A stretch of 57,424 bases of DNA, the filler included, from Platydemus manokwari (lineage: Eukaryota): the NCBI GenBank assembly GCA_037951405.1. It is 6 parts of 6 records of this genome, joined end to end, with 100 filler letters (N's around TTAATTAATTAA, not from the genome) between each part and the next. Parts side by side here need not be neighbours in the genome. Positions count along the whole stretch, not along the records: positions 37,954 to 47,657 come from JBBMOY011214767.1; 5 more parts are not named here. The stretch is one strand, 5' to 3'. The translations under genes and the position numbers were made by a program. The notes under the pieces were generated by a model. It did no database searches. It was given only the letters and a program-made list of their open reading frames with translations, and was not told where the DNA came from. Shown piece after piece: positions 1-57,424 of the stretch; the stretch's first letter is position 1; each line of letters begins with the position of its first letter.

Positions 1-198
<198 letters not shown>

Positions 199-269
199 TT
201 TAAAATATTATGGCGTAATAAAATTGTTTAGAATGAATTGATTGATATGACTCTACAAAATAACGAGCA

Positions 270-351
270 TTTATAGTAATTTTGTTAATCATGACACACT
301 TTCTCATTACTTAGCAACAATCATGGTAATTCGAGCGATTATCATAGCAAC
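270..351 (-). promoter_or_regulatory. Alpha-tubulin promoter: TATA box plus RFX X-box motifs
   Basis: TATAAA on the minus strand at 270-275. ATTATCATAGCAAC (338-351) fits the 14-bp X-box consensus RYYNYYATRRNRAC. A 13-bp variant ATTACTTAGCAAC lies at 306-318. Confidence 0.6.
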
Positions 352-1651
352 GCAACAACTAAGTGACTAACAATATCGATCCACTAACAGCATTATATTT
401 TTGAACTTAGAAACTGATAACTTAAATTTGAAGCCAGAATATTTTTTCAGGACCAAATTTTCGTTTAAAAATATTGGATATCCTAAATATTGAATATTTT
501 TTTATGAAATGATATTTAAAGTTTATTTGTGTAACGAATTTGTTTTATTTGTCTATTCATCCTATTTTGTTTACAATTTATATTTCTGAGAAAACTCGTG
601 ACGTCATATAACAAACAAAATACACACTACAATTAGTCTAAGATCAACGCGAAAATTTTCTTTTAAAAATTCTTAATACATATTTAAATCGGTATTTTCG
701 GTTAGATTTTGGAAAAAATTATTCTGAAGTTCCAATGAACTTGCACATTAAATTTTAAGCCAGTGATAAATTTGTTGCCAATTGAGTGACAATTACAAAC
801 TAGTTTTGTTTCTGTCCAAATTCAATGATGCGAATCAATTATTTGACCTTATTTAGCACAGAGCAAAAAACAAATCTTATTTTCAATCAATAAATAATTT
901 TTGTATTTTGATATTGAATTTGAAGTTTCTATCATTTTTTTTGCTTTTCATTTTAAATATCGGACATTTTGAAAGAAATTATTTTTAAACACGATTTGAT
1001 TGGTTATTTTTTTGCTCAGATAAGTGACAACGGAAAAGAAATTTTATGACTCACCGTCAAAGACAAGAAAAATCGAGAAGAAAATTATTGATTCATTTAT
1101 CGATCATTTTTTCTACATATCAAGATACTCTATTTATTAGTTTGTCTAGGAATATTGAAGTATAATTTATTGACGAATTAAGATTGTTTTTATGTGTATT
1201 TTATTTTGACTGATGTGTTTAAATTCTTAGTATTGATTAATTAAGAACCAGTATGTTTATAGTTATTATTTCCATTCTTTTATTAATTGTTTCCCGTTAT
1301 ATTAAAATTAAGAAATATGGCTTTTAATGCTGCTACTTGTTATCGAATCTTTTACTGATTTGGTAGTAGTTAGTTTCTAAAACTTAAATTAATATTTTGG
1401 CTATGACGTTAATGAATTAGTAAGCTAGAATAAGTTACGTTCTTTGATGTGGTAGAAACATTCCATAAGATAAAAATGGTAATATGTTCCCAAAAACTTC
1501 TTATACTAGATGAAATAATAAATTATTAATTAACTCTCAATTTTTAACATTCGAATATTTTATATTAAATAATGCTGTCTTTCTAAAATATCTGAAAAAT
1601 GTACCTACCAACGATATTAATTTCTGAGATCGATTTTTCAATAATTCAATT

Positions 1652-1737
1652 TACATCACCAAATGTATGAAATATTATCTTGAAGCAAGTATATTTCTAA
1701 AAATTACCTTTAAAAACAGACCGTATTTGGTGATGTA
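1652..1737. mobile_element. Tiny MITE-like element with TA-flanked inverted repeats
   Basis: TACATCACCAAAT (1652-1664) is the perfect reverse complement of ATTTGGTGATGTA (1725-1737). Confidence 0.4.
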
Positions 1738-3335
1738 TTTCTACAATTCAATTTTATTTGGAGTATTTAAGTCGTTCGTACCGAATATTAGTTGGAGGAT
1801 TTTATTGGAAAATTTCTGAAAGGAACTATATCAATGGAATGAATAAAAATCGAATTTTCGGAACTCATACAAATATAGTTGATTATAAATTCAAAAAATG
1901 GAAATTGTTTTCATATTTTCGATGAGTTGCGCATTAAAAATAACGACATCTGTAAATAGATCAAAATTAAAACCAAAATTTCTAAGGATAATTAAACCTA
2001 TGAATATGTCAAAAATATTAAAAAGATCTAAAAGTATTAACCATCATTAATAAAACCTAAAAGTGGTACTTTTAGCATACTAAAATAGAAAAATAAAAGG
2101 TAAAAAACAAAGTAAATTTAATCAATACAGATAAAAGAACAAGATAATGAAACTGGCCCGAAATTTTTAAAGAAAATGAATTTTTGCCACTTAGAAAAAA
2201 TTCCTCTGAAATTAATTTCTTTATTTCACGATTTCACTTTTGATGGATTCAATATTAATCGTCATAATGATGTCTAATGAAGTTTAATAATTTATTAGAC
2301 TTAGATCCAGTCCAACCAAATCTTTATTAATTAAAAAAAACGTTCTAAAATCGATGTAAAAAAGTGGTTGGTGGTATTTATAGGCCCAATCATCAGTAAA
2401 GCCTAAAAAGCAAACATACCTCTTATGGCGAAATCACAGGTGACATCGGTAACCTGATATACAATTGAATTCATAATAATTAATTTAATTAAATCCCCTG
2501 GTTATTGCTTTTAAATCAATTATTATGCTATTATTTACCTATTGAACATTATTTCTATGTTATGTTTTTTATTATCGAACTTGTGATTATATTTTAATAT
2601 TGTATATTTGCTTTATTTATTTATTCATTTCTAAAGTTTGATAATTTCTACAAAAGAACTGCACCCATTGGAGTCTGAACTTTAATTAGCATTTGATAGT
2701 CGAAATATATTTACACACAAACTTTAAATTGTGAACACTCATTAATTTAGACTTATTTGTTGAGAATTTTGATATTAGTAAATCTATAAAAATAATCAAC
2801 CCGTCGAGAACTCACACACATATATATACACGTGTGCATGTGTGTGTTCATGTGTGTTTGTGCTATATTTTGTAACATCAAAGTTTCCTAAATGAAATGA
2901 TGTCAAGTTATTGGAATTTTTTAACCTTATTATAAGTTCAAATGTATTCTTTTTCTTTGTACGAGACCATTTTTTGTTCTGAATTTGTACTATTTTTGAG
3001 AGTCAATTTGATGAGAATTTCATAATCACAACGTATTTCTAATTTTATTTACAATCTAATAAGAATTATCTATTCATTTACTAAATTATTTACAAGGCTC
3101 AATATCAGGTTTTTTTTATTGCGAGAGAAATAATCATATCAGTATTTATCGTAGCAGAGTTTATAGAGTAAGATGATAGTAATTTCAATAATGAAACTCA
3201 TAATTTAAAGGCATCATTTACAAAGTTATGGGAAGTCCATTTAGTTATTTAATAAGACTCGATGATATATATATATATATAATGATTGTGAATACAGGCA
3301 TCTATTAATGAGTCATAAATTACGAAATTGTTTAG

Positions 3336-3568
3336 CCCTTTCAATACGACTTTTGACCAGTGAAAATATTTTTGTATAACTGAACTATATGTGCTGCAAA
3401 TAAATAAAGGAACATATTTACATAAATTCAGATTTTTAGAAAATATGGTTTTTTGAAAAAATGCCTTGGGACACATATGCCCCTGCAGTAGTTCAATGCG
3501 AATATTTTTCGCATCAGTAATTTTTGAACATTCTCCGAGACTTATATATCCCCACAGTATTGAAAGGG
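3336..3568. mobile_element. piggyBac-like MITE
   Basis: TIRs CCCTTTCAATAC...GTATTGAAAGGG. The right flank is TTAA (3569-3572) and the left flank is the degenerate TTAG. Confidence 0.7.
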
Positions 3569-6500
3569 TTAAGTAAGCCGATGTAATTTTCAGATATTGT
3601 TTTATAAAAGTAATAAAAATTTAATTCACTTCACTTCCTCATACTTATCTCGAAAGAATTAAAAATGAAAAGGAGTAACAATCTTGACAAATAAACAGAT
3701 CCAACAGTTGCTCGAGATGTTCTATGACTGACGATGTTCAACATTTATGAAATCTGGCACTGGATGTGCGATTTATTGTTTGAGCTCCATTATGTTCCAG
3801 ATTTTATCGATATTAGCTGTTTTATCGATAAACAACTGTGTCATTTTATCCCTCTGAACTTATTTTCCATTGCTATCAGTTGGTTTTAAATATAAATCTC
3901 AAAAGTTAGTTTGCCTTTGTAAAATAACTTGTCAACGTTTTTCCTTACAAGCTTATTCATTATATGATCAGCTTCTTTTTGTATTTCTTATAATTCAACT
4001 TAACACAATAGATTTATCGAAAAAATCAATCGACAATGACAAACTTTTAAATCAATTTCATTTCGAAACACTCGGCATTACCAAATGATTTGATAATAAA
4101 ACTCCTCAAATGAAAAATCTTTAGAAGTATTGATTTTATACGATATTCTAACTTAAACCTTGATATTTTAAATAATCAATCATTTTGTATCGATTTCTGA
4201 TAACTTGTTAATAGATTGTTAATTTTGAAATTTTATGACGGTAAAAAGTAGAAAATATTCAAACAATCCATTTCGATTCCTTCACATATCTATCAGAACT
4301 GTTAAAATTCATGATATTTGGCTAGTATAATTTCTTTCACTTCAATTTTTGTTTTATCCGATTATGTTTCCAGTGCAGTTGACCAATTGTTTTCTTACTA
4401 TCCCGAATGGCTCAATATTGTTCAAGTGTCTTTGAACTGCCACAGCACTACATTTTTATATAGAACTTCAGTCAATGATTTCAATCGATTATTTCTATTG
4501 GTTGGTCATCTTTGTGTTTTTAAATCAAATTTATTTTCATTCAGAGTATACAAATATATTTTATTATTATTAATTATATATATAATTTCTCAAGCCATTT
4601 ATTATAATATACTGGCATTTTGTTATAAATTCATATCAAGGGACATTTAATTACACAATCACATTATTTCATTTCATCTCATTTTTAGCCACTAACTAAT
4701 TCACCAAAACACATTTATTTTCATTAAAAACCCTGCACTGCACACCGATAAACATAAAAATATACGAATTCCAAGACATTAATTCGTTGAAAGTAAGGGA
4801 AGCATGATAGAAACGAATATTAAAAGTTTCACAGAGTTCTTCACAATTGGCCTGTGCTGATCCAACTTCTACTGCTAGTCCAGTAGCTATTTGTCATGAA
4901 CGGATGGCTTTTACAATGTCTGTGCAACTTGGTCCATCAAGGATACTCTAATATGTTCTTGTTAATGTGCTGTATTAGGCTTTCAATTGAATTTTATCTA
5001 AAAAAGACATCAATGTAACCCAGATGGAATTAAAGAAGACAAACTGAAATTCTTAGCCAGAAAACTTATAAAAATATTTATTATTTTGTGTAAACAATAT
5101 TAAGAGTATATTTCACATAACGAGTGACCATGACGATAATTTGAAGGCATTTAATCAGAACTAAGAGATTGAGAACATTTCTATGAAATCGATATAACTG
5201 TAAGCTGATACAGATGAATCAATACGGATCACTATCAAGTTGCGACAGAAATAATAAATCAAAATTTATAATAATCAATAAATTATAAATTTATGGATTT
5301 AATAAAGTTCATAATTGATTGGAAAATTGACTTTTTTATCTGTATAATTAATTAGAATTTTTAATTTGTTTTCTTACAAGTTATTAAGACATCACTTGAG
5401 ATTAATTTAATGTCTTTTCGAATATTTTCATCCTGGTATTCATATTGTTCGCTTATGAGTGTCGAGCGTGTAAAAAACTAAGCTTTTAAAAAATAATTAA
5501 AAAATTCTAAATAAATATAATTGGAATATTCTGAGAGAAAATCATTAATGATTTGCTTAAACTTAATTGAATCTTCTAGAGCGATTTGCTTAAATTAATC
5601 AATATAATAGTGTGTGTGTGTCGAATATTATAAAAAAGCCCATTTTTAACGACAATAGCCAGTCTTGCTTGGTCGGTAACTTGTGTATTATTCTTAACTT
5701 GCGTGATTTTTAGCAACCAGTCTTCATGTTTGTTTCCTATTCTGTCTTTGACATTTTGGTGTTGATCCCATATTGTGTGATAGACTATCATTGATTTGAA
5801 AGAGGTTTAGCTGTAGTTATTGTGGTTGAGATTGTAACATTTTGGTCAATGTAAATTTTGGATTGAAATTGTTGATTATAAACGCCATCACGAGCATGAA
5901 TTTTTTTATAAGGATATGACTACAAGAGAAACATGTTAAAACTTCTCGAAATCGTATCCAAACCATTCGAAATTATGATGAGAATCGAGATAGAAAAGAC
6001 TACTTTATTCTTTAATATTGGCTATAAATTTTGAGATATTCGATAAAAAATGGACTAATTAAAGATCTATATTAACACAACATATCCACTGCACATACAC
6101 TCTCGTATCGATGCAATCATTTTTGTTTTGCTAGAAGTCGTAAAACAAATTAATAGACCTTAACTATGACTCTAGCTAATGTCAGTAGACGACTTCAATA
6201 CACCGATATGAAAAACATTGTCCTGGTTTCAATTCTGCAGTCCTAGCTGTGATCCAATCATTTATTAATTTGAGTTTATTTTAAAAAGTCGTAATTTTAT
6301 TGATAAATCACGAATAGTAATAAATCTGTAGGTTATCAAAACTAAATCAATCAAAACATTATCATTGCATTAAAATGTCTATCAGGATTAGCATTGAAAG
6401 AAATTTTTTTCTAATGGATAGTTTTATAGTAATCCAATAGAAAATAAGATCACAAGTAAACTTCTTCGAAGCATTGAATACTGATCTGGAAATTGAAATC

Positions 6501-8204
6501 TCCAAAGATTAGAAATAACGATGAAACAAATTGTGAGGATTTTAAAATTTTTGTAAGCTAATAAGAATTTAAAATTAATTTTTCTCAGCTTAAATAATAA
6601 ATAAATAAAGGAATTTAAATAATTTGTTTGAATATTCTGGATTAATGTATTTTGTGGGTTGACTTTCTTGGGTTTGTTTTTGATTAAATAGTCTTTTTTC
6701 GCATGGGTTATGAGAAAATTAATTATAGAAAAGTATAGGAAAACCAAAAAAATATGAAAATATAAAGAAGATAGAGTATATATGGAACACGGGGAATATA
6801 TTTTGTTGGGTGCAAGACCCCAACCCAGATAGTAATAATAATCAACACAAATTTTGTTTAAGGAAAATTTAAAAATAGAATCAGATCATAATAACTCATA
6901 AAAATAAATTAAATAAAATAAAAAAGTAGAAATATAATTAAATAAAGAAAAGATAAAAAAGTATAAATAAGAAGCCTATTATTAGAATGGACAAGTTATT
7001 ATAATACGCTTATTACTACGACATTTTCAGAAAAGAACGTCATTACCGTCTAACTAACCAGTTTTGTTGCTTATTCTTTCATCTGTCGATGAGAACTTTG
7101 AATAATTCGCTCACTGCTCGATTTGAATCGGCAGCCATTCATAGAACTCTTTTATCACTTAGCTACGGTCCATGGTAGATGTTATTATTGGAATGAGCTT
7201 TCACATCGATACTCCATCACATTTTGAAGAGATCATATTAAATGAACTATCAAATAAGAAATCACTATGACAACATGGCGGTAAGTTGTAAGTAGAAAGA
7301 ATTCACAAGGAATATCAATTGCTATAAAATATTTCTATGAGAAATAATATTGCAGCCAGTTAAAAAAATAGTTAATTAAATAAAAATTCCATCGCCAAAT
7401 AGCACAACATGAAAAATTGTCGAAGTTCAATAAATTCTTTCAATACAAAAATCATTCTCACAATTATAAAAATGAACTTTTTTTCAAATATTTGGCATTT
7501 ATTTACAAATCTTATAATTCCATTTTATACCACTAATTCCAGATATGAGAAAGAATTGATAAATGGAATTATTTAAATTTATTTTTCTGGAAACGAGTAA
7601 TTTATGGATTTATTTAGTGGAAAAATTTTAATTTCATAAAACCCGTGTTGGTGTCGAACGAATGATTCTATTTTATGAGTTTTGCTTTCTGTATATCTAT
7701 ACAATCGATCAATAATGCTTGTCCTTGTTATTTCCAACGGAATATTTTTTTATGGAATAAAAAATATATCCACAAAAATAATAGGGGAAAAAAAACGACT
7801 TTTCGTTTTAAAAAACAAATCCTCTTTTGACGTGATTCAAATTCAACAAATCTAATTTTATTTTTTTCAATTTTACATAATTTATGATGGCGTTGGGACT
7901 CGATAAGAAAGTGGTTATTAACATATCATCACCAAAGTGACATCGTCAAGTAATATTTTCAACTGTCATTTGATAAAAACATCTCCAATGTGATGCATAA
8001 TTAATTTATTTCCCCTCAACTAATCAAAACTCAATAATTGGGAGCTATTTGCATACTCTAATGTTACACTTATGTAAATTTATAGAATCCATTTCTAGCC
8101 AGACAATTATTCCCAAAGAGGAAGTTATTTTAATAAAATTGATTTAGGGATTAATAATTGCGTTCCTTAATCAAATTGTTCGTGTGGATTTTGTTTGTTA
8201 CTGA

Positions 8205-8395
8205 GACAGAGATTTTGCACTACAGTTACAATAAAGCACCGTCAACATAAAACGTGAATTGGAAACACTTTGAGGGGCAAATTGTCCCAACAGATGAAGC
8301 TATAAATCAAGCTATTTTCAAAGATTAGAACTCATTATAATTGGATTCTTCTCTCTTTTTAATGAGAAGTTGGCGCAAATGTGATCAACTCTTTT
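8205..8395 (+). pseudogene. Decayed mariner transposase C-terminal fragment
   Basis: Broken frames give pieces such as KH(L)RG..PTDEAINQAI and RSWRKC. These resemble the mariner C-terminal LKKHLxGxxFxxDEEV...RWxKC region. Confidence 0.35.
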
Positions 8396-8691
8396 ATCAG
8401 CAGAGAAAATTACAGAAAATAAAGAATGCTTACTTATAATTAATTATCGAGTGATCTCCATTGATATGCGAACTCGAATCTTTGGATTGCTATAACATTT
8501 TTTTCGATAACCAGTTGATTGATGATCCGTTTATAAATTCTACGAACAGTTCTTGAAGAATGACAAAATTTCTGAAAACAAATAAATTTAATCGATATTG
8601 TAATATGATCTATAAGAGATACACAGAAAAAGAGCTGGTTGTCATGGCTTAGTGGTGAGTTAAAGTTTGATAAAATGGCATTTGCATTCTA

Positions 8692-8762
8692 TTAGGGTGA
8701 ACCAAAAGTTCTTTCCGATTTTTTATTAAAAATTTAAACATAATTTTACAACAAATGGAAAA
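8692..8762 (+). mobile_element. Mariner-type TIR at the contig end
   Basis: TA followed by TTAGGGTGAACCAAAAGTTCTTTCCGATTTT. The reverse complement of the same TIR occurs at about 28406-28436. Confidence 0.7.
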
Positions 8763-8862
8763 NNNNNNNNNNNNNNNNNNNNNNNNNNNNNNNNNNNNNN
8801 NNNNNNTTAATTAATTAANNNNNNNNNNNNNNNNNNNNNNNNNNNNNNNNNNNNNNNNNNNN
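8763..8862. other. Artificial contig linker
   Basis: N44-TTAATTAATTAA-N44, which puts stop codons in all six frames. Confidence 0.98.
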
Positions 8863-8938
8863 TGTTGTTTTAAATAAATTTATGTACAACAAATTTTTAT
8901 TTCCAATTTTGTCCGCGAACTTTATTTACAACCTAATA
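8863..8938. mobile_element. Mariner-type right TIR near the contig start
   Basis: ...GTCCGCGAACTTTATTTACAACCTAA followed by TA, a mariner-like TTAGGTTG terminus. Confidence 0.5.
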
Positions 8939-10518
8939 TCAGTCTTCTATCACTGAGACCAACCAATGTTCAACAGAATTTATGTACAAACTCGATAAAT
9001 TACGCTACAAAAATTCAAATATTAAAGCCACTTTCTATTTACATATTTTTCTAAATTCTATCAAATCGGATCAGTGCTATGTGCCCGGTAAATGTCAATT
9101 TTAAATAAAATACATTATTATTGATAAATATTTATTTGATAAAAGTAAATCAGTGTGATGATAGTCAAATCTGACAAATCCATAAATCATATCTTTGCAG
9201 TATGCAATTATCAGTGACAAAAACATTTGTTTATTATTGACAACAAAATAATAAATAATGGTTTCCGTACCACGTTCTACTCAAGACACAGCAAATACAA
9301 AGTACAATATGTAGAAATGTTTACTACAAACAATCCAATTTGAAAAATATTGTCACAGTTTTAATAAAAAAGTTCCTTTTCCAGAATTACGAGACCGACT
9401 CTTCATTTTGTAAACCCTAAAAATCGATAAATGAAAATCTCAACAAATCAAGCATGAAATGAAAATAGAAATGTGATACGTGCATCCTGTTATTGCTATT
9501 TAGTTAATGCGCAGTTGTGAGTACAAGCTTATTTGATGATTTTATGGTTTTATGCATATTTTATGCATTAACCGCACCAATTCTTGAATTTTTATTTAAT
9601 GCCATTGTGATAAATTCTAATCAAATTACCAAAATGGTCAACATTTCTAGAAATTATTGCCATTTAATGCTTCGAAAAGTGGATGAGGAATAATGATACC
9701 TTCTTGCATTAAGTCAGATTGAAGGATAATAAAATCAGAAAAATTTTAAACATCAAGCTTCATGACATCGCAAATAAAGTAAAGAAAGAATCTGAGGAAT
9801 TCCGGTACAAAATCAAAGATTGATTACTGGACAAACCAAATCATTCAAACCATGATGACCAATGATGAAAGAAGAGGACCGAAAAAAGAGAAAATGTGAA
9901 GCGAATCTGTTATACAGGCAGAAGCTGGTTGCTGATGGAGTGAAGAAGTTCAAAAATTCTTTGAAACTAAATTTTTATATTTTATATTATTTCTTGGAAA
10001 ATTAATTATTTATTTTTCACTGTTCTTCGTTTCATTTATAAAACAACGACAATAATCATACAATATATGCATTATATTGAAAACACAATACCCAAGTTTC
10101 ATTCCATGAATTTTCTCAAAAATTCATTTTCAAGGATTTTGAAGCCATTTCAGTTATAATTTTATAGAATTAAATGAAAAACTAATCGAATTGATTAATG
10201 ATAAACCATTTTTCTGGAAATATTGAAAATCGATACGGCACATTTTATTGTAAATTTTTTTTAATTCGTTGATCAAAATTCAACTAATGCTGAATAATTT
10301 GAAACCAGTAACGTCGTGCTATTGGTTAAAAAAATCTACTTTCAAGTGATTTTCAACCAAAAAGAATTCAAGTAGTGCCATTCATATGTCGAATACACAA
10401 TGCTGTAATGACTGTAGAAACAATTGATGTAAGTTCGAAGATATGCTTAAAATTGAGACTATTCAGTCCCAACCCGTGAACGAACAATCACCCATTAATT
10501 ATTTATGTTGATTTAGAC

Positions 10519-10784
10519 CAGTGGTTTTCAACTTTTTGCTGCATAAGAACCCCACGGAAACATTCCTTTGACTCGAGGAACCCCTGTGCAATAATGTGGC
10601 GAGTTTAATTATGTTAAATTTAGTATATTTAAACAATAACTGATAATAAAATAATAATAATAATAATGAAATAATAATAATAAAATAGATTGTTTATTCT
10701 TTGTTCTAATTTAGAAATTGCAGAAACCCAGGAGTGTACTGGCGGAACCCTAAGGTTCCGCGGAACACTGCTTGAAAACCACTG
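10519..10784. mobile_element. hAT (Charlie-like) MITE
   Basis: TIR CAGTGGTTTTCAA...TTGAAAACCACTG with a perfect 8-bp TSD ATTTAGAC at 10511-10518 and 10785-10792. Confidence 0.92.
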
Positions 10785-12697
10785 ATTTAGACAATGTATA
10801 AATCCAATATTCCATGAAGAATCCACTCAACAGCACCCATAATACGGAACTGATTAAACCAAATCAAACAACAGAATAATCTCCAAAACCGAAAATCATA
10901 AATGTTAATTTAAATATTAGATAAAAACGTTAAATATATCGAAAATGGTTGAATATTTGATAAAAATAACCTGGGTAAAAAGCCATAGCCAAGAAATTGA
11001 CTCAACTTCGTTTATATTATCCGGAGATGATTTATTAAAAAAATTTCAGAGTTGTTGAAAGTAAAAAATTAAAAACGACTTTATAAAGTTTTATTGAAGA
11101 GAATTTAATATTTATATTATACATCTAAAAGTCCTTTATAGAATGAAAATATCATGAATGGGCCAGATAGAGAAAAAACGTTTGATATCGTTAAGAAACT
11201 AAATTCCTTTCTTGTGATAAGCAATTTTTATAGAATTTTTAAAAAGAGGAAATTGAAATCAGACACACATTGGTGTGCGCATTAAAAATTTAGAACAAAT
11301 AGGAAAGCAAACCGATTTAAAACTTGAAGAATATTAAAGTAAAAATTTAAATTATAAATTTAACTTTGAATAGATTCGTATGTTTGTAGAAACGATAATG
11401 AGTTGCGTAATAGTGATAATGTATAACTGAAACCTTACTTTATACGATTGTTTCATTACGGCCAGAGAATAACTCTAAACCGGTAAAGCATATCTGTGAA
11501 AGGTTCTCAGTTCTATTTAAAGTATAATCTACCCTCAAAGAGCCATATTTTTGTATTAAGCTACATTTGTTGGTTTTAATAATTCAAAAATATAATTTAA
11601 AATTTTTCAATATTTTTTCGTTGCAGGGAACCAAGAGTTTAAAAGAGTCATATGATAGAATTAAGAACCCAGTATACGGACCCAACGCATTCCGGAAAGA
11701 TAAAACCGACTTTGAGGGATTTATTGATTAAACTTTTCAGAGATCTTTGTTAGAAGGAAACGGGGAATCTAGAATTATAGTAATTTGCACTGAACGTAGC
11801 GGAAGAATCTTTCGATAAATAGAAAAAATGAATCATTCTTCTAGAATAAGTGGAATGGACGAAATGGAACTATATTCAGAAATTACTCAACATGTGGCAT
11901 ATAATACATCGTGCCAAATATTCAAGTTAGTACATGTCAGAAATCAAATAATATGATCAGATTTTACAGGGCCAATTTTAAGCTATACAATCGAAGCTAT
12001 TCTGTGTCTGGGAATAAATTCACTCCATATTATTTGTGTCACAATAATTCATCACGTACAAAATTAAGCATTATCATTTATTTTCTCGTTGAAACATAAA
12101 AATAAACTTTTTTCTTAAAAATTATTTTTTATCTCGATGTGCCAAACGGTCTGGACATGACTAACTTATCGAGAAAACGTTTAGTCTGTTAAACCTACAA
12201 AATATCTGTAAAATATTGATTTGGGAAGTAAACATATTAGAAAATAATGCCGATCAGGAAATTACAATTTTAATTTATAAATGAAAAATTTTAAAAATCT
12301 CTTTTTTATCAAGTGCATACCAGTGTTGAAATTTGTGTTCTGCCACCATTGATTAGCTCCACTAATTATGAAAATATGAGATTAAATGAGACTGATTAGT
12401 TTTATCGATTATGTTTCATCAAATCTATTATAAACAACCAAAACTTAATAGCCATTATGTATAGAGGCCATTGATTTGGAAAATTATTTGGAGCCGCTTA
12501 TTATGCTGGCGCCAAATACTTGAATGTGATACAATTAATCAAACTGCTGAAGAACCCCATGGGTTGTGCAGGACGGAAAATCAATTTCAAGAAAGTTATT
12601 CTCCACTCAAAAGTGGACCATTTTTAGCTTGAAGATCACGTAAGTCTTTCAATAAAAAATCAATAATCCAATAAATTTCAAATAATTAATAATCAAT

Positions 12698-13203
12698 TCA
12701 GACCATTGAAGCTTCCAATGTATATAATCGATTGGTGGCTTGTGATAACTCTTTTTCCTTTCGATACAACTCCGTCTTCAAACTTTTGATTTCATAATCT
12801 TTCCGTTTTTTCTTTTCCAATTTTGTTTTTTCAATTAATTTATCCTGAACGATTATGTTCAAATACAACCATGAAATGAATCCGTCATGTACTTTCATTA
12901 AAAGGTCTGCAGGAGGACAATGGTATTTGGGAGTGCTTGGAGCTGGAGTGTGGTCATCGGTCGGCTTTTCAGGAACATAACTCTGAAAAACATTCCCGGT
13001 TAAGATAACAAACACAAATTAACAGTACTTTATTTTTCTTGATCGCGGTATTGGTTCTCTTTTCCTGATTGAGAAGATCTTTCGTACGATTGAGCGTTTC
13101 TCTCAGCAGCTCAACTTCTTCGCCCTTGAAACGCATTTGTTGAAATATATTTTCCATTTGAGTCTGAGTTTTTTTAGCTAAATCTTCAGCTTGTCTGTTT
13201 AAA

Positions 13204-13260
<57 letters not shown>

Positions 13261-28436: not shown

Positions 28437-30366
28437 TAAATTCTTTGATTTCGTTGTGTTAAAAACAATAAAATGATAAATATAATTAGCGCATATCATG
28501 AATCATTAGGGATCATTATTATGTATGGAAATAAATGCTCCATTAATATGTAATTTCGGCATATCAATTAATTCTCAAATGAATTATGGAATTTATGAAT
28601 ATATTTATTTATATATAATATACAAATTATTATTTGCTATTATTTGGACTCCTGATCTATTATTTCAAGTAATTCTAAATAAAACTATAAATCACCAATA
28701 ACCCAAGGAATTATTATCACAAGATTGCTGGAACAAGTTTATATCATAATCACATGTCTATTCTTAGTTAGTGAAAAACAATAAGAGGAGAAACAATTTA
28801 TGTTTTATATAAAATTTTGATTTCACTTTTAACTTTATTATTATTTCGCAAAACATCATGGATTATCTACATACGCTGTAAATGATATAAATGTCAAAAA
28901 ATAGATAACATAAAAAATAATCTCGTTAAATTTTCATTACTCATTTAATTGGATAAAATGTAAGGGGTTAAATAATTGATAAATTTAAAAGTCTATTGAC
29001 ATCAAAGTGAAAAAATGTTTACTTTTCAAAATTTAGGTAGAAAAATTTCATAAAAAAGAAGAGCCATCAACAAGATCTTCATAACGAAAGACAAAGCATA
29101 TCTAAAAGACGAATAATAATCAGCATCTACTAGCCGAATATATGATATTTGACATTGAAAAAAAATAACAACAAATATCATATACATTTAACTTATATTA
29201 AACGTTGTCAGTGGTACTAAAAATTATAAGGCCTTCAATTGACCTTATGGATCATTGGATTATTATCTGTAAGTTTATCGTGTCATTTGAGTTATATAAT
29301 TTCATTGGGAATTTTTAAAACTAAAAACGACATGAATATATGAAACGAAGTTAAAGAGAATTATCAGTAATGAGAAATAATTTAAATTATTGAATTGAGA
29401 GACTTGTAATAGATAAACCTCAACACATTATGATACGTTTCGACTAAATTCAATATTAAAAGTAGTGGATGAAAATGAAGCAAAACGATTAAAAGTCGTG
29501 TAATAGTAAAATACTGGAAATCCAAATTAGGTAATGATATGAATCGTTTGTAAGGACGTTCATGATAAGTTTGAAATATAATTACCGAGAATAGTAAAAT
29601 TTAGAGAATTCATAGTCAAAAAGATGATTTTTGTATACCACTATAGTAAATGAAGCCAAATATCATCAACAATGATGCGTGCAATATCTAGACCAATGGA
29701 TGTGACCGCTGAAATTTTTGAAGACTCTTTCAGACCAAGAAGTTAAGACTTGATTCTGAAATAAAATTATCGATAAAACTGAGTAATATAATGAGAGAGT
29801 TTGTTGTAGTAAAACAAACAGTCAGTACAGACGGCCAGCGAATATAATGATGAGTCGTATAAGACTTTGAGACAGGCAATAGATATAAAGCAGTGTTTTG
29901 TTGTGAAACATCAATTGGAAATTGTTTTCAATCAAATAACCGGACAAATGCAAACTCATTTTTTATGTAATTCAAACGAAAGCGTTGTCAATTTAGTGAA
30001 TGTATTTGAGTTGATTATGTGAAATGAAATGATTGCAATTAAGCATTTCTGAAAGTTAGTGAATTTATTTAGATTCTAAGAGAGGAAGATATCATAAAGT
30101 TTGTTAGAACAATAACTTGAAACGGAAAACCACAGATGAATAATAAAGCAATTAGAGTAAATATGAAGAAAACTCTTACAGTATCAATATCAGCAACCAC
30201 CGAGGACGGAATGCGATTCATGAAGAAAGAGTGATATTGTGTATATTACGTAAAGAAGATTATCTAAAACTAGATTTTATTGGACATCGATAGGAATAAT
30301 TTTGTATGGTGTGCTTGATTGTGAAAATTATATAAACTAAATTCATTTCATTTGAAATTATTCAAA

Positions 30367-30528
30367 ATGTCTGACAAAATCATCACCGAAGTCGCTGTAA
30401 GTGAAGTCTCAGTCGAACAAGTTGATGTTACCAAAGTCATTAAGAATGTCGAAGTTGTTTCCAAGAAAGTTACTGAGAGAACCGAAACCACTGAAAAAGT
30501 TTCTCAAGTAAAAGAAGAATCACAATAA
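30367..30528 (+). CDS. 53-aa Val/Glu/Lys/Thr-rich microprotein of unknown function
   Basis: MSDKIITEVAVSEVSVEQVDVTKVIKNVEVVSKKVTERTETTEKVSQVKEESQ*. AAAATG start context, and C-ending codons (GTC, ACC, ATC) that stand out from the AT-rich flanks. TATATAAA at 30329-30336 and ATTAAA at 30591. Too short for the supplied ORF track. Confidence 0.65.
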   Translation: MSDKIITEVAVSEVSVEQVDVTKVIKNVEVVSKKVTERTETTEKVSQVKEESQ

Positions 30529-33500
30529 ATATTTTCTTAAATATAACATTTTCAAAATATCATTTTGTCTTTGATTTTAGCTTTCTTGTCATTAAATTTT
30601 TTTGTTAATTTATATTGCTTTAAATGAAAAGCAGTTTGCAATTTCTGCGTTTGAAAATGTTGAGAAAATCATTTGATTTGTACACAATGTAATTATCAAT
30701 GAAAAGCATCTCACAAATGATTTCAACAGAGTGATTTTGATTGATTATAAGTCGTTCAACTCACATTATGGATCATTGGATAACAATTCGATCTCATTAT
30801 AACAGTATATTTAAGTCTTCATTGTCATGAAAAATTCTTCTCAATAATTGACTGTTTTATGTGTTGAATTTGATAGAAATATTAAACACTTAACTGTATT
30901 CGATCATCAATTATTAAAATCTTTATTATTATTGAATATGTCATCTGAGCTGGTGCTAGAAATAGTTGATTAGAATAATCAACAAAAATATTGAGAGACA
31001 AATTAACTTGTAATTTTTATTATATTAATTTGATTAATTAGCTGATTAAAATTTTATTTAATATTTTATTAAATGTCGTCTATCTATTTTGCGAATTGAT
31101 GAATAAGTACAAATGTTTAGCAAATTTTGTTGTTGGTTAAATTACAATTTGTCGAAACAATGTCATAAATGTATCTTTTTCTATGATAAAGAATAATTTA
31201 ATGATTCATATATAATTTGTAGCAATTTTTAACTTTGTTTAATCACATTGATAATAAATTCTGATTAAACAATCAAGAAATATTTAAATTTTTAATTTGG
31301 TCAATTATCGCTACATAATCCATTGAAAACCTTACCAAAGTTATCGGTCGAATTATGATTATTAAAATATTTCTCTCAAACTATGAAAGGATTGATTTGA
31401 AATCATTTTGTGAAAATAAAAGTCATTTAATTTCTCTTTAAAAGTTATCATTTGTTCGTTTATTATGTTTTCATATTTCAAGCTTTGGTTATGAAATAAA
31501 TCTGGCATAGATATTTTTCTGCAACGCAGGAAGAATTCAGCATTTTTCGAAGTTAATTCGAATTATGTATAATTTGAAATTTCTCCTGAATCGAAATATT
31601 TCTTTTTTGTACCATACATTTATATCTAATTGCAGTACAATTATTCTTAAATCAAAATTAAATGATATGTTTTTAAAAAAAATTTAACTTTTTTATCTTT
31701 TGATTAATTATTTTTTTAATTTTATATTGTGTTATTTTTTTTTGTAAGTTTCTTTCACTTAGATATCCATAGCAATTTTAGTAACATTTATTTTCCGATT
31801 AAGACATCAATTATAATGATTTTCGTGATCAATTTCTCAAATATTTTGATAAATTTCAGAAGAAATAAATTTCGTTTATATTATTTTTGCAATCAAAAAC
31901 ATTTTTGAAAACTATGTTTTTTATTGTTCAATAAATTTCAGTTTTAGATAATATTTCTAGTACTATAACCACGATGGCTATCTATCTTGTGTTTGTTTAG
32001 TGAAATGCAATGATATAAACTCTTTTTCCACTATATTTGTTTAACTGATCTTTCTGATCTTTTTGATGGAATTTAGTTTTTTGCTATTGTGCTATCATTA
32101 ATATGTATTCGAAAATTTATTTAATGAAAATTACCACTAATAGTTATATTTTATATTGAATTGCAGTTGTTTTACATGATTTCAACTTTTTCGAAACAAT
32201 AATTTATTGATGGTTTTTTTTGTGATTTTTGAAATATATTACTTTATTTTTTATGAAATTGCTAGAAACCCACATATTTTATTTTTATTCATGTGATACG
32301 CATTCATTAATGATATTACAATTTGAGAAAAAAATAGCACAAAAAATATTTTGAAGTAAAGATAATAGTGGTAAAAAATTATATTAATTTACTTTTCCAA
32401 TTTATAAATTTATCTCAGATATTTATGCATTTAAAGTCAACACAAATTGGGTAACTTGTATCTGATTTGCATAATCTGTGGTGTGTGCTTGAAATACAAA
32501 TATGATTTAACATCATTGATTTATAAACAACGCGTATATTGCAATACCGACCTGATCAATTTAATTCAAAATGAAATAAAACACAAAATTTTGATACAAA
32601 GAATCTTGATCTAATAACTCCAATATTAACTTTTTGTGTGCATTTTATCAGTGTTCGCACATAAACCGCCAAATAAAAATATTTATGATTTCTTTAATGC
32701 TTTGAATCATTCAATTTTGTGCTTCCATTATATAATGATCTTGCATGTATTTCAGCAACATTTTCTAATCTTCTTTGATTTATAAAATAGTATATTTACA
32801 TGTATTTTAAAATTAAAAATTTAATTCGTTTAATTATTCAACTCTCAAAACCGTTTTATTGATCGAGAAATTTAAACAATTTAAATCAATGAGGTGATAT
32901 AAACTTGTAATTGAATCTTATATTTTTAATATTTTCAAATTCATTATTGTTTTATGAGTATTATTATTTTTATCTAAATATATAATCGAGTTTGATTCAA
33001 GAATCTGTAAATTGATTTATAAAATAAGAATCGAAAATAAATGAAATAGTTTCAAAATATTGTGATCGTGCAATTTGAGATGTGGAATGATAATTTTGAA
33101 ATTAATCGAAAATTGTTGATGATGTAATTTCTTAATTAAAGAAATAAAATACAATTTTGAAAAGTTTAAAAATAATAATGTTTTTTGTATTTGATTTTTC
33201 TTATCTTGACCTTGATTAATTGTAAAAATTACTTCAACTAATTCCTTAGTTACTAAGATGTTCTCAACAAGCTTGTTGCATCAACTTATCCAATCCAATT
33301 TCCGCTAATATCGCACCCCAACAACGAAAATAAAACAGATGAAAACACTATCCATCTAGTCATTTATCACGCATGTTGATTAGACACACAAATGTCTTAA
33401 AGCCCTTATAAAAACGAATGGTGACTGCTCCTTTGCATAACCAAAATTTTGATAGTGGCTAGTATCATATGATGGCATATTATAATTGCATTTTAACTGA

Positions 33501-33619
33501 AAATTAAAATTAAAATTACAGAAATTGTTTAGAAAAGACGATAAATTATTCCAAGATGATAAAAAATAGGGAAAACTAGAAACATCGCGGTTAAGCATTA
33601 TGAATGGTGCATATCAACC

Positions 33620-35134
33620 TGTCTAAATGCAGTGCGATAAGTTATATGAAGAGCATTTCTACGGAAATTCTATGAAATCAATTAGGAAAATTGGAGAAGG
33701 ACATCACTAAAGAATATTAATTTCATATTTAGTATATATATATATATATATGGAAAATATTATTTCAGTGGCGAATATCAAAGACAGGCAAGGATTTCTA
33801 CTAGTATCGAAAATTCAAGGTTATTGTTGATTGCTGGACATGGTTACTTGATGAAGATTATTTGAGATGAAATTCTTAAAATCACTGTGATAAAGATCCA
33901 GATTTATAGAGAATGTAAAATCTCAGCATCAACGAAATGGATTGACTTCGCCAATTTTAGAAAAACAAATAAAACAATCTTTCTTAATTAGCCCAAATAC
34001 CTATTTCATAATCTAAAGAAGATGAGATTTGTTAACACAAAAAGCGTTCTTCATTATTTGATTCCTAATGAAAAAAAGCTGATCTCAAAATGCACTAACG
34101 GCCAATATTCATTGAGTTAATTATTGTTTGATTTCTCGAAATTTCTCTAATTTCTAAAACATGGTGGGGTAAAGTCCGTGTGGCGATGAAATATGCAACG
34201 ATTAAACTCCACACAAGTTCGGTTTGAGACAATCAATGTTGCCCTTAGAATTGATCAAAGTATCAGCTTCAATGGTGTTAGTTATACAAAAGCAGCAAAG
34301 CCAAAGAATATTAAACAAGCTTCGAAACTTCTTCGACTGTATTTCATTCAATCGTACTAAATCCAATGGAATGAATAAATCAGAAGCAGGCAATACAGAA
34401 TCTTATGTAGTACGGTTAGCCCTATGTGGAACAAGACAGTATTCCATGGCCACTTAACCACTGATCATCAACAAAGGCAAAACCGATACCTTACCATCTT
34501 TGAATAAAAAATACATGAACGGGATGGCGTGACGTAAATGTATGTGCCTAACAGAATCACATACACACATTTTCACAGTGTGTAAACCATCTAACTCATT
34601 TGTAACATTTAAGCACAATAAAGTTATGGAGATTGTAGCAAAGTGTATGCAAGTATCATACTGATTACAGAATCTATATAGATGAGAAATCTCAATTTGC
34701 CAACTTCAACATTCGAGTCAACTTGTAAATTGATATGTTAATTGACATCAATATGCCCCATGAACGAGCCAGGGCTTATTGATGAGACAAATAAAAAAAA
34801 CTCGCCAAGCATGACAGTCTAAAAATAGAGGTCAAAAAAACAAGCCAAAATTTACGGTCGAACTTCACACTTTGATCGTGGTGTTCTCTGAACATGGGTG
34901 AAGTCAAATGATGAAATTTTACGAAAATTGGAACTTAGCCAGCAAATCATCTACAAACTCGCCATTAAATGCATAAAGAAAAATGAACAAAGAGAAGGAA
35001 TGAAGACCATTCATAGTTGTCCCTTGACTCTGAGGACGATAGCTGAGCAACCAATCAATCAATTACTGGACGTGGGCAAGAGAAATGTGATAAGAGGTTC
35101 AATCGCAAGAGAGAACCTATGTTATAAGTCGTGA
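33620..35134 (+). mobile_element. Decayed RLE-type non-LTR retrotransposon (R2/R4/NeSL/HERO-like), 3' part
   Basis: Near 34530: *RKCMCLTESHTHIFTVC...KHNKV (CCHC plus RHN-like motif). Then LIDINMPHE and a G.LG.W..SNDEILRKL-like motif, with many stops and frameshifts. The boundaries are approximate. Confidence 0.7.
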
Positions 35135-35749
35135 TTTATCACGGTTAACCAATTAATCATTGTCTTTAAAAGATATCTGCTTTTTTGTTTTTTTAACATA
35201 ACTGTATTGATTATATTTAATATAATTTATCGTTTAGCATTATAAATTATTAGTAAATTAAACAATTATCTTGATCTGTATTTTGAATAATAGAATTCAC
35301 TCATATGAGATTTTGATTATTGGAGATTGATAATAATTATTATCATATTATTTATCAATTATAATTCAAATCTTCAATTGCCATATATTATAACCATATG
35401 GTCAGTGATCGCTTATTAGCAAAGATAAAAACACTTGAATGCTATTGTTATCATCAATTTTAGTTAATTAAATAGACAGTATTTCTATAAAATAAAAAAT
35501 TGCTATGCTTCGCAATTATAAAGGAAAATATTTATTTTAAAAATTTATTTTCATGCCTAATTTGAAAATACAAGCATATATGTAATCGACTAAGTAATAC
35601 GATGAGTCTCAGTCTCTAAAACTAAAATAAAACAACAAAACACAATATAATTTATACTCACATATTTATACCCATTGATATTAATTATTATTCGCTGATT
35701 AATGTACTTTATTTCTTATTTCTTATTAATCAGTTGCATTATTACAATA

Positions 35750-36144
35750 TGGCGGAAGCAGCTGGTATTATTAAATTTTCGCTTGCTGATAGTGTTTATA
35801 GTTAGCGACGCAATAGTGTACCAAAGCTTCCCAAGAATTTCAACAACATTTCAATCGTGCAATACTAGCTAGGACAACAGTGCAAAACTGGAAACAGAAG
35901 TTTGAAGAAATTGGAAACTTATCCACTTGGTTGCGATCAAGAAGACCGTCTGATGAAATCATGAAGGAAAAGGTGACAAGGTGAACATTTTGAACAGTTG
36001 TTATGAAACTGCTTATTATTTACCGTTATTTGTTCTTACTGTTATTCTGTTTTGTTGTGCATTAAAGTAACTCGATACATTTAATTTGTTATTACTGTTG
36101 TTTCATTTTAGTTTTAGAGATGGAGACTTATTAATCGCACGGTA
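35750..36144 (+). mobile_element. Deleted Tc1/mariner element with HTH remnant
   Basis: QEFQQHFNR..ARTTVQNWKQKFEEIGNL...RSRRPS resembles a mariner/DUF4817 N-terminal HTH with a GRP-like linker. A TIR-like end TGGAGACTTATTAATCGCACGG followed by TA lies at 36121-36144. Confidence 0.6.
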
Positions 36145-36469
36145 TTTTGTATTTGTTTAAAGTATTTTAAAAATTGTTTTAATTTTCAAAAGAAAATTTT
36201 AATATTTAATGTTAAAATTTATACTGAAAGTTGGTCTTTTCATTTTATTATGGTAAACTTTTATTTAGTTTTAAAACTTTTTATAAATATTTTTCATAAA
36301 TCTTTGAACCTGGCACACTATAGAATATTCTAAATCAACTTAAAAATAATTTCAAAACTGATATGGTGCAATGGATCACGAATAGGGTAATGATGTTTTT
36401 TGCCACCTTAGAATTTTGACAATAACTGAAGCCATATTATTTTAATGAATTTATGAATATAAGAATTAA

Positions 36470-36670
36470 AATAATAATAATAGTTATTATTGATAATAAT
36501 AATTATTATTATTTATTATTTTTATTATAGTTATAATAATTATTATTGATAATTGTTATTAATATTATTATAAATTATTATCATTATAGTCATTATAATA
36601 GTTATTATTGATAATAATAATTATTATTTATAATAATAATATTAATAATAATAATAATTATTATTATTAT
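36470..36670. repeat. (ATT/AAT) low-complexity tract
   Basis: Degenerate trinucleotide array with a repeated ATAGTTATTATTGATAATAATAATTATTATT unit. Confidence 0.85.
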
Positions 36671-37853
36671 CGCACAGTATATAATCTTCTCAGAATCGAA
36701 TCCATATGTGCAGTCGCCACAAGAACTTTAAATTGCAAAAGTATATTTAAATAAAATATTCAAAATAATTTAAATTGATCATTTATATATTATCAATATA
36801 AATATATTTTCAATTTAAAATGATCATTTTTAAAATCCTCACAAATTTAATTACTATTTTGTTCTTTAATTATTATTTAAAAAAACCACTGTGTTCATAT
36901 TTGAATATATCAAGATAAACTGCCGATTTAAAAAAAAATAATAACCGCACTACGTAACAGGAATATCTGGATGATTTAGTATACACAACACTGCCACACT
37001 ACATTTAGATTGATATCACACTACTATCCTAACATTACTGATCATATCATTTTATTCAAATCATTTTGTAAACAATTTATTCGATATAATTGGTGCAGTA
37101 TGCGAATGAGATCTGCCAATCACCAATTAAATCTAATTAAAGAAAACAAATTTGAACATTCCATTTTTAATACAACCAATACCAAACATAATGAAATGGA
37201 AATTTTTAACAAATAAAATACTGATCAATAAGCTGGAAGAAAAAATGGTAGGAAAATCTTTTGTTTTGAATTCAAATGAAATCATCATCAATAAATTATG
37301 CAAAACATTTCCACAACATATTTCACATTCAAATATCATCAAATATTTCCAGATTCGACACATCATACTCAAAAAGAAAAAATAAACAAAAAACTAGCAA
37401 ATAAATAGGAAATTGCTATATTTAAATATTTTTTATCGATTATTATTTATTTTTAGCCAAGGAAAAATATGTGTTAAATAAATGATAAATTAATAAGTAA
37501 AAATGAAAATATATATACTTAATTTAAATCCTTTTATTTTTCGATAAATTTTATTTTAGCGTTAACAATATGAGAAGCAATGGAAAATACTCCAAATCTA
37601 TACGAGAGCCAAATTCACTTTTAAGATTGGATGGGAATTATTTTTCGATGATTGCATTCAACGAGATTGTTGGAAAATTCTCGGAATTTATTCGCATAAA
37701 AAATTGACGAATAATTGGATTATGACTTGAATTAAGTCTTAAAAGATTAACTGATAATTAAAAAGTATCAAAACAGCTTAAGAGACAAATTTCTCATAAA
37801 AATTTCTTCGATTGACTATATAAAAATTCCAAGAAATTTTATCTCAAATATAT

Positions 37854-37953
37854 NNNNNNNNNNNNNNNNNNNNNNNNNNNNNNNNNNNNNNNNNNNNTTA
37901 ATTAATTAANNNNNNNNNNNNNNNNNNNNNNNNNNNNNNNNNNNNNNNNNNNN
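37854..37953. other. Artificial contig linker
   Basis: N44-TTAATTAATTAA-N44. Confidence 0.98.
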
Positions 37954-38027
37954 TGGGCGGCATGTCGTCTTCTGTTGCTCGGATGCGATCTGCGAAGGCA
38001 AAAAAGCATACAAATTGTGATTAGGCG

Positions 38028-38094
38028 CCGTCCGTCCGTCCGATTGAAGCCATTGCCCTCGTTCAACCTGCTTGATCCAGCATTGGTTATATTT
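38028..38094 (-). repeat. Left-arm terminal module (38-nt hairpin block plus CAATC(GGAC)n)
   Basis: The reverse complement of 38057-38094 is identical to 47530-47567. The reverse complement of 38028-38046 is identical to 47590-47608. Confidence 0.95.
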
Positions 38095-40225
38095 GAGGGC
38101 ATGGATGATGCTTATTTCCTGTTCTTGTGTCTTTGGTGTCGCTTGCTCTATCCTTCCGTCGGCAGCAAAGGAGATTTTGGCTGTCTTCTTTTATGGGGTT
38201 GATTTCTAGTGGTGTTTCGGTGTGTTTTTCCTTGTCCTCTGGGGCGTTTGTGATCCAGTCCTGTCCAGGACTTTTTTTTCCAGGTTGCGCCGATTTTCCC
38301 GGCTGTTTGGTTTCTTTCCCGGCGAAGACGCGCTCAGCTTTTTCGAGGATCGCAGCGTAGGACGCTTTTTCTTCATTTTGCTCCGCTATGAGGCGTCTTG
38401 CTTCTGTGAGTTCCGCTAGGGCCCTCTGGAAATCCGCGGCTACCTTCGGATTTATTTCTGTTTCCTCCTCCGTGCTCGTGTTCTCTGCTGAGGCCTCTTC
38501 TTCTGATGTGGTGTCTTCTGTTTGGGTTTTGTGGATAATGTCTTTCTGCTTCTCGATGATCTGTCTTTCCTCTTTGATTGATGTTAGCAGCGTCTCGGTC
38601 GTCTCCTTGATCTTGTTCATTCTGGCGACCTCCTTTTTGATATTTTGTAGGATTGACTCATGCTCTCCTTTATCTTGGTCTTGTTTCCTCATGAGGGCTT
38701 CTTTTGCTTCCAGCAGTAGTCTTATTTCCTCCTTCAGTGCTTGTCTTTCTCCACGTATTCCTTTGAGGATTGCCTCGTTTTCCGTCTTAACTTGTGTCAG
38801 CTTGGCGACTTCTTGCTGGACCTGGATTTGCGCTGCTAATATTTCCTGCAGCATTTTTTCGGTGTCTTCGCTGTTGTCTTGTCTTGAGGCGTTCTCCTTG
38901 TCTGTTACTTTCTCTGTCATCCTTTCTAGCTGCTCCTTGAGGTCCTTGACTTCCTTTTGTAGTGCAGTTTTTTCCGTCTGGGTGATGCCCCAGGCTGCCT
39001 CTGTCCTGCTCCGAGCTTCTTTGAATGGTATATTTTCCATGGTGGATAGCTTGAGCGTTTCTTTGCACTGTTGCAGGTAGGGGCAGCCCAGGTATCGGGC
39101 TCCGTGGGCTCCCAGGCAGTTGGCGCACTTCCGGTTGGTGTTGGCCTTCCGGTAGTCCTCATCTTTCTTGGCCAGTGGGCAGTCGTTGTAGCTGTGGGCC
39201 TCGGCGCAGTACCTGCAGACTTCCGGTCCACGACAGCTGGGTCTTGTGTGTCCTGCTTTAAGGCATCTGGAGCACTGTATTACTCTCGGGATGAGTCGCT
39301 CCGGCTGTTGTTGTCTTCTGTAGAAGTTGATCTTGTCTGGGATTTCACATCCCTCTGTTGAGATGATGGCCACCGTCGTCGGGGTGTTATTTCTGGTGGT
39401 GATTCTCTCTGCAGTCTTGAAGACGAGGTGCGGGTTGTCTTTTTGGAGTTGTTTCTTGATATCGTCGTTGCTGAGTTGCGTGGGGATCCTCTTGATCACC
39501 CACCTCCTCTCCTCTACGAAGCTTGTGATCTCGATCTCCGTGTCGTCGTCCAGCTGCAGTATTTTGCCGCTTTTGGCGACTTGGGCCAGCAGGATTCTGG
39601 TCGTCTGCATCTTGTTAATGAAAGCGACGATTCCATCCCGAGTCTTTCGAAGGCTGGCGATGGTTCTCTTGCCTGTCGTTGTTTCGATGAGCGAGATGAT
39701 TTTATCTCTTGTCATTGCCGCTAGCAGGTTGGTGTCTTTGTTGATTTGCCGGATGGCAACTTTGGTGACTTCCTTCTGCCCTGCTTCAGCTGTGGCTTCT
39801 GGTTGAGGTCTGGCTTGAGACTTGTCAGCTGCTGTCCCTCTGCCGGCCGCTGACTTCTCTGGTGATTTGCTCTTTCGCCCTGATAAGGGCGCTGTGGTTA
39901 TATTTTTTGCCCTGAGAAGGGCAGTGGGTGGTTCTGTTTTTGCCCTGAGAAGGGCATTGGGCGATTCTGCATCAGAACCTTGTGGCGGTGTCCCAGGAGA
40001 CTCACTGCTCTCTGGGGCGGGAGTTTCCGCTGGTCGCCCTGATAAGGGCGTCGTGGTTATATTTTCTGCCCTGATAAGGGCAGTGGGCGGTTCGATGTCC
40101 GAACCATTAGAAGGTTGGTTTGGCGGCCCGCTTGAAGCTGGGCTGCAAGCGGTCGCTGGCTTGCTTGTGGCTTGAGTCCCCCTCGTCGCCGCCGGCCGTT
40201 TTCCTTTTCCTCTTGACTTGGACAT
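38087..40225 (-). CDS. Gag-like ORF1 paralog (three CCHC knuckles, long coiled coil); frame open to 40396, likely start MSKSRGKGKR at 40225 (712 aa)
   Basis: VIQCSRCLKAGHTRPSC...CRYCAEAHSYNDC...CANCLGAHGARYLGC is preceded by an RRM-like VIKRIP...AERI region. No pol frame follows. The ATG at 40396 lies upstream of the minus-strand TATA box (40348-40354), so the 40225 start is preferred. Confidence 0.88.
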   Translation of the reverse strand: MSKSRGKGKRPAATRGTQATSKPATACSPASSGPPNQPSNGSDIEPPTALIRAENITTTPLSGRPAETPAPESSESPGTPPQGSDAESPNALLRAKTEPPTALLRAKNITTAPLSGRKSKSPEKSAAGRGTAADKSQARPQPEATAEAGQKEVTKVAIRQINKDTNLLAAMTRDKIISLIETTTGKRTIASLRKTRDGIVAFINKMQTTRILLAQVAKSGKILQLDDDTEIEITSFVEERRWVIKRIPTQLSNDDIKKQLQKDNPHLVFKTAERITTRNNTPTTVAIISTEGCEIPDKINFYRRQQQPERLIPRVIQCSRCLKAGHTRPSCRGPEVCRYCAEAHSYNDCPLAKKDEDYRKANTNRKCANCLGAHGARYLGCPYLQQCKETLKLSTMENIPFKEARSRTEAAWGITQTEKTALQKEVKDLKEQLERMTEKVTDKENASRQDNSEDTEKMLQEILAAQIQVQQEVAKLTQVKTENEAILKGIRGERQALKEEIRLLLEAKEALMRKQDQDKGEHESILQNIKKEVARMNKIKETTETLLTSIKEERQIIEKQKDIIHKTQTEDTTSEEEASAENTSTEEETEINPKVAADFQRALAELTEARRLIAEQNEEKASYAAILEKAERVFAGKETKQPGKSAQPGKKSPGQDWITNAPEDKEKHTETPLEINPIKEDSQNLLCCRRKDRASDTKDTRTGNKHHPCPQI
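39876..40082 (-). repeat. Five 16-nt hairpins YGCCCT-TMTC-AGGGCR
   Basis: Copies at 39876-39891, 39908-39923, 39941-39956, 40035-40050 and 40067-40082. The outer pair covaries between C-G and T-A. Confidence 0.92.
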
Positions 40226-40347
40226 ATTTTCCGGTATTGTGCAATCGTGGCTGGCTGCCAATGGTGTAGCACGTCTGTCTCCGCTGAGCGCTGAGAAGCA
40301 CTGTGTGTGTGATTGAGGATGTCTCAGAATCGCCGCCGATATCGGAG

Positions 40348-40469
40348 TTTTATACCTCGGCGACGAGGAAGACGAAACGGGCGGTTGCGACTGCATGCGT
40401 GTTTCTAGCGATTTGATTGGTTGTGCCGAATTCGTCCTTTTCCTCGTCCTTTCCGAGCTCGTATATAAA
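40348..40469. promoter_or_regulatory. Putative mirror-symmetric bidirectional Pol II promoter
   Basis: TATAAAA on minus (40348-40354), TATATAAA on plus (40462-40469), ATTGG (CCAAT box) at 40416-40420. Inverted sub-motifs: CTCGG/CCGAG, GACGAGGAA/TTCCTCGTC, GACGAA/TTCGTC. Confidence 0.7.
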
Positions 40470-40931
40470 GCCGGTAAAGGTGCCGTTTTTTTACAACTAC
40501 ATCAGACATCGTGCTTTGCATCCCATGTGCTTGGCAGCGTTTACCCATTCAAGGGGCCCTGAAATATTCAGACGGATTGTGTTTGCTTCTTGCTGGATCT
40601 TACTTTGATGTGTACTTTGTGGCGGATTTTGTGACTTCAGTGATGTTTCAGTGAATTTCGAGTGCGGCGAGCGAAGCGGAGCGGTTCGTAAGTAGGCAAT
40701 AATTCAATATATACTTTAAACCTAGGTAAAATAACTAGCCATAGCCTTAGCCTTAGCACTAACTAAATAGACAATCTGTAACTGCTAACATAAATAACAT
40801 CGCTAACTATTAAATAATTAAACAAGATAAATATATAAAACAGGAATAACTAGTCAAGAAGCTAATTAGGTAATCATAGCTTAAAAGCAAAACTTATTAA
40901 CTACTCAAAGACAAGATTAGCAACGGTAACC

Positions 40932-42563
40932 ATGCCCCCCACTACTAGAGGCAAATCTGTGGAGAAAGTTGCACCAGCAAAAAGTCAGGAAAGGACAAAC
41001 GGTGTGGCTAAACAACCCAGACCGCGGACGGTGAAGCCCATCCCCGAACTTCCGGAGGAAGTCCGGCAGGAAAAAGTAAAAGAACAGAGGGACAAAAGAA
41101 CGGAAGGACTACTGATCCGCGTGACACAATTGGAAGGAGGGGAGTGCCGCCTAACATCAATAGGTAAAAAGGCGGCAATCAATGTACTGGAAGGCGGACT
41201 CGGGACTCGAGCGATAAGAATCATCTCATTCAACCCAGATAAATCGATGACAATAACACCTAACAGAGGCTCGCCAGTAGATAAAATTATAGACAAAATA
41301 GTAAAACAGGACGGACCAGAAACCATGGACCTCCAAACACATGGAATCAGGATTAAACTTGAACTCGTTCCTCCAACATCAAAGTTCGTGATAAAAGGAA
41401 TAAACCCGACGACGAAAATAGACAAGATCCAAGAGGAATTAACAGCTGAAAACCCGAAGGTGAAGTTCGTCAATGTTGAAAGGCTGTATGGAAGCAACGG
41501 CATAACCACGTCGATAATAGTCGCAGTATGTGAGAGCGCAGATACTCCACACAGTATAAGATACATGGGGAGGGAGAAATACACTGAAAATTTCATTCCC
41601 CCCGTAATCCAATGCGCCAAATGCAACAAATTTGGACACACGAAAAACGTATGTCGGGCAACCCACCCGACTTGCAAATTTTGCAGCGGACAACACTGGC
41701 ACGGGGACTGCCGCTATGCGAAGGAAGATAAAGACTATAAGCTGAAAAACAAAAATAGGAGGTGCTCCAATTGCCAAGGGAACCACGGAGCCAGATTTGG
41801 CGGATGCCCGGCCCTCAAGCTGACAAAACTGGCCTGGAGAGAAGCCAACCTAACCAACACATCAATGCGGATCACCAAGTGGAGACAAGAAAACACGAAA
41901 AATCTACCGGAAACACAATCAGAAGTAAGAATCATTCAGGCCGAGATGGCAAACATAAAGAATAAGCTAAGTAGCGAACATCCAACAGACGCAAAAAGGG
42001 ACCAAAACAAAAACGGGAGAGAAAACCCTGCAACCCCTAACTCGGAACAAACGAAAGAAATAGTAACACAATGGAAAGCAACAGCAACGGAAATAGCAAA
42101 AGTGAAAAAAGACACAAAGTCAACAGAAGAAAGACTTACTAAGCTAAATAAGAACATAGAAGAAGCAGCCAACAGAATGGAGCAGGCTAAAAAGGAGATG
42201 ATGGATATGAAAGCAGATATCACAATAATGATTGAAGAAGGGAAAAAAGAACTCAAGCAGCTAGCCGACAATATAAAAAACGATTTGGCAGCCAAAGACC
42301 AAGCCACACAGGAGGCACTAGGAGGAAACTCGAATTGGCAAAACGAAGTTGCTCAAACCTTGAGAGGAATCAAGGAAAGACTCAACCAACAGGCGGCAGA
42401 GCTCAGAGAGACAAAAAGAGAAACAGCAGGTATGATACAAGAAGCAGTGGCGTTCGCCACGGGCAGGAGAGCCAACCCAGCATGGAAAGTGGCGGAGGAG
42501 GAAGAAGAAACAACTGAGGAGAGCAGCACAGCAACAGAGGATACAGAGGGAGAAGAAAACTAA
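40932..42563 (+). CDS. LINE ORF1, gag-like nucleic-acid-binding protein (three CCHC knuckles plus coiled coil)
   Basis: VIQCAKCNKFGHTKNVC...CKFCSGQHWHGDC...CSNCQGNHGARFGGC. It lies 41 nt upstream of ORF2. Confidence 0.93.
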   Translation: MPPTTRGKSVEKVAPAKSQERTNGVAKQPRPRTVKPIPELPEEVRQEKVKEQRDKRTEGLLIRVTQLEGGECRLTSIGKKAAINVLEGGLGTRAIRIISFNPDKSMTITPNRGSPVDKIIDKIVKQDGPETMDLQTHGIRIKLELVPPTSKFVIKGINPTTKIDKIQEELTAENPKVKFVNVERLYGSNGITTSIIVAVCESADTPHSIRYMGREKYTENFIPPVIQCAKCNKFGHTKNVCRATHPTCKFCSGQHWHGDCRYAKEDKDYKLKNKNRRCSNCQGNHGARFGGCPALKLTKLAWREANLTNTSMRITKWRQENTKNLPETQSEVRIIQAEMANIKNKLSSEHPTDAKRDQNKNGRENPATPNSEQTKEIVTQWKATATEIAKVKKDTKSTEERLTKLNKNIEEAANRMEQAKKEMMDMKADITIMIEEGKKELKQLADNIKNDLAAKDQATQEALGGNSNWQNEVAQTLRGIKERLNQQAAELRETKRETAGMIQEAVAFATGRRANPAWKVAEEEEETTEESSTATEDTEGEEN

Positions 42564-42604
42564 AGACCACAAGAAAGCAAGTTAAATCGCCGAGGAAACC
42601 AACA

Positions 42605-45600
42605 ATGGCAAGAGAAAACATAACTTTAGCGCAGTGGAACTGCCGAGGTATTGAGGGAAACCTCCCCAGCATGAGACAACTACTGGGAAATGACGTGGAC
42701 GTCCTAGTACTCCAAGAAACCCATCTAAAGCAATCACAAAAATATAGAAGCCGAGGATTCACCGCTATCAGAAGGGACAGACCGAACAGAGAAGGAGGGG
42801 GGGTAATGATACTAGTCAGGGAAAAACTCCAGATCATCAATCAAGAAAGCTTTGGAACAACCAACATGGAGGGTGTCAGTGCGGAAATAGCTGGGAACCC
42901 AAGGAACGTAACAATAATTAACATTTACTGCCCGGTAGGTAGAATAGAAGAGGAAGACATAAGGGAACTACAGGACAGATTGAAGACTACTACCATAATA
43001 ATGGGGGATTTTAACTGCCACCACCCAGTGTGGGGCTCTAGAAGAAGCAGCGCAGGAGGCAGAAGACTATTGGAATTTATTGAAACCAACCAGCTAACAA
43101 TCCTTAATGATGGGTCCATCACAAGAGTAGATCCTCGGCCGACCAAAAGTGACTCATCAGTAGATATTACGATAGTGACAGAGGACCTAGCAGGAAGTCT
43201 ATGGGAAATAGGTGAGGACACTACCAGCGACCACCTCCCAATCATAGTCAGGACCACCACCAAACCCAGGAAAAACAAAGACAGCACTAGGCCCACATTC
43301 ACGTACAAAAACGCCAACTGGACCAGCTTCATAGAAGAGCTAGAAAGAATAGACCTTAGGAGGAGAGATCAGGAAGAACTAGAGTCATATGTGGACAGAT
43401 TCACAGTAAGTATTTTAAAAGCTGCTACCAAGCACATACCAAATAGAAACATGCCTGAAAACATCAGAAGGGCAGCACGACCAACCACACATGGAGGACA
43501 CAGAAACAACCCAACAAACCGTGAAACAGAGGAGGGTAGTCCGCCCACACAAAAAGACAACAACACACCAAGAAACAAGAATCCAGTAATATGGTGGAAT
43601 AATAATTGTACACTGGCGGTACGAAACAGGAAAAAAGCGCTACAGAAATACAGAAGACAGCGCACAGAAGAAAACTATGAAGAATACAAAGAATACAGAA
43701 ATTCAGCCAACAAAACAATCAAAAAAGCCAAGGAGACCGAATGGAGAACCTATTGCCAGAAGATCAACCCTGACACACCAGTAAGCGATGTCTGGAAGCA
43801 GATTAAAACAATAAAAGGCAGCAACAGGACGAGTAACATCCCCACAATAAAACAACCTACAATGGCAATCACGGATAAGGAAAAAGCGAGTGCATTTGCA
43901 GAACACTTCCATAAAGTTTTCTCCAATGAAAGGACCGGAGTGCAAGAACTAGAGAGAAGGAAGAAATTCTTAGAGGAAGCAGAGGAGGAACCACAGGCGG
44001 ATATTGAGGACTACTATATGGATACGGACCTAACTGTGGATGAAGTGACAGCAGCAATAAGGGAAAAATCAGATACGGCAGCAGGAGCTGATATCCTCAG
44101 CTACACGATTTTAAAAAAGGTACCAGCAAAAATAATAGGAACATTGACAGAGCTGTATAACACCATCTGGAGGACAGGAAACATCCCAAAACAATGGAAA
44201 ACGGCAATAATAGTGCCCATACGAAAAGAAAACAAAGAAGGCCACAAAGTAGACTCATATAGACCCATAGCGCTAACATCTCACATAGGAAAAATCATGG
44301 AAACGGTAGTAAATAAAAGAATAAAATTCCACATGGAGAAAAACGACATATACAGCACGACCCAATCAGGCTTCAGAAGTCAGCGAAACACCATGGACCA
44401 AGTCATAAAACTAGAGAACGACGTCAAGAAAGGTTTCAAGAAAGGAGAAAAGACTATAGCAGTCTTCCTGGACCTAGAACAGGCCTATGACCAGTGCTGG
44501 CGGGAAGCAGCACTCCTTAAACTAAATAGAATAGGAATAGTGGGAAGAACATTCAAATACGTAGCAAGCTTCCTCCAGGATAGGACTTTCAAAGTCAGAA
44601 TTAGAAATGAGGAGTCACAGACCTTATGCCAGGAAAACGGAATACCCCAGGGCTCAGTCATCTCCCCAACAATCTTTACAATATTAGTAAACGACCTAAA
44701 TGAAGTGATAGAAGATGAGAAAACGGGCCTCTCACAATTTGCGGATGACTGTGCCGTATGGAGAAGCGGGAAAGATGTAAAGTTCACCAGGATCAAACTG
44801 CAAGGACAACTCCAACACATCGCGCGCTGGATGGAAAAATGGGGTTTCAAAATTAACACGGAAAAGACAGTCAGCATGGTTTTCAGCAGGAAGAGAAAGA
44901 AAGAGTATATGGACATCAAGATAAAGATCCAAGAGAAGAAAATAAAAAGAGTAGCCAGCACCCGCTTCCTAGGAATGATCCTGGACGACAAACTGACCTG
45001 GAAGCCACATATCGATAAAGTAGTAGAAAAGGGCAAGAGAGCCCTCAATATTCTCCGAGTCATCAAAGGGAGCGGATGGGGAGCCCATACGTCAACAATG
45101 ATAACACTGTACAAGGCACTGATTCGAGGAAAAATTGAGTACGGAAGCATAGTATACGATGCAGCCCAAGAAGGCACGAAGAAGAAATTAGACACCATCC
45201 AAAATATGGCAATGAGAACAATCCTAGGAGCAGGTAAGTGTACGTCGAAGGAAGCCATGGAAGTCGCCCTAGGTCTAACACCGCTCAACATAAGAAGGAA
45301 ACAGCTAACGTATAACTACTGGACCCGGGTAGCACAGGATGAGAACCACCCGGCATTTTCGACATTCACAGAAAATAGGAGCAAATGGGGAGGAATACCG
45401 ATCTTTAAATTACAGAGACCAGCAGGATGGGATGCGGCGGAAGAAATGAAAAAATCAAAAGAACTGGCTAATACAATCCTGGAAATTAAAACACGAAGAC
45501 AAACAGTTCCACCCTGGGAGTGCAAACTACCAATAACAGATAGCAGCCTGGCCACGAGAATATCTAAGAACACAGGAGACCTGGAGGCCAAGTGCATCAC

Positions 45601-46465
45601 CGAGGAATATATAGAAGAAATTAGACGAGACAACCTAATAATATACACAGATGGATCCAAAAATAACCAGGGGCAAGTAGGAGCAGGGATAGTCGTCCCA
45701 CACTGGAACATCTGCAAATCCTTTAAGCTGACAGACCATGCCTCAGTATTCACAGCCGAACTCATAGGGATCCTCAAGGCAATCGAAACAGCGACGGAGA
45801 ACCCACCAAACAAACTAAGCATACTGACAGACTCACTGGCGGCAGTTCACGCACTAGGAAACTTTACAAGAGGAACAAGACCGGACATAAAGGAGGAAAT
45901 CATAACCAAAACCACACACCTTAGAAACTTGGGATGCCAAATCAGCATAGGTTGGATACCGGCGCACAGGGACATCGCGGGAAATGAGAAGGCAGACAGA
46001 GCAGCCAAAGCAGGTATATACAGTAAAGACCAAATCCAAACCGGCCTGGGAAAAACTGAAGGGAAAAGCATCATCAAAACCTACGTGCAAAAGAAGTGGC
46101 GGGAACAATGGAAGGACAGCCCGAGGGGACGACTGGCGCACCAACACCTGAATGAGCCAACATTTAGACCCCAAGTCAAGGAACTAATGAAAATTCCCAC
46201 TAACCAGAAGATGTGGAGACTGCGACTGGGATACTGGAAGGATCGATACGTCAGCCCACTATGCATGCAGTGCCTGGAGACCAACACAATAGATCACTTC
46301 ATGATAACCTGCAGCAACTTCACAGAAGAGCGGAAAGACCTGACAGATTATTTCACAAACATGAACAAGGTAATGACGACCAAAGAATGCCTACATATAA
46401 ACAGCGACAAAGAAATACAAAGATTAGTCAAACAGTACATCAACCGAACAGGAAAGGACATATAG
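42605..46465 (+). CDS. LINE ORF2: APE endonuclease, reverse transcriptase, RNase H, CCHC (I group, e.g. I/Nimb/Loa-like)
   Basis: APE: QWNCRG, LQET, GDFNCH, SDHLPI. RT: YRPIALTS, QSGFR, FLDLEQAYD, GIPQGSVISP, FADD. RNase H: IYTDGS, TAEL, TDS, WIPAH..GNEKAD. C-terminal CMQC..H....C. Uninterrupted 1286 aa. Confidence 0.97.
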   Translation: MARENITLAQWNCRGIEGNLPSMRQLLGNDVDVLVLQETHLKQSQKYRSRGFTAIRRDRPNREGGGVMILVREKLQIINQESFGTTNMEGVSAEIAGNPRNVTIINIYCPVGRIEEEDIRELQDRLKTTTIIMGDFNCHHPVWGSRRSSAGGRRLLEFIETNQLTILNDGSITRVDPRPTKSDSSVDITIVTEDLAGSLWEIGEDTTSDHLPIIVRTTTKPRKNKDSTRPTFTYKNANWTSFIEELERIDLRRRDQEELESYVDRFTVSILKAATKHIPNRNMPENIRRAARPTTHGGHRNNPTNRETEEGSPPTQKDNNTPRNKNPVIWWNNNCTLAVRNRKKALQKYRRQRTEENYEEYKEYRNSANKTIKKAKETEWRTYCQKINPDTPVSDVWKQIKTIKGSNRTSNIPTIKQPTMAITDKEKASAFAEHFHKVFSNERTGVQELERRKKFLEEAEEEPQADIEDYYMDTDLTVDEVTAAIREKSDTAAGADILSYTILKKVPAKIIGTLTELYNTIWRTGNIPKQWKTAIIVPIRKENKEGHKVDSYRPIALTSHIGKIMETVVNKRIKFHMEKNDIYSTTQSGFRSQRNTMDQVIKLENDVKKGFKKGEKTIAVFLDLEQAYDQCWREAALLKLNRIGIVGRTFKYVASFLQDRTFKVRIRNEESQTLCQENGIPQGSVISPTIFTILVNDLNEVIEDEKTGLSQFADDCAVWRSGKDVKFTRIKLQGQLQHIARWMEKWGFKINTEKTVSMVFSRKRKKEYMDIKIKIQEKKIKRVASTRFLGMILDDKLTWKPHIDKVVEKGKRALNILRVIKGSGWGAHTSTMITLYKALIRGKIEYGSIVYDAAQEGTKKKLDTIQNMAMRTILGAGKCTSKEAMEVALGLTPLNIRRKQLTYNYWTRVAQDENHPAFSTFTENRSKWGGIPIFKLQRPAGWDAAEEMKKSKELANTILEIKTRRQTVPPWECKLPITDSSLATRISKNTGDLEAKCITEEYIEEIRRDNLIIYTDGSKNNQGQVGAGIVVPHWNICKSFKLTDHASVFTAELIGILKAIETATENPPNKLSILTDSLAAVHALGNFTRGTRPDIKEEIITKTTHLRNLGCQISIGWIPAHRDIAGNEKADRAAKAGIYSKDQIQTGLGKTEGKSIIKTYVQKKWREQWKDSPRGRLAHQHLNEPTFRPQVKELMKIPTNQKMWRLRLGYWKDRYVSPLCMQCLETNTIDHFMITCSNFTEERKDLTDYFTNMNKVMTTKECLHINSDKEIQRLVKQYINRTGKDI

Positions 46466-47529
46466 AAGTAGGGCACAAGTAAAACAGAAAGGATTAGGTC
46501 AAGTAACGAACCACAGCAAGACAACCTGGCCAGCAAAGAAGTAGAGGACGGTAAGTAACCCCCAAGACGGTGGAACCTAGAAACAGAGAGAGGATCTCCC
46601 AGGTGGAACGAGACCCAGACAGAGAAGAAAAGATGACGAGGTCCCCAAACCGAGGAGAGCTAGAGATGGAGCCAACAGCAACTCAAGTACAAGAGAACCA
46701 ACAGAGGGTGCAAACATGGCTACCAAAAACCAAAGAGGGATAAAACAAATAACCTAAACAACGAATAGCCAAATAGACTAAAGGATTAAAAATAACACTC
46801 AAAATAACTAAGCAAGTAGAAAATCTAAGGAAACGAACAAATAAGTAAACAAACAGTAAACAGTAACAATAAGATAAAAGCCCAGCAAAAGATAGACAAA
46901 TATAAGTAACAAAAATCAAAACCAGGAAAGACCTAGCACTAAAGTAGAACTCAGACTATAAAAGCTAAAATACTAAAAAGTCTATGACAAATAACCTAAA
47001 GCAATGAAAATTACAATCGCGAAATAAGTAAATTTCAAAGAATACAACCTAAAGAACAATATAAAGTACAAAGGCTTACCAAAACGGCCACAGTAAAACA
47101 TAGCAAATTATACTAGAACCTAAAAATAGGCGAAAGGCGGTCTAGCAGGGCACCCGAACAATCTCCCCAGCGACGATCAATGGGGAGCAAACCTCAAGGC
47201 GGCCCTGCGGGATAAAAAAACATAAAAAGCAAACAAAAATTTAAAAAAATAAACCAACTAACGAACTAAAAAAGAGTAACAATAGGCGAAAACAACGAGC
47301 AAAACCGCATAAAGACCGCAAACAAGGAACCGAAGAGAACTCTCGACCTGTCCACAGTGCTGCGAAAGGCCTGGAAGCTACCTCTGGCAAACTGGCAGCT
47401 GCAACCCGGGAGGCACGACGTCTGCTGCAAGGAAGCGATCGACCGAAGCGTGAAGAAACAACAAACGTAGCAACACAGTCAACTCATCAACAAAAGAATG
47501 AAGAAGATAACGCCCTAAAAATACGCCTT

Positions 47530-47612
47530 AAATATAACCAATGCTGGATCAAGCAGGTTGAACGAGGCGGAATTTTTCTTTTTTTTTCCCAATCGGACGG
47601 ACGGACGGACGG
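47530..47612 (+). repeat. Right-arm terminal module (38-nt hairpin block plus CAATC(GGAC)n)
   Basis: AAATATAACCAATGCTGGATCAAGCAGGTTGAACGAGG, then a T-rich spacer, then CAATCGGACGGACGGACGGACGG. Confidence 0.95.
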
Positions 47613-47657
47613 GCCGTTTTTTTAGCTCCCAAGCGGATCACACACACAGTGCTTCTC

Positions 47658-47757
47658 NNNNNNNNNNNNNNNNNNNNNNNNNNNNNNNNNNNNNNNNNNN
47701 NTTAATTAATTAANNNNNNNNNNNNNNNNNNNNNNNNNNNNNNNNNNNNNNNNNNNN
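47658..47757. other. Artificial contig linker
   Basis: N44-TTAATTAATTAA-N44. Confidence 0.98.
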
Positions 47758-49189
47758 CCATAGGCATCTCAAATTTAAATATAGGTACTCATAGCAATGC
47801 TATGAATCACAATAGTTCTATCTTTATTAATTTTATTTTTATCACAACTTTGTTAATATTTATTATATCAAATATATTATATTTTATTGAGTTATTGATT
47901 ATTTTTATTATACATGCTACCTAATAATCTATTAGGAATTAGATATTGGTGAAAACATCTAATATTTCTCAAATGGTCTAACATTAAATCATAATAAACC
48001 ATCGATCGTTGTGTTGTTGATTTGTTATTTCAATCATCAGATTATAACCCACTGGTTTCCATCAATATCATTGGTATTTGAATTTTGATATTTCTTTGAC
48101 GTAGTTGAAATATTTGTAAGAATGTGATATCGAATCTAAATGAAATTATTTTTGATTCGAATCCACTAATGAGCTAATTATAATACCTATAATTTAATGA
48201 TGATTCTAAAAGCCTACTAACTATAACAAATGTGTGTGAATTGCTGACAAAAAAGTTGACTCAAATTAGAATTTTAAAATCTAGATAATATAATAAAGAA
48301 ATATAAATTTTCGAATATTTTTATGTGGCCCTTTGGATTATAGCAATTTAAATGTTTGTTTACCTCGAAATTCAATGAGTTTATTGATTAACAAGATTCG
48401 AGCAGTTCACAGCTTTAGGATTCACTGATTCAACAAATTTAGTAAATACATGATTTCCAAATTCACAAGTTCAAAGTTCACTTCTTAAACTCTGTATAAT
48501 TCCGGAATTGTTTCCGTATTTATTCTCCTCCTACTTCCAATGATTATGTGAGTTAACTTTTAAGTTCCATTGTCTGTTAACAAAATGTAAGTGATTTTTT
48601 TCTGATTTTGCTAGTGTCAATGACAAATTTTATCTGGTTTCGCACCTGTACTACATTATATTCTTAAAACGATTCTAATTTGATTCTGGTATTCTTAGTA
48701 TTCAATAGTTTTCAACCACAACCTTTGTATTGCCTTAAGTAGGTTAAGCCATTGTTTTATGTTTCTTAAAATAACCATTAAAACCTTCTGTCTATCTTGA
48801 TAGTTGCAACGTCTGACAAGGAGTTTCAACAATGAATTGGCTGAACATTTTATGAAAATCATATCAGTATAAAAATAATTAAATGGTTTTGAAATCGTTA
48901 ATTTAAGATGGAAAAATTTATTACAAAACATAAAAATTTCTCTTTTGAAAATCAAAATCTTAAATTCTGGTTTTTATAGTCCAAATTTTGTAAGTCGTAG
49001 TCGGTTTTCACAGGCACGAATATGTTCACTGGGAGCTTTTTGTAGTCAAATTTTCTCGTTCCGCGATTGACCCGTATTTCATCAATTACCAGGCTAAAAT
49101 CTAAAAAACTGAATATAGTTATGTAACAATAATAAAAATCATCTCCGTGGTGAAATTTATTTTTCTGATCTAAAATGAAAATACAAGAT

Positions 49190-49790
49190 CATATTTATTC
49201 TATATCCTATAATCGATTTATACGTGGTTTTCTCCATGACGAGATGATCTCAGCAATCAATATAGATGTACTGTACCACAACATAAAAATGAATAGAAAG
49301 ATGGAGAAGGCGATGGAGAATGTCTCTCAGACACACCTTATAAACAATAGACAATAACAATAATAATAGAAATATCTATACTATTATCCCCTGTACGTAT
49401 GTACAGGCCGTCATTTTTTCTGTTACTGCGTGTTAGACATATTGGCGGGGCTGTTTATTGGAGACCTAGTCTCCTTCGCTATGTGAGACCTATATAAACT
49501 GTATGATTCCACAATAGAAGTAGAAACAAGAAGTGAAGCCAACTTATTTGAACGCTTACTATCTAACCCTATTCGTCTCAAAATTCCATCATTCTGTGGA
49601 TCCCATGATCCTAAGCAACCTACATTTAACACATGAACATTCACTGAATTTCTGGATAGTCTAGCTATTTGAACTGCCAGGTCTTCATACTTTCGGTGGT
49701 TTCTCTCGAAGCTATTCCTAAAGTTTTCTTGTTAATCAAGTGGGACCTACAGATCTACGAGGAAAGTATGTTTAGAGCGTGACTTTGCAA
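49190..49790 (-). mobile_element. 5'-truncated RLE non-LTR retrotransposon 3' end (NeSL/R2-like)
   Basis: In frame KHTFLVDL*VPLD*QENF...RKYEDLA...LNVGCLGSWDPQNDGIL...SIVESYSLYRSH, the RLE endonuclease tail (D, KY and GxLGxW motifs). It is followed by a putative 3' UTR whose end is approximate. Confidence 0.8.
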
Positions 49791-50844
49791 AAATAATTCA
49801 TTTCTGAAATTATTAAATGAAAAAATAATAATATCAATAAAGTTTTTTGAAATGAATTTCAAATTGACTAAAAAGAATAATTAAAATTGATTGTTTAAAA
49901 GTTCGAAATAAAAACTTAATAAATTTTCATATCATGGTAGCCCATATATTTATGTTGATATATTTTTTCTGGACTTTCAAAATGGAAAATCTAAAATCAG
50001 CAATCCAAATGTTAAATTTTCCCCCAAAGATCGAACAAATTACGCTTCAAATTGATAATCGTAAATATAATAATGCTGCAAATATTAATTATTTATTAGA
50101 GAATATATTTTAATTATTTTTAATATATTTTCTATGTTTCAGATATCTCGAAGAAATATTTTCTCTATTAGAGCAAATCTATATTTTTCAACTAAATTTG
50201 TAGCTAATTGTTAATTCCAATGGAACTAGTAATAATTTAGTTCAATAATTTTTTATAATAATAATAAAGAATAATAATAATTATTATTATTATTTTAAAG
50301 AATAATAATAAATTTATAAATAATAATTAAAAGACGATTCATTAAAAACCTTGAATGGTTCATTATTTAAGATCAATTTATAATAATACAGATTGTAAAT
50401 ATCGAGAGAGAAATCAATCTGCCTTAAAGATGTAATTTCATTTTCAGGTTGTTATATCAAGCGCTAATGAAATAATATTCAATTTTTTCACGAAAAGACA
50501 ATATTGTTCGAACAAGAAAATAAATATTTGGCGAGAATTGCAACGACAAGCAAATATTTACAGATGTTTTTCATTTTACACAACCAAACAAATGAGTTTG
50601 AATGATGACACTCATCATGGTTGATAGAATACAGAATCGTTTTTAAATGCATCTTGCACTTCATTTGACTGTTAAAATCCATCCCCGGGCCATTAAAAGA
50701 AGACGCCATATAAAAGGACGCATTGAATATTTTTCGATTTTAAATTCCATTGAAAATATTTCATCAGGTTTTGAATAGATTTTTCAAATTATTAAAATAT
50801 TAATTTTTCACAAATATTTAGGAAACATTTATAAAATGTAATTA

Positions 50845-50900
50845 ATATATATATATATATATATACATGTGTGTGTGTGAGAGAGAGAGTGTGTGTGTGT
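50845..50900. repeat. Compound (TA)n(TG)n(AG)n(TG)n microsatellite
   Basis: Directly visible dinucleotide runs. Confidence 0.9.
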
Positions 50901-53900
50901 TAGATTTGATATATTGTTATATGTTATTAAAATGTAATGTGAGTTCTAGAAAGTTTCTATTTAAATCTAACTGGTGTAAACTATGATAAGAGTTAGAATT
51001 GAAAAATTATAGATAAATATTAATAAATAATTCGATAATTAAATAAAGTATAATTGATTATTACAAAATAATTAATAATAACGAGTATAGTAAAATTACA
51101 ATTTGAAATACAATAAACAAATGTGATAACAATAGACAAATAACTGAATAATAAATGTTATAAACAAATAACCAGGGTCATTTTTATTAATGTATATATG
51201 ATGGGTTCTGTTAGATCGATGAGATTTTTGTGTGATTCTGTCTTTTGTGAAAATACTCACAAGGAACCTGAATTCCTTTCAAACTTTGAAGGTAGCCAGA
51301 TCTAATGTCTTTCTATGATTTATTTAGTTGATTTGAACTTTTAATTTGATTGGATCCAGATTCAGGATTTAAGTTGGATTCATTTTATTGTAAAGAATAC
51401 AATAATAATTTTTAGTTGGTTGAAAATTCATGCTAAACAATTTGAATATTGGATGTAAAAGCTTACTTAATTTGCTTCACAGAAGGTCGCAACTGGAACG
51501 GTTCCGCATTAAATTTTTTTCTAATTATAAGTTATTTCCACTTTGACTTGTTTATAAACACTTCTCCAAGCAACATAATGCGCCTAATATAATATAAGTA
51601 GTATAGCACTTTTGCTGTCTTGCTTCTCTTATTTATACTGATTTTCGGATCTTTGTTTTCTTTCTAATTTGGTATTATTTAAATAGTTTTTAAAAATGTT
51701 TTATAACTGTTTTTTTTTTAATTTTTTAACTTTACAATTTATTTTACTTATTTTAATGTTTTATCTCTTTGACTTTTAGGTTATACGAAATTCTAGGTAT
51801 CAGTCACTTAAATTATTTTTATTCTATTATGATTTTTTGAGGTTGGGATTTAGTACACCATATATATCATACACGAATCATACACGAATATTAACCATCA
51901 AACAAAATTAAGAAATCAATTTTCATTTCAAAGACCAATTTTTCATTTCTCACTGCTATCGTGTGCTGATTAATTTTACTTATTAAAACTAATTTTTGTA
52001 ATATATTATTCAGTATGTTTGAAAATGTTAATATAACTGATAACTGATTGTTTGTCGGGACTTTGTCATCGACTGATAAACAAATTTGAATAAAACTATT
52101 GAGTTTTCCGACAACCCAATAACGATTTTCTTCAAATATTACAACGTGCGTAGATTTATTAGATTTTATAAAATATTGACCTCTAGATGTTTGAGATTTT
52201 CACGATTATTCAAATTCTTATCCATTAAATGTTAATATTTAATAATATTATTATGGAATTCATCAAATAAAAATCATGTCACATGGGGAAATACAGAAAA
52301 AAGGTTATTAAACTAATGCATCGACTGAATTTTATGAAAATTACAAATAAAAATGACCATTTGCAAACATAATTTAACTTTCGAAATTTGCCTTGTTAAA
52401 ATTAGTCAGTTGAAAATTCCCTATCATTAATATAATAATTGACCAATAAAGATAATTACAACCTATGACGGATGAATTAAAATGGTTTTCGTTGCCATTA
52501 ATTGATAATCCTTGTTAAACCATGTGTTATGGCTTTGGATGCAATTGCAGGATGTAATTTAGCAAATTAATACGGTCTATCTATAATATTGAATCTGCAT
52601 GATTATATATTAATTCATAACTGTATTTTATAAACAAATCATTTTCTTCTACAGAATATAACAAATAAAATTCCCAACCTTTAGATTACAAAACTTAAAT
52701 AATAAAATTCATTATGAAAAGAAATTATTTTAAGTATAATTTATAAATAAAATAAACCAACAAATCAGAATTAACCAAAAATTTAAACTTCATTTTCACT
52801 CGAAACATTTTTTAGAATTTTTAGCTAAAGTTAAGAAAGGAGGTCCTAAAATAAAATTTTTAATTTGTTGAGTGTATTGCAAAATCTATATAGTTAATTT
52901 AATTATATTCTTTTAAAACATTTCGAATTTTTAATTTAAGTACTTAAAAAGAATTTTAATTGTTTGAAATAAAAATATTATATACACTAGAGCTTCATAA
53001 TATCCTAAAAATTTATTATTTGAAAATGTATCAAAGTAGATCGAATTGCAATTCATTGAAAATTAGCAAGGATCCCCTTTTTAATATTAGAAGCAAATTC
53101 AGAGATACTATCAATTTTTACAATTATTTTATAAAAATAACCAATGATATTATTAAACATGTCTGTAGTTAATTAACTCGACCTCTAATTTAAAAACATT
53201 TAAAAACTCAAATAATCATACAGATAAATAATCATACATAGAATAAGAACTTGGTTTAAAAACTATGATTGTTCTTATTAGACATCCTTAAAAGAGAGAG
53301 AAGTATTCGCAATTATATACAAAATTAAGTTATAAAATTATCTCAATCGCGAAAATTCATTATTACAAAAGTAGGTCAAAGAACTCCTTTTCTTAACTTA
53401 AGCCGAATTTTTAAAAACAAAATTTTATGATTTAAAAACAATTTTTTTTCTTGACCAACTTAAACAATGAAATAACATTTAAACTTTCAACTAAAAAGTT
53501 GCTACAAACACAATAACAGATTTGTAAAAATAAACAATTCACCTAATTCTTTAAAGAAACATTTTAAATTTTTTATTAAAAGCAAATTATTTAAAGGCAT
53601 TCTTTGAATATATTAATAAGATTCACTACTTGAACTATAGACGATCTTAACAGCTAATCTACAGTTTGATAGATTTTGTAGTCATTTTCTAGTTTACCAT
53701 TTTATAATTCCCAGACTAGTAGAATCAAATGAACCACCGGTTTATTTAATTAATTATCGATTCATTCTGAACAATGAGTATATTTTGTGAATAGATTTCG
53801 ATTCATTGTATCATTTACTAAACATCTATTAATTTAAGAGATCACATAAGTTCTGCAAACCTTAATTAATAAATCAATTTACACAAAAAAACAGGAATCA

Positions 53901-56900
53901 ATAAAATACATCATTTTTATATTTTACGTTATTCAGAAGCACATCGAAAACAGAGTTGATATTTATGTGTTGAAGAATGAAAACCAGAAAACAACAATTT
54001 GAATAATATTCAATTCTGACCCGATAAAAACAAGCCACCAATAAAAAGCTAGATGTTAATTAATGAATTTTTGTTCTCCCGCGAGTATAGTGTAATTTAA
54101 AAATCGTCTGAACAAAAGTGTAACAAAAAAGTTGTTTACCAAATACATTTGGTCAAGTTTCACAGCACACCCTCGAGCTAATTTAAATTTTTCTCGTAAT
54201 CATTCACTAAGAATGTTCTGATATCTGTTGAAGATATAAATACAGGTCAGTCATACACAAATTTTATCCAATAGCGCTTAGACGGTTTTTTGGTAATTCC
54301 CCGTTGGCTTTAAACTTAAAAATAAAAATAAAAAGACAACACAATCAATTATTTATTTCATTAATCACGTAATGACATCAACTGAGCATTTGGTTTGATT
54401 TCTGATTACTTTATTTGTGTAAATTTTCAGTCGAACTTGCACAGTAAAATAAATGTTTCACTGTTGGCTTTTTTAGACATTAGAACCAGCATGATATCTT
54501 GGCATATTTTCTATTCTTTACAAATAGAATCTGTGGGGCACCTACACTGAGATTAACGTAATCAATTTGAATCAATGACATTGTTCTCTTTTCTTGGTTG
54601 CTAGGCGACTGAGTTGCTTAGAATATCAAATATAATTTTTTCTCTATCGGGTTTGTCGGTGGAGTTTAGCCAAGTCTGAAATTGTACACCGTACACCTCA
54701 ATCTAATTGTTTTCAATACTGTTTGTAATATATAGCATTCAGTAGTTTATAGGACGAGAAAGGGATTCTCACAGAAAAATGCGGGTGGATAAAATTGATG
54801 CTCATAATTCAATTCTTTCTCATAAGCTAAGAAACCTAAAACCAGCCCTTATGAATAACAAGGAAATATTTTGATCTAATAATTTCACTAATAATAAAAA
54901 GCCAATTTTGAATTGTATAAAATCGATAGTTGAACAATAAAACACTAAGCCATGTTTTGGTGCCATAGTTTATTGAAGTGAAATCAATACATCGATTATT
55001 ATAACAAAATTAGATTGATTTATTTGCTAAATAATATCGATTATTAATGGTATTGAGTGAAGCAGAAGCTTAATAAATAACAAGCATTGAAACAACCTGT
55101 TTTTTACAATTATTTTATAGTATTGATCTAGAACCCTATAATCATTTGATCTGTCAGAAATAATTTATTATTAATCATAAATACCAATAATTGAGATGAA
55201 TAAAATATGTGATCAACAACTTTATACAATTCTAAAATTTCGTTATATATATATTCTTAATTAGTTTTCTGTGAATGGATATGAGATAATAATTTCTGTG
55301 TTTATTATAGTTCCGTGATTTGATGAGTTTGCTTTGTGCTATTGTTTGATAAAACGTGTTAAATTTTTGTGTTGCGTATTTGTGATAACGATTTTTTCTG
55401 CACTCAATCACAGATTATTTTTGCAAACGACTCTTTAACTGTCGTGTGTGCACGTATGTGTGTATGTTTTTTAATGTTTGTTTACCGACAATAAGCTTGG
55501 AATATCTGATATACATACTCTTAGATTATATTTGTATTTATTAATTTAGGTTTTAATTACTTTTAGGATCATTGAGATATCTTTACTATTATTGTAAAGA
55601 TTTTTATCATTTAATTATTTTTATTATCATTATACTATTAAAAGTAGTTTATTTATTTTTTATAATTTTCATATTATTATAATAATTATTAATAAATTTA
55701 TTATTATAATTTATTAAATTCCGGTTAATATTTTTGCTGTATTATTTCTAATTTTATAATAAATAAATCACTAAATCCATGATCAATATCCAGATGGTCC
55801 ATGAATTTCATACTTTTTTGGTTGTGTAAAACAATGAAGTGTTTTGTTATTTTTTTAATGGGGTGTATTAATGTGTAAATGAATGATAGTTTATTTATTT
55901 ATATCTGGGGCTTTCTTAATGTTTTCTTAATTCATCGAAAAATAATTGAACTTTAATATTATCTTTCTTTCCTTGATAAAAACCCGTGCGACACATTTCA
56001 TGCATTTTTCTATGTATGTCGGTGTCTTTACCAGTGATTTATGGATGAAGATACACAGCATTAATTTCGAGTTATAAATTCTATCGGTATTTCAGATGTC
56101 CAGGATTATTGTCTAAGATTAATATTACTTTAAAGGTCAATTATTTTCATTATAAGGACTTTCCAACAGTTGGCTTTAGAACATATGAAAAACAGTTTTG
56201 AAAAAGTTGGACAGCAGTCCAGATTTTATTATTTCATTTCCCAATTACTTGAATCATTCATTTATCCTTTCTTTTCAATGCCCTGGGATTCTCTGTTTCA
56301 TAAATGAGTATCGGTATTATTATAAAATCACCAGATAAATATTTGCAAAGCAGTAATATTAATCCATGTTTAGAAAGCTTATTCGATGGCTGTAACCTAG
56401 TCAGGTGATTTGACGATTTCTACATCCAGCATGAAAGATGTACGAAATAGAAAGTTTTAAAAAAAATAGCTTTTATTGTTCATATATTAATGACAACAAT
56501 ATTGGATATGTCAAGAAAAATATTCATTGTTAAATTAATTCCCTCGCTAATTTCTAACTGAATTTCGAAAGAAAATTAATATAAAAAATTTCAAAGTGGA
56601 TAATGAAAATAAAATCGTAATTCTTTTTCCTCATCCAAATGTGTACTGATGACGAGTTAGTTCACAATGTCTGTTTAATGACTATTTAGATCACTTTTTA
56701 TATTCCAATCCTTATTTTCGAAACAATTCATAAAGGACCGATCAAGATACATTTTATTGCACTGCCGATATCTACTATTTGTAGGCAATCGAACACAAAT
56801 AAATATATTAATAATTTATTCATCCAAGAAAAATCTGATCTAATCCCATAAAATCGAAACAGCACAATCTCGATAAGATTCATCTCAACCGATCTAAAGC

Positions 56901-57424
56901 GCATCCGTGATATTGCTGATTATGTCGAACACAGACCAATCATAATAAATCATTATAAAATTCAACATTTTCGTATAATTTTCAAAATAAGAATAAATGA
57001 TAACAAATTAGTGTTTAGACTGGGAAAATGATAAATTAATTAATGCCTTGGGAATAAATTTTCTTTTCTCATTTTCCACTTGGTAAAATAAGTTTATGAT
57101 TTATTTAGGAGACAAAGAACGAGAAATATTTCGTTATTAGATCTGGTTTTTGTTTTTCTGTTCTGAAATACGAAATTCAAAATGATATTATTTTTAGTCT
57201 CAAATTTAATTAGAGGACAGAATTTTTGTCTTTGTACAAAACATGACGGTGTTGGTCTATTTTATTTATTTATTTATTTATTTATTTACCGGGGAAACTG
57301 TGTAATATCGATTGTTTATCTTTTTCGTGAGAATTAATTTCAATTTTTTAAACAAATAATATATTTACTGATTTGAAGAAATGAATTTGAATTTGAAATT
57401 TCATAAATCTCGAGAATATGCACA

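Follow-up and report, generated by a model that had tools for sequence, protein, structure and literature searches.

A gag-only LINE-like unit beside an intact LINE with a matching 3′ hairpin in Platydemus manokwari

The locus and its features

The window analyzed here is a stretch of 57,424 nucleotides (filler included) joined from six records of Platydemus manokwari (GenBank assembly GCA_037951405.1), one piece of which, at positions 37,954 to 47,657 (JBBMOY011214767.1), carries two retroelement-like units in divergent orientation (Table 1). The minus-strand arm, unit A, encodes only a gag-type ORF1 protein, and the plus-strand arm, element B, encodes both an ORF1 and a pol (ORF2). Beyond B, the piece ends in the beginning of a second A-type leader, A′, so that the stretch between the arms, once B is set aside, lies between two A-type 5′ ends facing away from each other. 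A sequence-only reading of the window had already recognized the two divergently oriented gag genes.

Table 1. Features of the piece, numbered along the whole window
Feature	Position	Strand	Remarks
Unit A	38028..40313	-	Gag-only, ~2.29 kb; apparent 5′ limit from 21-nt identity with 47637-47657
A tail	38028..38045	-	AATC(GGAC)3GG
A 3′ hairpin	38050..38104	-	Block common with B, 38098-38057; A stop codon (38089-38087) inside block
A ORF	40396..38087	-	769-aa open frame; likely real start MSKSRGK, ATG at 40225, 712 aa
A gag core	38957..39796	-	Two RRM-like domains, then three CCHC knuckles
A N-terminal repeats	39873..40093	-	33-nt (11-aa) units
A leader		-	88 nt from ATCACACACACAGTG (40313)
Older spacer, A to second A-type 5′ end	40314..40493		192 nt with 47625-47636 added
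TATAAAA	40354-40348	-	In spacer
CCAAT	40420-40416	-	In spacer; 66 nt upstream of A's TATA
TATATAAA	40462-40469	+	In spacer
B target-site duplication, 5′ copy	40482..40493	+	GCCGTTTTTTTA
Element B	40494..47612	+	Complete autonomous LINE, probably; 7,119 bp; bounds from target-site duplication
B 5′ UTR	40494-40931	+
B ORF1	40932-42563	+	543 aa
B ORF1-ORF2 gap		+	41 nt
B ORF2 (pol)	42605-46465	+	1,286 aa
B 3′ UTR	46466-47612	+
B 3′ hairpin	47520..47574	+	Block common with A, 47526-47567
B tail	47591..47612	+	AATC(GGAC)4GG
B target-site duplication, 3′ copy	47613..47624	+	GCCGTTTTTTTA, directly after the (GGAC)4GG tail
A′	47637..47657	+	First 21 nt of a further A-type 5′ leader; full identity with 40313-40293 (-); cut by end of piece
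Target sequence without B			...GGTGCCGTTTTTTTAGCTCCCAAGCGG...

Element B and its insertion

Both open reading frames of B are intact and carry a full domain set. Pfam searches with ORF2 recovered an endonuclease in residues 9 to 214 (Exo_endo_phos_2, E = 1.7 × 10−24; Exo_endo_phos, E = 4.2 × 10−17), for which the TRAS1 endonuclease was a PDB match, an RT (RVT_1, E = 5.8 × 10−39) with an FADD motif at residue 712, and, downstream of the RT, an RNase H (RNase_H, E = 1.5 × 10−16; residues 1010 to 1138). The three CCHC knuckles of B ORF1 are all intact; the ORF1 proteins of A and B were both without a match in Pfam. An exact-protein look-up of B ORF2 returned no record, and the closest pol in the databases, where names are generic, is 43% identical. 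RNase H downstream of the RT has been reported for I-group clades (PMC4640811). In its predicted architecture, B has an ORF1 that combines a pair of RRM-like domains, a fold modeled for the homologous A core, with three CCHC knuckles and a coiled coil, followed by an ORF2 with endonuclease, RT, and RNase H. This resembles the I-group LINEs (I, Nimb/Nimbus, Ingi, and relatives), which likewise combine an endonuclease-RT-RNase H pol with a knuckle-bearing ORF1; the placement is made by domains, with the best database pol at just the above-mentioned 43% identity. On these grounds B is probably a young, fully intact autonomous LINE of I-group architecture.

A search for target-site duplications, as the sequence-only reading had proposed, recovered a perfect pair (12/12): the 12-mer GCCGTTTTTTTA abuts B both at its 5′ boundary and at its (GGAC)n tail. 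This 12-mer occurs twice in the whole piece and is the sole direct 12-mer repeat at an element boundary; only 3 of 3,000 shuffles score as well. A perfect direct repeat placed exactly at the two bounds of B marks it as a single independent insertion. B probably entered GCCGTTTTTTTA through target-primed reverse transcription, which left these 12 bp duplicated; the site belonged to the 192-nt spacer that separates A from the inverted second A-type 5′ end. Deletion in silico of B together with one copy of the duplication yields a symmetric locus, in which a TATA box lies 41 or 42 nt upstream of each A-type 5′ end (42 nt from the plus-strand TATAAA to the A′ arm, and 41 nt in the case of A). Rfam and tRNA scans found nothing, so the target was not a small-RNA gene.

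These junctions bear directly on two other accounts of the layout. The first is the proposal that A and B did not insert by chance side by side but constitute a single organised composite, two-armed or giant, whose arms share a bidirectional promoter, whose terminal modules are inverted, and which moves or functions as a unit. It would accommodate the divergent orientation, the TATA elements on both strands between the arms, the inverted identical 3′ modules, and the distance of exactly 30 nt that separates the plus-strand TATAAA from the first base of B downstream. However, the perfect 12-bp duplication surrounds B alone and would sit inside such a composite, no duplication is common to the outer flanks (left of 38028 and right of 47612), and the 5′ ends of A and B lack significant similarity. 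Moreover, since the second A-type 5′ end follows the duplication of B, the plus-strand TATA originally faced A′ and not B; the TATA-bearing region between the arms does exist, but it is separated from B by B's own target-site duplication. These observations contradict the organised unit and the common promoter that had been envisaged, and we regard the composite as very improbable. The second account is an assembly artefact, in which a chimeric join of repeats produced the head-to-head arrangement. Repeat-rich DNA is indeed prone to misassembly, but a random chimeric join would not yield matching 12-bp duplications at junctions 7.1 kb apart, nor an excised site that is internally symmetric, and we give such an artefact the least credence of all of the readings considered. 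The head-to-head layout turns out to be ordinary nesting, one transposon beside another.

Unit A and its relation to B

The open reading frame of A is intact over 712 to 769 codons, as are its three knuckles. The AlphaFold model of its gag core has a pLDDT of 90.7, and the Foldseek matches to this model are tandem-RRM proteins. The frame runs for ~120 codons beyond the acidic tract at which B ORF1 stops and ends inside the 3′ hairpin described below. tblastn searches of A with four pol proteins recovered no pol remnant at an E value of <0.6, in agreement with the earlier view that pol is restricted to the plus arm. The best candidate for a target duplication around A, CCT(C)AATCACA (P ≈ 0.06), is not significant alone. 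We infer a 5′ end at 40313 from the identity with A′, and A would belong to a multicopy family, although the piece shows no more than one complete member and the first 21 nt of another.

Neither an exact-protein look-up nor a word-index search with the whole A ORF returned a match, and metagenome scans with the 26-nt hairpin core and with the A gag core likewise found nothing; no further sequence of the source genome came up in these searches or in the look-up with B ORF2. HMMER searches of a representative library with the gag core recovered 3,798 homologs, the best of which is 43% identical. The nearest gag relatives of A have decayed knuckles and lie on contigs of ~1 kb, which are uninformative as to the region downstream of gag. 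More distant gag homologs with enough context do have a pol downstream: in locus L001 the pol is 43% identical to that of B, and in L004 the downstream ORF matches the B endonuclease at 40%.

As had been noted from the sequence, the two ORF1 proteins are homologous yet well diverged (29% identity over 303 aa; E = 3 × 10−40), and they have a common knuckle spacing (CX2CX4HX4C, CX2CX3HX4C, and CX2CX3HX6C). The AK.D.DY..N.NR.C linker, which had been noted as an unusual feature of both arms, is indeed present in A and B, but the ORF1 gene of L001, with its own pol downstream, also carries it; the linker is a family trait and does not link the two arms in any special way. The A gag matches that of L001 with an E value of 8 × 10−54, and in the gag tree A and B fall within one 12-member clade (SH-aLRT, 97) in which they are not sisters, so that the 5′ part of A comes from a lineage other than that of B. 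As DNA, A and B are unalignable apart from the 3′ end, and comparison of their 5′ ends revealed no significant similarity; shared 5′ modules of A and B, once a candidate feature, were dropped for this reason. Derivation of the 5′ part of A from B by internal deletion is contrary to what we found, with the gags 29% identical and not sisters and the 5′ ends unlike. A progenitor of A, if there was any, is by these comparisons of a different lineage from B.

The shared 3′ hairpin

At their 3′ ends the two arms do have a common block, as the sequence-only reading had stated, identical at 41 of 42 positions. Including the AATC(GGAC)n tail, the match extends over 83 columns (81% identity; E = 4 × 10−16). 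Both ends are predicted to fold into the same hairpin, with a consensus structure of 18 pairs, 5 of which are compensatory: beyond the identical block, five stem pairs are changed on both sides between A and B with the pairing kept. By our own estimate, which takes the changes as random, five such cases would arise by chance with a probability of ~0.375^5, or 0.7%. The hairpin loop and the inner stem are identical in A and B. Neither the hairpin nor the tail occurs in L001 to L010, the nearest LINE relatives that were found.

Head-to-head arms in a LINE insertion also arise by L1 twin priming, but there a single RNA is the template of both arms, which share one 3′ tail and are enclosed by one duplication. 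In the present piece, in contrast, each arm has its own tail, the gags are only 29% identical, and B has its own duplication. A twin-priming inversion was rejected, as each arm ends in a hairpin plus tail and the arms are unalignable as DNA.

ORF2 proteins of stringent-type LINEs strictly recognize their cognate 3′ stem-loop (PMC4176376). The RNAs of A and B would end alike, in this hairpin and an AATC(GGAC)n tail. Since a stringent-type ORF2 protein reads its cognate stem-loop, the RNA of A would be copied in trans by a hairpin-binding RT, either that of B or that of a close relative, with A supplying its own gag. We infer such trans-mobilization of A, which thus probably borrows an RT via the shared 3′ hairpin in a known kind of parasitism. 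The earlier suggestion of a gag-only unit that borrows its RT is plausible in the light of the missing pol, the matching hairpin and tail, and the compensatory stem changes. ORF1-only LINE partners are, however, a category already described (PMC5786205), so that the layout, contrary to what had been supposed, is of no new kind.

Alternatively, descent from a common autonomous LINE of the A type, and not dependence on B, could account for the shared hairpin. A would then be a one-off or minor internal-deletion derivative of such an unseen LINE, which had its own pol and from which the hairpin was inherited, and A and B would be mere neighbors. In keeping with this, pol follows the distant gag homologs L001 and L004, the gags of A and B are not sisters, and the compensatory changes show a long separate evolution of the A hairpin; a deletion could also have fused the frames such that the ORF runs ~120 codons past the acidic tract into the hairpin. 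Against it stand the lack of a pol fragment of any kind in A, the identity of the loop and inner stem with those of B despite gags of 29% identity, and the lack of the hairpin in relatives, among them L001 with its pol at 43% identity to that of B. The intact ORF of 712 to 769 codons and the intact knuckles further suggest that A is maintained or young, and we consider this origin of A unlikely.

The spacer between the A-type ends

TATA and CCAAT motifs lie upstream of the apparent 5′ end of A. They speak against A as an ordinary LINE derivative, since such elements would not be expected in a copy made by retrotransposition.

The halves of the spacer, compared in inverted orientation, show a weak but significant likeness (matched by 4 of 1,000 shuffles in local and 2 of 1,000 in global comparison). 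This likeness, the conserved spacing of 41 and 42 nt from TATA to arm, and the CCAAT 66 nt upstream of the TATA of an intact A ORF would all suit a rather different origin, in which A and A′ are a gene-like inverted gag pair with an external bidirectional Pol II promoter (CCAAT plus TATA), produced by DNA-level inverted duplication of a retrocopy, perhaps domesticated, with the LINE 3′ end as a relic. Yet A′ is visible for only 21 nt, the tail repeat is intact, and the compensatory upkeep of the hairpin suggests ongoing use in RT recognition rather than a relic; we hold this origin to be distinctly unlikely. In an equally doubtful variant, the older locus under B would be an inverted pair of gag-only units, each with its own TATA (and CCAAT in the case of A) outside the apparently RNA-derived part, with A being either a Pol II gene-like LINE gag or one half of an inverted dimer from a single double-primed insertion and retaining a selected RT hairpin. 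Were an inverted gag-only pair the right reading, the mRNA of A would still be retrotransposable by B.

Comparison with known systems and implications

Our preferred reading, to which we assign a probability of roughly 0.7, is that the piece holds separate retroelement insertions, with the young element B nested beside its gag-only relative A. From its coding content and 3′ end, A is best placed with the non-autonomous LINEs that have ORF1 only, a kind of which HeT-A, HAL1, and Ag-Sponge are known examples (PMC5786205). Loss of ORF2 recurs across lineages (PMC5786205, PMC13534243).

The Drosophila telomeric Jockey-clade LINE HeT-A, with TART/TAHRE, is comparable in being a gag-only LINE beside pol-encoding relatives that receives its RT in trans, a dependence that is presumptive in the case of A, and in having a gag with three CCHC knuckles and a variable repeat region (PMC5786205, PMC13534243). 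HeT-A differs in occurring in head-to-tail telomeric arrays, with a poly(A) end and a 3′ promoter that drives the downstream neighbor, whereas A and B have a hairpin with a (GGAC)n tail, inverted orientation, no sign of a telomeric site, and a pol with RNase H (I group, not Jockey). HAL1 (half-L1) and Ag-Sponge (CR1 clade), like A, combine an ORF1 with a LINE 3′ end, lack ORF2, and are mobilized by an autonomous partner (PMC5786205). They arose, however, by internal deletion, and the 5′ part of each is like that of its own partner, whereas the A gag is 29% identical to that of B and only ~85 nt are shared at the 3′ end. A parallel for the 3′ ends themselves is the tail sharing of stringent-type LINEs and SINEs (e.g., zebrafish ZfL2-1 and ZfL2-2), where the cognate ORF2 protein recognizes a conserved 3′ stem-loop and the short tandem repeats behind it (PMC4176376). 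A non-autonomous RNA gains mobility by carrying that signal. In contrast to those passengers, A encodes a full gag and is not a short Pol III SINE, and the group is I and not L2, with recognition here being predicted.

Well-documented ORF1-only LINEs come mainly from Drosophila telomeres (HeT-A and relatives), mammals (HAL1), and mosquitoes (Ag-Sponge). If our reading is right, A would add one more independent case, this time from an I-group lineage with RNase H and with a covarying 3′ hairpin, not poly(A), as the tie between the gag-only unit and its partner. A and B would also offer a clean system for asking what a second gag adds and how strict an I-group ORF2 protein is in reading its tail.

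Coding content of the two arms

The region analyzed (37954-47657; 9,704 bases, zero N) carries two gag-like ORFs on opposite strands, with pol in the plus arm only and a common end block, as the sequence-only reading had described. We call the gag-only minus arm A and the pol-bearing LINE of the plus arm B. The second ORF of B encodes endonuclease (Exo_endo_phos_2; 1.7e-24), reverse transcriptase (RVT_1; 5.8e-39), and RNase H (1.5e-16) domains in Pfam searches, which recovered no match for either gag-like ORF. By domain content, this pol architecture and the knuckle-bearing ORF1 would fit the I group, in whose set of clades RNase H has been reported (PMC4640811).

Positions of the features of the two arms and the surrounding locus
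Feature	Position	Strand	Remarks
A	about 40313 to 38028	minus	5' end putative
A leader	from about 40313	minus	88 nt
A ORF	40396..38087	minus	single long ORF, 769 aa
A ORF from MSKSRGK start	40225	minus	712 aa; stop codon inside shared block, then tail
Shared end block, A	38098-38057	minus	41/42 vs B
CCAAT box	40420-40416	minus	A side, further upstream than TATA
12-mer GCCGTTTTTTTA, 5' copy	40482-40493	plus	438 nt upstream of B ORF1
B ORF1	40932-42563	plus	543 aa
B ORF2	42605-46465	plus	1286 aa
Shared end block, B	47526-47567	plus	41/42 vs A
12-mer GCCGTTTTTTTA, 3' copy	47613-47624	plus	immediately behind B tail
12-nt stretch GCTCCCAAGCGG	47625-47636	plus	directly behind 3' duplication copy
A' leader start ATCACACACACAGTGCTTCTC	47637-47657	plus	exact reverse complement of A leader 40293-40313, 21/21

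The two gag-like proteins are 29% identical over 303 aligned residues (E=3e-40), both contain CX2CX4HX4C, CX2CX3HX4C, and CX2CX3HX6C knuckles, and the protein library contains 3798 members of their family (E<=0.001). An AlphaFold model of the A core (pLDDT 90.7) has two RRM-like domains N-terminal to the knuckles and is matched by Foldseek to tandem-RRM proteins; together, these features point to both proteins being ordinary LINE ORF1-type RNA-binding proteins. Their linker had been considered unusual, but it recurs in an ORF1 gene, itself followed by pol, on the metagenome contig L001. Repeats of 33 nt (39873-39969 and 40034-40093; 11-aa unit PPTAL(I/L)RA(E/K)NITT.PLSGR) fall in the disordered N-terminal region of A and are without counterpart in B ORF1. 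The A ORF also extends about 120 codons (38090-38460, minus) beyond the acidic tract where B ORF1 stops; this extension, whose stop lies inside the 3' hairpin block, has no match in B or related loci.

In the gag tree, A and B fall within one 12-member clade (SH-aLRT 97) and are not sisters: A clusters with four fragments that are decayed and lie on short read-assembly contigs, and the gags of L001 and L004, each with pol behind, form a separate subclade. The closest relatives of the A gag (L003, L006, L007, and L008-L010; 36-43% identity), also on short read-assembly contigs, have lost several knuckle cysteines and so are decayed copies in some other organism. L001 (1-13566), on which a full-length LINE stands in two tandem copies, encodes the database pol closest to that of B (43% identical); its 753-aa ORF1 is nearly equidistant from A (31%) and B (30-31%).

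The plus arm as an independent insertion

The 12-mer GCCGTTTTTTTA occurs only twice in the region, at the two boundaries of B, and no other 12-mer repeat was found there at any element boundary; in 3000 shuffles of the B 3' flank, an equally good match to the upstream region arose only 3 times. The pair is a target-site duplication, which delimits B as a discrete insertion of 7,119 bp (40494-47612). As both its ORFs and the FADD motif are intact, B is a young copy. The proposal that A and B form one organized composite element thus fails the duplication test and is hardly credible; the head-to-head layout is ordinary nesting, one transposon beside another. Misassembly is unlikely because the B junctions match each other. 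In the B 5' untranslated region, G/T-rich sequence turns A-rich at GTAAGT (40688-40693), and L001 has GTGAGT (about 6557-6562) shortly upstream of ORF1; both could be splice-donor-like sites.

The older locus beneath B

Once B and one copy of the duplication are deleted in silico, a second A-type 5' end, here called A', stands opposite A, 192 nt away. When one half of this spacer is inverted, its similarity to the other is weak but significant (TTCGTC..TTCCTCGTC..CCGAG..GTATA(T)AAA; 4/1000 shuffles reached the local and 2/1000 the global score). The distance from TATAAA(A) to the arm downstream is 41 nt for A and 42 nt for A'. The restored symmetry offers independent support for the target-duplication reading of B and shows that A' rather than B originally lay in front of the plus-strand TATA. 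The first base of B lies exactly 30 nt downstream of this TATAAA (40464-40494), probably by chance, and B may now be transcribed, fortuitously, from a captured promoter.

A retrotransposed LINE copy is not expected to bring an upstream TATA along; such an origin leaves the TATA at the A and A' 5' ends unexplained. That A and A' (21 nt in view) instead form an inverted pair of gene-like gag units driven by an external promoter seems to us improbable.

A gag-only unit with the hairpin of its probable partner

Direct observation of A gives a leader, one ORF, and a tail, and tblastn with four pol proteins as queries found no pol in this arm. At p about 0.06, a candidate duplication around it, CCT(C)AATCACA (38025-38016 and 40318-40308), falls short of significance on its own; we infer the exact 5' end. 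As DNA, A and B are unalignable except for the last ~85 nt, with no significant similarity between their 5' ends. Behind the shared block stand AATC(GGAC)3GG in A and AATC(GGAC)4GG in B, and folding predicts the same hairpin at both 3' ends. The hairpin visibly covaries: beyond the identical block, five pairs of the stem have changed on both sides with pairing kept (two-sequence consensus fold), for which we estimate a chance expectation of about 0.7%. These compensatory pairs place the hairpin under structural selection in both lineages, and the version in A is no recent graft from the B copy seen here. None of the related loci fetched has the hairpin or a (GGAC)n tail. In B, a 13-nt tandem duplication, ACGCC(C/T)TAAA(A/T)AT (47510-47536), repeats the 5' arm of the hairpin.

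The hairpin could also be common by descent, with A a deletion derivative of an unseen A-type autonomous LINE, which we regard as rather unlikely. We favor the reading in which A is a probable gag-only partner within a LINE lineage that bears RNase H, and the hairpin and tetranucleotide tail link the pair. Target-primed reverse transcription in stringent-type LINEs is preceded by binding of the ORF2 protein to the cognate stem-loop at the RNA 3' end (PMC4176376). The A RNA shares its loop, inner stem, and tail repeat with B, so that a reverse transcriptase of B specificity should accept it. We infer that A is an element family mobilized in trans; it would provide the RNA-binding gag itself, and endonuclease and reverse transcriptase functions would be borrowed. 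This would place A among the ORF1-present non-autonomous LINEs, together with HeT-A, HAL1, and Ag-Sponge (PMC5786205). Loss of ORF2 has been reported as common among the telomeric elements of Drosophila, with apparently no instance in non-telomeric Jockey elements (PMC13534243); one more case outside that setting would be of some value.

What the first reader, a model, noticed from the sequence alone, without database searches (positions are those of the whole stretch)
38028..47612. Identical 38-nt hairpin plus CAATC(GGAC)n module terminates both arms as an inverted repeat
Seen: 38/38 identity (38057-38094 vs 47530-47567) and 19/19 identity (38028-38046 vs 47590-47608) around a variable spacer (10 vs 22 nt), although the ORF1 genes are highly diverged. 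The 38-mer can fold as AACC-AA-TGCT-[GGATCA]-AGCA-GGTT and overlaps the gag-A stop codon. Known: stringent LINEs recognise a 3' stem-loop plus microsatellite tail (for example the GGAUA loop of UnaL2) that is shared with their non-autonomous partners. Inference: this is an RT-recognition signal, or alternatively an intercistronic RNA-processing signal or a 3' promoter (it contains CCAAT).
Basis: partly seen in the sequence, partly recalled or inferred. Interest (0 to 1): 0.85.

Follow-up and report, generated by a model that had tools for sequence, protein, structure and literature searches.

The report
Shared 3' RNA handle of two retrotransposons
Two separate non-LTR retrotransposons, one complete and one carrying only a gag gene, lie head to head and end in the same folded RNA hairpin plus (GGAC)n tail, which is most likely the handle that the complete element's reverse transcriptase grips to copy both.

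Summary
The spacers between them are unrelated, 10 nt and 22 nt.

They are not the two arms of one unit.
- **Element B (40494-47612, +)** is a complete LINE with gag and an APE-RT-RNaseH pol. It is flanked by a perfect 12-bp target-site duplication.
- **Element A (minus strand)** has only a gag ORF, which runs straight into the module. Its gag is 29% identical to B's, and nothing else in A matches B.
- **A second A copy** begins 12 nt beyond B's right-hand duplication, where the piece ends.

The module folds as a three-tier hairpin. The apical 9 bp and the loops are invariant. The 9-bp basal helix lies mostly outside the identical block; it has five two-sided compensatory changes and one G-C to G-U change, and every cell still pairs. 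Related LINEs from other samples show the same plan with (GTAA)n or (AACC)n tails.

The best reading is a stringent-type reverse-transcriptase recognition and priming signal, shared by an autonomous LINE and a gag-only partner. This is indirect: no other copies could be found, so A's mobility and the protein-RNA contact are untested. One feature is unexplained: diverged, symmetric TATA-bearing arms lie upstream of both A copies.

The parts
38028..38046 (-). Element A 3' terminus: CAATC(GGAC)3GG
   Evidence: 19/19 identical to 47590-47608 (I5). Tandem repeat of 3.8 copies.
38050..38104 (-). Element A three-tier hairpin: 9-bp basal helix, 5-bp middle helix, 4-bp apical helix with GGAUCA loop. 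It contains the gag-A stop codon (38087-38089).
   Evidence: Folding. Pair counts. Shuffled-flank test: 9 of 2000 fold as well.
38087..40225 (-). gag-A ORF, 712 aa from the ATG at 40225 (the open frame reaches 40396). It has an RRM-like region, three CCHC knuckles and a coiled coil. No pol follows.
   Evidence: The profile search finds LINE ORF1 relatives. Sense strand is 37% A and 12% T, like B.
40226..40313 (-). Element A 5' UTR. Its first 21 nt (40313 down to 40293) recur exactly at 47637-47657.
   Evidence: I4.
40314..40376 (-). Left promoter-like arm upstream of A, carrying a TATAAAA box
   Evidence: Homologous to the right arm: 39 of 58 aligned columns match, 0 of 1000 shuffles score as high.
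40431..40493 (+). Right promoter-like arm, carrying a TATATAAA box. It is interrupted at its end by the B insertion.
40482..40493 (+). Left copy of B's 12-bp target-site duplication, GCCGTTTTTTTA
   Evidence: The only two occurrences in the window, one at each end of B.
40494..47612 (+). Element B, a complete LINE of 7119 bp: 5' UTR, gag-B 40932-42563, pol 42605-46465 (APE, RT, RNase H), and an A-rich 3' UTR
47520..47574 (+). Element B three-tier hairpin
   Evidence: Shuffled-flank test: 62 of 2000 fold as well.
47575..47589 (+). Remainder of the T-rich B spacer. The A spacer is shorter and unrelated.
47590..47612 (+). Element B 3' terminus: CAATC(GGAC)4GG
47613..47624 (+). Right copy of B's 12-bp target-site duplication
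47637..47657 (+). Start of a second, plus-oriented A copy (A'), cut off by the end of the piece
   Evidence: 21/21 identical to the A 5' UTR (I4).

Best explanation
The piece holds two independent non-LTR retrotransposons. B is an intact autonomous LINE. A is a gag-only 'half-LINE' whose gag is only distantly related to B's. The roughly 85-nt ends of both RNAs carry the same bipartite cis signal.

1. The first part is a three-tier hairpin. Its apical two helices, internal loops and GGAUCA loop are sequence-invariant. Its basal helix only has to pair.
2. The second part, after a free spacer, is CAAUC followed by a short (GGAC)n repeat.

Inferred mechanism: B's ORF2 protein binds the apical hairpin. 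It positions the (GGAC)n repeat at the nicked target and starts target-primed reverse transcription there, with slippage that varies the repeat number. A offers the same handle and is therefore copied in trans, while supplying its own gag.

Shown here: the anatomy, the conservation pattern, the covariation, B's target-site duplication, and the parallel design in relatives. Inferred only: protein binding, priming within the repeat, and trans-mobilisation of A.
For: - **Sharp limits of similarity.** It is confined to a 42-nt and a 19-nt block. The spacer, the rest of the 3' region and the proteins are diverged. A recent transfer of one contiguous piece would not leave a diverged spacer between two identical blocks.
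- **Covarying basal helix.** Five of its nine pairs changed on both sides and one changed G-C to G-U, yet all 36 cells pair. Sliding the partners drops pairing to 22-56% with 0-1 compensations.
- **Flank tests.** The native flanks stabilise the fold far more than shuffled flanks (9/2000 for A, 62/2000 for B). Swapping flanks between the copies loses the helix.
- **B's insertion signature.** B ends exactly at (GGAC)4GG and is bracketed by a perfect 12-bp duplication. The re-joined target aligns collinearly with the other arm.
- **Tail length varies.** 3.8 against 4.8 repeat units.
- **Relatives are built alike.** L003 and L005 have pols 67% identical. Their last 64 nt differ at 4 positions and include a two-tier hairpin with a 4-bp apical stem and a hexaloop, followed by (GTAA)n. 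The rest of their 3' UTR is poorly conserved. Two independent insertions, L001 and L008, are about 99% identical up to an (AACC)n tail of different length and then unrelated.
- **A looks like a partner element.** It has an intact 712-aa gag ORF, LINE-like base composition and no pol. A second copy starts at 47637.
- **Precedent.** In UnaL2, a bipartite stem with a GGAUA loop plus (UGUAA)n is required for retrotransposition and is shared with SINE partners (PMC1636434; PMC3747384).
Against: - Only two copies of the module exist in the data, so covariation rests on one pairwise comparison.
- No other copy was found in any searchable collection.
- A's own target-site duplication is not statistically supported, so A's mobility is unproven.
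- Both A copies have homologous TATA-bearing sequence upstream. A transcript started downstream of the TATA box would not carry that sequence along.
- No binding, transcript-end or transposition data exist.
Confidence: 0.68

Rival explanations
1. Recent chimera without lasting selection. A picked up B's 3' end, or B picked up A's, by template switching during reverse transcription. The blocks are identical simply because the event is young.
For: 60 of 61 block positions are identical although the proteins are 29% identical. Tail swapping of this kind is how SINE/LINE pairs arise (PMC3747384).
Against: The spacer between the two identical blocks is unrelated in sequence and length. The basal helix flanking the 42-mer has diverged at most positions while keeping every pair. 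One young contiguous transfer would make these identical too. Even if a transfer did occur, retention of the module still points to a cis function.
Confidence: 0.1
2. A is not mobile. It is a host, domesticated gag gene family with its own TATA promoter, present as a head-to-head pair. Its 3' module is a fossil of the retroposition that created it.
For: Homologous TATA-bearing arms lie upstream of both A copies, symmetric about 40403/40404. The ORF is intact. No significant target-site duplication was found for A.
Against: A fossil would not stay 60/61 identical to the active B element while its spacer and basal helix drifted. The arms are about 67% identical, but the first 21 nt of the two A copies are 21/21 identical. 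That suggests young A copies in older, diverged surroundings. A's base composition is LINE-like.
Confidence: 0.1
3. The module is an RNA 3'-end formation or processing signal, or a promoter for whatever lies downstream, as the HeT-A 3' end is for its neighbour. It would not be an RT handle.
For: The block contains CCAAT. B's end lies 24 nt upstream of the start of the next A copy. No AATAAA signal precedes either tail.
Against: There is no TATA or initiator-like element between the module and A'. A's module is followed by unrelated DNA. A hairpin whose basal helix covaries acts as RNA, not as duplex promoter DNA. No Rfam family matches. The terminal microsatellite of variable length, with the duplication starting directly after it, is the signature of priming and not of cleavage.
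Confidence: 0.07
4. One composite element with a central bidirectional promoter and terminal inverted repeats.
For: The arrangement is head to head, with the same module at both outer ends.
Against: A perfect 12-bp duplication brackets B alone: 40482-40493 lies inside the supposed unit and 47613-47624 outside it. Removing B restores a right arm collinear with the left arm. A third element start follows at 47637.
Confidence: 0.03

Closest known systems
UnaL2 / UnaSINE1 (eel, L2 clade): the stringent-type 3' tail
   Same: Both have a conserved 3' stem-loop divided by internal loops. Both have a purine-rich apical loop beginning GGAU (GGAUA there, GGAUCA here). Both end in a short terminal repeat, typically about three units there and 3.8 to 4.8 here. 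Both share the module with a non-autonomous partner (PMC1636434; PMC3747384).
   Different: The pol here has an RNase H domain and is preceded by a three-knuckle gag. From my own knowledge, L2-clade elements lack these. The repeat is a tetranucleotide preceded by CAAUC, and a 10-22 nt free spacer separates hairpin and tail. The partner is a 2.3-kb gag-coding element and not a tRNA-derived SINE. No sequence similarity was tested or claimed.
HAL1 (half-L1), the ORF1-only derivatives of mammalian L1
   Same: A non-autonomous LINE relative that keeps ORF1 and lacks ORF2 (PMC5753468).
   Different: HAL1 is an L1 derivative that relies on relaxed poly(A) recognition. Here the partner's gag is only 29% identical to the autonomous element's gag, and the two share only a specific 61-nt bipartite signal.
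HeT-A with TART/TAHRE (Drosophila telomeric retrotransposons)
   Same: A gag-only element presumed to borrow reverse transcriptase from a separate autonomous LINE. The sense strand is A-rich (own knowledge; one search lists the literature).
   Different: There are no head-to-tail terminal arrays here, the tail is not poly(A), and B is an ordinary insertion flanked by a duplication. An explicit shared RNA hairpin is visible here.
I-factor-like LINEs (APE-RT-RNaseH, three-knuckle ORF1, (TAA)n tail)
   Same: The domain order and gag type match. The terminus is a microsatellite and not poly(A) (PMC3747384, for the I element's TAA repeats).
   Different: The best database pol is only 30% identical. 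The clade was not placed by phylogeny, and the tail is a tetranucleotide.

Membership tests
Stringent-type LINE 3' recognition module | Conserved 3' stem-loop shared by an autonomous LINE and a non-autonomous partner, with similarity confined to the tail | tested here: met
Stringent-type LINE 3' recognition module | Secondary structure supported by compensatory substitutions | tested here: met
   Five two-sided changes and one one-sided change in the basal helix, with 100% of cells paired. Flank shuffles and flank swaps agree. Only two sequences are available.
Stringent-type LINE 3' recognition module | Short tandem repeat at the extreme 3' end, variable in copy number, directly abutting the target-site duplication | tested here: met
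   The same holds in the relatives L001/L008 and L003.
Stringent-type LINE 3' recognition module | The module is required for retrotransposition and is bound by the element's RT | not testable with these tools
   Needs a retrotransposition or binding assay.
L2 clade (the clade of UnaL2) | Phylogenetic placement of the RT in the L2 clade, and a single-ORF or RNase H-less architecture | tested here: not met
   RNase H domain (PF00075, E 1.5e-16) and a three-knuckle gag are present. No phylogeny was run.
ORF1-only half-LINE (HAL1 or HeT-A type) | Encodes gag/ORF1 and no reverse transcriptase | tested here: met
   The gag ORF runs into the 3' module, and 74 nt of unrelated flank follow.
ORF1-only half-LINE (HAL1 or HeT-A type) | Multi-copy and mobile, with target-site duplications | tested here: inconclusive
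   A second copy start lies at 47637-47657. The candidate A duplication shares only a 7-mer, which happens in 229 of 2000 shuffles.
HAL1 specifically | Deletion derivative of the co-resident autonomous element, with near-identical ORF1 | tested here: not met
   29% amino-acid identity.
Telomeric LINE arrays (HeT-A/TART) | Head-to-tail arrays without target-site duplications | tested here: not met
   Head-to-head arrangement, and a 12-bp duplication around B.
Terminal-inverted-repeat composite element | A duplication at the outer ends of the whole unit, and none inside | tested here: not met
   The duplication brackets B only.
APE-type non-LTR retrotransposon with RNase H (I-like group) | APE, RT and RNase H domains in order, preceded by an ORF1 with CCHC knuckles | tested here: met
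APE-type non-LTR retrotransposon with RNase H (I-like group) | RT phylogeny placing it within a named clade | not tested
   No clade-labelled reference sequences were available. The best hits are unnamed.

The most novel reading that the evidence does not exclude
A, A' and B may all have been aimed at one short promoter region. The two A copies begin at the homologous ATCACA position, about 40 nt downstream of the TATA box, in each of two diverged, mirror-symmetric arms. B sits 12 nt upstream of the A' start. On the left, 66 nt beyond A's tail, an ATG CCG CCC... start is cut off by the edge. This would be a LINE and gag-only partner system that inserts in sense orientation into the 5' leaders of a divergent host gene pair. 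The promoter-less partner would then be driven by the host TATA promoters, and the shared hairpin-plus-tail would be the only thing the two elements have in common.
Probability: 0.15. Interest if true: 0.7.

Novelty: new variant of a known kind. Interest (0 to 1): 0.45.

Why it matters
Most evidence for how LINE reverse transcriptases choose their template comes from a few L2- and R1/R2-type elements and their SINE partners. Here a distantly related RNase H-bearing LINE lineage, at best 30% identical to any catalogued pol, shows the same logic in clean form. One part of the RNA is invariant, one part only has to pair, the spacer is free, and a tetranucleotide repeat sits at the priming end. 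The partner is a protein-coding gag-only element with its own, very different gag. Because the conserved and free positions are already marked by natural variation, this gives a ready-made mutational design for testing RT-template recognition. If A proves mobile, it is also a non-telomeric parallel to the HeT-A/TART division of labour.

Tried and rejected
- **More copies of the module.** The exact 24-mer hairpin core was not found in metagenome, viral or prokaryote-genome collections. A relaxed loop-plus-tail pattern was not found in metagenomes either.
- **Source contig.** Exact look-ups of B's pol and gag are not on record, so the organism stays unknown.
- **gag-A relatives.** The word-based search gave one weak hit, Ixodes, E 1e-6. 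The exhaustive profile search found many LINE ORF1 relatives, but none above about 43% identity to gag-A or 56% over 90 aa to gag-B. P0052 is followed by a pol and is therefore autonomous. P0053 lies on a 1.3-kb fragment. No hit carries a name.
- **Rfam.** No family matches at E up to 1.
- **A's 3' flank as a third copy of the A 5' region, implying a head-to-tail array.** Rejected: alignment scores fall within the shuffle range.
- **A's target-site duplication.** Best match 8/12, with a shared 7-mer (AATCACA) that turns up in 11% of shuffles. Left as inconclusive.
- **L001's (AACC)n as a LINE tail.** This was first put in doubt by a 4841-bp tandem duplication that covers it. The independent copy L008 then confirmed it.
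- **PDB sequence searches.** They confirm only generic LINE features: L1 ORF2p for the RT, TRAS1 for the endonuclease, nucleocapsid knuckles for gag.
Full report
**1. What is in the piece**

The 9.7-kb piece (37954-47657) contains three large reading frames.
- On the plus strand, a 543-aa gag (40932-42563) is followed after 41 nt by a 1286-aa pol (42605-46465).
- The pol has endonuclease/exonuclease/phosphatase, reverse transcriptase and RNase H domains in that order.
- Its best solved relatives are L1 ORF2p for the RT and the TRAS1 endonuclease.
- On the minus strand there is a single ORF of 712 aa from the ATG at 40225, ending at 38087. Its frame stays open upstream to 40396.
- This ORF has three CCHC knuckles and a long coiled coil.
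- It is homologous to the plus-strand gag, but at only 29% identity over 303 residues.

I call the minus-strand unit A and the plus-strand unit B.

**2. The observation**

It is correct as written.
- The inverted repeat search returns 38057-38098 against 47526-47567 (42 nt, one mismatch) and 38028-38046 against 47590-47608 (19/19).
- The spacers are 10 and 22 nt and are unrelated.
- The tail is a tetranucleotide repeat of 3.8 copies on A and 4.8 on B.
- GGACGGACGG occurs nowhere else in the window.
- Global and local alignment of the two 3' regions shows that similarity is confined to these two blocks. Upstream, the best local score equals the shuffle mean.

**3. Two elements, not two arms**

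- GCCGTTTTTTTA occurs exactly twice in the window. One copy is at 40482-40493, and the other is at 47613-47624, directly after B's (GGAC)4GG.
- A 12-mer matching somewhere in the roughly 500-nt candidate 5' region is expected about 3e-5 times by my own arithmetic. This is therefore B's target-site duplication.
- B is thus a discrete, complete 7119-bp LINE insertion (40494-47612).
- Twelve nucleotides beyond the right-hand duplication, the last 21 nt of the piece are an exact copy, in plus orientation, of the start of A's 5' UTR (I4).
- With B removed, the sequence upstream of this second A start (A') aligns collinearly, across the excision point, with the sequence upstream of A on the other strand.
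- Before B arrived, the locus was therefore two A units head to head. The inverted placement of the two modules is a by-product of B landing, in A' orientation, just upstream of A'.

**4. The module is a conserved RNA structure**

- Both copies fold into the same hairpin.
- Extending 10 nt beyond the identical block on each side, where the sequences differ, deepens the fold by 12.0 kcal/mol in A and 8.3 kcal/mol in B.
- Only 9 of 2000 (A) and 62 of 2000 (B) shuffled flanks do as well. Exchanging the flanks between the copies destroys the extension.
- I counted a common structure of 18 pairs on the gapless two-sequence alignment.
  - The nine apical and middle pairs never vary.
  - Of the nine basal pairs, five changed on both sides and one changed from C-G to U-G.
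  - All 36 cells form standard pairs.
  - Sliding the 3' partners by 1-3 columns gives 22-56% pairing with 0-1 compensations.
- The pattern is therefore as follows.
  - Invariant: the GGAUCA loop, the two upper helices and their internal loops.
  - Must only pair: the basal helix.
  - Free: the spacer.
  - Invariant again: CAAUC plus a repeat of variable length.
- A young contiguous transfer would not leave a diverged spacer and a compensated helix between and around identical blocks. The identity therefore reflects selection on two separate sites.

**5. Relatives are built the same way**

- B's pol has no close relative among 5.8 billion clusters. The best hit is 30% identical.
- Two of the relatives, L003 and L005, come from different samples and have pols 67% identical.
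  - Their last 64 nt differ at only 4 positions.
  - That stretch contains a two-tier hairpin with a 4-bp apical stem and a hexaloop, and one stem change from A-U to G-U.
  - It is followed about 20 nt later by (GTAA)n.
  - The remainder of their 1-kb 3' UTR is poorly conserved.
- Two independent insertions of another relative, L001 and L008, are about 99% identical up to an (AACC)n run of different length, and unrelated beyond it.
- This pol lineage as a whole therefore ends in lineage-specific tetranucleotide repeats. In the one further lineage where two diverged elements could be compared, a conserved terminal hairpin precedes the repeat.

**6. Mechanism**

This anatomy matches the experimentally defined stringent type.
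- In eel UnaL2, a stem divided by an internal loop, a GGAUA loop recognised by the element's protein, and a terminal (UGUAA)n repeat are all required.
- Reverse transcription starts in that repeat, with slippage.
- The same tail lets SINE partners be mobilised (PMC1636434; PMC3747384).

I therefore infer three things.
- B's ORF2 protein binds the apical hairpin.
- It primes within (GGAC)n at the nicked target.
- A is copied in trans because it presents the same handle.

Features of A that fit this role:
- It has essentially no 3' UTR, since its ORF runs into the hairpin. With 12% T in the sense strand, the last 130 stop-free codons have a chance probability of about 0.007 by my own arithmetic.
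- It has LINE-like base composition, 37% A and 12% T.
- A second copy of it is present.

A thus resembles the ORF1-only half-LINEs (HAL1, PMC5753468) and, functionally, HeT-A. Unlike HAL1, it is not a deletion derivative of its partner.

**7. What remains unexplained**

- The roughly 60 nt upstream of both A starts are homologous. They match at 39 of 58 aligned columns, with three 3-nt indels, and 0 of 1000 shuffles score as high.
- These arms begin 27 nt from a common centre at 40403/40404, and each carries a TATA box about 40 nt before the A start.
- The arms are about 67% identical, yet the first 21 nt of A and A' are 21/21 identical.
- Either young A copies have inserted at the homologous site of two old, paralogous promoter arms, or a promoter-plus-A unit was duplicated in inverted orientation and later homogenised in the transcribed part.
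This could be a degraded 12-bp duplication, but a shared 7-mer arises in 11% of shuffles.
- 66 nt beyond A's tail, on the same strand, ATG CCG CCC A is cut off by the edge of the piece.
- The piece alone cannot decide between these readings.

**8. Verdict**

- The RT-handle interpretation is the best supported, though the evidence is indirect.
- The idea of two arms closed by a terminal inverted repeat is rejected.
- The processing-signal and 3'-promoter alternatives have no support.

Noticed in passing
window 39877-40081 (minus strand): Five copies of a 14-nt perfect palindrome, GCCCTTMTCAGGGC (0.01 expected by chance), lie inside the 33-nt repeats of the gag-A N-terminal region. The palindrome is read in two frames, giving ALIRA/ALLRA and PLSGR. 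On the other strand it contains TGATAAG, a GATA-factor-like site. It could form five small RNA hairpins near the 5' end of the A transcript.
   Followed up: partly
window 40314-40493, centre 40403/40404: There is a mirror-symmetric promoter-like region. Diverged homologous arms (TTCGTC..TTCCTCGTC..CCGAG..TATA box) face outwards towards A and A'. CCAAT/ATTGG motifs sit in the non-palindromic 54-nt centre.
   Followed up: partly
window 37954-37963 (minus strand): 66 nt beyond A's tail, and in the same orientation, the piece ends with ATG CCG CCC A. This may be the start of a host gene cut off by the edge, but it is too short to test.
   Followed up: no
window 47637-47657: The piece ends 21 nt into a second copy of A's 5' UTR. 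The assembly probably broke at this repeat.
   Followed up: yes
window 40736-40757: A (TAGCCT)3.7 microsatellite lies within B's 438-nt 5' UTR.
   Followed up: no
L001 8732-15762: A tandem duplication of period 4841 bp with only a few mismatches. It joins the last 1.4 kb of the related LINE, including its (AACC)n tail and downstream flank, to part of an LTR-retrotransposon pol (integrase).
   Followed up: partly
L001 3170-4242: The 5' region of the related LINE consists of about seven tandem monomers of 164-166 nt, reminiscent of the promoter monomers of mouse L1.
   Followed up: no
L003 9720-9782, L005 5320-5382, L001 10160-10190, L008 about 7160-7185: Relatives of B's pol end in different tetranucleotide repeats, (GTAA)n and (AACC)n. 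The tail unit seems to co-vary with the RT lineage.
   Followed up: yes

Follow-up and report, generated by a model that had tools for sequence, protein, structure and literature searches.

A gag-only LINE at the start of an H2A gene in Platydemus manokwari shares histone-type hairpins with a retroposon that has a putative ribozyme head, from which it likely captured them before they were duplicated in frame. In the reading that we favour, and to which we give an even chance, they were likely kept as putative SLBP sites that are not cleaved. This element (gag-A) lies head to head with an autonomous-type LINE (the pol arm), the two being separate insertions that flank an H2A-H2B promoter within the 57,424-nt stretch of DNA analysed here (the window).

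Hairpins of histone type in the gag-A reading frame

The five hairpins, each of 16 nt, and the repeated units that contain them are the following:

40067..40082, minus strand: hairpin 1, type 1, outer pair U-A, loop UAUC
40035..40050, minus strand: hairpin 2, type 2, outer pair C-G, loop UAUC; followed by ACCA, as at many histone 3' ends
39941..39956, minus strand: hairpin 3, type 1, loop UCUC; belongs to the two type-1 copies that a 33-nt in-frame duplication produced
39908..39923, minus strand: hairpin 4, type 1, loop UCUC; best match to Rfam Histone3 (17.5 bits) and to a model built from host stem-loops (17.3 bits)
39876..39891, minus strand: hairpin 5, type 2, loop UAUC
40034..40093, minus strand: second copy of the pair unit found at 39875-39934; the two share 92% identity across 60 nt
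39850..39923, minus strand: last hairpin pair together with its linker and a relic downstream; homologue of the 3' terminus of a non-autonomous retroposon with a putative ribozyme head

These hairpins are genuine and far above chance. Read on the gag-A sense (minus) strand as YGCCCT-U(A/C)UC-AGGGCR, they have the 6-bp stems, 4-nt loops and start-to-start spacing (32, 33, 94 and 32 nt) given in a preliminary description of this DNA, and they are the sole matches to GCCCT-N4-AGGGC in the window, against a mean of 0.02 in 100 dinucleotide shuffles. Even one hairpin of a relaxed histone type arises in just 1 of 2000 Markov resamples of gag-A. In a relaxed scan neither strand of the pol arm had one, as had been described, nor had the rest of the window. 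The 241-nt hairpin region folds with a z score of -5.1, equalled by 0/200 shuffles, and its MFE and centroid structures both contain all five hairpins. The description was also right that the copies fall into two reading frames (codons 48, 90 and 101 versus 59 and 112) and that three of them carry A at loop position 2 on the sense strand. Its proposal that the outer pair covaries fails: the C-G/U-A alternation is a single inherited difference between the hairpins of an ancestral pair and therefore not independent covariation, and CpG decay on both strands would give the same. The likeness of the opposite strand to phage lambda boxB is coincidental, as had been suspected, since the reverse complement of any histone stem-loop yields it; the plus strand of our hairpins reads GCCCT-GANA-AGGGC with a 4-nt loop, whereas the boxB loop has 5 nt.

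The resemblance to histone stem-loops is closer than first judged. Six positions (G2, U6, loop U1, loop U3, A11 and C15) are invariant in 15/15 host histone stem-loops and occur in each of the five window hairpins, and hairpins 3 and 4 are identical to the host H2A and H2B stem-loops at 14 of 16 nt. The first pair, previously regarded as a departure from the histone type, is no defect, because host histone genes also use U-A or C-G there (3/15 stem-loops). Loop position 2 is a pyrimidine in every one of the 15 host stem-loops (A in 0/15) versus two of the five window hairpins; among gag-A copies it is mostly C, with A in one sub-lineage. In the model search suggested earlier, the best Rfam Histone3 score, 17.5 bits (E = 1.1), falls under the cut-off of 34, a harsh test since just 1/4 genuine host matches passed and the L044 stem-loop gave no match. 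Comparison with host stem-loops matches all invariant positions and a host-built model ranks three of the five hairpins top in the window (E = 0.06-0.22).

An extract of PMC10388802 describes the guanine of the second pair as required by SLBP and the minimal site as including two 5'-flanking adenines. Two adenines directly precede just one of the five hairpins (39956), and most host stem-loops also have C at -1. The SLBP RNA-binding domain has two matches in the genome. A U7 snRNA pattern, combining the complement of the host downstream motif with an Sm-site motif, was uninformative (116 matches versus 63 for the control).

The histone mRNA 3' end (RF00032, with SLBP, downstream element and U7 snRNP) and the gag-A hairpins share a 6-bp stem, 4-nt loop, G2-C15, top U-A and loop U1/U3, and probably also transcription from a histone promoter. 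In an extract of PMC13525598 the stem-loop/SLBP pathway is presented as the special route of replication-dependent histone mRNAs. Unlike that 3' end, gag-A has five copies in a non-histone RNA, inside the coding region near the 5' end (codons 48-117 of the gag ORF) and not behind a histone stop codon at the RNA 3' end; they fall below the Rfam cut-off and lack the host downstream motif, and in three of them loop position 2 is A. Behind host stem-loops we find YARTT at +10 to +17 in 11/15 and a CT..GCA motif in 4, and neither processing motif follows any of the five window hairpins or of 38 copy hairpins. This absence bears on an attenuator function, in which histone-type 3' cleavage or termination would be set off by the hairpins, some 240-450 nt from the RNA start, leaving less full-length gag-A RNA. 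The array does lie about one histone-mRNA length from the histone start site, and ACCA stands behind hairpin 2, but full-length copies continue to spread, and we consider attenuation improbable.

A gag-only element and its partner at a histone promoter

The two arms and the host DNA around them are organised as follows:

37954..38030, minus strand: 5' UTR of host H2B and its opening codons, with the ATG at 37963; identity to the empty allele is 100%
38028..40324, minus strand: LINE-type element, non-autonomous, with gag only; its 5' junction lies 30 nt behind the TATA box of H2A
38028..38098, minus strand: 3' block, 42 nt in common with the pol arm (98%), plus (GGAC)n tail
38087..40225, minus strand: gag-A reading frame; the 712-aa product carries a coiled-coil tail and three motifs resembling Cys/His knuckles, and 303 aa of it align to gag-B at 29% identity
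40325..40493, no strand assigned: divergent promoter of the host H2A and H2B genes; positions 40325-40475 match the empty allele at 94%; TATA boxes at 40348-40354 (minus) and 40462-40469 (plus), ATTGG at 40416
40482..40493 (TATA+21 to +32) and 47613-47624, plus strand: left and right copies of the 12-bp target-site duplication flanking the pol arm
40494..47612, plus strand: autonomous-type LINE at the H2B start site; ORF1 40932-42563, ORF2 42605-46465 (AP endonuclease, RT, RNase H)
47637..47657, plus strand: directly following the pol arm, the 5' start of another gag-A copy; its 21 nt equal those of 40293-40313 reversed

The ATG at 40225 (712 aa) is most likely the gag-A start, because the longer frame reaches into DNA of the host promoter. 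The gag-A arm may itself consist of two copies, one giving the 5' half and one the 3' half, joined by the assembler. No pol lies between the gag-A ORF and the tail. The protein matches gag-B (E = 2e-40), and a search of 7994 scored candidates of 388-1236 aa returned no match at E <= 0.001. Pfam assigns AP endonuclease, RT and RNase H to ORF2 of the pol arm, with a Cys/His-knuckle ORF1. These are the domains of I-group LINEs (I, Nimb, Ingi, R1, Loa, Tad1), a placement by domain content, and relatives with the same domains are 34-53% identical.

The promoter between the arms has an empty allele (L142), and the same H2A site was hit by an independent insertion (L143). The arms are not one bidirectional element bounded by terminal inverted repeats: the spacer is host promoter, contig depth differs about 20-fold between the arms, and the apparent inverted repeats are shared 3' ends. 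Both elements inserted 21-32 nt behind the TATA boxes of the H2A-H2B promoter. Dispersed gag-A copies have varied flanks and a tail, with a 12-bp target-site duplication at L159, and TATAWA stands upstream of 9/15 full-length gag-only 5' ends versus 2/20 control flanks (p = 0.003). The extra bases at the 5' end vary among copies, as expected for co-transcription.

This fixed geometry relative to a host transcription unit recalls R2 in 28S rDNA, a site-specific rider of a host promoter. In Drosophila the LTR element 297 inserts at the TATA box of H3, and in fission yeast Tf1 goes to Pol II promoters. In contrast to all three, ours is an AP-endonuclease LINE pair positioned by TATA-box distance, at histone and non-histone promoters.

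In its coding capacity gag-A resembles the ORF1-present non-autonomous LINEs HeT-A, HAL1 and Ag-Sponge, as extracts of PMC5786205 and PMC5537684 describe them: it is gag/ORF1 only, homologous to its partner's ORF1, shares the partner's 3' end and outnumbers it (contig depth about 200-600 versus 11-29). Unlike their sources in those extracts (Jockey, L1, CR1), the gag-A partner has RNase H, and gag-A inserts behind TATA boxes, not at telomeres; the extracts make no mention of histone stem-loops for such elements. The shared end and the shared target geometry suggest that gag-A is mobilised in trans by ORF2 of the pol partner, through the common 3' block.

A retroposon 3' end as the probable source

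Sequence comparison suggests that the hairpins did not originate in gag-A. Their pattern has 984 matches in the genome versus 3 for a control, and of 76 loci fetched 68 were the 3' end of a high-copy non-autonomous retroposon and 4 were gag-A. The retroposon ends in the 32-nt-spaced pair with a homologous linker and tail; with the hairpins excluded, the linker and 28 nt downstream still score 3.2 against -4.8 +/- 0.9 for shuffles, 0/200 of which reach that value. Since the module ends at the donor's tail, the direction was probably from donor to gag-A, and capture by gag-A is likely. The preliminary description had noted neither this source nor the insertion at a histone promoter.

The donor family measures about 430-480 nt, with a fixed 5' end, 5' truncations and a microsatellite tail. 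An HDV-like model (drz-agam-1) gave 4 weak matches among 36 sources scanned, not all of which include the head (21.7-31.9 bits, cut-off 37). No tRNA head occurs in the 14 donor loci scanned, neither inspection by eye nor Rfam finds a hammerhead in the module, and 5' extension, locus sampling and loose ends did not lead to an autonomous LINE parent. In its length, fixed 5' end, truncations and tail, and perhaps in an HDV-like head, the donor is like the bipartite ORF-absent non-autonomous LINEs of RTE, Vingi, Ingi and R2 (RIME, NARTc, SIDE, Bov-A), which have HDV-like ribozyme heads; unlike them, it ends in two histone-type stem-loops. One donor copy folded as a whole element gave z = 0.2. Stems in donor copies decay at the flank rate, which is no evidence either way, as it is expected for dead copies.

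In a second retroposon subfamily the linker differs, and the stems still pair, by way of a U-A swap and of a U.G wobble. This speaks against a palindromic DNA-binding array, as raised in the preliminary description. The arms do form a perfect palindrome, GCCCT-N4-AGGGC, near a promoter, where a dimeric transcription factor could bind, but the subfamily changes arm letters while RNA pairing is preserved, and T occupies spacer positions 1 and 3 (loop U1/U3) on the sense strand only. We regard this reading as very unlikely.

The donor also raises the possibility that an RT or ORF1 protein recognises the pair, for priming, template switching or packaging, its histone likeness being incidental. The pair sits at the donor 3' end, where, in an extract of PMC6510757, LINE machinery commonly recognises stem-loops; L181 joins donor body to gag-A exactly at the pair; and of 15 donor 5' truncations, 5 lie 0-6 nt ahead of hairpin 1 (p about 0.007, a rough value). 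Against this, gag-A has its own 3' block in common with the pol arm, and the retention of exactly the host-invariant histone positions would go unexplained. Diverged gag-A relatives (L320, 45% aa identity, and L306) lack the hairpins, so an RNA packaging signal across the family, another earlier suggestion, is unlikely, and recognition by an element protein in general seems to us a weak candidate.

Retention of the hairpins and their possible role

Within one gag-A lineage the hairpin number rose from 2 to 5 by in-frame duplication, one pair becoming two pairs plus one. The main rival account of this history is a passenger: a donor 3' end inserted in frame where the N-terminal region is of low complexity and prone to repeats, and slipped into tandem copies useless to gag-A, any function belonging to the donor retroposon alone. 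Second codon positions of this region vary nearly as much as fourfold sites (0.097 versus 0.118), and at the place of the array L306 has an unrelated tandem repeat and L320 none. Over all 24 stem positions variation is not significantly below that of control sites (0.056 versus 0.112, site level, p = 0.12), recurrent variants affect 10/24 stem positions and 107/286 control sites, about a third of copy hairpins have a broken pair (10/30 and 7/26), and no compensatory double change was seen among gag-A copy hairpins.

Other comparisons are harder to reconcile with a passenger. G2 and loop U1 are unchanged in 56/56 gag-A copy hairpins, while loop position 2 varies freely and takes all four bases, and the increase in hairpin number took place within gag-A. 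Between donor and gag-A 0/24 stem positions differ versus 15/39 flank positions (p = 4e-4), a contrast biased by the donor family having been found with the hairpin pattern. Fourfold-degenerate structural sites vary less than others (6/162 versus 114/970, p = 0.0013), as do the 12 host-invariant sites relative to 286 control sites (0.039 versus 0.112, p = 0.04), with the caveat that copy-level p values overstate the evidence because copies are related by descent. Conservation across gag-A copies, proposed earlier as a check, holds for the host-invariant sites and not for the third of copies that are broken or for the older relatives without hairpins. Altogether, these patterns moderately support selection on the hairpins, and we treat a passenger as a real but lesser possibility.

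Under the SLBP reading that we favour, the module was captured from the donor 3' end and multiplied in frame, gag-A RNA would be transcribed from the host histone promoter, and SLBP would bind the hairpins; the benefit would most plausibly be export, stability or translation of an RNA starting in a histone locus. Besides the low model scores, A at loop position 2, the mostly missing 5'-flanking adenines and the lack of hairpins in diverged relatives and in the pol partner at the same promoter, two considerations count against it: ribosomes would clear a site inside the coding region, and read-through could in any case supply a natural stem-loop to an element that sits at a histone start. As a precedent, other organisms have non-histone ORFs that end in tandem histone stem-loops (22/27 loci versus 1/21 control). 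More tentatively, the whole may be seen as a LINE pair that inserts at a set distance behind Pol II TATA boxes, those of histone promoters among them, and whose gag-only member took up and multiplied putative SLBP hairpins, using the histone-mRNA route without cleavage, as one case of animal elements borrowing tandem histone stem-loops.

We found no publication on use of the SLBP route by mobile elements or on LINE targeting by TATA distance, in a searched literature thin on repeat-database notes and subscription journals. Whatever the hairpins do, a LINE set by TATA-box distance follows an unusual target rule for an AP-endonuclease element. If the favoured reading is true, mobile elements use the histone stem-loop/SLBP route, with a donor ending in two hairpins in thousands of copies and a LINE holding five inside an ORF at a histone start, and this would offer a natural test of the role of SLBP at internal, uncleaved sites.

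A hairpin array shaped like a histone stem-loop

Between positions 37954 and 47657 the window carries two LINE-type arms: the gag-only element gag-A and a pol arm whose ORF1 is called gag-B.

Features of the two arms
38028..40324, minus strand: gag-A, non-autonomous LINE-type element
ATG at 40225, minus strand: gag-only ORF, 712 aa
Starts at 39876, 39908, 39941, 40035 and 40067, gag-A sense strand: five hairpins of pattern GCCCT-N4-AGGGC, numbered from 5 (39876) to 1 (40067)
40494..47612, plus strand: pol arm, autonomous-type LINE
Pol arm, plus strand: ORF1, homologous to the gag-A ORF (29%, E = 2e-40)
Pol arm, plus strand: ORF2, with AP endonuclease, RT and RNase H

The hairpin array is a real feature. 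The five hairpins of the preliminary description are the sole GCCCT-N4-AGGGC matches within the whole window, where shuffles predict 0.02 on average, and when gag-A was resampled with a Markov model, a relaxed histone-type hairpin turned up once in 2000 trials. The array consists of a duplicated pair (60 nt, 92%) and a single 33-nt duplication. Its sense RNA folds with z = -5.1, the centroid structure including all five hairpins; that the palindrome is instead bound as double-stranded DNA is very improbable. The plus strand's likeness to the phage lambda hairpin boxB is coincidental. As first reported, the pol arm has no such hairpin (zero on both strands in a relaxed scan).

Common to both arms are a block of 42 nt at the 3' end and a (GGAC)n tail, and contig depth in run X1 was, as a rough figure, 20-fold higher for gag-A than for the pol arm. 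Diverged relatives (L163-L175) carry this 3' block too, but with differing microsatellite tails (GGAC, GAAC, GGAAATC, GGAATT and GGATACA units). The pol arm's 5' UTR may contain an intron, to go by a donor-like GTAAGT and an AG just 5' of the gag-B ATG, both within 40688-40921. In the features examined, gag-A agrees with ORF1-present non-autonomous LINEs as described in PMC5786205 and PMC5537684.

We compared the hairpins with 15 stem-loops located behind host histone genes. All six positions invariant in the host set (stem G2, U6, A11 and C15; loop U1 and U3) are present in all five hairpins, and a further invariant C, two bases 3' of the stem, only in hairpin 2. The first pair had been thought to set the hairpins apart; the difference is present but not foreign, since it occurs in 3/15 histone genes here (G-C 12, U-A 2, C-G 1). 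The three UAUC loops are indeed atypical, host loop position 2 being U or C in 15/15. The Rfam Histone3 model gave the hairpins at best 17.5 bits, below its cut-off of 34; it gave genuine host stem-loops 26.5-34.3 bits and missed one. With a host-built model, three hairpins ranked top in the window (E = 0.06-0.22).

Two SLBP (histone stem-loop binding protein) RNA-binding-domain hits were found in the genome. According to PMC10388802, SLBP requires the G of the second stem pair and its minimal site takes in two 5' adenines; AA lies directly 5' in just one of the five hairpins. A downstream motif follows 15/15 host stem-loops (YARTT 11, CT..GCA 4) but none of the five window hairpins or of 38 copy hairpins. 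These two kinds of motif are pyrimidine-rich in the G+C-richer histone genes (L031-L035, L044-L047, L142); the vertebrate downstream element is purine-rich. A pattern search singled out no U7 RNA matching the host motifs. The array thus differs from a histone 3' end in position, downstream element and Rfam score: judged by its sequence, it resembles a histone stem-loop in predicted working, yet is not a histone 3' end. That the hairpins cause histone-type cleavage or termination, limiting full-length gag-A RNA, is unlikely.

Probable capture from a donor retroposon and possible selection

The origin of the array is largely explained by a donor, a high-copy retroposon (2013 first-look candidates). 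The sequence YGCCCTTNTNAGGGCR has 984 exact genome matches versus 3 for its reversed control, and the tandem-pair pattern 325 versus 7. We sampled 76 loci among the first 100 matches listed, 9 being picked for gag-A-like loops: 68 were donor 3' ends, 4 gag-A and 4 unassigned, three of the latter visibly bearing the same module. The donor is dispersed and non-autonomous, ~430-480 nt long; its 5' end is fixed, its tail is (GAA)n or (CAAA)n, and it terminates in two hairpins 32 nt apart (39 nt in the second of two subfamilies, which differ in linker; L061-L140, L185-L235). Its head in these loci is a probable HDV-like ribozyme, although the hits are weak; no tRNA head was found among 14 loci. It resembles the bipartite RTE/Vingi/Ingi derivatives with HDV-like heads described in PMC5786205 and PMC6765202, and a search for its parent found none. 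Five donor copies (L195, L210, L219, L222, L229) start 0-6 nt 5' of the donor's own hairpin 1, two of them after (GAT)n runs, and in L214 the donor tail begins one base past that hairpin. Recognition of the pair by reverse transcriptase or an ORF1 protein would give such a terminal module a role of another kind, and seems improbable.

With hairpins excluded, the last gag-A pair's linker and 28 nt downstream are homologous to the donor end (score 3.2 versus -4.8 +/- 0.9 in shuffles; 6 x 26 comparisons). L191 retains a larger part of the donor terminus, and L181 has donor body joined to gag-A at the hairpin pair. Because the homology ends at the donor's tail, gag-A likely captured the module from the donor. 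Later duplication within gag-A is shown by the series from one pair (L012, L179) through two pairs (L020, L030, L074, L339) to the five hairpins of the window.

Sequence comparisons give moderate evidence for selection on the array. Between donor and gag-A, 0/24 stem positions differ versus 15/39 flank positions (p = 4e-4; 17 and 42 segments), a test biased by the donor's discovery via its stems. Fourfold-degenerate structural sites vary in 6/162 cases versus 114/970 (p = 0.0013; six sites, copies related), and 12 host-invariant sites are less variable than 286 control sites (p = 0.04). G2 and loop U1 are identical in 56/56 copy hairpins, all four bases occur at loop position 2, and a U-A swap and a U.G wobble preserve pairing in the second donor subfamily. 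All 24 stem sites together do not differ significantly from controls (p = 0.12), and 10/24 carry recurrent variants; one misregistered row is left out here and among the broken pairs given next. Conservation across gag-A copies holds in part: host-invariant sites are less variable, but 17/56 hairpins have a broken pair, compensated in none, and the diverged relatives L320 and L306 have zero hairpins in the stretch examined. The outer-pair difference (C-G/U-A), previously read as covariation, is a single inherited change, which CpG decay could also yield. That the array is a passenger doing nothing for gag-A is a possibility to be taken seriously, if a doubtful one.

Insertion behind TATA boxes

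Positions 37954-47657 are a single contig of a fragmented 911-Mb assembly, with 46% G+C versus 26-30% in the window's five other stretches, at 1-37853 and 47758-57424. Because of this contrast and of two distinct histone gene sets, the assembly appears to mix two animals, the element coming from the G+C-richer one. Among L031-L060, the G+C-richer set has U at loop position 1, and the A+T-rich set has C and a TTGATTG-type downstream motif; the two SLBP hits are also unequal in G+C. Within one A+T-rich stretch, 20403-25852 on the minus strand holds gene exons that, translated, resemble the ribosome quality-control factor NEMF.

The inter-arm DNA (40325-40493) shares 94% identity with a divergent H2A-H2B promoter. 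At locus L142, an empty allele, this promoter is flanked by an intact H2A ORF and, across from it, by the H2B 5' UTR found again at the left end of 37954-47657. The arms are two separate insertions: the start of gag-A lies 30 nt downstream of the TATA box of H2A, and a 12-bp duplication flanks the pol arm at TATA+21 to +32 of H2B (right copy 47613-47624). Since the gag-A 5' flank is H2A and its 3' flank H2B, the contig may fuse halves of two gag-A copies. This H2A site also holds, in L143, an independent insertion from a different gag-A subfamily. The L159 copy is truncated, carries a 12-bp duplication and follows a TATA-like box.

TATAWA lies upstream of 9/15 full-length gag-A 5' ends versus 2/20 control-retroposon flanks (p = 0.003) and 2/15 on the opposite strand (p = 0.02), nine rows being omitted (seven without a true junction, and two truncated copies, one with a TATA box and one without). 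Except for L143 and L147, gag-A flanks matched none of the histone loci examined; the target therefore looks like TATA promoters in general, not histone loci alone, and gag-A with the pol arm looks like a start-site-targeting LINE pair. The LTR elements 297 and Tf1 are precedents for retroelements at host promoters. The literature covered, with subscription journals and repeat-database notes outside it, held no report of a LINE targeting histone promoters or of a retroposon with histone stem-loops.

Short, differing initiator-like pieces are stacked at gag-A 5' ends (L008, L012, L019, L027, L143, L184, window 40300-40324), as if bases of the previous host start site were gained per round. The gag-A copies L007 and L182 have almost the same position within a SINE-like repeat, downstream of that repeat's TATA-like box.

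Tandem stem-loops elsewhere and a possible role

Scanning metagenomes for the tandem pair turned up 51 loci, none matching donor, gag-A or the core histones H2A, H2B, H3 and H4; a Pfam scan of 12 of their ORFs returned zero histone families. At 28 loci the second hairpin is histone-like and the 5' flank A-rich. Among the 27 with enough sequence, 22 have, on the same strand, an ORF of at least 100 codons whose stop lies at most 100 nt upstream (opposite-strand control, 1/21), the 22 forming about seven related groups and hence not independent cases. Tandem histone stem-loops therefore recur on non-histone sequences in other organisms.

In L240-L290 they lie 15-70 nt 3' of the stop codon of non-histone ORFs, which include a family of ~135 aa (L244 and ten relatives) and P2RX7_C-like (L243, L245), GDSL-like (L246) and weakly Bcl-2-like (L261) ORFs. 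Of two unrelated repeats, L337 carries three histone-like hairpins in tandem and L338 is a satellite of similar half-sites.

Our best reading, in which belief and doubt are about evenly balanced, combines host-promoter transcription, mobilisation by the pol partner and SLBP binding without cleavage. The geometry and the variable extra 5' bases suggest that gag-A would be transcribed from the host promoter; the shared 3' block would let the pol partner mobilise it. SLBP, to go by the hairpin sequences, may bind at up to five internal sites, and cleavage would be avoided because the downstream motif is absent. A function of the array is plausible; the gain would lie in how an RNA that arises in a histone locus is exported, stabilised or translated.

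Follow-up and report, generated by a model that had tools for sequence, protein, structure and literature searches.

The DNA analysed here, termed the window, is a stretch of 57,424 nt from Platydemus manokwari (assembly GCA_037951405.1) made up of six joined parts. One of these, a 9.7-kb piece (37954-47657, from JBBMOY011214767.1), carries a 120-base imperfect palindrome where two outward-pointing stacks of LINE units meet (Table 1). The piece has three complete long reading frames, with no stops and no frameshifts, and two more units that are truncated by its edges. To the right of the palindrome is an autonomous LINE, followed by the first bases of a second copy of a gag-only unit; to the left is a complete copy of that unit, followed by a short flank that may be the start of a third unit. 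The sense strand is strongly A-rich in each unit, and the AT skew flips sign between about 40500 and 40700. An earlier note on this DNA offered, as one of two readings, a master source locus driving two arrays, a description that fits the layout found, since the units on either side follow one another head to tail in the outward direction.

Table 1. Features of the palindrome and of the LINE units on its two sides (positions count along the whole window).
Feature	Position	Strand	Remarks
Candidate third unit	37954-38021	minus	Tentative; opens with six leader bases of the gag-only unit and ends at the edge, with an ATG and two proline codons
Gag-only, non-autonomous LINE unit, complete	38028-40313	minus	88-nt leader, intact gag ORF, ~60-nt 3' end with stem-loop, (ACGG)n tail
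Tail of gag-only unit	38028-38042	minus	Matches the LINE tail (tail comparison)
42-nt 3' block of gag-only unit	38057-38098	minus	98% identical to 47526-47567; stem-loop core; includes the gag-only stop codon
Gag-only ORF, 712 aa	38087-40225	minus	From the first ATG downstream of the unit 5' end; unbroken
Candidate upstream target-site duplication copy of gag-only unit, 10-11 bp	40308-40318	minus	Tentative; partner at 38016-38025
Left arm of imperfect inverted repeat	40340-40376		Contains minus-strand TATA box; gapped alignment
TATAAAA box, left-facing	40354 to 40348	minus	Gag-only unit starts (40313) 41 nt downstream of the first T (40354)
CCAAT box	40416-40420	minus	In non-palindromic middle; ~45 nt from right TATA, ~64 nt from left TATA
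Right arm of imperfect inverted repeat	40431-40476		Contains plus-strand TATA box; gapped alignment, folding
TATATAAA box, right-facing	40462-40469	plus	Autonomous LINE starts (40494) 32 nt downstream of the first T (40462)
Left copy of 12-bp target-site duplication	40482-40493	plus	Exact match to 47613-47624; begins 20 nt after right TATA
Autonomous LINE, complete, 7.1 kb	40494-47612	plus	438-nt 5' UTR, ORF1, ORF2, 1.15-kb A-rich 3' UTR, 3' stem-loop, (ACGG)n tail; frames unbroken
ORF1 (gag), 543 aa	40932-42563	plus	Intact
ORF2, 1286 aa	42605-46465	plus	AP-type endonuclease, reverse transcriptase, RNase H; intact
42-nt 3' block of autonomous LINE	47526-47567	plus	Stem-loop core
Tail of autonomous LINE, (CGGA/ACGG)n, 4.8 units	47594-47612	plus	Repeat comparison
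Right copy of 12-bp target-site duplication	47613-47624	plus	Abuts the LINE tail
Second gag-only unit, first 21 nt	47637-47657	plus	Cut by the piece edge; exact reverse complement of 40293-40313

The palindrome is real. In the best gapped alignment its left half and the reverse complement of its right half share 34 matches, with three gaps, each of exactly 3 nt, and the same order of blocks is met on both sides, i.e. CTCGG/CCGAG, GACGAGGAA/TTCCTCGTC and GACGAA/TTCGTC. The mirrored blocks are GA-rich, and the arms show a GAN triplet rhythm. The centre of symmetry lies at ~40404-40409, and a middle of ~54 nt is non-palindromic. The mirror similarity is limited to 37-46 nt per arm and reaches ~8-15 nt past each TATA box; beyond the arms 26-29 nt on each side are unalignable, after which come the gag-only leaders, which are 21/21 identical. 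Under three of four scoring schemes the palindrome score was reached by none of 1000 dinucleotide shuffles and by none of the 1328 other windows of 139 nt in the piece; when gaps were costed heavily, as in the remaining scheme, it was reached by 16 of 1000 shuffles and 5 of 1328 windows. Folded as single-stranded DNA, the region has a z score of -2.2, which 5 of 200 shuffles equal. The earlier note had placed a palindrome at 40348-40469, and every block that it named was found there, the shuffle and window tests under the three schemes supporting it.

The two TATA boxes face outward, 108 bp apart, and the sole CCAAT of the spacer lies between them, so that the layout is that of a divergent promoter, in which the outward TATA boxes are typically some 100-250 bp apart and enclose a CCAAT. 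TATAWAW is present only nine times in the 9.7-kb piece, counting both strands together. The palindrome may accordingly be viewed as a putative divergent RNA polymerase II promoter, a view that rests on these motifs and their spacing. The usual distance from a TATA box to the start of transcription is ~30 nt, which the 32 nt to the LINE fits; the 41-44 nt from TATA to the gag-only leaders exceed this canonical value. Starts of transcription had been predicted at about 40320 (minus) and about 40500 (plus). These come within 7 nt of 40313, where identity to the second gag-only copy begins, and within 6 nt of 40494, the first base after the target-site duplication, both of these boundaries being defined independently. 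Inspection of the leaders by eye for initiator and downstream-element motifs gave no exact fit.

The TATA-CCAAT-TATA order claimed previously is correct, but the CCAAT is off-centre and lies outside the symmetry. A similar division applies to the proposed analogy with histone gene pairs. The layout of motifs matches that of histone-pair promoters, i.e. two outward TATA boxes ~100 bp apart with a CCAAT between, but the histone gene is absent: no host or histone gene lies beside the palindrome, both neighbours being LINE units. A tblastn comparison with all three proteins found no coding remnant in the spacer (40226-40931), and there was no Rfam match at E <= 1 indicative of an RNA gene in the piece.

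The right-hand element is delimited by an exact 12-bp target-site duplication, one copy of which abuts its tail. A word of this length starting where the tail ends turned up in just 5 of 20000 shuffled versions of the 5' region. The stretch so bounded was inserted as a LINE by target-primed reverse transcription, and no long terminal direct repeats (LTRs) were found. The Pfam families Exo_endo_phos, Exo_endo_phos_2, RVT_1 and RNase_H are all matched by ORF2 above their cut-offs, with each profile covered almost entirely, and the best sequence match of ORF2 in the PDB is to the solved LINE-1 ORF2p structures. On the basis of its domains, gag knuckles, duplication and tail, the element can be assigned, as far as its sequence allows, to the AP-endonuclease LINEs with RNase H (I-like group).

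Twelve bases separate the right duplication copy from the start of the second gag-only leader. The LINE arrived later than this copy, splitting the right TATA box from it. Subtracting the insert together with one duplication copy brings the right TATA box to 44 nt from the gag-only leader, as compared with 41 nt on the left; the 44-nt figure is a matter of arithmetic only, the pieces having been compared separately. The target-site duplication leaves the candidate promoter outside the LINE, and therefore the LINE RNA cannot carry it. The suggestion that the locus might be an element whose replication preserves its promoter accordingly lost its footing, since nothing shows such an element and the autonomous LINE, as bounded by its duplication, does not include the promoter.

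The 5' boundary of the left-hand unit was set where the 21/21 identity to the second copy begins, and it is from this boundary that its reading frame was taken; a mechanical ORF call (40396 to 38087) gives a protein of 769 aa, the ATG of which is inside the palindrome and upstream of the TATA box. Three CCHC-type knuckles are present in the 712-aa protein, and its C-terminal half is coiled-coil-like. It is 29% identical to ORF1 over 303 residues (E = 3e-40), in a region that holds three Cys/His knuckles and that is followed by the coiled-coil-like stretch. Pfam contains no family matched by either the gag-only protein or ORF1; there are weak matches to retroviral nucleocapsid knuckles. From the homology, the Cys/His knuckles and the coiled-coil-like stretch it follows that the minus-strand protein and ORF1 are each a LINE gag. 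The palindrome is therefore between two gag genes, as had been stated, in the sense that both adjoining ORFs encode homologous gag proteins, although of two different elements. The unit (40313 to 38028) has this single 712-aa gag ORF and no pol ORF. With one gag ORF and only ~60 nt from stop codon to tail, the left unit is therefore classed as gag-only and non-autonomous. Two gag-only copies are present within the piece, the second being visible for 21 nt only.

A relationship between the two types of unit is evident at their 3' ends. Each has the 42-nt block, then a short spacer, and then the (ACGG)n tail; beyond this block and the tail motif, there is no other long DNA similarity between the gag-only unit and the LINE. 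The same 3' hairpin can be formed in both, with the outer stem being made from different, non-homologous flanking bases, and the single difference within the block changes a U-G pair to a C-G pair in the hairpin. A shared 3' recognition module is the usual mark of a stringent LINE-SINE pair or of a non-autonomous partner using the reverse transcriptase of a LINE. Judged by this module, the left unit is a non-autonomous gag-only partner of the autonomous LINE. The shared block also holds a CCAAT and an ATATAA, and a HeT-A-like promoter within it was considered; this was not adopted, the motifs being 68-100 nt from the start of the next unit.

The candidate target-site duplication of the left-hand unit consists of an exact 7-mer at the expected places together with three bases across a 1-nt gap, and 756 of 20000 shuffles equal the 7-mer (p about 0.04), so the proposal that the gag-only unit has a target-site duplication of its own is suggestive only. 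The flank beyond the unit (38021 to 37954) is only 68 nt long, and its best local match in the LINE 5' region is to the region of the ORF1 start codon, with 165 of 2000 shuffles scoring equally. On this basis a third unit, behind the gag-only unit, is put forward tentatively. If it holds, the order on the left would be promoter, gag-only unit, third unit, and that on the right promoter, LINE, gag-only unit. The ATG and two proline codons at the left outer edge recall invertebrate H2B. A histone-pair reading of the left flank was nevertheless dropped, given an earlier out-of-frame ATG (within 38027 to 37954) and the best local match being to the LINE ORF1 start.

Exact look-ups of all three proteins of the piece in public collections gave no match, and the 3' block, the middle of the candidate promoter and the gag-only leader, scanned as DNA against collections of viral sequences, metagenomes and prokaryote genomes, likewise had none. 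These look-ups and scans thus yielded neither a second copy of the locus nor further copies of the gag-only unit. A word search with the gag-only protein found one weak tick match. An exhaustive search of representative proteins, with 3419 relatives at E <= 0.001, showed that its core (residues ~180-500) belongs to a widespread LINE gag family. When the reverse transcriptase region is compared, metagenomes supply the nearest relatives (52-54% identity). Those with a named source reach 40-44% and belong to bivalves, a limpet and fishes, or to bins of bivalve symbionts.

Two related loci are informative with respect to array structure. L002 has two LINEs, mutually 47% identical, that are directly adjoining in a head-to-tail manner and have an (AAGTC)n tail and a 3' motif of 35 nt in common; the ORF2 of the present LINE aligns over its full length with an L002 ORF2, at 43% identity. 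In L007 a single LINE is repeated in tandem (7.2 kb, 99% identity). No TATA box is present at the array junctions of L002 and L007; the palindrome is therefore a trait of this locus and not of all junctions. The tails of relatives include (AACC)n and (AAGTC)n, and a relative with 30% ORF2 identity has 166-nt tandem monomers in front of its gag. A search of the literature found nothing relevant on LINEs situated at TATA promoters or histone promoters, nor on any with promoters arranged head to head.

Among systems that have been characterized, the telomeric elements of Drosophila are an evident comparison. Their arrays consist of units arranged head to tail in a single orientation and added at the chromosome end, and HeT-A is transcribed from a promoter that its upstream neighbour carries at the 3' end (PMC5537684). 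The present locus resembles HeT-A/TART/TAHRE in having gag-only beside gag-pol elements, A-rich sense strands, long 3' UTRs and head-to-tail units, and it would resemble HeT-A in that a unit is transcribed from DNA outside itself, by a promoter that is a proposed one in the present case. By contrast, there are two opposed stacks here rather than one orientation, the tail is (ACGG)n rather than oligo(A), and the candidate promoter is a separate TATA palindrome, not the 3' UTR of a neighbour. The pol of the HeT-A group is not known to have an RNase H domain, which the LINE here has. The LINE here also differs from the Drosophila arrays in having a target-site duplication, and its insertion was therefore internal, not an addition at an end. 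Taken together, these differences set the locus apart from a telomeric array of the Drosophila type.

A second comparison is with the LINEs of the SLACS/CZAR/CRE type, which insert a few bases downstream of the start of the spliced-leader RNA gene, such that the host promoter transcribes the element, and which have a restriction-like endonuclease and one defined target gene. The LINE here has an AP-type endonuclease, and the Rfam search gave no RNA gene at the locus; a resemblance to SLACS and CZAR would instead be one of position, the 5' ends being 32, 41 and 44 nt from a TATA box, for three insertions at one locus. In its workings the proposed arrangement would come closest to these two systems; in terms of the sequence features compared, the locus belongs to neither the HeT-A kind nor the spliced-leader LINE kind. 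In HAL1 elements, which are ORF1-only LINE derivatives, and in SINE-LINE pairs, the non-autonomous unit carries the 3' recognition module of the partner LINE. The common module here is comparable, i.e. a 42-nt hairpin core at 98% identity, with the same tail. The gag of the gag-only unit is only 29% identical to that of the LINE, however, and the unit is therefore not a recent deletion derivative. The internal promoters of LINEs, e.g. tandem 5' monomers or an initiator-type 5' UTR, are carried by the elements themselves, whereas the candidate promoter here is outside the target-site duplication of the LINE.

The explanation that best accommodates these observations, though it is held tentatively, is that a fixed divergent TATA/CCAAT promoter heads two outward stacks, which have grown by successive insertions, in the sense orientation, just downstream of each TATA box. 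In this mechanism each TATA box would drive transcription from the first base of the adjoining unit, or from a few bases before it, so yielding a full-length element RNA, and the promoter would be left uncopied during retrotransposition. New copies of the lineage would insert, in the sense orientation, in the first ~45 nt downstream of a TATA box; the newcomer would take the promoter-proximal place and the older units would be shifted outward. Because the right element arrived later, the palindrome would be a promoter that the elements landed beside, not one that they carry. Likewise, the 26-29 nt between the arms and the leaders are unalignable, and the promoter and the elements therefore differ in history. 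Consistent with head-to-tail growth, the relatives in L002 and L007 are also arranged head to tail. LINEs normally use internal promoters, and the possibility that the 5' UTRs of both elements hold such promoters counts against the proposal, as do the TATA-less junctions of the relatives, the long spacing (41-44 nt) to the gag-only leaders, the weak left duplication and the mere 68 nt seen of the third unit. The preference for, or targeting of, insertion at this position would be deduced from a single locus with three insertions. For the left side, the succession of events is likewise a putative one. A further-reaching form of the proposal is doubtful. In it, the LINE and its gag-only partner would solve the problem of the lost promoter by where they land, with sense-oriented insertions going into the first few tens of bases past each TATA box of a dedicated palindromic promoter. 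This one bidirectional promoter would feed both outward-growing stacks, and the unit nearest to it would always be the youngest.

The alternative that survives best, though it is unlikely, is one in which the promoter and a gag-only gene (a master copy or a domesticated gag) were duplicated as DNA, head to head, with the two halves then drifting and the LINE inserting by chance, without targeting. The mirrored arms are as expected from such an event, the near-equal TATA-to-leader distances (41 and 44 nt) would follow from it automatically, and the gag-only ORF is intact. The similarity is, however, a mosaic, passing from arms with indels, through unalignable DNA, to the run of 21/21, and 21 straight matches are very unlikely at the identity of the arms without later homogenisation. 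The LINE 3' hairpin, the tail and the candidate duplication make the gag-only unit look inserted and not segmentally duplicated, and the landing of the LINE exactly at a predicted start site would have to be a coincidence. The earlier note had itself favoured an inverted duplication. As an origin of the gag pair this does not stand, given that the left gag belongs to the gag-only unit and the right one is the ORF1 of a LINE that inserted later, with its 12-bp duplication; the confinement of the mirror to the arms, with unalignable and then identical DNA beyond, is also not that of one duplication followed by drift.

It is also improbable, and somewhat more so, that the palindrome is the promoter of a host gene pair which has been colonised, with LINEs gathering in the leaders because open promoter DNA is preferred or tolerated, and with the elements using internal promoters. 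Divergent TATA/CCAAT gene pairs are established as having the same anatomy, the duplications put the promoter outside the elements, and there would be room for internal promoters in the 5' UTRs (88 and 438 nt). Host coding sequence is, however, visible on neither side, tblastn having found no remnant in the spacer, and the only flank (38027 to 37954) best resembles the start of a LINE ORF1 and has an earlier out-of-frame ATG. Moreover, all three insertions are in the sense orientation, which random colonisation does not predict.

There is little probability that the palindrome is a functionless relic with incidental TATA-like ends, such as might be left by a hotspot prone to hairpins or by the insertion of a small foldback or MITE-like element. 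The arms are short and gapped and are matched by some shuffles when gaps are costed heavily, and the three 3-nt gaps together with the triplet rhythm could reflect slippage of a simple repeat. Against this, the two outward boxes are consensus TATA boxes, unit starts that were defined independently follow each of them at 32-44 nt, a CCAAT lies between the boxes, and TATAWAW is infrequent in the piece. No terminal duplication of the palindrome is evident, nor is any short duplication visible flanking it; the arms are gapped and end in TATA boxes, whereas MITEs and foldback elements are recognised by best-conserved ends and a flanking duplication. An identity of this type was rejected, the terminal duplication being absent. 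Least probable is an assembly artefact, in which the head-to-head junction would be a chimeric or collapsed join of repeats: the contig is short and repeat-rich and one end repeats an internal 21-mer in inverted form, but fold-back chimeras give perfect palindromes, whereas indels and a unique middle of 54 nt make this one imperfect, and the 12-bp duplication with the resumed leader makes coherent biology.

The potential significance of a fixed promoter heading two stacks, a claim that rests on a single 9.7-kb piece, relates to a general difficulty for LINEs, which lose sequence upstream of the transcription start at each copying. Known answers to this loss are internal promoters, use of the 3' end of a neighbour, as by HeT-A, and co-transcription with a targeted host gene. 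If true, a fixed mirror-image TATA promoter contested by successive insertions would be another answer, and it would explain the expression of the gag-only partner and the autonomous LINE from one place. A cautious reading still gives a clean and datable order of events, i.e. promoter, then gag-only unit, then LINE. It also gives a clear case, within a lineage whose relatives include elements of molluscs and fishes, of a non-autonomous gag-only partner, as defined by the 3' hairpin and the tail that it has in common with its LINE.

The LINE, the autonomous plus-strand element carrying gag (ORF1) and pol (ORF2), has a 5' UTR composed of two parts that differ in composition, i.e. a T/G-rich first part, the composition of which is opposite to that of the remaining element, and an A-rich second part, which includes both a (TAGCCT)n run and an internal TATA-like run about 95 nt upstream of the ORF1 ATG. 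A GTAAGT in this UTR is a possible splice donor. In L002, a contig with head-to-tail LINE junctions, the second LINE likewise has a T/G-rich 5' UTR. When compared by eye, the LINE sequence beginning seven bases in from its 5' end (40501-40520) is similar to the initial 21 nt of the leader (40313->40293) of the gag-only unit, a non-autonomous LINE unit on the minus strand; the first four bases are identical and, slightly downstream, GTGCTT is in common. Given this likeness, albeit one judged by eye, the LINE and the gag-only unit may also have a common short 5' terminal motif.

At array junctions of three lineages, T runs are located immediately upstream of unit 5' ends, these ranging from T7 to T30 (see table). 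Such runs could reflect a target preference, or could be bases appended as first-strand synthesis ends. Directly after the gag-only tail, the sequence at the edge of the piece under study possibly represents the beginning of a third LINE unit; its first six bases are those of the gag-only leader, and where the piece ends it shows an ATG and two proline codons, like the start of ORF1 in the LINE.

Coordinates of features in the window and in contigs carrying relatives
Feature	Location	Coordinates	Remark
LINE 5' UTR	window	40494-40931	T/G-rich part to ~40690
GTAAGT	window	~40688	candidate splice donor
(TAGCCT)n run	window	40736-40757	
TATA-like run	window	40831-40840	
T7 run	window	40486-40492	within the LINE's flanking duplication
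T13 run	L002	5717-5800 and 13328-13368	junction regions
T30 run	L007	7392-7421	
Possible third unit	window	37954-38021	minus strand
Shared 3' block	window	38057-38098	gag-only copy
Shared 3' block	window	47526-47567	LINE copy
33-nt repeats	window	39873-40093	gag-only ORF, 5' part
Palindrome	window	40340-40476	
166-nt monomers	L001	5295-6219	
(AACC)n tail	L001	12161-12194	
Putative host exon	L004	1-220	

Within the 5' part of the gag-only ORF lie tandem repeats of 33 nt, with a third copy 126 nt off; every copy has a GC-rich core that is short and hairpin-like. At the protein level they give a motif of about 19 residues that recurs in the N-terminal region of the gag-only protein, and a counterpart of which is absent from the LINE's own gag. 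In the palindrome, the imperfect inverted repeat that is a candidate divergent promoter, each of the three gaps separating the aligned arms measures exactly 3 nt, and a GAN/NTC triplet rhythm runs through the arms. Both arms are also crossed by mechanical ORFs, including a 769-aa listing starting at 40396. We read this combination as favouring repeat slippage over coding.

L001 carries a more remote relative, 30% identical in ORF2, in which 5.6 tandem 166-nt monomers upstream of gag are a typical LINE promoter carried by the element itself. It ends in an (AACC)n tail, and so tails of four- or five-base repeats recur in this group. L004, a 1.3-kb contig, has a gag fragment with 46% identity to the gag-only protein; the contig opens with a putative host exon that terminates in a GT splice donor, and the relative would therefore lie in an animal gene intron.

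The 42-nt stem-loop core common to the gag-only unit and the LINE (shared 3' block) contains CCAAT and ATATAA, and the gag-only copy includes the stop codon of the gag-only ORF. The block may also serve as a promoter of the next unit, in the manner of HeT-A, where the 3' end of a unit holds the promoter of the unit that follows.

Follow-up and report, generated by a model that had tools for sequence, protein, structure and literature searches.

Organization of the Locus

The window analysed here, that is, the whole stretch of 57,424 nucleotides, comes from Platydemus manokwari, and the contig under study is the 9.7 kb of it at positions 37954-47657. This contig carries a gag-only element on the minus strand (unit A), a complete LINE on the plus strand (unit B) and, at its right end, the first bases of what is presumed to be a second A unit. 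The features of the contig, with positions counted along the window, are as follows.

37954-38027, minus strand: flank downstream of the A tail, sharing just the 7-nt AATCACA with the A 5' junction
38028-40313, minus strand: unit A, 2286 bp, with a 91-nt leader, one ORF, 3' module and tail, and no pol
38046-38028, minus strand: A tail
38098-38057, minus strand: A 3' module
40222-38087, minus strand: A gag ORF, 711 aa, beginning MSKSRGKG...
40314-40481, no strand assigned: the larger part of the quasi-palindromic spacer that separates the A starts (192 nt in all)
40353-40346, minus strand: TATA box TATAAAAC
40415-40419: ATTGG, a reverse CCAAT, between the TATA boxes
40460-40467, plus strand: TATA box TATATAAA
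40482-40493, plus strand: left copy of the 12-nt repeat GCCGTTTTTTTA, read as a target-site duplication (TSD), its first base 22 nt past the first T of TATATAAA
40494-47612, plus strand: unit B, complete autonomous non-LTR retrotransposon, 7119 bp, defined by ORFs, domains and TSD
40494-40931, plus strand: B 5'UTR
40932-42563, plus strand: B ORF1, 543 aa, with CCHC knuckles
42605-46465, plus strand: B ORF2, 1286 aa, APE-RT-RNase H
46466-47612, plus strand: B 3'UTR, A-rich, 1.15 kb
47526-47567, plus strand: B 3' module with predicted hairpin, 42 nt, 98% identical to the reverse complement of 38057-38098 in A
47594-47612, plus strand: B tandem-repeat tail (CGGA)4.8, from a tandem-repeat scan, with CAATCGGACGGACGGACGG common to A
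47613-47624, plus strand: right copy of GCCGTTTTTTTA, 12 nt, directly abutting the (ACGG)n tail of B
47625-47636, plus strand: promoter-proximal spacer GCTCCCAAGCGG, 12 nt, prolonging the left-A upstream alignment once B is removed
47637-47657, plus strand: start of the presumed second A unit (leader, 21 nt), the reverse complement of 40293-40313, where the contig stops

Unit B, an Autonomous LINE

Both ORFs of unit B are intact. ORF2 has an N-terminal endonuclease and a reverse transcriptase, with Pfam matches to Exo_endo_phos (4e-17), Exo_endo_phos_2 (2e-24), RVT_1 (6e-39) and RNase_H (1.5e-16); among its relatives, the best share about 30% identity with it and are uncharacterised proteins of the APE-RT(-RNase H) type. 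Neither these relatives nor the architecture of B, a CCHC ORF1 with an APE-RT-RNase H ORF2, point to one named clade such as I, LOA, R1 or Jockey. The sense strand of B is A-rich, and the element is bordered by a TSD, with no long terminal repeats found on it in a repeat-pair comparison within the piece. Judged by these domains and boundaries, B is an intact APE-type non-LTR retrotransposon. Its 5' end (40494) is placed solely by the TSD, and the similarity of this end to the A leader is not significant, its score being reached by 29 of 500 shuffles.

Within the B 5'UTR (40494-40931), base composition turns near 40690 from mixed or T-rich to strongly A-rich, and the same region contains GTAAGT at 40679-40684 and AACAG/G near 40840. 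The change in composition may mark a 5'UTR intron or the junction of two modules. At the other end of ORF1, one contig of run X2, which comes from a related organism, skips 64 nt over the ORF1 stop and the ORF2 start (42562-42627), so that the ORF1-ORF2 junction is different in the X2 copy.

Unit A, a Gag-Only Element

Unit A encodes a homologue of LINE ORF1 with no pol, and its 3' end is common to the autonomous B. The gag protein is 29% identical to B ORF1 over the pre-knuckle and CCHC region (E 2e-40), and a Pfam search gave it no match. An exhaustive search returned 3413 relatives, the best at 42% identity, and the nearest long ones directly precede APE-containing ORF2s in metagenome contigs; A thus belongs to an ordinary LINE ORF1 lineage. 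Arthropods are the commonest taxon for A gag in a language-model search, and the LINE family is probably of arthropod type. An exact look-up of the gag-A protein found it not to be on record, while a word search gave no match to the whole protein and two weak matches to its CCHC region. The contexts of the relatives do not bear on the junction at the right end of the contig, since none of them carries the A leader or 3' module; these relatives are other LINEs, with at most 67% DNA identity.

The ORF of A ends inside the 3' module, 60 nt short of the end of the tail. No clean TSD was found for the left A unit, the best candidate being an imperfect 11-nt repeat, CCT(C)AATCACA, that includes an indel. 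The N-terminal part of gag-A (39873-40093, minus strand) is built of 33-nt tandem units and includes a 60-nt repeat of 92% identity (39875-39934 and 40034-40093); the units centre on the palindrome GCCCTGAKAAGGGC and encode peptide repeats of the PTALIRA/LLRAK type. The frame of A has no stop for a further 58 codons upstream of the MSKSRGKG ATG, a stretch that takes in the leader and the minus-strand TATA box and reaches an ATG at 40396 (38087-40396, minus strand); this extension is probably coincidental. In the leader itself, CAGT at 40303-40300 and AGACGTG at 40276-40270, both on the minus strand, resemble an arthropod Inr and extended DPE. The canonical Inr-DPE rule is +28, and the spacing in the A leader is one base off. 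Together, the two motifs may form an internal promoter beside the upstream TATA box.

The 3' Module and Tail Common to A and B

Although their gag proteins are distant, A and B match closely at their 3' ends. The tails have a 19-nt match, CAATCGGACGGACGGACGG, in the repeat-pair comparison, and the modules of both units give the same predicted hairpin, the fold of which is weakly better than that of shuffled sequences (z -1.5 and -2.3, from two sequences and hence without covariation). In each unit, the predicted stem-loop is followed by a short tandem-repeat tail, (CGGA)n. In run X1, the word depth of the 3' module is about 210, some 10 times that of the B body with its modest 12-17, and the module (47521-47567) is attached to four or more distinct upstream sequences, A's own among them; this depth and these upstream partners indicate that several LINE families share the 3' end. 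Run X2 also carries the module, with a tail of the GCAATGGCGTCAATTGGACAGACGGACGGA type.

A common 3' end of this kind has a known function in other LINEs. The ORF2 proteins of stringent-type LINEs recognise a 3' stem-loop with a short repeat tail and mobilise partners that share the tail (PMC4176376, PMC1636434), and eel UnaL2/UnaSINE1 and zebrafish ZfL2 are stringent-type pairs of LINE and partner (PMC1636434, PMC4176376). As in those pairs, a predicted 3' hairpin and a following short tandem-repeat tail are shared here by an autonomous LINE and its partner, and the depth and loose ends of the module place the same 3' end in several other families of the genome. Rather than a tRNA-derived SINE, A is a 2.3-kb protein-coding gag element, and recognition of the hairpin is putative here. 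By analogy with these systems, A is probably a non-autonomous, gag-only partner of a B-type LINE and copied in trans.

A second comparison can be made with HAL1 (half-L1) elements, which derive from mammalian L1, encode ORF1 only and are non-autonomous (PMC5753468, which cites Bao and Jurka 2010). As far as that source describes them, A is like HAL1 in encoding ORF1/gag alone, without pol, and in having its 3' end in common with an autonomous LINE of the same genome. It is unlike HAL1, as presented there, in the type of its gag (CCHC/PRE_C2HC rather than L1 ORF1), in its tail, which is (ACGG)n rather than poly(A), and in its relation to the autonomous partner. Judging from a gag of just 29% identity to B ORF1 and a nucleotide match limited to the 42-nt terminal module and the tail, A did not arise from B by simple deletion. 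It would instead be a gag-only element of another ORF1 lineage that took over the autonomous LINE's 3' hairpin and (ACGG)n tail, which makes the A/B pair one more independent case of the HAL1/HeT-A strategy.

The 12-Nucleotide Repeat That Brackets Unit B

The 12-mer GCCGTTTTTTTA occurs exactly twice, both times on the plus strand (40482-40493 and 47613-47624), against a chance expectation of 0.09 matches on average with up to one mismatch. By our own arithmetic, rather than as the output of a tool, a given 12-mer should be met by chance about 6e-4 times in 9.7 kb and about 4e-5 times within the 620 nt that run from the A start to B ORF1. The flanking bases of the copies differ, with T vs G before and C vs G after, and the repeat is thus bounded on both sides. 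Its left copy ends 438 nt ahead of B ORF1. Such an exact direct repeat, lying on either side of an intact LINE and touching its tail, has the look of a target-site duplication; we take the 12-mer to be the one left by an endonuclease-made insertion of B, and because the bracketing is exact, B would be a single insertion inside pre-existing DNA and not one unit of a head-to-tail array. APE-type LINEs insert in this way, by endonuclease nicking and target-primed reverse transcription.

The first-pass annotation of this DNA had noticed that the 12-mer recurs downstream of the plus-strand TATA box, which the count of exactly two copies bears out, and had described it as an acceptor-like signal, which the direct repeat around B contradicts. 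A splice-acceptor reading of GCCGTTTTTTTAG was rejected, as the repeat stops at the A and the G is a base of the flank; with the final G of '...TTTAG' lying in the flank, outside the repeat, the acceptor-like look of TTTTTTTAG is incidental.

The same annotation had proposed that B and A alternate in arrays reminiscent of HeT-A/TART, in which case the units would stand head-to-tail and the 12-mer would be a functional acceptor or start signal before each of them. HeT-A, TART and TAHRE are telomeric retrotransposons of Drosophila (PMC5537684). In both cases one element has gag alone and its companion has gag + pol, the sense strands of A and B are A-rich like those of the Drosophila elements, and a neighbour may supply the promoter. 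On the plus strand, moreover, the A leader comes within 24 nt of the B tail, and B has a long A-rich 3'UTR. However, units of such arrays have a single orientation and are added to ends without a TSD, whereas the left A is on the minus strand and B on the plus strand, head-to-head, and to our knowledge HeT-A/TART-type arrays never show head-to-head units. The insertion of B is internal and endonuclease-made, bracketed by an exact 12-nt direct repeat of the kind that end-addition does not produce. The left 12-mer is followed by B's own start, without any tail before it, and the sequence ahead of the right A resembles the promoter of the left A and not a 3' end. The tails are (ACGG)n instead of oligo(A), the B body has the modest word depth in X1 given above, the 3'UTR of A measures about 60 nt instead of kilobases, and RNase H is found in B ORF2. 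HeT-A/TART arrays lie at chromosome ends; the A/B locus is a 9.7-kb contig without chromosomal context. An alternating array is in our judgement highly improbable, and the annotation is corrected from an apparent telomere-style alternating array to a nested LINE insertion with a clean TSD.

The Right End of the Contig

The last 21 nt of the contig (47637-47657, ATCACACACACAGTGCTTCTC) are, as had been claimed, the reverse complement of 40293-40313, with 21/21 bases identical in the repeat-pair comparison. The 21-mer has two matches in the piece, and none are expected from 100 dinucleotide shuffles. Outside it, identity ends abruptly, the preceding bases being ...CAAGCGG in one copy and ...ATCCTCA in the other; in the other direction, the length of the match is fixed by the end of the contig and is a lower bound only. 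Identity at the right end begins at the same base as the boundary of the left A leader, where a similarity of about 80% with indels gives way to 21/21 matches exactly from ATCACAC onward. By our own arithmetic, 21 consecutive matches at 80% identity have a chance of less than 1%. As read from this change in similarity, the ATCACAC base is a genuine boundary of a young, mobile or homogenised part of A.

The second copy of A is visible here as 21 nt. On these bases and the promoter homology described below, there is a good likelihood that a second A unit continues beyond the end of the contig; the right A could instead be a fragment, or belong to another family with the same leader. The earlier expectation that another gag-A unit follows in tandem stands in part, since the leader start and the promoter homology make an A unit likely, while the tandem arrangement does not agree with a left A and a B that are head-to-head. 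Among the Logan contigs of two runs (query 41658-47657), none crosses the right end towards the predicted continuation AGCGCTCAGCGG...; contigs from both runs are short, and those of B in X1, with 7 differences from the window, may stem from a different copy or individual. None of the collections scanned contained either junction a second time, and no further A leader or 3' module turned up when metagenome, genome and viral collections were scanned for exact patterns.

It is plausible that a repeat caused the assembly to break at this point, and the 21 nt may equal a k-mer-sized overlap. If the last 21-33 nt were an assembler k-mer overlap or a chimeric join, with nothing biological following, this would account for the match being exactly 21 nt long, which is a frequent k-mer length, for its place at the tip of a short contig and for the lack of an X1 contig over the right end. 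Such an artefact would not account for a 21-mer match that is unexpected by chance, nor for the coherence of the last 45 nt, which form a TSD, a promoter-homologous spacer and a leader, unlike a random join; even a graph break at a repeat would still imply real adjacency of that repeat. We therefore regard an artefact or chance match as very unlikely. The feature is real and not due to chance, and its mechanism is ordinary.

The Pre-Insertion Locus and a Probable Nested Insertion of B

The pre-insertion locus was rebuilt by deleting B and one copy of the 12-mer, so that 40493 is joined to 47625. Without B, the right A start is preceded by 80 nt that align with the 80 nt ahead of the left A start, both taken in the sense of A, with 39/49 identities and three 3-nt indels, and the arm-to-arm local score of 40, vs 20 +/- 3.8 in dinucleotide shuffles, was reached by 0 of 1000 of them. 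The aligned block contains TTCGTC, TTCCTCGTC, CCGAG and one TATA box per side. When the spacer is aligned with its own reverse complement, the score is 36 vs -16 +/- 15 in shuffles. Because the right A is preceded by an upstream module like that of the left A, the locus is read as two A units that stand head-to-head on either side of a divergent promoter.

Taken together, these observations are best explained by an ordinary nested insertion and not by a telomere-style array, and we consider it likely that a complete LINE, B, lies nested beside a second, inverted gag-only A. The older structure would have been a head-to-head pair of gag-only A units, the left one on the minus strand (38028-40313) and the right one on the plus strand from 47637, held apart by the 192-nt quasi-palindromic spacer and each faced by one TATA box. 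Into the right half of this spacer, B would later have been inserted by target-primed reverse transcription, 12 nt short of where the right A begins, with duplication of its 12-nt target. Reading rightward from the tail of B, one would then meet the second TSD copy, the 12-nt spacer and the A leader, which is the 21-nt match that was first noticed. The B-type ORF2 protein would recognise the hairpin and tail and copy A RNA in trans. As the first base of B lies 34 nt past the first T of the plus-strand TATA box, this copy of B may use a captured promoter, and transcription from it could give almost exactly full-length B RNA.

Measured from the first T of the respective TATA box, the 5' ends of the elements lie at 34 nt for B, 40 nt for the left A and 46 nt for the right A (in the empty site). 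That both A copies start 40-46 nt downstream of homologous but diverged TATA modules is not explained by simple random retrotransposition. If 5' ends at 34-46 nt from such divergently oriented TATA boxes prove general genome-wide, LINEs that target promoter-proximal sites or capture promoters would be indicated. Two accounts of how the A pair arose fit the data: one A and its flank may have been duplicated as DNA in inverted orientation, the A bodies being homogenised afterwards, or the units may have inserted independently into paralogous promoter-proximal targets. The latter account gains a little from a possible imperfect TSD or microhomology of the left A, from the GCC-containing bases that come after both the A and the B tails, and from an ATG in the left flank.

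A reading that departs from the nested insertion solely in the origin of the A pair takes the spacer to be a host bidirectional TATA/CCAAT promoter, belonging to a repeated divergent gene pair, with A and B as promoter-poor LINEs that integrate by preference within the 30-50 nt just past such TATA boxes and are transcribed from them. It would account for the three 5' ends at similar distances from two TATA boxes and for the reverse CCAAT between these boxes. Upstream modules that are about 80% alike beside A leaders that match at 21/21 would be young insertions in older paralogous targets, and the left flank, with ATG CCG CCC A, would hold the possible start of a repeated host gene; the GCC-containing bases after both tails are also in its favour. 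However, its sample is one locus, the insertion points lie at non-homologous bases, the left A is without a clean TSD, and the proposed host ORF is based on 10 nt. A search of the piece found no Rfam family, and so no snRNA, SL or 5S target, and no other known target was found. Moreover, the same data are explained if one A was duplicated as DNA in inverted orientation together with its flank and the A copies then underwent gene conversion. We consider targeted insertion unlikely. That A and B are cooperating LINEs without effective promoters of their own, which preferentially integrate a few tens of bases past the TATA boxes of a repeated divergent host promoter and are transcribed from it, is in our view quite unlikely; the promoter would in that case possibly be that of a multi-copy gene pair, with its first codons at the left contig edge. 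Such cooperation, if true, would amount to promoter-proximal targeting by an APE-type LINE.

In the sense of A, the left flank ends ...GACGAC ATG CCG CCC A at the contig edge (37954-37963), and these may be the first codons of a downstream, perhaps repeated, host gene. This ATG is preceded, 35 nt upstream, by a polypyrimidine-CAG stretch, CTTTTTTGCCTTCGCAG.
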